19,252 bases of DNA from the NCBI GenBank assembly GCA_037443265.1, contig JBBIOR010000010.1:10827-30078 (forward strand), written 5' to 3'. The DNA comes from Candidatus Fraserbacteria bacterium. GTDB lineage: Bacteria; Bipolaricaulota; Bipolaricaulia; RBG-16-55-9. A program made the position numbers and the translations under genes. Numbering within the stretch: the stretch's first letter is position 1; each line of letters begins with the position of its first letter. Shown piece by piece: positions 1 to 19,252 of the stretch. The notes under the pieces are model-generated. The model did no database searches and was not told the origin of the DNA. It saw only the letters and a list, made by a program, of their open reading frames with translations.

Positions 1-41
1 TTTGTGAGATCCTCAACCCTCAAGACCAACTCGGCGCTCAT
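1..41 (-). CDS. 5' fragment of a probable ABC transporter ATP-binding protein (runs off the window edge)
   Basis: The reverse complement reads ATG-AGC-GCC-GAG-TTG-GTC-TTG-AGG-GTT-GAG-GAT-CTC-ACA-AA = MSAELVLRVEDLT(K/N). This matches the typical 'LxVxxLTK' first strand of ABC ATPases. An in-frame stop lies upstream. Only 13 codons are visible. Confidence 0.5.
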   Translation of the reverse strand, partial: MSAELVLRVEDLT

Positions 42-113
42 AGCCCCAAACTCTCGCCGGATGCTTCACGCTCGCCCCCGGTGCATAGCAGCCTTGATGA
101 TATTCGCGTCTAC

Positions 114-122
114 ATCTTAGCA
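114..122 (-). promoter_or_regulatory. extended -10 element (TGcTAAGAT) for the leftward gene
   Basis: The reverse complement of atcttagca is TGCTAAGAT, about 70 nt upstream of the ATG at 41. Confidence 0.4.
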
Positions 123-131
123 CATTGGATC

Positions 132-154
132 ATAACATAACGCTGTTATGCTAT
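132..154. promoter_or_regulatory. AT-rich inverted repeat, candidate transcription-factor operator
   Basis: ATAACATAAC-gct-GTTATGCTAT; the arms are complementary at 9 of 10 positions. It lies in a divergent intergenic region. Confidence 0.5.
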
Positions 155-199
155 CAGGGGGAGAGGATGAATGTCCATCCCGCCCCTAGCCCAAATGAC

Positions 200-229
200 T
201 TGTCGCTTTAAGCGCCCTGGGACTATACT
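200..229 (+). promoter_or_regulatory. sigma70-type promoter for the eno operon
   Basis: TTGTCG-N18-TATACT, ending 14 nt before the eno ATG. Confidence 0.5.
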
Positions 230-231
230 GA

Positions 232-1795
<1,564 letters not shown>

Positions 1796-1799
<4 letters not shown>

Positions 1800-4700
1800 G
1801 CTTTGTCCATCTGCACGTGCATTCAGAATATAGCTTGCTGGATGCCACCTGTCGCATCGATCAGCTCTTAGAGAAGGCAGCAGAGTTGGACATGCCCGCT
1901 CTGGCTCTTACAGATCACGGCGTGCTCTGCGGCGCGATTGAATTCTATCGTCGGGCCAAAGAACGCGGCATCCAGCCCATCATCGGCTGCGAGCTGTATG
2001 TGGCGCCCAAAAGCCGTTTCGAGAAGCGCCAGGCTGAGAAATATCATCATCTCACCGTGCTGGCCCGCAACCAGACGGGCTACAGAAATCTATTGAAGCT
2101 TAGCAGCTTGGGCTTCTTGGAAGGCTTCTACTATCGCCCTCGCGTGGATAAAGAGCTTTTGCGCCAATATCGCGAAGGCTTGCTAGCGCTCTCTGGATGC
2201 CTCAAGGCGGAGATTCCCCTTCTCCTCTTGAGAGGAGATTTCGAGGCGGCGGAGCGGAGCGCCCAGGAATTCATAGAGATCTTCGGGAAAGAGAATTTTT
2301 TCATTGAGCTGCAGGATCATGGCTTGGAAGATCAAGCCGTGCTTCGTCCCCGGCTCATCGAACTCGCTCGGCGCCTTTCTCTGCGTGTGGTGGCTACGAA
2401 CGACGTGCATTTTCTGACGCGCGCGGATCACGAGGCCCATGAAGTGTTCATCAACATCGCCTCCCGCAAGTCGAACGAACGGCGCAGCTACGGAGGGGAG
2501 TGTTATCTCAAATCGGCTGAGGAGATGGCCCGGCTCTTCCCCCCGGAAGCTCTCGAGAATACGCTCCACATTGCCGAGCTTTGTCAGCTCGCACTAGATT
2601 TCACTCAGCGCCACCTGCCTCACTTTGAGCTGCCGCCCTCGGAAGAGAGCGCGGACGCCTATCTCGAAAAGCTCGCCTGGACGGGTATACGAAGACGCTA
2701 CCCAGAGATCACGCCCGAGATCGAGGAACGCCTCAGGCACGAGCTGACCGTCATCCAGCAGACGGGCTTTGCCCCGTATTTCTTGATCGTTCAGGATCTC
2801 ATTCAATTTGCGAGATCCCGAGGGATTCCCGTAGGGCCGGGCCGAGGCTCCGCGGCGGGCAGCTTGGTCTGCTACGCTCTCGGGATCACCGATGTAGATC
2901 CCCTCAAATATGGGCTGATCTTCGAGCGATTCTTGAATCCAGATCGAATCGAGCTGCCGGATATTGACATCGATTTCTGCATGCGCCGCCGCGATGAGGT
3001 CATCCGCTATGTGGAAGAGAAGTATGGAGCCGATCGTGTGGCCCAGATCGTGACGTTCGACACCATGGCCGCGCGCAGCGCGATCCGCGATGTGGCCCGC
3101 GCCTTGGGCCTCTCTTACAGCGAGGCCGATAAGATCGCCAAGCTGATCCCCTTTGGGGCGAACTTAGAGCAGGCCCTAGCCGCGTCGCGGGAGCTGCGCG
3201 CATGCTATGAGAAAGACGAGCAGACGCGGCGACTCATCGACGTAGCGCAGAGACTCGAAGGCCTGGCGCGCAACGCAGCCACCCACGCGGCCGGCGTGGT
3301 GATCGCCCCGCAGGAGATCACAAATTATGCCCCTCTCATGAAGCTCAGCGATGGGGCCACCATCACCCAATACGACATGATCGCCCTAGGAGAGATCGGC
3401 ATGCTCAAGATGGATTTCTTGGGCCTGCGCAATCTGACTGTGATCGACGACACGCTCAAGTCCATCCGCGCGCACACCGGCCATGCGCTCTCTCTCCACG
3501 CGATTCCTCTCGGTGATGCCAAGACGTATCAGATGCTGCAAGAGGGCCGTACAGCGGGCGTCTTCCAACTGGAGGGAACCGGCATCACCGAGATGCTCAA
3601 ACGCCTGGAGCCTACGGAATTCAAAGATCTTATTGCCGTGCTGGCCCTCTATCGTCCGGGCCCGTTAGAGAGCGGCATGGCCACGGATTACATCGAGCGC
3701 AAGCACGGGCGTCAGCCGATCTCCTATCCTCACCCGAAGCTCAAGGAGATCTTAGAAGACACGTATGGTCTGCCCATATATCAGGATCAGGTGCTGATGA
3801 TGGCGCGCGTGATGGCCGGGTTCTCGCTGGCGGAGGCAGACACGCTCCGCAAGGCCATCGGGAAGAAGAACAAAGCCCTGATGGAAAAGATGAGACAAAA
3901 ATTCATCGAGGGCTGCTGGGCGAATCAAATCCCGCTCAAGAAAGCCGAAGCTCTCTTTGCCGATATCGAAAAATTCGCGCGTTATGGCTTCGTGAAGGCC
4001 CACTCCACAGCCTATGCGCTCATCTCCTACTGGACGGCCTATCTTAAAGCCAACTACCCGACACACTATCTGGCCGCCCTGCTCACCAGCGTGGCTGGCA
4101 ACGCCCATCGCGTCAGGGAGTACATCAATGAGTGCCGCCAGTTCGGCATAGAAGTCCTGCCGCCGGACATCAACGAGAGCGACTCGGACTTCACGCCGCT
4201 GGAGGGATCGAAGGGACGAGCGATTCGCTTTGGGCTGGGCGCGATCAAGAACGTGGGAGGCGGCTCCATCGCAGCCATCCTGCGGGCCCGTCAGGAAGGA
4301 CCCTTCCGGTCGTTCTTCGATTTCTGCCAGCGCGTGGATACAGACAAGATCAACCGGGAAGCGCTAGAGAGTCTGATCAAAGCCGGAGCGTTCGCGCAAT
4401 TCGGCACGCGCAAAGCTCTTATCGAACTCATCCCCCAAGGGCTGGCCCTGGCTGCCCGAGCTCAGCGGGAGCGCAAGAGCGGCCAGCGCTCCTTCTTCGG
4501 AGAGAGCGCGGTTCTGGCCATCGAAGGGGAGCAGACGAAGGCAGGAGCAGACTCGGAGGAGGAATTCTCGAAGTGGGAGCTTCTAAGCTTCGAGAAGGAG
4601 CTTCTGGGCCTTTACGTGAGCGGGCACCCTTTGGAAGATGTTGAGGATCGCTTGGCGCTGTATCGCTCCTGCACACTTTCCGCCGTCGAAGAGGCGGTGG

Positions 4701-5224
4701 AAGAGCGCGCGCTGCGCGTCTGTGGCCGAGTGGAGAGCCTCAAGATCATGCACACAAGGGGCGGCAAAGATATGGCCTTCCTCACCCTCGAAGACCTCAG
4801 CGGGCAAGCCGAGATCGTGGTCTTCCCCGCCCAGTACGAGCGCTCCCGCCCGCTGCTTAGGCGCGAGCGGTTGCTCTTCATCCAGGGGCATCTGGGAAGT
4901 CGCAATGGACGGCGAGGCTTGATTGCCGATGAGATCCTGCCTTTTGAGGAACTCGAGAAGCAGAGTGAGCTCCATCTATGGCTGGGCCTCGAGAGGATAG
5001 ATAGGGATTCGCTCACGACGCTTCGTGACATTCTGAGAAGGCACCCTGGCGAATCCAAGGTCTATTGTCATATCATCGAGGATGACGTGCGAGAGACGGT
5101 CGAGGTAGGGGGAGGTTTTCGCGTACAGCTGTCTCGCTCGCTGGTGGAGGAGTTGGGCCAGTGGCTGGGGGGGGCGGATCGGGTTCGTATTCAGACCCGT
5201 GTGCCCGTGGCAAAGAGCGCCTGA
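1796..5224 (+). CDS. dnaE: DNA polymerase III alpha subunit
   Basis: PHP domain (FVHLHVHSEYSLLD, TDHG, NDVH), GPGRGSAAGSLV, FERFLNPDR, catalytic PDIDIDF, HAAGVVI, KMDFLGL and a C-terminal OB fold. ATGA overlap with the upstream gene; 1142 aa. Confidence 0.99.
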
Positions 5225-5241
5225 AGCAGGAGGTTTCTCGC

Positions 5242-6555
5242 ATGAGGCACGTGCTGCGCCGGGTCGCCAAATGGCTCTATCCCGGCATGGGCGTCAAACG
5301 CTGGGCCCTTGTGATCGGTGCCTCCGGCCTTTTGCTTATCCTGGGGCTATTGGGGCTGATCGGCCGAGAGAACCTCAGGCTCATCTATGGACTCTTCTCC
5401 CACTCGGGCTGGTCTTTGTATGGCCTGATCACCGGATTGATCTTCGCGGGACTGGGAGGGGTGGTGTTCGGGGTCAATCAGCTCGTGCGCTCGATCATCC
5501 GGGGGGTCTCCCCGCAGTTCGAAGGGCGAGCCTCGGAGGTGATCTTCACCAAGCGCCTCTTAAGCCGCGGTCCCCACATCGTGGCTGTGGGCGGAGGGAC
5601 AGGGCTCGCCACGCTGCTGCGTGGCGTCAAAGAGCTGACGAGCAATATCACAGCGATCGTCACGGTCATGGACGATGGAGGCAGCTCAGGCCGGCTGAGA
5701 CGGGAGATGAGCATTCTGCCGCCTGGCGACATCCGCAACTGCTTGATTGCGCTCGCCGAAGATGAGTCCAAGATGGCTCAGCTCTTCCAACATCGCTTTC
5801 GCGAGGGGGGCAGCGCCCTAGATGGCCATTCGCTGGGCAATCTCGTATTGGCCGGCCTTAAGGAGATGACGGGCTCCTTCGATCGTGCGATCGAGGAGCT
5901 CAGCCTGCTGCTCAATGTGTGTGGTCAGGTCCTCCCGGCGACCCTGGAAGACGTTCAGCTGGTCGCGCAGATGGACGATGGCACCCTGATGCAGGGAGAA
6001 TGGGAGATTGCTCAGTCGGGCAAGAGAATTGTGCGCATGATGCTCTCTCGACCTCGGGTGCGCCCTTATGAGAAAGTCTGCACGGCCATTCAAGCGGCCG
6101 ATCTTATCATCCTCGGGCCTGGAAGCCTCTTTACTAGCATCATCCCCAATCTGCTCGTCGAGGAGATCGCCCAAGAGATCGAGCGTGCGCGCGCGGTCAA
6201 GTTCTACATTGCCAATCTGATGACCCAGCCCGGTGAGACCGACGGGTTCACCCTGAAAGATCATCTGAAGGCTTTGAGTGAATATATTGATCTGTCCACG
6301 TTCGATTATCTGATCGTCAATCGCCAGCCCATCCCTGAGGGACTTTTGGAGCGCTATCGGCTGGAGCGCGCGATCCCGGTGGCCATCGACGTGGACGAGC
6401 ACAACGAGTATGAACTTGAGATTGTGGGAGGCGATCTCTTGAATGTCGTGGAGATCGGAGGACAGCTCACTATCAAGCATCACCCACAGAGACTGGCGCG
6501 CCTGATCGCCAGGTGCGCCAAGGAGGCGTTCGCTCAAAGACTCAAAAGATTCTAA
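5242..6555 (+). CDS. yvcK: YvcK/GlmR family (UPF0052, CofD-like) gluconeogenesis factor with N-terminal membrane segments
   Basis: Motifs VGGGTGL, IVTVMDDGGSSGRLR, PPGDIRNC, GHSLGNL, GPGSLFTSIIPNL and NLMTQPGET. The N-terminus has 'WLYPGMGVKRW' plus two hydrophobic helices. SD AGGAGG at 5228-5233 supports ATG 5242 over the track start at 5161. Confidence 0.93.
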   Translation: MRHVLRRVAKWLYPGMGVKRWALVIGASGLLLILGLLGLIGRENLRLIYGLFSHSGWSLYGLITGLIFAGLGGVVFGVNQLVRSIIRGVSPQFEGRASEVIFTKRLLSRGPHIVAVGGGTGLATLLRGVKELTSNITAIVTVMDDGGSSGRLRREMSILPPGDIRNCLIALAEDESKMAQLFQHRFREGGSALDGHSLGNLVLAGLKEMTGSFDRAIEELSLLLNVCGQVLPATLEDVQLVAQMDDGTLMQGEWEIAQSGKRIVRMMLSRPRVRPYEKVCTAIQAADLIILGPGSLFTSIIPNLLVEEIAQEIERARAVKFYIANLMTQPGETDGFTLKDHLKALSEYIDLSTFDYLIVNRQPIPEGLLERYRLERAIPVAIDVDEHNEYELEIVGGDLLNVVEIGGQLTIKHHPQRLARLIARCAKEAFAQRLKRF

Positions 6556-6571
6556 GCGGGGAGGAGATCCT

Positions 6572-7723
6572 GTGAGACGCTACAAACTGATGATCCCCGG
6601 CCCTACCGAGATCGACCCAGAGATTCTAGCCGAGCTGGGCAAACCTTTAGTGGCCCACTATGGGTCGGAGTGGACAGGGTTCTTCAAAGAGACGGTCCGG
6701 CTTATGAAGCAAGTCATGCGGGCCGAGCGGGCGGATCTCTATCTGATCGCAGGGCCGGGAAGCGCCGCTTTAGATGCGGCCCTTGGCAACACGATCGCCG
6801 ACGGCAAGAAGATCATCATCGCAGCGAACGGCTATTTCGGAGAGCGGCTCTGTGAGATGGCCTCTTCTTATACCTCGCCGGAGCGGGTCAAGGTGGTCGA
6901 AGCCCCCTGGGGACAGGCCATAAACCCCGAGAGCTTTGAAGAGGCTCTCCGCCGCGAAAGGGATGCCAAGGTGGCCGCGGTGGTCCACTGCGAGACGTCC
7001 ACCGGCGTGCTCAATCCCGTCCGTGAGATCGCCCAGATCTGCCAGCAGTACGGGACGCTTCTCATTGTAGATGCCGTCTCTTCTCTGGGAGGCGCCGAGT
7101 TGCGCTTTGACGAATGGGGCATCGGGATCTGCGTGAGTTCCACGCAGAAGTGTTTGGAGGTGCCTCCGGGGCTGGCTCCGATTGCGATCAGCCCACAGGC
7201 ATGGGATCTCATTCAAGAGACGAAGACGTCCGGCTGGTATCTCAATCTGCGCACTTGGAGACGCTTTGGGGAAGAGTGGGGGGACTGGCACCCTCATCCC
7301 GTGACGATGCCCTCCGGGTTGGTGCAGGCACTCCATCTGAGTCTGATGCGCATCTTAAACGAGGGCTTGGAAGCGCGGTGGGAGCGCCACAGGCGCATGG
7401 CGCGCCTCTTCCGCCAGGGTCTGAGAAATCTTTGCTTTCAGTCCGTCTCTTCGGAGGAGAATGCCTCTCCGACCGTGACGGCCGTCTGGGTCCACGAGAG
7501 GCTTCCTGCGACCAGGCTCCTTCAGGCCCTCAAAGAGAGACACGGCATTCAGATTGCCGGGGGGCTTAAGCAGCTCGAAGGCAAGATCTTTCGCGTGGGC
7601 CACATGGGGCCCACAGCCACTCTCGAGGCCATTTTGCCCTTGCTATTCGGCCTTGAAGCCGCACTGCGTGAGGCGGGCGTCCCCATCGAATCAGGGCAAA
7701 GTCTCAGGAATCTAGAAATCTAG
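6572..7723 (+). CDS. PLP-dependent class V aminotransferase (alanine-glyoxylate/serine-pyruvate family)
   Basis: Motifs LMIPGPT, VHCETSTGV, VDAVSSLGG, PLP lysine in STQKCL, and FRVGHMG. GTG start with SD GGAGGAG. Confidence 0.93.
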   Translation: MRRYKLMIPGPTEIDPEILAELGKPLVAHYGSEWTGFFKETVRLMKQVMRAERADLYLIAGPGSAALDAALGNTIADGKKIIIAANGYFGERLCEMASSYTSPERVKVVEAPWGQAINPESFEEALRRERDAKVAAVVHCETSTGVLNPVREIAQICQQYGTLLIVDAVSSLGGAELRFDEWGIGICVSSTQKCLEVPPGLAPIAISPQAWDLIQETKTSGWYLNLRTWRRFGEEWGDWHPHPVTMPSGLVQALHLSLMRILNEGLEARWERHRRMARLFRQGLRNLCFQSVSSEENASPTVTAVWVHERLPATRLLQALKERHGIQIAGGLKQLEGKIFRVGHMGPTATLEAILPLLFGLEAALREAGVPIESGQSLRNLEI

Positions 7724-7732
7724 CGCTAGAGG

Positions 7733-7741
7733 TGCTATAAT
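7733..7741 (+). promoter_or_regulatory. extended -10 promoter of tRNA-Ser
   Basis: TGcTATAAT followed by a GC-rich stretch (ggcgcg), 10 nt before the tRNA. Confidence 0.7.
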
Positions 7742-7751
7742 GGCGCGAACC

Positions 7752-7838
7752 GGAGGGATGTCCGAATTGGCTAAGGAGCCGGTCTCGAAAACCGGTACGG
7801 CCCAAAAGGCCTTCGGGGTTCGAGTCCCCGTCCCTCCG
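7752..7838 (+). tRNA. tRNA-Ser (anticodon CGA)
   Basis: Acceptor GGAGGGA/TCCCTCC, anticodon arm CCGGT-CTCGAAA-ACCGG, long variable arm GGCC-CAAAA-GGCC, T arm CGGGG-TTCGAGT-CCCCG, discriminator G. CCA is not encoded (CCC follows). Confidence 0.97.
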
Positions 7839-7846
7839 CCCCAGGC

Positions 7847-8860
7847 TTAACTGAGCTGGATCTCTTCTTCTTGGATGAGACTTTCGAATTGAGCCAGGCG
7901 GCGGCGCAAGCGGCCATGCGCGAGCTTTTCCAGCGCTTCCTTCTCGATCTGGCGAATGCGCTCGCGGCTCAAATGGAAAAGCTCTCCGACTTTCTCCAGA
8001 GTCATCGGCTGCTGCCCATTTCGCAAGCCAAATCGATATTCGAGGATCCGCCGCTCTCGCTCCGTCAGTTCGCCTAGGGCCTCATAGAGTTCCTCCACGG
8101 AGAGTTCTTTGAGAGCCTCGCGAAGGGCGGAGCGATCCTCCGACCAGATGAAGTCGCCTAGAACGCTCTCCTCTTCATCGCCGACGGGCTCTTCGAACGA
8201 GCGCGTGTAGGGCGTGATCTTCTTGGCCCGCTCGATCTCCTCTTTGGGCATCTTCAGCATCTCGGCCAGCTCTTCGGTTGTGGGAGGCACGCCGTGGTTC
8301 TGAACGTACTCCTCCTCGGCCTTATAGATCTTGCGCATGAGCTCCAGCATATGGGTGGGAATGCGAATGGTGCGCGCCTTGTCCGCGATCGCTCGGGTGA
8401 TGGCCTGGCGAATCCACCACGTGGCATAGGTAGAGAATTTGTAGCCCTTGGTGTAGTCGAATTTCTCGATGGCCTTCATCAGCCCAATGTTGCCTTCCTG
8501 AATGAGATCTAGCAGGGGCAATCCAGACCCCTTGTGGCGCTTGGCGATCGAGACGACCAAGCGGAGATTGGCCAGAGCCAGCTGCTGGCGCGCCTTCTCC
8601 TCGCCCCGGGCCACGCGTTTGGCTAGCTTCACCTCCTCCTCACGGGTGAGAAGCGGCACTCGGCCGATCTCCTGCAGGTAGAGCTTCACCAAATCCTCGG
8701 AAGCGTTCGCTTCCATCTCCTCTTCTTCCATGAACTCTTCCTCCTGGTCTGCTAGTAGGGAAGGAGGCTCCGCCGTCTCTTCCGATTCCTCATCCAACAG
8801 GTCTACACTTGCAATGGTTTCACTCAGCTTCACAGTTGATCCCTTCCTATGGTTCATCAT
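7847..8860 (-). CDS. RNA polymerase sigma-70 factor, RpoD/SigA-like (group 1/2); the start may instead be GTG at 8833
   Basis: Region 1.2 ([19 protein letters not shown]), region 2 ([43 protein letters not shown]), ARTIRIP, and the region 4.2 HTH ([15 protein letters not shown]). The N-terminus is short and acidic. Confidence 0.96.
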
Positions 8861-8905
8861 TACACCCGTTCCCCTCTGCCCACCTAGACTTCGTCAGGCA
8901 GAACC

Positions 8906-8943
8906 AAATAAAAACTTCCCTGGCCCTACACAATAGCCAGGGA
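8906..8943 (-). terminator. intrinsic-terminator-like hairpin inside the sigma-factor 5' leader
   Basis: Minus strand reads TCCCTGGC-(11 nt)-GCCAGGGA-AG-TTTTTATTT: an 8-bp stem followed by a U-rich tract. Confidence 0.5.
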
Positions 8944-9002
8944 CCTCCTCACTCTTCTCTCGTGCCCCAATCGGCTTCCCACAGCTTGAGAAAGCGTTGG
9001 GT

Positions 9003-9031
9003 ATTGTAGCGCAAAAGCGCCCTGTTGTCAA
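9003..9031 (-). promoter_or_regulatory. near-consensus sigma70 promoter driving the sigma-factor gene
   Basis: Minus strand TTGACA-N17-TACAAT. Confidence 0.8.
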
Positions 9032-9054
9032 GAGGATAGCAGCTCGCGTAAAAT
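9025..9054 (+). promoter_or_regulatory. promoter for the MuF-motif/comEA pair
   Basis: TTGTCA-N18-TAAAAT, ending 8 nt before ATG 9063. Confidence 0.55.
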
Positions 9055-9062
9055 GGGGCTCT

Positions 9063-9647
9063 ATGAGGGGGCGGGTCCAGCAATGGGTCGACCGAATTCG
9101 AGGGCAGATCTCTTTCTATCAATACTATGCTACGGTACACCCTGAGACGTGTGAGATCTGTCTTGGCCATCACGGTGAGATCTACCCTGGGCGGGAAGGC
9201 CATCCCCAGCCTCCCCTGCATCCCGGCTGCCGGTGCACCCTGCTCGAATTCCCCTCACGGGAGCTCGAGTATTACCAGCAGCATGGGATGCGCATGAAGC
9301 AGAGAGCCCAGCTGGAGAGGGAGCGCCGCCAACTCTTCCAACGGGGATGTGAAGCCCTGAGCCGCTCTGCTGCGGAGGCGCTTACGCTCTTTGCACAATC
9401 TGTACAGATTGAAATCTATATCAGTGACATCGAAGCCCTCTGTCGTGAGCAGAGGGAAGCCCTGCGTGCCTCCGCCAGCGTCTCACGGAAGCTGCGTGAC
9501 CTCTTCCTCAAAGCCTATCGGCATAAGTTCGAGGGGGAGAAATACCAATCCATGCCGGAGGGAATGAAATCCAAGCAGCGCGTGCACGGCCTGAGCGTCA
9601 TCCAAGAGCTCTTTAAAGAGTATGCAGAAGATTCGCGAGGTGCCTGA
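9063..9647 (+). CDS. hypothetical protein with a phage head morphogenesis (MuF/SPP1 gp7)-like Cys/His motif and a helical C-terminal region
   Basis: TCEICLGHHGEIY...PPLHPGCRC resembles the MuF signature (tCxxC..G..y...PPxHPNCRC). ATG 9063 is preferred to TTG 8997 because of the promoter position. Confidence 0.7.
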   Translation: MRGRVQQWVDRIRGQISFYQYYATVHPETCEICLGHHGEIYPGREGHPQPPLHPGCRCTLLEFPSRELEYYQQHGMRMKQRAQLERERRQLFQRGCEALSRSAAEALTLFAQSVQIEIYISDIEALCREQREALRASASVSRKLRDLFLKAYRHKFEGEKYQSMPEGMKSKQRVHGLSVIQELFKEYAEDSRGA

Positions 9648-9986
9648 TTGATGATGTTCTCTCGCTTCGAGGGAGCGGTCGTGATGGGCTTGGTTGCCTT
9701 GGCGATGATTGTGCTGGGTCTTTTTTGGCTTCTGCCCTCTGCTCCGATGGATCTGTCTTCTCCGAAGGACGAGCCTTTAGATATCAATCGCGCCTCGAGC
9801 GCAGAGTTGGCGGAGCTTCCCGGCCTCGGCCCCCTGCTTGCGGAGCGTATCATCCGCTATCGCATCCTCCATGGCCCCTTCCGCTCGCTTGAGGAGTTGC
9901 TGAAGATTCCCGGCATCGGGCCAAAAACCCTGGAGAGGTTGCGCCCGTTTGTGAGAATCTGCTCTCTCCCCGCCTGCAATTCTTAA
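9648..9986 (+). CDS. comEA: ComEA-family helix-hairpin-helix DNA-binding protein, membrane anchored (start TTG 9648 or ATG 9651)
   Basis: N-terminal TM helix, then LDINRASSAELAELPGLGPLLAERIIRYR..GPFRSLEELLKIPGIGPKTLERL (tandem HhH). SD GAGGTG at 9637-9642. Confidence 0.88.
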   Translation: MMMFSRFEGAVVMGLVALAMIVLGLFWLLPSAPMDLSSPKDEPLDINRASSAELAELPGLGPLLAERIIRYRILHGPFRSLEELLKIPGIGPKTLERLRPFVRICSLPACNS

Positions 9987-9997
9987 GAGAACGGGAT

Positions 9998-10987
9998 CTA
10001 GAGCACCCGCAGAAGTTTTACGATGAGCCACGCCAGAAGCGCACAAACTGGCAGAGTCAGCAGCCAGGCCAGGATGATATTGAATCCCACTCCCCAGCGC
10101 ACGGCCGAGAGGCGTTTCGAGGCTCCAACGCCCATCACCGCAGCGCTGATCACATGAGTGGTGCTGATGGGTAGCCCCAAGAGGGAATTGGCCCAGATCA
10201 CGGAGGCGGCCGAGGTCTCCGCGCTGAACCCGTGAATCGGACGCAAGTGCGTCAACCTCATCCCCAAGGTCCGGATGACCCGCCAACCGCCGAAGGCCGT
10301 GCCCAAGCCCATGGCAAGGGCCGCCGCCACCTTCACCCAAAGCGGCACCACCAGCTCCGGCAGAAGCCCCGCGCTGAAGAGCGCCAGGGTGATCACGCCC
10401 ATCGTCTTCTGAGCGTCATTGCTCCCATGGCTGAAGGCCATATACGCGGCTGAGGCCACCTGCGCCGGCTTAAAGAACCGGGTGACCCGAGCGGGTGAAG
10501 CCTTCCAGACGATACGCGTGAGCAGGAGTATGAGCAGAAAGGCCATGATGAATCCCACCACCGGCGAGAGCAGAATCGCCCAAAAGATCTTGATCACGCC
10601 GCTCCATTTGACGATTTCGATCCCCCCGCTCCCCAGCCCCGCCCCCACCAACCCTGCCAAGAGCGCGTGGCTGGCGCTCACCGGAAGCCCGAGGTACGTC
10701 GCCAGCGAGTTCCAGCCGCTCGCGGCCAGCAGCGCCGCCATCAGCGTGATCTGCGTGACGCTTGCTGGGTCGAGGATCTTGCCCGCCACCGTCTCAGCCA
10801 CGCTGGTGCTGACGAGTGCACCCACCAGGTTGAGGGCGGCTGCCATAGCGACGGCCGCTCGTGGCGTAAGAGCCCGGCTCCCGACGGACGTGGCGATGGC
10901 GTTGGCCGCATCGTTGAACCCGTTGGTGAAATCAAAAAAGAGGGCTACCGCCACGGCGAGGATCACAAGTCCCATGACATCAGGCAT
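9998..10987 (-). CDS. pit: inorganic phosphate transporter (PiT/PHO4 family)
   Basis: Signature motifs NGFNDAANAIAT, HGSNDAQKTMG, PVSASH and PISTTH. Multiple TM helices; directly downstream of DUF47. Confidence 0.95.
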   Translation of the reverse strand: MPDVMGLVILAVAVALFFDFTNGFNDAANAIATSVGSRALTPRAAVAMAAALNLVGALVSTSVAETVAGKILDPASVTQITLMAALLAASGWNSLATYLGLPVSASHALLAGLVGAGLGSGGIEIVKWSGVIKIFWAILLSPVVGFIMAFLLILLLTRIVWKASPARVTRFFKPAQVASAAYMAFSHGSNDAQKTMGVITLALFSAGLLPELVVPLWVKVAAALAMGLGTAFGGWRVIRTLGMRLTHLRPIHGFSAETSAASVIWANSLLGLPISTTHVISAAVMGVGASKRLSAVRWGVGFNIILAWLLTLPVCALLAWLIVKLLRVL

Positions 10988-10991
10988 AAGC

Positions 10992-11615
10992 TCAAGCGTG
11001 CTTGAGTACGATGCTCTCTAGAATGTTGGCCACATCTTCGCAGCGATCCGTGGCTTCCTCGAGGATCTGATAGATCTCGTTCCACTTGATGAGGGCTATA
11101 GGGTCCTTCTCTTGCTCGAACAGGTGAGCTATAGATTCTCGTGCCAGTTGATCGGCTCTCTCTTCTATTTTCTTAATATCGATGCAATGCTGGTATATTT
11201 TATCATTGCCCATGGCGCTGAGCACCGCAACGCCACGGCAGATCTCTTCCATGGCTTGATGGATGAGCTCGGCCAACTCTTGAGCCGCGCGGGTGGGCTG
11301 GGGGATCTTGAAAAGCACCATCCGATCGGCCACCGCTTCGATCAGATCCACCACGTCATCGATGACCCCGGCCAGCCTGTGGATGTCCTCACGGTCAATA
11401 GGAGTGACGAACGTCTGATCGAGCCTGCGAATCAACTCGTGTGTGATCTCATCGCCTTGGTGCTCAATCGCTTTGATCTTCTTGGCCACATCCTGGGGAG
11501 CCTGATAGTGGGTCGTGAGTTCCACAAGGTGTTTGGCCCCTTCCCGTCCGTTCTGCGCCGCTTGGAGCAAAAGTTCGAAGAAGCGCCCCTCTTTGGGGAA
11601 GATCCCCTTCCACAT
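10992..11615 (-). CDS. DUF47 / PhoU-like Pit accessory protein
   Basis: Motifs IEHQGDEITH, TFVTPIDREDI, DDVVD, IEERAD and LEEATDRCEDVA. SD AAGGAGG; typical DUF47-pit operon. Confidence 0.93.
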   Translation of the reverse strand: MWKGIFPKEGRFFELLLQAAQNGREGAKHLVELTTHYQAPQDVAKKIKAIEHQGDEITHELIRRLDQTFVTPIDREDIHRLAGVIDDVVDLIEAVADRMVLFKIPQPTRAAQELAELIHQAMEEICRGVAVLSAMGNDKIYQHCIDIKKIEERADQLARESIAHLFEQEKDPIALIKWNEIYQILEEATDRCEDVANILESIVLKHA

Positions 11616-11678
11616 GTAGGCCTCCTTATCTCATCAAATCGAGAAAATGATGCAGACCTCTCAAAGCCGGACAACGGC

Positions 11679-11687
11679 ATTATAGCA
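11679..11687 (-). promoter_or_regulatory. extended -10 promoter for DUF47-pit
   Basis: Minus strand TGcTATAAT. Confidence 0.65.
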
Positions 11688-11711
11688 GAACTCTAGGGGC
11701 GGAGCGAAATT

Positions 11712-11741
11712 TTGCCGTTCCCAGCTTCTGCGTGCTATACT
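11712..11741 (+). promoter_or_regulatory. promoter for the EF-G paralog operon
   Basis: TTGCCG-N18-TATACT with a TG extension (TGcTATACT). Confidence 0.7.
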
Positions 11742-11759
11742 GCGTTTACGGAGGTTTTA

Positions 11760-11780
11760 ATGGGCACTACGGCAGGGTAG
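11760..11780 (+). CDS. putative leader peptide/uORF (MGTTAG)
   Basis: GGAGGT-ttta-ATG GGC ACT ACG GCA GGG TAG, between the promoter and the EF-G paralog SD. Confidence 0.4.
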   Translation: MGTTAG

Positions 11781-11806
11781 GAACGTGCAAACAGGAGGGA
11801 TAGAAC

Positions 11807-13777
11807 GTGGGGGAAGTACGCACCATCTGTCTTGTGGGTCACTCGGGAGCGGGCAAGACGACTCTGGTAGAGGCACTGCTTAGAACTGGCGGACTCGAAG
11901 CCCATCTCGATACCAGCCCCGAGGCCCAGGCCCGAGGCAGCTCGGTGGACTTGAACGTGGCCTGCTTCCAAAAGGGTGAGCAGTTGCTCAACCTCCTCGA
12001 TGCACCCGGTTTCGCAGAATTTATCGAAGAGACTTGCAAGGGGTTGCATGTGGCCGAGACGGCTGTGCTCGTCGTGAACGCAGAGAAGGGCATCGAGGTG
12101 CAGACGGAGCAGGCGTGGCGGCTCATCGAGAAGTTTGAGAAGCCGGCTCTGGCTCTCGTCCACCGAATGGATCTGCCCAACGCCAACTTTGCCAAAGTCG
12201 TCTCGGAGTTGTGCGAGCGGTTCGAAGCGCATTTTGCGCCCCTCCAATGGCCCATCCATTCCGGTGGGACATTCCTGGGCGTGATCGACTTGATCGAGCA
12301 GAAGGCGATTTATTTTGACGGTCGTGCGAGCGCAGTCCCTGCGGAGTTGGCGGAGACCGCCTCTTCCGGCCGTGAGGCGCTTCTGGAAGCCCTGGCCGAA
12401 GTGGATGATCAATTGCTCACGCACTTTTTGGAAGATCAGGCCATCCCTGTGGATGAGATTCGCCATGCCCTCAAGGAGGGGATCAAGCGGAGGGTGGTCA
12501 TCCCCGTGTTGGCCACGGCCAAAGACGCCCAGAAATCGCTCGAGCTGTTCTTGGAGATGGTCGTCCAGGCCACTCCTTCCGCCTCGGAATTGCATCCGGC
12601 TTCCGACTCGCTCAGCGGGCTGATCTTCAACGTGGCCTCGGATCAGTATCTGGGGGCCATGGCCTATGTGAAGCTCTACAGCGGGACGCTTTTCGAAGGC
12701 GGAGAGTTCATTAATATTCGCAGCAGAACGAAGGAGCGAGTCCGTGAGATCCTGCGCCCGATGGGAGATAGACTGCAGAAGATCCACCAGGCCGGAGCGG
12801 GCGAGATCATCGTGCTTACGAAGCTGAGTGCGTGCGCACTAGGGGAGACCCTGGCGGCTGACGAGAGTCAGGAGCCTCTGGCTTGGGTGGAGTTCCCCAA
12901 GCCGGTCTTCCCGCGGGCGATCGAGCCCCTCACCCAAGCCGATGAAGAGAAGATGAGCACGGCCTTGCGCGAACTCGTCCAGACGAAGGCCACGCTGGCC
13001 GTATGGCGTGATGACGTCACGAAGGAGACGATCTTCGCCGGTTTGGGCGATACGCAGCTAGCTGTCATGGTCGATCGCTTAAAGAATCGCTATGGGACGG
13101 GCGTGCGGCTCATCCGGCCGCGCGTGCCCTACAAAGAGACGATCACAAAACTGGCCCAGGGGCAGTACAAGCACAAAAAACAGACCGGCGGTCGCGGCCA
13201 GTACGGGGAAGTCCATCTACGCGTAGAGCCCCTGGAGCGCGGAGCGGGCTTCCAGTTCGTGGATGAGGTCAAAGGAGGCGTCATCCCCAGTCAATTCATT
13301 CCCGCCGTCGAGAAGGGCGTGGTGGAGGCGATGCAGGAGGGCATTTATAAATATCCCATCACGGATCTTCGCGTGGCGGTCTTCTACGGCAGCCATCACG
13401 AAGTCGACTCTTCTGAGATCGCCTTCAAGATCGCCGCGTCTCAGGCGTTTAAGCTGGCGATACAGAGCGCGCATCCTGTGCTGCTAGAGCCTCTCATGAA
13501 GCTCACGATTCACTCCCCGCGCGAGTTTACGGGAGACATCATGAGTAGTCTCTCCGGCAAGCGCGGCCGCATCTTGGGGATGGAGCCGGAGAGTAAAGAT
13601 CTCGAGCGCATCGAAGCCGAAGTCCCGCTGGCCGAAGTGCAAGATTACGCCTTGGAGCTCAAGTCGATCACCCAAGGGCGGGCGACGTTTCAGCTCGAGT
13701 TCGTGCGCTACCAGCCCGTGACATCCGAGAAGCTGACAGAAGAGCTCCTAAAGCGGGAGCGTCGGGATGGGCCATGA
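11807..13777 (+). CDS. elongation factor G paralog (EF-G2/FusA-like)
   Basis: P-loop GHSGAGKTTL, DAPG, domain III (AIEP..DEEKM, GLGDTQL), domain IV (PYKETI, HKKQTGGRGQYG, GSHHEVDSSEIAF) and domain V (LLEP, YALELKSITQGRA). GTG start with SD AGGAGG. Confidence 0.93.
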   Translation: MGEVRTICLVGHSGAGKTTLVEALLRTGGLEAHLDTSPEAQARGSSVDLNVACFQKGEQLLNLLDAPGFAEFIEETCKGLHVAETAVLVVNAEKGIEVQTEQAWRLIEKFEKPALALVHRMDLPNANFAKVVSELCERFEAHFAPLQWPIHSGGTFLGVIDLIEQKAIYFDGRASAVPAELAETASSGREALLEALAEVDDQLLTHFLEDQAIPVDEIRHALKEGIKRRVVIPVLATAKDAQKSLELFLEMVVQATPSASELHPASDSLSGLIFNVASDQYLGAMAYVKLYSGTLFEGGEFINIRSRTKERVREILRPMGDRLQKIHQAGAGEIIVLTKLSACALGETLAADESQEPLAWVEFPKPVFPRAIEPLTQADEEKMSTALRELVQTKATLAVWRDDVTKETIFAGLGDTQLAVMVDRLKNRYGTGVRLIRPRVPYKETITKLAQGQYKHKKQTGGRGQYGEVHLRVEPLERGAGFQFVDEVKGGVIPSQFIPAVEKGVVEAMQEGIYKYPITDLRVAVFYGSHHEVDSSEIAFKIAASQAFKLAIQSAHPVLLEPLMKLTIHSPREFTGDIMSSLSGKRGRILGMEPESKDLERIEAEVPLAEVQDYALELKSITQGRATFQLEFVRYQPVTSEKLTEELLKRERRDGP

Positions 13778-14184
13778 AGAAGCTCACCGTCAAGACCCGC
13801 CACGAGCGGGAATTTCTTGATATTACCGCCCAAGTCGAGAGGGCTATCCGCGAGCTCCATCTTGGAGGCGGGGCCTGCCTGCTCTACGTGCCCCACACGA
13901 CGGCGGGGATCACCCTCAACGAGAACGCCGATCCCGCCGTGAAAGAAGACATCCTCGCTGCGCTGGCCCGCTTAGTCCCAAAGGCGCTGAGCTATCAGCA
14001 CATTGAGGGCAACGCTCACGCGCACATTCAAGCAAGCTTGATTGGCCAATGCGTGCTCGTGCCTGTGGAAGAGGGAAGACTCCGCCTGGGGACGTGGCAG
14101 GGCGTGTTCTTTTGCGAGTTCGACGGCCCACGCGCGCGCGAGGTCTGGATCCTCCCCCTCGGCCGAAAGCCGCAAGAGAATTAA
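13774..14184 (+). CDS. yjbQ: YjbQ / UPF0047 family protein (secondary thiamine-phosphate synthase family)
   Basis: Motifs DIT, PHTTAGITLNEN.DP, YQH.EGNAHAHI and LGTWQGVFFCEFDGPR. ATGA overlap with the upstream gene. Confidence 0.95.
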   Translation: MKKLTVKTRHEREFLDITAQVERAIRELHLGGGACLLYVPHTTAGITLNENADPAVKEDILAALARLVPKALSYQHIEGNAHAHIQASLIGQCVLVPVEEGRLRLGTWQGVFFCEFDGPRAREVWILPLGRKPQEN

Positions 14185-15017
14185 TCCTGACGGCCAGTTC
14201 GATTTCGAGCTTTGTGAGAAACAGCGGAGCCATACCCCTCAAGATCCAGCGTGACCCGCTCGAACCCTAAAGCTTTAAGGTGAGTCGCAATCTCTTCCAA
14301 CAGACCCCGATCGAGGATCTTCTCCATCTCTTCGGGCGCGATCTCAATGCGAGCGAGTCTGTCATGGCAGCGGACGCGAACCTGGCGAAAGCCCCTCTGA
14401 CGTAGGAAATCCTCCGCTTGCTCGATCATCCTAAGCCTCCCCTTCGTGACGCGAAGACCATGCGGAATGCGCGAGGCCAGACAGGCCATGCTCGGCTTGT
14501 CCCACACGCTCAGTCCCAAGGCCTTAGCGATAGCCCGCACGCCCAGCTTATCCACACGATGCTCCAGCAGGGGCTGATAGACCCCCTGCTCTTGCATGGC
14601 CATAAGACCAGGCCGGTATTCACGCGCATCAGAAAGATTTGTACCAGAGGCAACGGTTTGGTAGCCCAGTTGTGTCGCGAGTCTCTTAAGATGGCCCATG
14701 CGCATGTGCTGGCAGAAATAGCAGCGATTCTCGGGATTCGACGAAAAACTCTCGCTGGCCAGTTCGCTAAACGAGATGACTCGATGTGCGATCCCGATCT
14801 CGAGGGCGGTCCTTTGAGCCTCTTCCAGCTCGCGGGTGGCCAGCGTCTCGCTGGCCGCCGTCACAGCCAACGCACGCTCTCCCAGAGCATGATGGGCGAG
14901 CGCGGCCACGACGCTCGAATCTACCCCCCCGCTGAAGGCCACCAGGATACTCCCTTTCTGCCTCATGGCCTCCACCATCTCGGCAATCTTACGGTGCACA
15001 TCCCAGCCTGGCGTCAT
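14181..15017 (-). CDS. larE: LarE-family PP-loop ATP-dependent sulfur transferase
   Basis: Motifs AFSGGVDSS, NPENRCYFC, GTN..D..EYRPG, WDKPSMACLASRIP, QVRVR.H..LARIE and VTLDLEGY. Confidence 0.9.
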   Translation of the reverse strand: MTPGWDVHRKIAEMVEAMRQKGSILVAFSGGVDSSVVAALAHHALGERALAVTAASETLATRELEEAQRTALEIGIAHRVISFSELASESFSSNPENRCYFCQHMRMGHLKRLATQLGYQTVASGTNLSDAREYRPGLMAMQEQGVYQPLLEHRVDKLGVRAIAKALGLSVWDKPSMACLASRIPHGLRVTKGRLRMIEQAEDFLRQRGFRQVRVRCHDRLARIEIAPEEMEKILDRGLLEEIATHLKALGFERVTLDLEGYGSAVSHKARNRTGRQD

Positions 15018-15025
15018 CGTGCGAG

Positions 15026-15055
15026 ATGATATCTTGCGCCAGGGCTCAAAATCAA
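15026..15055 (-). promoter_or_regulatory. promoter immediately upstream of larE (leaderless-type)
   Basis: Minus strand TTGATT-N18-TATCAT, then 8 nt to the ATG. No SD is present. Confidence 0.45.
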
Positions 15056-15118
15056 AAGACTTGACGCCTCGGTACTTTTGTGTTTAGCTTGCCGTAGAAG
15101 TTCAGGGAGGAGGAAGAG

Positions 15119-15502
15119 ATGCGCCCTGTATGGGAGATGTTGCTGATCCTGGCCTTGATCGTCAGCATCGGCCTGCTGGTCAGCCGGAGCGTCACAGAAA
15201 CGAGAGCCCAACAGGATCAACTAGAGGCAAAGATCCAAGAGCTCTTGCAGCGCGAAGAGGTCGCGTTGGCTGACTTCATCGAGGCCCTAGGAGAGCCTGA
15301 CGGTCTTTCGGTAGTGACTTGTGACGGGACCAAGTGCGTCCGAGCTTTCTGGGACCTCTCCTACGCGTTTAGGGAGTGCTGGAAGCGGCTGATCGTTGTG
15401 CTCCATGAGGAGAAGAAGCGGGTCTTCTTCGCGGAGACAAAAGAGCTGGTCGTGATTCAAAAGACGCCCGAGGAGACTCGGTGCGCACAGGTGCCGGAGT
15501 AG
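15119..15502 (+). CDS. hypothetical membrane-anchored/exported protein
   Basis: Strong SD GGAGGAGG, an N-terminal hydrophobic helix, a short coiled coil, an 'IEALGEPD' motif and four Cys. Confidence 0.75.
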   Translation: MRPVWEMLLILALIVSIGLLVSRSVTETRAQQDQLEAKIQELLQREEVALADFIEALGEPDGLSVVTCDGTKCVRAFWDLSYAFRECWKRLIVVLHEEKKRVFFAETKELVVIQKTPEETRCAQVPE

Positions 15503-15506
15503 ATCG

Positions 15507-15944
15507 CTAGCCACGCTGGATTTGCCCTTGAATTTCGTGCAGGAGGTCTATGACTCTTTGCTCAATCTGGTCGCGCACGGTCCGATAGAACTCGATGGGC
15601 TTCCCGAAGGGATCTTCGATGGCCCAGTCGCGCGCATCCCCCCGAAACGCCACCGGACAGATCTTCTCGTCAGAACATCCCATTGTGATCACATAGTCAT
15701 AGCCGAGTAGCTCTTCGGGCTGAATCCCTTTCGAGCGGTGCGTGGAGATGTCGATGGCTCTCTCTTGCATGACGGCCATGGCCTCTGGGTGAACGTAGCC
15801 TTCGGGCCGGGTGCCCGCGCTGGCGATCTCGACCTCGAGCCCAAATCTCTTGGCGTAATGCTTGGCAAACCCCTCGGCCATCTGGCTGCGACAGGAGTTG
15901 CCCACGCACACGAAGATGATCCGCTTGGCCCGCTCTTGCCTCAT
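15507..15944 (-). CDS. arsC: arsenate reductase ArsC / low-molecular-weight protein tyrosine phosphatase family
   Basis: P-loop FVCVGNSCRSQMAEG, SAGT, ITMGC...CP and W.IEDP. ATG 15944 is preferred to the track start at 15959. Confidence 0.88.
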   Translation of the reverse strand: MRQERAKRIIFVCVGNSCRSQMAEGFAKHYAKRFGLEVEIASAGTRPEGYVHPEAMAVMQERAIDISTHRSKGIQPEELLGYDYVITMGCSDEKICPVAFRGDARDWAIEDPFGKPIEFYRTVRDQIEQRVIDLLHEIQGQIQRG

Positions 15945-15950
15945 CGCTCC

Positions 15951-15956
15951 ATTATA
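15951..15956 (-). promoter_or_regulatory. -10 element directly upstream of arsC
   Basis: TATAAT-ggagcg-ATG (6-nt spacing). Confidence 0.55.
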
Positions 15957-15968
15957 CACCCTGCTTCA

Positions 15969-15997
15969 TTGACAGATCAGGCAGTGAGAAGTATGCT
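15969..15997 (+). promoter_or_regulatory. sigma70 promoter for the Nudix gene
   Basis: TTGACA-N17-TATGCT, ending 8 nt before ATG 16006. Confidence 0.7.
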
Positions 15998-16005
15998 AGA
16001 CTGAA

Positions 16006-16665
16006 ATGATGGGCAAGCCGTATTACTATATTGAGACAGACGGCATGGTATATCTGGTGCAGCGGGACGATCGCTGGACTCTGCCACACTCGCCCCAGGA
16101 GATTCCTTTTGAGTTCGAACCCCGCGAGACGATGATCATCGCCGGTCATGAAGTCTTCTACTGCGACCCTGAGCTGCCGCATCACCCTCGCGAATGGCAT
16201 CACAAAGACGAGATCCCCGGCTTAGAAAACGTCGATCCCTTGGTGCGACTGACGGTCCATCACACCCTGCCGCGCGTGGTGACAGAGGCCATCATCCACA
16301 AGGGGGATCAGTTCCTGCTCGTCAAGCCTTCCCGAGGTTTCAACGCGGGACAGTGGACCCTGCCTGGCGGCTTCGTCTCCTATGCGGAGTCACCCGCTGA
16401 GGCTCTCGAGCGCGAAGTGAAGGAAGAAGTGGGCACACCCTGCCGCGTCGGAAAGCTCCTGGGCATAGAGAGCTTCGTGGGGAAGAAATCGTTCTATACG
16501 TGGCACATGCTCTTCTACGAGGTGGAGCTTCTCTCAGAAGAATTTCGTCCGGCACCGGACGAGATCGAAGAAGTCTGCTGGTTCTCCCAACGGGAAGCGA
16601 GAAGCCTTCTTGAGGGCGCCAAGCGCAGAATCATCGAGAGGCTGTCCCACGCAGAAGGGGCTTAA
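16006..16665 (+). CDS. Nudix hydrolase with an N-terminal extension
   Basis: Nudix box WTLPGGFVSYAESPAEALEREVKEEVG (G-x5-E-x7-REUxEExG). Confidence 0.92.
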   Translation: MMGKPYYYIETDGMVYLVQRDDRWTLPHSPQEIPFEFEPRETMIIAGHEVFYCDPELPHHPREWHHKDEIPGLENVDPLVRLTVHHTLPRVVTEAIIHKGDQFLLVKPSRGFNAGQWTLPGGFVSYAESPAEALEREVKEEVGTPCRVGKLLGIESFVGKKSFYTWHMLFYEVELLSEEFRPAPDEIEEVCWFSQREARSLLEGAKRRIIERLSHAEGA

Positions 16666-18068
16666 CGGCTTGCCTGCTCAAAGGCGTAGGCTGCTCTGAG
16701 CATCTTCGATTCTTGCAGCTTGTTGGCGATGATTTGCAGCCCGAACGGCAGCCCTTCGACCGTGCCTGCGGGAATGGAGAGGGCGCAGACCCCAGCTAGG
16801 CTGACCGGCACTAGATAGACATCCGAGAGATACATCGCTAAGGGATCTTGAGTCCTCTCGCCGAGCTTGAAGGCTGGGGTGGGAGATGCGGGTGTGATTA
16901 AAACATCTGCTCTTTGGAAGGCTTCATCGAAGTCTTGCTGGATTAGGGCTCGCACTCTCTGGGCCTTGGCATACCATTGATCGTAGTAGCCTGCGGAGAG
17001 CGCATAGGTCCCGAGCATGATGCGTCGCTTCACCTCTGGGCCGAAGCCCTCGGCCCGGCTCCTTGAGAACATCGCTTCCACGGTCTCATCGTGCGTGCGG
17101 GTGCTGTAGCGCACACCGTCGTAGCGGGCCAGATTGGCGCTCGCCTCAGAGGCAGCTATGAGATAGTACGTTGGAATCGCGTACTCTGAGTGTGGCAGCG
17201 AGACTTCCCTAAGCTCAGCTCCTAAGCCCTCAAAGACGCGCAGCCAGTCGTCGACTCGCTGTCGGGCTTCCCCTGGGAGAGCGTCAACGAACTCGCACAC
17301 AATCCCCACGCGAAAGCCCTCGATGCCCTCTTCGAGACCGCGGGTGTAATCGACCCTGCCGTTGTCAATGGACGTGGAGTCCGCGGGATCGTGGCCAGCT
17401 AGGATGCTTAGAATGAGAGCTGCGTCGCGCACGTCTTTGGTGAGCGGGCCGATCTGGTCCAGTGACGAGGCATACGCCACAAGTCCATAGCGCGAAACGA
17501 GTCCATAGGTGGGCTTGAGGCCTACAACCCCGCAGAAGGCTGCGGGAAGGCGCACGGAGCCTCCAGTGTCCGTGCCCAACGCTGCAAGGGCCGTATGAGC
17601 CGCCACGGCCGCCGCTGAGCCGCCAGAAGATCCGCCGGGCACGCGCTCCAGATCGTGTGGATTTTTTGTGACATGGAAGCCGGAGTTCTCATTGGAAGAG
17701 CCCATGCCGAATTCATCCAGATTCGTCTTGCCCAAGATCGTAGCCCCGGCGGCTTTGAGTTTGGCAATGGCCGTCGCGTCGAAGATGGGCTGAAAATCTC
17801 TTAAAAATTTCGAGCCGCAGGTGGTGCGAAAACCTACGGTCGAGATCAGATCTTTGACCGCAATGGGGAGGCCCTTTAGGGGCTTATCCTGCAAGCGCTT
17901 CGCTTCTTCTAGCAAGCGCTCTTTGGCGGCGATTTCGAGATACGCTCTGATTTGGGGCTCTTTCGTTGCGATGGCGCGATAGAGATCTTCGATGACCTGC
18001 TCAAGCTGGATCTCACCCCCATCCAGAAGGGCGATGAGTTCATGGAGGCTCTTTTCGTTCAAGTTCAC
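16662..18068 (-). CDS. gatA: Asp-tRNA(Asn)/Glu-tRNA(Gln) amidotransferase subunit A
   Basis: Amidase signature (AVKD, GKTNLDEFGMGSS, PGGSSGGSAAAVAA, GTDTGGSVR) plus the GatA-specific SEASANLARYDGVRY and EVKRRIMLGTYALSAGYYD. GTG 18068 follows GGGAGAGG; the longer ORF-track start runs through a tRNA. Confidence 0.96.
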   Translation of the reverse strand: MNLNEKSLHELIALLDGGEIQLEQVIEDLYRAIATKEPQIRAYLEIAAKERLLEEAKRLQDKPLKGLPIAVKDLISTVGFRTTCGSKFLRDFQPIFDATAIAKLKAAGATILGKTNLDEFGMGSSNENSGFHVTKNPHDLERVPGGSSGGSAAAVAAHTALAALGTDTGGSVRLPAAFCGVVGLKPTYGLVSRYGLVAYASSLDQIGPLTKDVRDAALILSILAGHDPADSTSIDNGRVDYTRGLEEGIEGFRVGIVCEFVDALPGEARQRVDDWLRVFEGLGAELREVSLPHSEYAIPTYYLIAASEASANLARYDGVRYSTRTHDETVEAMFSRSRAEGFGPEVKRRIMLGTYALSAGYYDQWYAKAQRVRALIQQDFDEAFQRADVLITPASPTPAFKLGERTQDPLAMYLSDVYLVPVSLAGVCALSIPAGTVEGLPFGLQIIANKLQESKMLRAAYAFEQASR

Positions 18069-18097
18069 GGCCCTCTCCCCAGGGACAAAGACTCGGG

Positions 18098-18180
18098 TGC
18101 CGGGGGAGGGATTTGAACCCACACGGGCTGTGCCCACACGCTCCTGAAGCGTGCGCGTCTTCCGATTCCGCCACCCCGGC
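18098..18180 (-). tRNA. tRNA-Leu (anticodon CAG)
   Basis: Acceptor GCCGGGG/CCCCGGC, anticodon arm CACGC-TTCAGGA-GCGTG, variable arm GGGC-ACA-GCCC, T loop TTCAAAT, discriminator A. CCA is not encoded. Confidence 0.97.
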
Positions 18181-18194
18181 CAGCGATCGCGCTC

Positions 18195-18223
18195 ATTGTA
18201 GGAAGCCTTCAGGGTTTTGTCAA
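18195..18223 (-). promoter_or_regulatory. near-consensus sigma70 promoter for tRNA-Leu-gatA
   Basis: Minus strand TTGACA-N17-TACAAT followed by GC-rich gagcgcg. Confidence 0.85.
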
Positions 18224-18245
18224 GCTCAGGGCAGATCGCTATTAT
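18217..18245 (+). promoter_or_regulatory. promoter for the lipid kinase gene
   Basis: TTGTCA-N17-TATTAT, ending 9 nt before TTG 18255. Confidence 0.6.
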
Positions 18246-18254
18246 GTCATTACC

Positions 18255-19202
18255 TTGGAGAAGTATCTGTTGATCGTCAACCCAGTGGCCGGACGAGGAA
18301 GAACCCAAAAGCTCTTCCCCACGCTCGAGGCTCATCTTCGAGCTTGCAAACTCTCCTATGAGTTACGCTTCACTTCACGGCCTGGAGAGGCGGAGGAGCT
18401 GGCCAAAGAGGCTACCCAGAGAGGCTTCCGCGGCCTCGTGGCCGTGGGCGGAGACGGCACGGCTCACGAAGTCGCCAACGGCCTGATCGGCTCTTCTTTG
18501 GCTTTAGGCGTCATCCCTACCGGCAGCGGCAACGACTTCGCCAAGGCCATCGGCGTGCCAAAAGATCTGCCGGCAGCTATTGAGCTCTTGATCTGGGGGA
18601 TGCGGCGCAGGGTGGATGTCGGCCGACTGGGAGCGCGCTATTTCATCAACGGCCTCGGGGTCGGGCTGGATGGTGCGGTCTCACATCGCTTCCGTCGCAT
18701 GAAGCATCTGCGAGGTGAGCTGGCGTATCTTTGGGGAGCCATCCATGAAGCGCTCATTTTTCAGCCCATGGAGATCGACTTGCACGCCCCGGCTTGGACG
18801 TATCAAGGATCGGCTCTTCTGGCGGGCGCCTCCAATGGCCAGTACCACGGTGGGAACTTCAAACTGGCTCCCGAGGCTCAAGTCGATGATGGCTTGCTCG
18901 ATGTCTACGTCATTCAGAATATGCCACCCATCAAGCGACTCTTTGAGATTCCCAAAGTTCGACGGGGAGCACATCTTTCACTTGAAGAAGTCGAGATGCG
19001 ACGCGCACCGTGGGTGGAGATCGCAGCTCGACAGCCTCTTCCGGCCCACATGGACGGTGAGCCGTTTCAGTTGGAGCCGGGTCGGCACAAGGTTGAGGTC
19101 CTTCCGCGCGCGTTAGAAGTCATCTCAGCGAATCTGCACGCCAGGCCCACGGAGTCTGGTCACCCTTGCGTAGAGGCCTCGCCCACGGGCGTCTGCACGT
19201 AG
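18255..19202 (+). CDS. diacylglycerol kinase family lipid kinase (YegS/DgkB/BmrU-like)
   Basis: Motifs IVNPVAGRG, VGGDGTAHEVANG, IPTGSGNDFA, RRVDVG, DDGLLDV and MDGE. Confidence 0.94.
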   Translation: MEKYLLIVNPVAGRGRTQKLFPTLEAHLRACKLSYELRFTSRPGEAEELAKEATQRGFRGLVAVGGDGTAHEVANGLIGSSLALGVIPTGSGNDFAKAIGVPKDLPAAIELLIWGMRRRVDVGRLGARYFINGLGVGLDGAVSHRFRRMKHLRGELAYLWGAIHEALIFQPMEIDLHAPAWTYQGSALLAGASNGQYHGGNFKLAPEAQVDDGLLDVYVIQNMPPIKRLFEIPKVRRGAHLSLEEVEMRRAPWVEIAARQPLPAHMDGEPFQLEPGRHKVEVLPRALEVISANLHARPTESGHPCVEASPTGVCT

Positions 19203-19252
19203 AGATAGCGCTTGATGTCTTTGAGGCTGGTCTTCTCGAAGGGCTGCTCTAA
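19160..19252 (-). CDS. 3' end of an unidentified gene entering from the right edge
   Basis: Open frame LEQPFEKTSLKDIKRYLYVQTPVGEASTQG* with codon usage like neighbouring genes. Too short to identify. Confidence 0.4.
   Translation of the reverse strand, partial: LEQPFEKTSLKDIKRYLYVQTPVGEASTQG

Follow-up and report, generated by a model that had tools for sequence, protein, structure and literature searches.

What is a gene with the Cys/His signature of a phage head protein doing directly upstream of a comEA-type gene, in a stretch of bacterial DNA where phage genes are not found? The signature is that of the MuF family (Mu gpF/SPP1 gp7), which is among the commonest phage head domains and was found in 35% of the tailed phages examined by Jamet et al. 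(2017, PMC5576092), who, in the portion of that article available, state the function of the domain as unknown. The sections available of PMC6316719 describe a strong interaction of gp7 with the portal, cite gp7 as a DNA-binding protein and report that, of the virions lacking it, only about 25% are infectious; these properties, like packing into the capsid, are known for gp7 only. The Aravind group, in the accessible parts of its papers, describes MuF as a packaging module that is associated with the virion and bears effectors (PMC5512222, PMC3482391). The minor capsid protein of PMC11445458 is, from the text available, a different, decoration-type protein. No literature on the present family or on a link between MuF and ComEA was found, within coverage that excludes most subscription journals.

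The gene pair lies in a window (the whole stretch of DNA analysed here) of 19,252 nucleotides from Candidatus Fraserbacteria bacterium (GCA_037443265.1, contig JBBIOR010000010.1, positions 10,827 to 30,078), the assembly of which spans 1.69 Mb at 88% completeness. All positions given below are those of the window.

Organisation of the gene pair

The two genes, their candidate signals and their immediate neighbours are as follows.

9063..9647, + strand: coding sequence of the MuF-core/helical-bundle protein, 194 amino acids (ATG 9063, stop TGA 9645-9647)
9648..9986, + strand: comEA-type coding sequence, 112 amino acids (TTG 9648 or ATG 9651/9654, stop TAA 9984-9986)
9637..9642, + strand: Shine-Dalgarno-like GAGGTG for comEA, within the upstream gene (read from the sequence)
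9025..9054, + strand: promoter-like site, TTGTCA-18 nt-TAAAAT, with TAAAAT at 9049-9054 (consensus scan)
7847-8860, - strand: divergent sigma-70 gene (Pfam)
9998-11615, - strand: convergent Pit/PhoU_div pair, following comEA (Pfam)

The upstream gene encodes a 22-kDa protein within an open frame that runs from 8997 to 9647 on the + strand; ATG 9063 was chosen as its start, consistent with the N-termini of its relatives. A preliminary description of this DNA had reported the content and coordinates of this frame and its junction with comEA correctly: TGA 9645-9647 abuts the start at 9648, and the candidate ribosome-binding site of comEA, GAGGTG at 9637-9642, lies inside the upstream gene. It had also given the pair a promoter of its own, which in the window amounts to a single consensus match (the scan saw 2 sites versus 0.7 expected), but a -10-like hexamer 5-12 nt before the start codon recurs in 10 of 16 loci of the window's order, as against 2 of 14 loci outside that order and 2.5% of random positions. 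The candidate -10 in the window (TAAAAT) ends 8 nt before ATG 9063, a placement that implies a leaderless or near-leaderless mRNA, and the recurrence of the hexamer suggests a leaderless bicistronic mRNA in the window's order, on which the two genes would be co-transcribed.

The remainder of the window consists of housekeeping families (enolase, DnaE, CofD, aminotransferase, EF-G-like GTPase, amidase and others), and a family search of the window returned no portal, terminase, integrase or other phage family, in agreement with the housekeeping flanks noted beforehand. An anti-sigma role for the protein was considered and dropped, the divergent sigma-70 neighbour being found in 5 of the 19 flank-scanned loci, all in the window's order (L003, L004, L006, L016 and the window itself).

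Similarity of the N-terminal module to the MuF core

The features of the N-terminal module are listed here.

9102..9266, + strand: module with well-supported homology to the C-terminal core of the MuF/SPP1 gp7 domain, residues 14-68 (hhalign, Pfam, BFVD)
9150..9236, + strand: Cys/His motif, C30 to C58 (sequence and 36-member alignment)

Homology of this module, which is laid out as a strand, a Cys knuckle with a short helix, a loop and a second strand, to the C-terminal core of MuF is well supported by profile comparison. Aligned by hhalign with 11 full MuF proteins, the 36-member family reached a probability of 98.9% (E = 1.8e-17); the 53 aligned columns span query residues 14-68, and the two consensus sequences are 42% identical. 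A match to the Pfam profile PF04233 (Phage_Mu_F), as anticipated in the preliminary description, was indeed found at residues 17-60 (E = 6.4e-5, profile positions 65-111 of 112), yet its score of 24.1 bits lies under the curated cut-off of 29.6; likewise, TIGR01641 (phageSPP1_gp7) matched residues 15-61 (E = 2.3e-8, profile positions 57-106 of 109) with a score of 34.4, below its curated cut-off of 39.65. Across the family, PF04233 matched 17 of 36 members at E up to 0.1, the value of 6.4e-5 being the best. Twelve PHROGs head and packaging families also match the core, with minor head proteins reaching E values down to 8e-9.

The same relationship emerges in the reverse direction. When the 36-member family profile was searched against 1.84 billion representatives, it returned 27 proteins at E up to 1e-30 and, below those, a weak tail that covers profile positions of about 13-65 only; 29 of 30 such weak matches carry Phage_Mu_F (18 of these above Pfam's cut-off), and several additionally bear portal, ADP-ribosyltransferase or VG15 domains. 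An ESM Atlas look-up led to small, mostly viral clusters in which 33-57% of members have PF04233. Structural comparison with BFVD aligned residues 1 to 47-64 only, to models annotated 'minor capsid protein' and 'phage head morphogenesis', at probabilities up to 1.0 and, for two models, at an rmsd of 1.3-1.8 Å over 47-49 columns; the E values of 0.19 or worse reflect the shortness of the aligned region. A PDB sequence search with the family profile and the MuF profile gave nothing meaningful and no solved MuF structure, and the organism's own genome holds no second MuF match.

The name MuF/gp7-motif protein, under which the gene was introduced, thus holds for the core and not for the domain as a whole: similarity to MuF is found by profile, with short local alignments of structure, and it is confined to the C-terminal half of the domain. 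The protein is not a member of the curated Phage_Mu_F family, since the N-terminal half is absent, both cut-offs are failed and the context is non-phage.

Within the core, the Cys/His motif TCEICLGHHGEIY...PPLHPGCRC begins with the C30 codon (nt 9150-9152) and ends with C58 (nt 9234-9236), exactly where it had been placed beforehand. All 36 family members have C33, H37 and C56, and 34 have C30; C58 is found in only 23 and H53, counted by eye from the alignment, in about 25, these last two being gone in most families outside the window's order. Of the full CxxC...HPxCRC signature claimed for the protein, the first half is therefore kept throughout most of the family, but the HPxCRC half in only part of it. 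The conservation pattern is such that C30, C33, H37 and C56 could form one metal site.

Predicted structure and the helical domain

The core is followed by a second domain that makes up the greater part of the protein.

9255..9626, + strand: lineage-specific helical domain, residues 65-188 (AlphaFold2 model, alignment)

AlphaFold2, run with the family alignment, produced a model with a pLDDT of 93.8 and a pTM of 0.86, and so small and well predicted a protein should be easy to express. In the N-terminal part the model places a short helix, a strand (residues 17-23), a short helix (31-36) accompanying C30 and C33, a loop, and a strand (58-64) after C56 and C58; in the C-terminal part it places a long helix (65-98) and then five more helices to residue 188, in keeping with the charged helix and helical C-terminus that had been described from the translation. 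Residues M78, E85, R88, R89, L144, Y161 and G176 of the helical domain are invariant.

Comparison of the full model with PDB by Foldseek gave no match at E up to 0.001, and a wide VIA-align search with the full model gave generic helical matches only, the best of them a fungal helical protein (Z = 7.3). The N-terminal domain alone (pLDDT 85.4) likewise matched no known fold (best Foldseek E = 2.5, best VIA Z = 3.0), and no Pfam family recurs over the helical domain across the 36 members. The helical bundle is thus confidently predicted and, in the libraries searched, appears to be without a known relative.

Members of the family are mostly basic (median pI 8.7 among 36 members, range 5.9 to 10.4), the helical part of the window's protein having a net charge of +5. 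Many begin with a short amphipathic helix, and a hydrophobic N-terminal segment of membrane-spanning length is absent from the window's protein and from all 30 loci examined; a cytoplasmic location is what we infer from this.

The downstream gene and the DNA-uptake gene set

Two features of the downstream protein bear on its assignment.

9771..9956, + strand: HhH DNA-binding domain of ComEA, residues 42-103 (Pfam HHH_3, E = 5.4e-24)
9675..9737, + strand: hydrophobic N-terminal segment of ComEA, approximately residues 10-30 (read from the translation)

The downstream protein scores 84.5 bits against Pfam HHH_3 (cut-off 27) and 53.6 against TIGR00426, 'ComEA HhH repeat region' (cut-off 53.1), but falls short of the full-length ComEA model TIGR01259 (64.9 versus 152.35); we therefore call it ComEA-type. 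It is the sole HHH_3 match in its genome, and the source records give the name 'competence protein ComEA' to the longer proteins most closely related to it. The hydrophobic N-terminal stretch is conserved in relatives and is a putative membrane anchor which, to judge from the charge distribution, would have the N-terminus inside. Fusions of MuF and HhH domains were not encountered: PF04233 is carried by 0 of 73 longer ComEA relatives, and a tblastn search of ComEA against 50,697 phage records gave 4 short unannotated matches and no MuF-HhH fusion.

The genome encodes one ComEC, on contig C17 and thus unlinked to the gene pair on C10, together with a ComF-like gene (83 bits) and DprA (274 bits). 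With comEC on another contig and a convergent Pit gene after comEA, the arrangement differs from the classical operon of comEA-comEB-comEC type. Across the phylum, 94 of 101 genomes have ComEC, as do 55 of 55 of those of high quality, so that the organisms with the pair are ones that carry the usual inner-membrane uptake genes. The notion that the MuF-core protein replaces ComFC was dropped because a ComF-like gene is present in the same genome, which makes the protein an addition and not a ComF substitute.

Distribution and descent across the phylum

The preliminary description had called the gene an orphan, which its distribution contradicts. In a sample of 101 genomes of the phylum, whose records go by the names Candidatus Fraserbacteria, Bipolaricaulota or Acetothermia, it occurs as a single copy in 78, with the same outcome for single-protein and profile queries. 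It is represented in 33 of 39 genera and, among high-quality genomes, in 45 of 55. Identity to relatives is 37-58% within the same family, 38-50% within the same order and 29-40% within the same class, and this drop with taxonomic distance is the pattern expected of vertical descent. The breadth of its presence and flanks free of phage genes mark the gene as cellular, as had been proposed, with homologues that are not limited to prophages.

A word-based search found 12 proteins only, at 53-60% identity, one of them a hypothetical protein of Candidatus Fraserbacteria RBG_16_55_9. The 17 named records with relatives comprise Candidatus Bipolaricaulota (10), Candidatus Fraserbacteria (4), Candidatus Acetothermia (1), 'uncultured Thermotogae bacterium' (1) and 'uncultured bacterium' (1). 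A pattern scan of IMG/VR gave 5 pattern matches and 0 relatives, with the limited sensitivity of patterns that fit the window's order only; a metagenome scan with the short form P0012 gave no relative; and a search for longer, fused forms of the protein gave a score for 0 of 1061 candidates. By these searches the family appears to be restricted to one uncultured phylum.

Linkage to comEA and losses

Adjacency to comEA is conserved across the lineage and is not peculiar to the genome of the window. A ComEA-type open reading frame lies directly downstream in 29 of 30 loci (27 recognized by tblastn and 2 by Pfam), the thirtieth ending at a contig edge. In 76 of the 78 genomes with the gene, HHH_3 is matched on the same strand, 119-445 nt beyond the end of the match to the gene; of the two exceptions, G083 is at a contig edge, and in G022 the downstream frame keeps its hydrophobic start and is then broken off. 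Apart from these two, none of the 78 genomes has the gene away from comEA. With start codons chosen automatically, the two genes overlap by 4 nt (a stop-to-start distance of -4 nt) in 11 of 27 loci; in the others the distance is mostly within a few tens of nucleotides.

The outer flanks, by contrast, vary by lineage (sigma-70/EF-G-like/Pit; glycosyltransferase 4 (GT4)/RNase P/GreA; SurE/Q_salvage; FUR; and others), and phage families account for 0 of 48 flanking frames in 19 related loci. Since the outer flanks change while the pair stays, the conserved unit consists of two genes.

In 11 genomes from four genera of one family (G024, G073, G032, G037, G039, G052, G068, G078, G096, G072 and G077), a small comEA lies between SurE and Q_salvage and the upstream gene is absent without trace; SurE abuts comEA in some of these loci, and in others an opposite-strand gene fills the place. 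ComEC is kept in 10 of the 11. Because comEA is kept where the gene is lost, the protein is dispensable for the task of ComEA and hence accessory. Taken with the linkage, such losses are what one would expect of an accessory that the cell can do without and that depends on ComEA.

Proposed function and alternative explanations

We tentatively interpret the MuF-core protein, with a confidence somewhat short of an even chance, as a lineage-specific accessory, cytoplasmic or peripheral to the membrane, of the DNA-uptake apparatus of ComEA and ComEC, and as a derivative of a phage DNA-delivery module. The cell would have acquired the Cys/His core of a phage MuF/gp7 domain, which came to be fused to a new helical bundle, and the gene and comEA would be expressed from one short, probably leaderless, bicistronic message in which translation of comEA would be coupled to that of the upstream gene because the stop and start codons abut or overlap. 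The protein would work on the cytoplasmic side of the membrane, its target being the channel, the short N-terminal tail of ComEA or incoming DNA. By analogy, the MuF-derived knuckle may serve a cellular DNA channel or its cargo as gp7 serves the phage portal, itself a DNA channel, where gp7 helps infection to begin. The HhH domain of ComEA is expected outside the membrane and the protein is without an export signal, which limits a model of direct escort; without a signal peptide, direct contact could involve only the short tail or the anchor of ComEA. The losses in genomes that retain comEA, and the decay of H53 and C58 in most families outside the window's order, also count against the reading. 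A complex prediction for the protein and ComEA, both supplied as alignments, scored 0.00, which is no answer and speaks neither for nor against binding.

In a broader form of the proposal, the MuF core would serve DNA-translocating channels in general as an adaptor, and the phylum would have taken it from a phage to build a new subunit of the natural-transformation machinery in fixed proportion with ComEA. We regard this generalization as somewhat unlikely.

The conserved pairing could instead be that of an operon passenger: a small housekeeping protein of Zn type, unrelated in function to ComEA, would be encoded by a gene that became fixed upstream of comEA by chance, with translational coupling explained by genome compaction. 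Genomes of the phylum are small (about 1-2.3 Mb), which makes short overlaps common, and the gene has been lost in the 11 genomes described above while comEA stays. However, the two genes are together in 76 of 78 genomes even though both outer flanks have been reshuffled many times, the gene is nowhere else in any of the 78, and gene pairs conserved to such depth usually encode partners; we thus consider a passenger unlikely.

The composition and position of the protein invite a second explanation, that it is a Cys/His nucleic-acid-binding regulator controlling the transcription or translation of comEA, or of itself, from the bicistronic message. Its small size, its mostly basic character (including the charge of +5 on the helical part), its upstream place in the operon, the putative metal knuckle and the leaderless-looking mRNA are all compatible with such a role. 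We nevertheless hold it to be decidedly unlikely because no HTH or other known regulator family was detected, because translational coupling fixes the protein ratio roughly, which is unusual between a regulator and its target, and because the pI of the family spans so wide a range (5.9 to 10.4).

The topology of ComEA raises the further idea of an exported or membrane-anchored partner that meets the HhH domain outside the membrane. Two database fragments of the family, P0046 (E = 4.2e-18) and P0051 (E = 6.7e-10), begin with hydrophobic stretches that resemble a signal peptide or anchor by eye, and the short amphipathic helix that opens many members could be taken in the same sense. Against this, neither the window's protein nor any of the 30 loci has a membrane-spanning N-terminal segment, the basic residues that follow the hydrophobic segment of P0051 would hold the domain inside, and a Cys/His metal site is atypical outside the cytoplasm, which together leave export very improbable.

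That the gene is the remnant of a prophage, or encodes a MuF-type polymorphic toxin whose immunity protein would be the product of the gene downstream, is scarcely tenable despite the similarity to the MuF core and the existence of proteins (P0059, P0060 and P0073) that start with the same half-domain and carry long variable C-termini, because every context test contradicts it: phage genes are absent from the window and from 19 related loci; the gene is single-copy and follows taxonomy, with one conserved C-terminal domain alignable in all 36 members; there is no PADLOC match, no toxin family match and no IMG/VR relative by pattern; and the downstream gene encodes a ComEA-type HhH protein.

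The accessory role in DNA uptake that we favour would have consequences for both fields that meet at this locus. A core of approximately 50 residues, kept through the whole history of the phylum and locked to ComEA, would mark the functional minimum of MuF, and the link to comEA would connect that core with the transport of DNA and not with the building of capsids. In the study of competence, the protein is a candidate additional component from a deep uncultured lineage. If the adaptor reading is true, a phage DNA-delivery module has been domesticated for cellular DNA uptake, and the family offers the first functional handle on a common domain; should the tie to DNA uptake not hold up, the protein would be an ordinary conserved hypothetical protein, specific to its lineage and descended from phage.

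Comparison with known systems

Among competence proteins, the closest functional parallels would be ComFA and ComFC, cytoplasmic proteins with Cys clusters that are encoded in competence operons. If the proposed reading is right, the MuF-core protein would resemble them as a cytoplasmic metal-knuckle accessory of the ComEC channel, but no similarity to them in sequence or fold was seen.

MuF polymorphic toxins of temperate phages share with the present locus the combination of a MuF-type module, a C-terminal extension and a small gene directly downstream. Unlike those toxins, the family described here has one conserved C-terminal domain, is inherited vertically as a single copy, has a ComEA-type neighbour and lies outside any prophage.

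The likeness to MuF proteins of the Mu gpF/SPP1 gp7 type is closest in sequence, extending over approximately 53 residues with the pattern YQ(W/Y)YA..D/H..TC..C...HG..(F/Y)....PP.HP.CRC, and in predicted shape, a strand-knuckle-strand arrangement that aligns to models of viral minor capsid proteins over 47-64 residues. In function the protein would at most resemble a reduced gp7. The differences lie in architecture and in context: the N-terminal half of the phage domain is missing, the protein opens with the core and continues into an unrelated helical bundle, and whereas phage MuF genes typically lie just after the portal gene in the head module, neither a portal gene nor a phage accompanies the gene here. 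The MuF domain itself is known; its domesticated form here is new in its architecture and in its conserved context.

Conserved internal methionine and short calls of the helical domain

Methionine 78 of the MuF-core protein (codon at 9294-9296 of the window) is the same residue in all 36 aligned family members, and about ten gene calls in the database, 67-119 aa long, namely the proteins P0012, P0033, P0035, P0036, P0038, P0039, P0041, P0042, P0043 and P0050, begin precisely there, so that their product is the helical domain only. As far as the sequences go, M78 could be an internal start of the MuF-core gene; purine runs resembling a Shine-Dalgarno (SD) sequence lie upstream of it in 19 of 30 loci, with the caveat that the codons at that place are purine-rich in any case. 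An alternative interpretation is that the short calls could be an artefact of contigs starting within the first 77 codons of the gene, a stretch that contains no other methionine.

Gene loss and ComEA variants

Four genera, all of one family, no longer have the MuF-core gene at their SurE - X - comEA - Q_salvage locus (loci L034-L044 and L047; genomes G024, G073, G032, G037, G039, G052, G068, G078, G096, G072 and G077). SurE directly adjoins comEA in G032, G039 and others without the gene, and in G024, G073, G072 and G077 the gap is filled by an opposite-strand gene whose translation, judged by eye, looks like a UPF0016/GDT1-type membrane protein.

Across the phylum's ComEA proteins (alignments A2 and A3; 9648-9680 in the window), the short cytoplasmic tail ahead of the membrane segment carries a conserved motif, which reads R-S/T-D in members of the window's order and Q-E-R-G in those of other families. 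Genomes that have lost the upstream MuF-core gene retain this motif as well, so its presence is not particular to the pair. At one locus that keeps the gene (L046, contig C6 of genome G022), the ORF downstream of it corresponds to the hydrophobic N-terminal part of ComEA and stops after about 50 residues, without the HhH domain, and a search of the whole G022 genome (91% complete) found no match to HHH_3, the Pfam model for this domain; pseudogene formation, a rearrangement or an assembly error could account for the truncated ORF. In family f6, many genomes have, besides their Tex-like ORFs (about 720-780 aa), a second ORF with an HHH_3 match, about 570-610 aa long (example matches, G001:C1:1659520-1659708 and G002:C1:242195-242383).

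Flanking features

Two further features accompany the pair in the window:

9003-9031, minus strand: promoter-like site of the divergent sigma-70 gene (TTGACA, 17 nt, TACAAT; near-consensus, 11/12)
11807-13777, plus strand: EF-G-like GTPase, 656 aa

The first overlaps the pair's own promoter-like site back to back and, if used, would give the sigma-70 gene a leader of about 140 nt. Within the window's order the GTPase is found close to the pair, also at L003, L004, L006 and L016; at L004 the open frame with the ComEA match continues into it (507 aa, open-ended), a joint frame that is probably an ORF-calling artefact.

Related proteins with the half-MuF core

Two fragmentary relatives of the family, P0046 and P0051, have a hydrophobic stretch at the start, ahead of the Cys/His core, which would serve as a signal peptide or as an anchor and hints that some versions of the family are membrane-attached. 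Seven proteins of other organisms (P0059, P0060, P0073, P0067, P0065, P0085 and P0068) carry the half-MuF core at their very start, and thus the 50-residue core circulates also alone, as an N-terminal module. In these proteins it is followed by coiled coils and by C-terminal parts that are long (up to 368 aa) and unrelated, and the resulting architectures look like those of polymorphic toxins.
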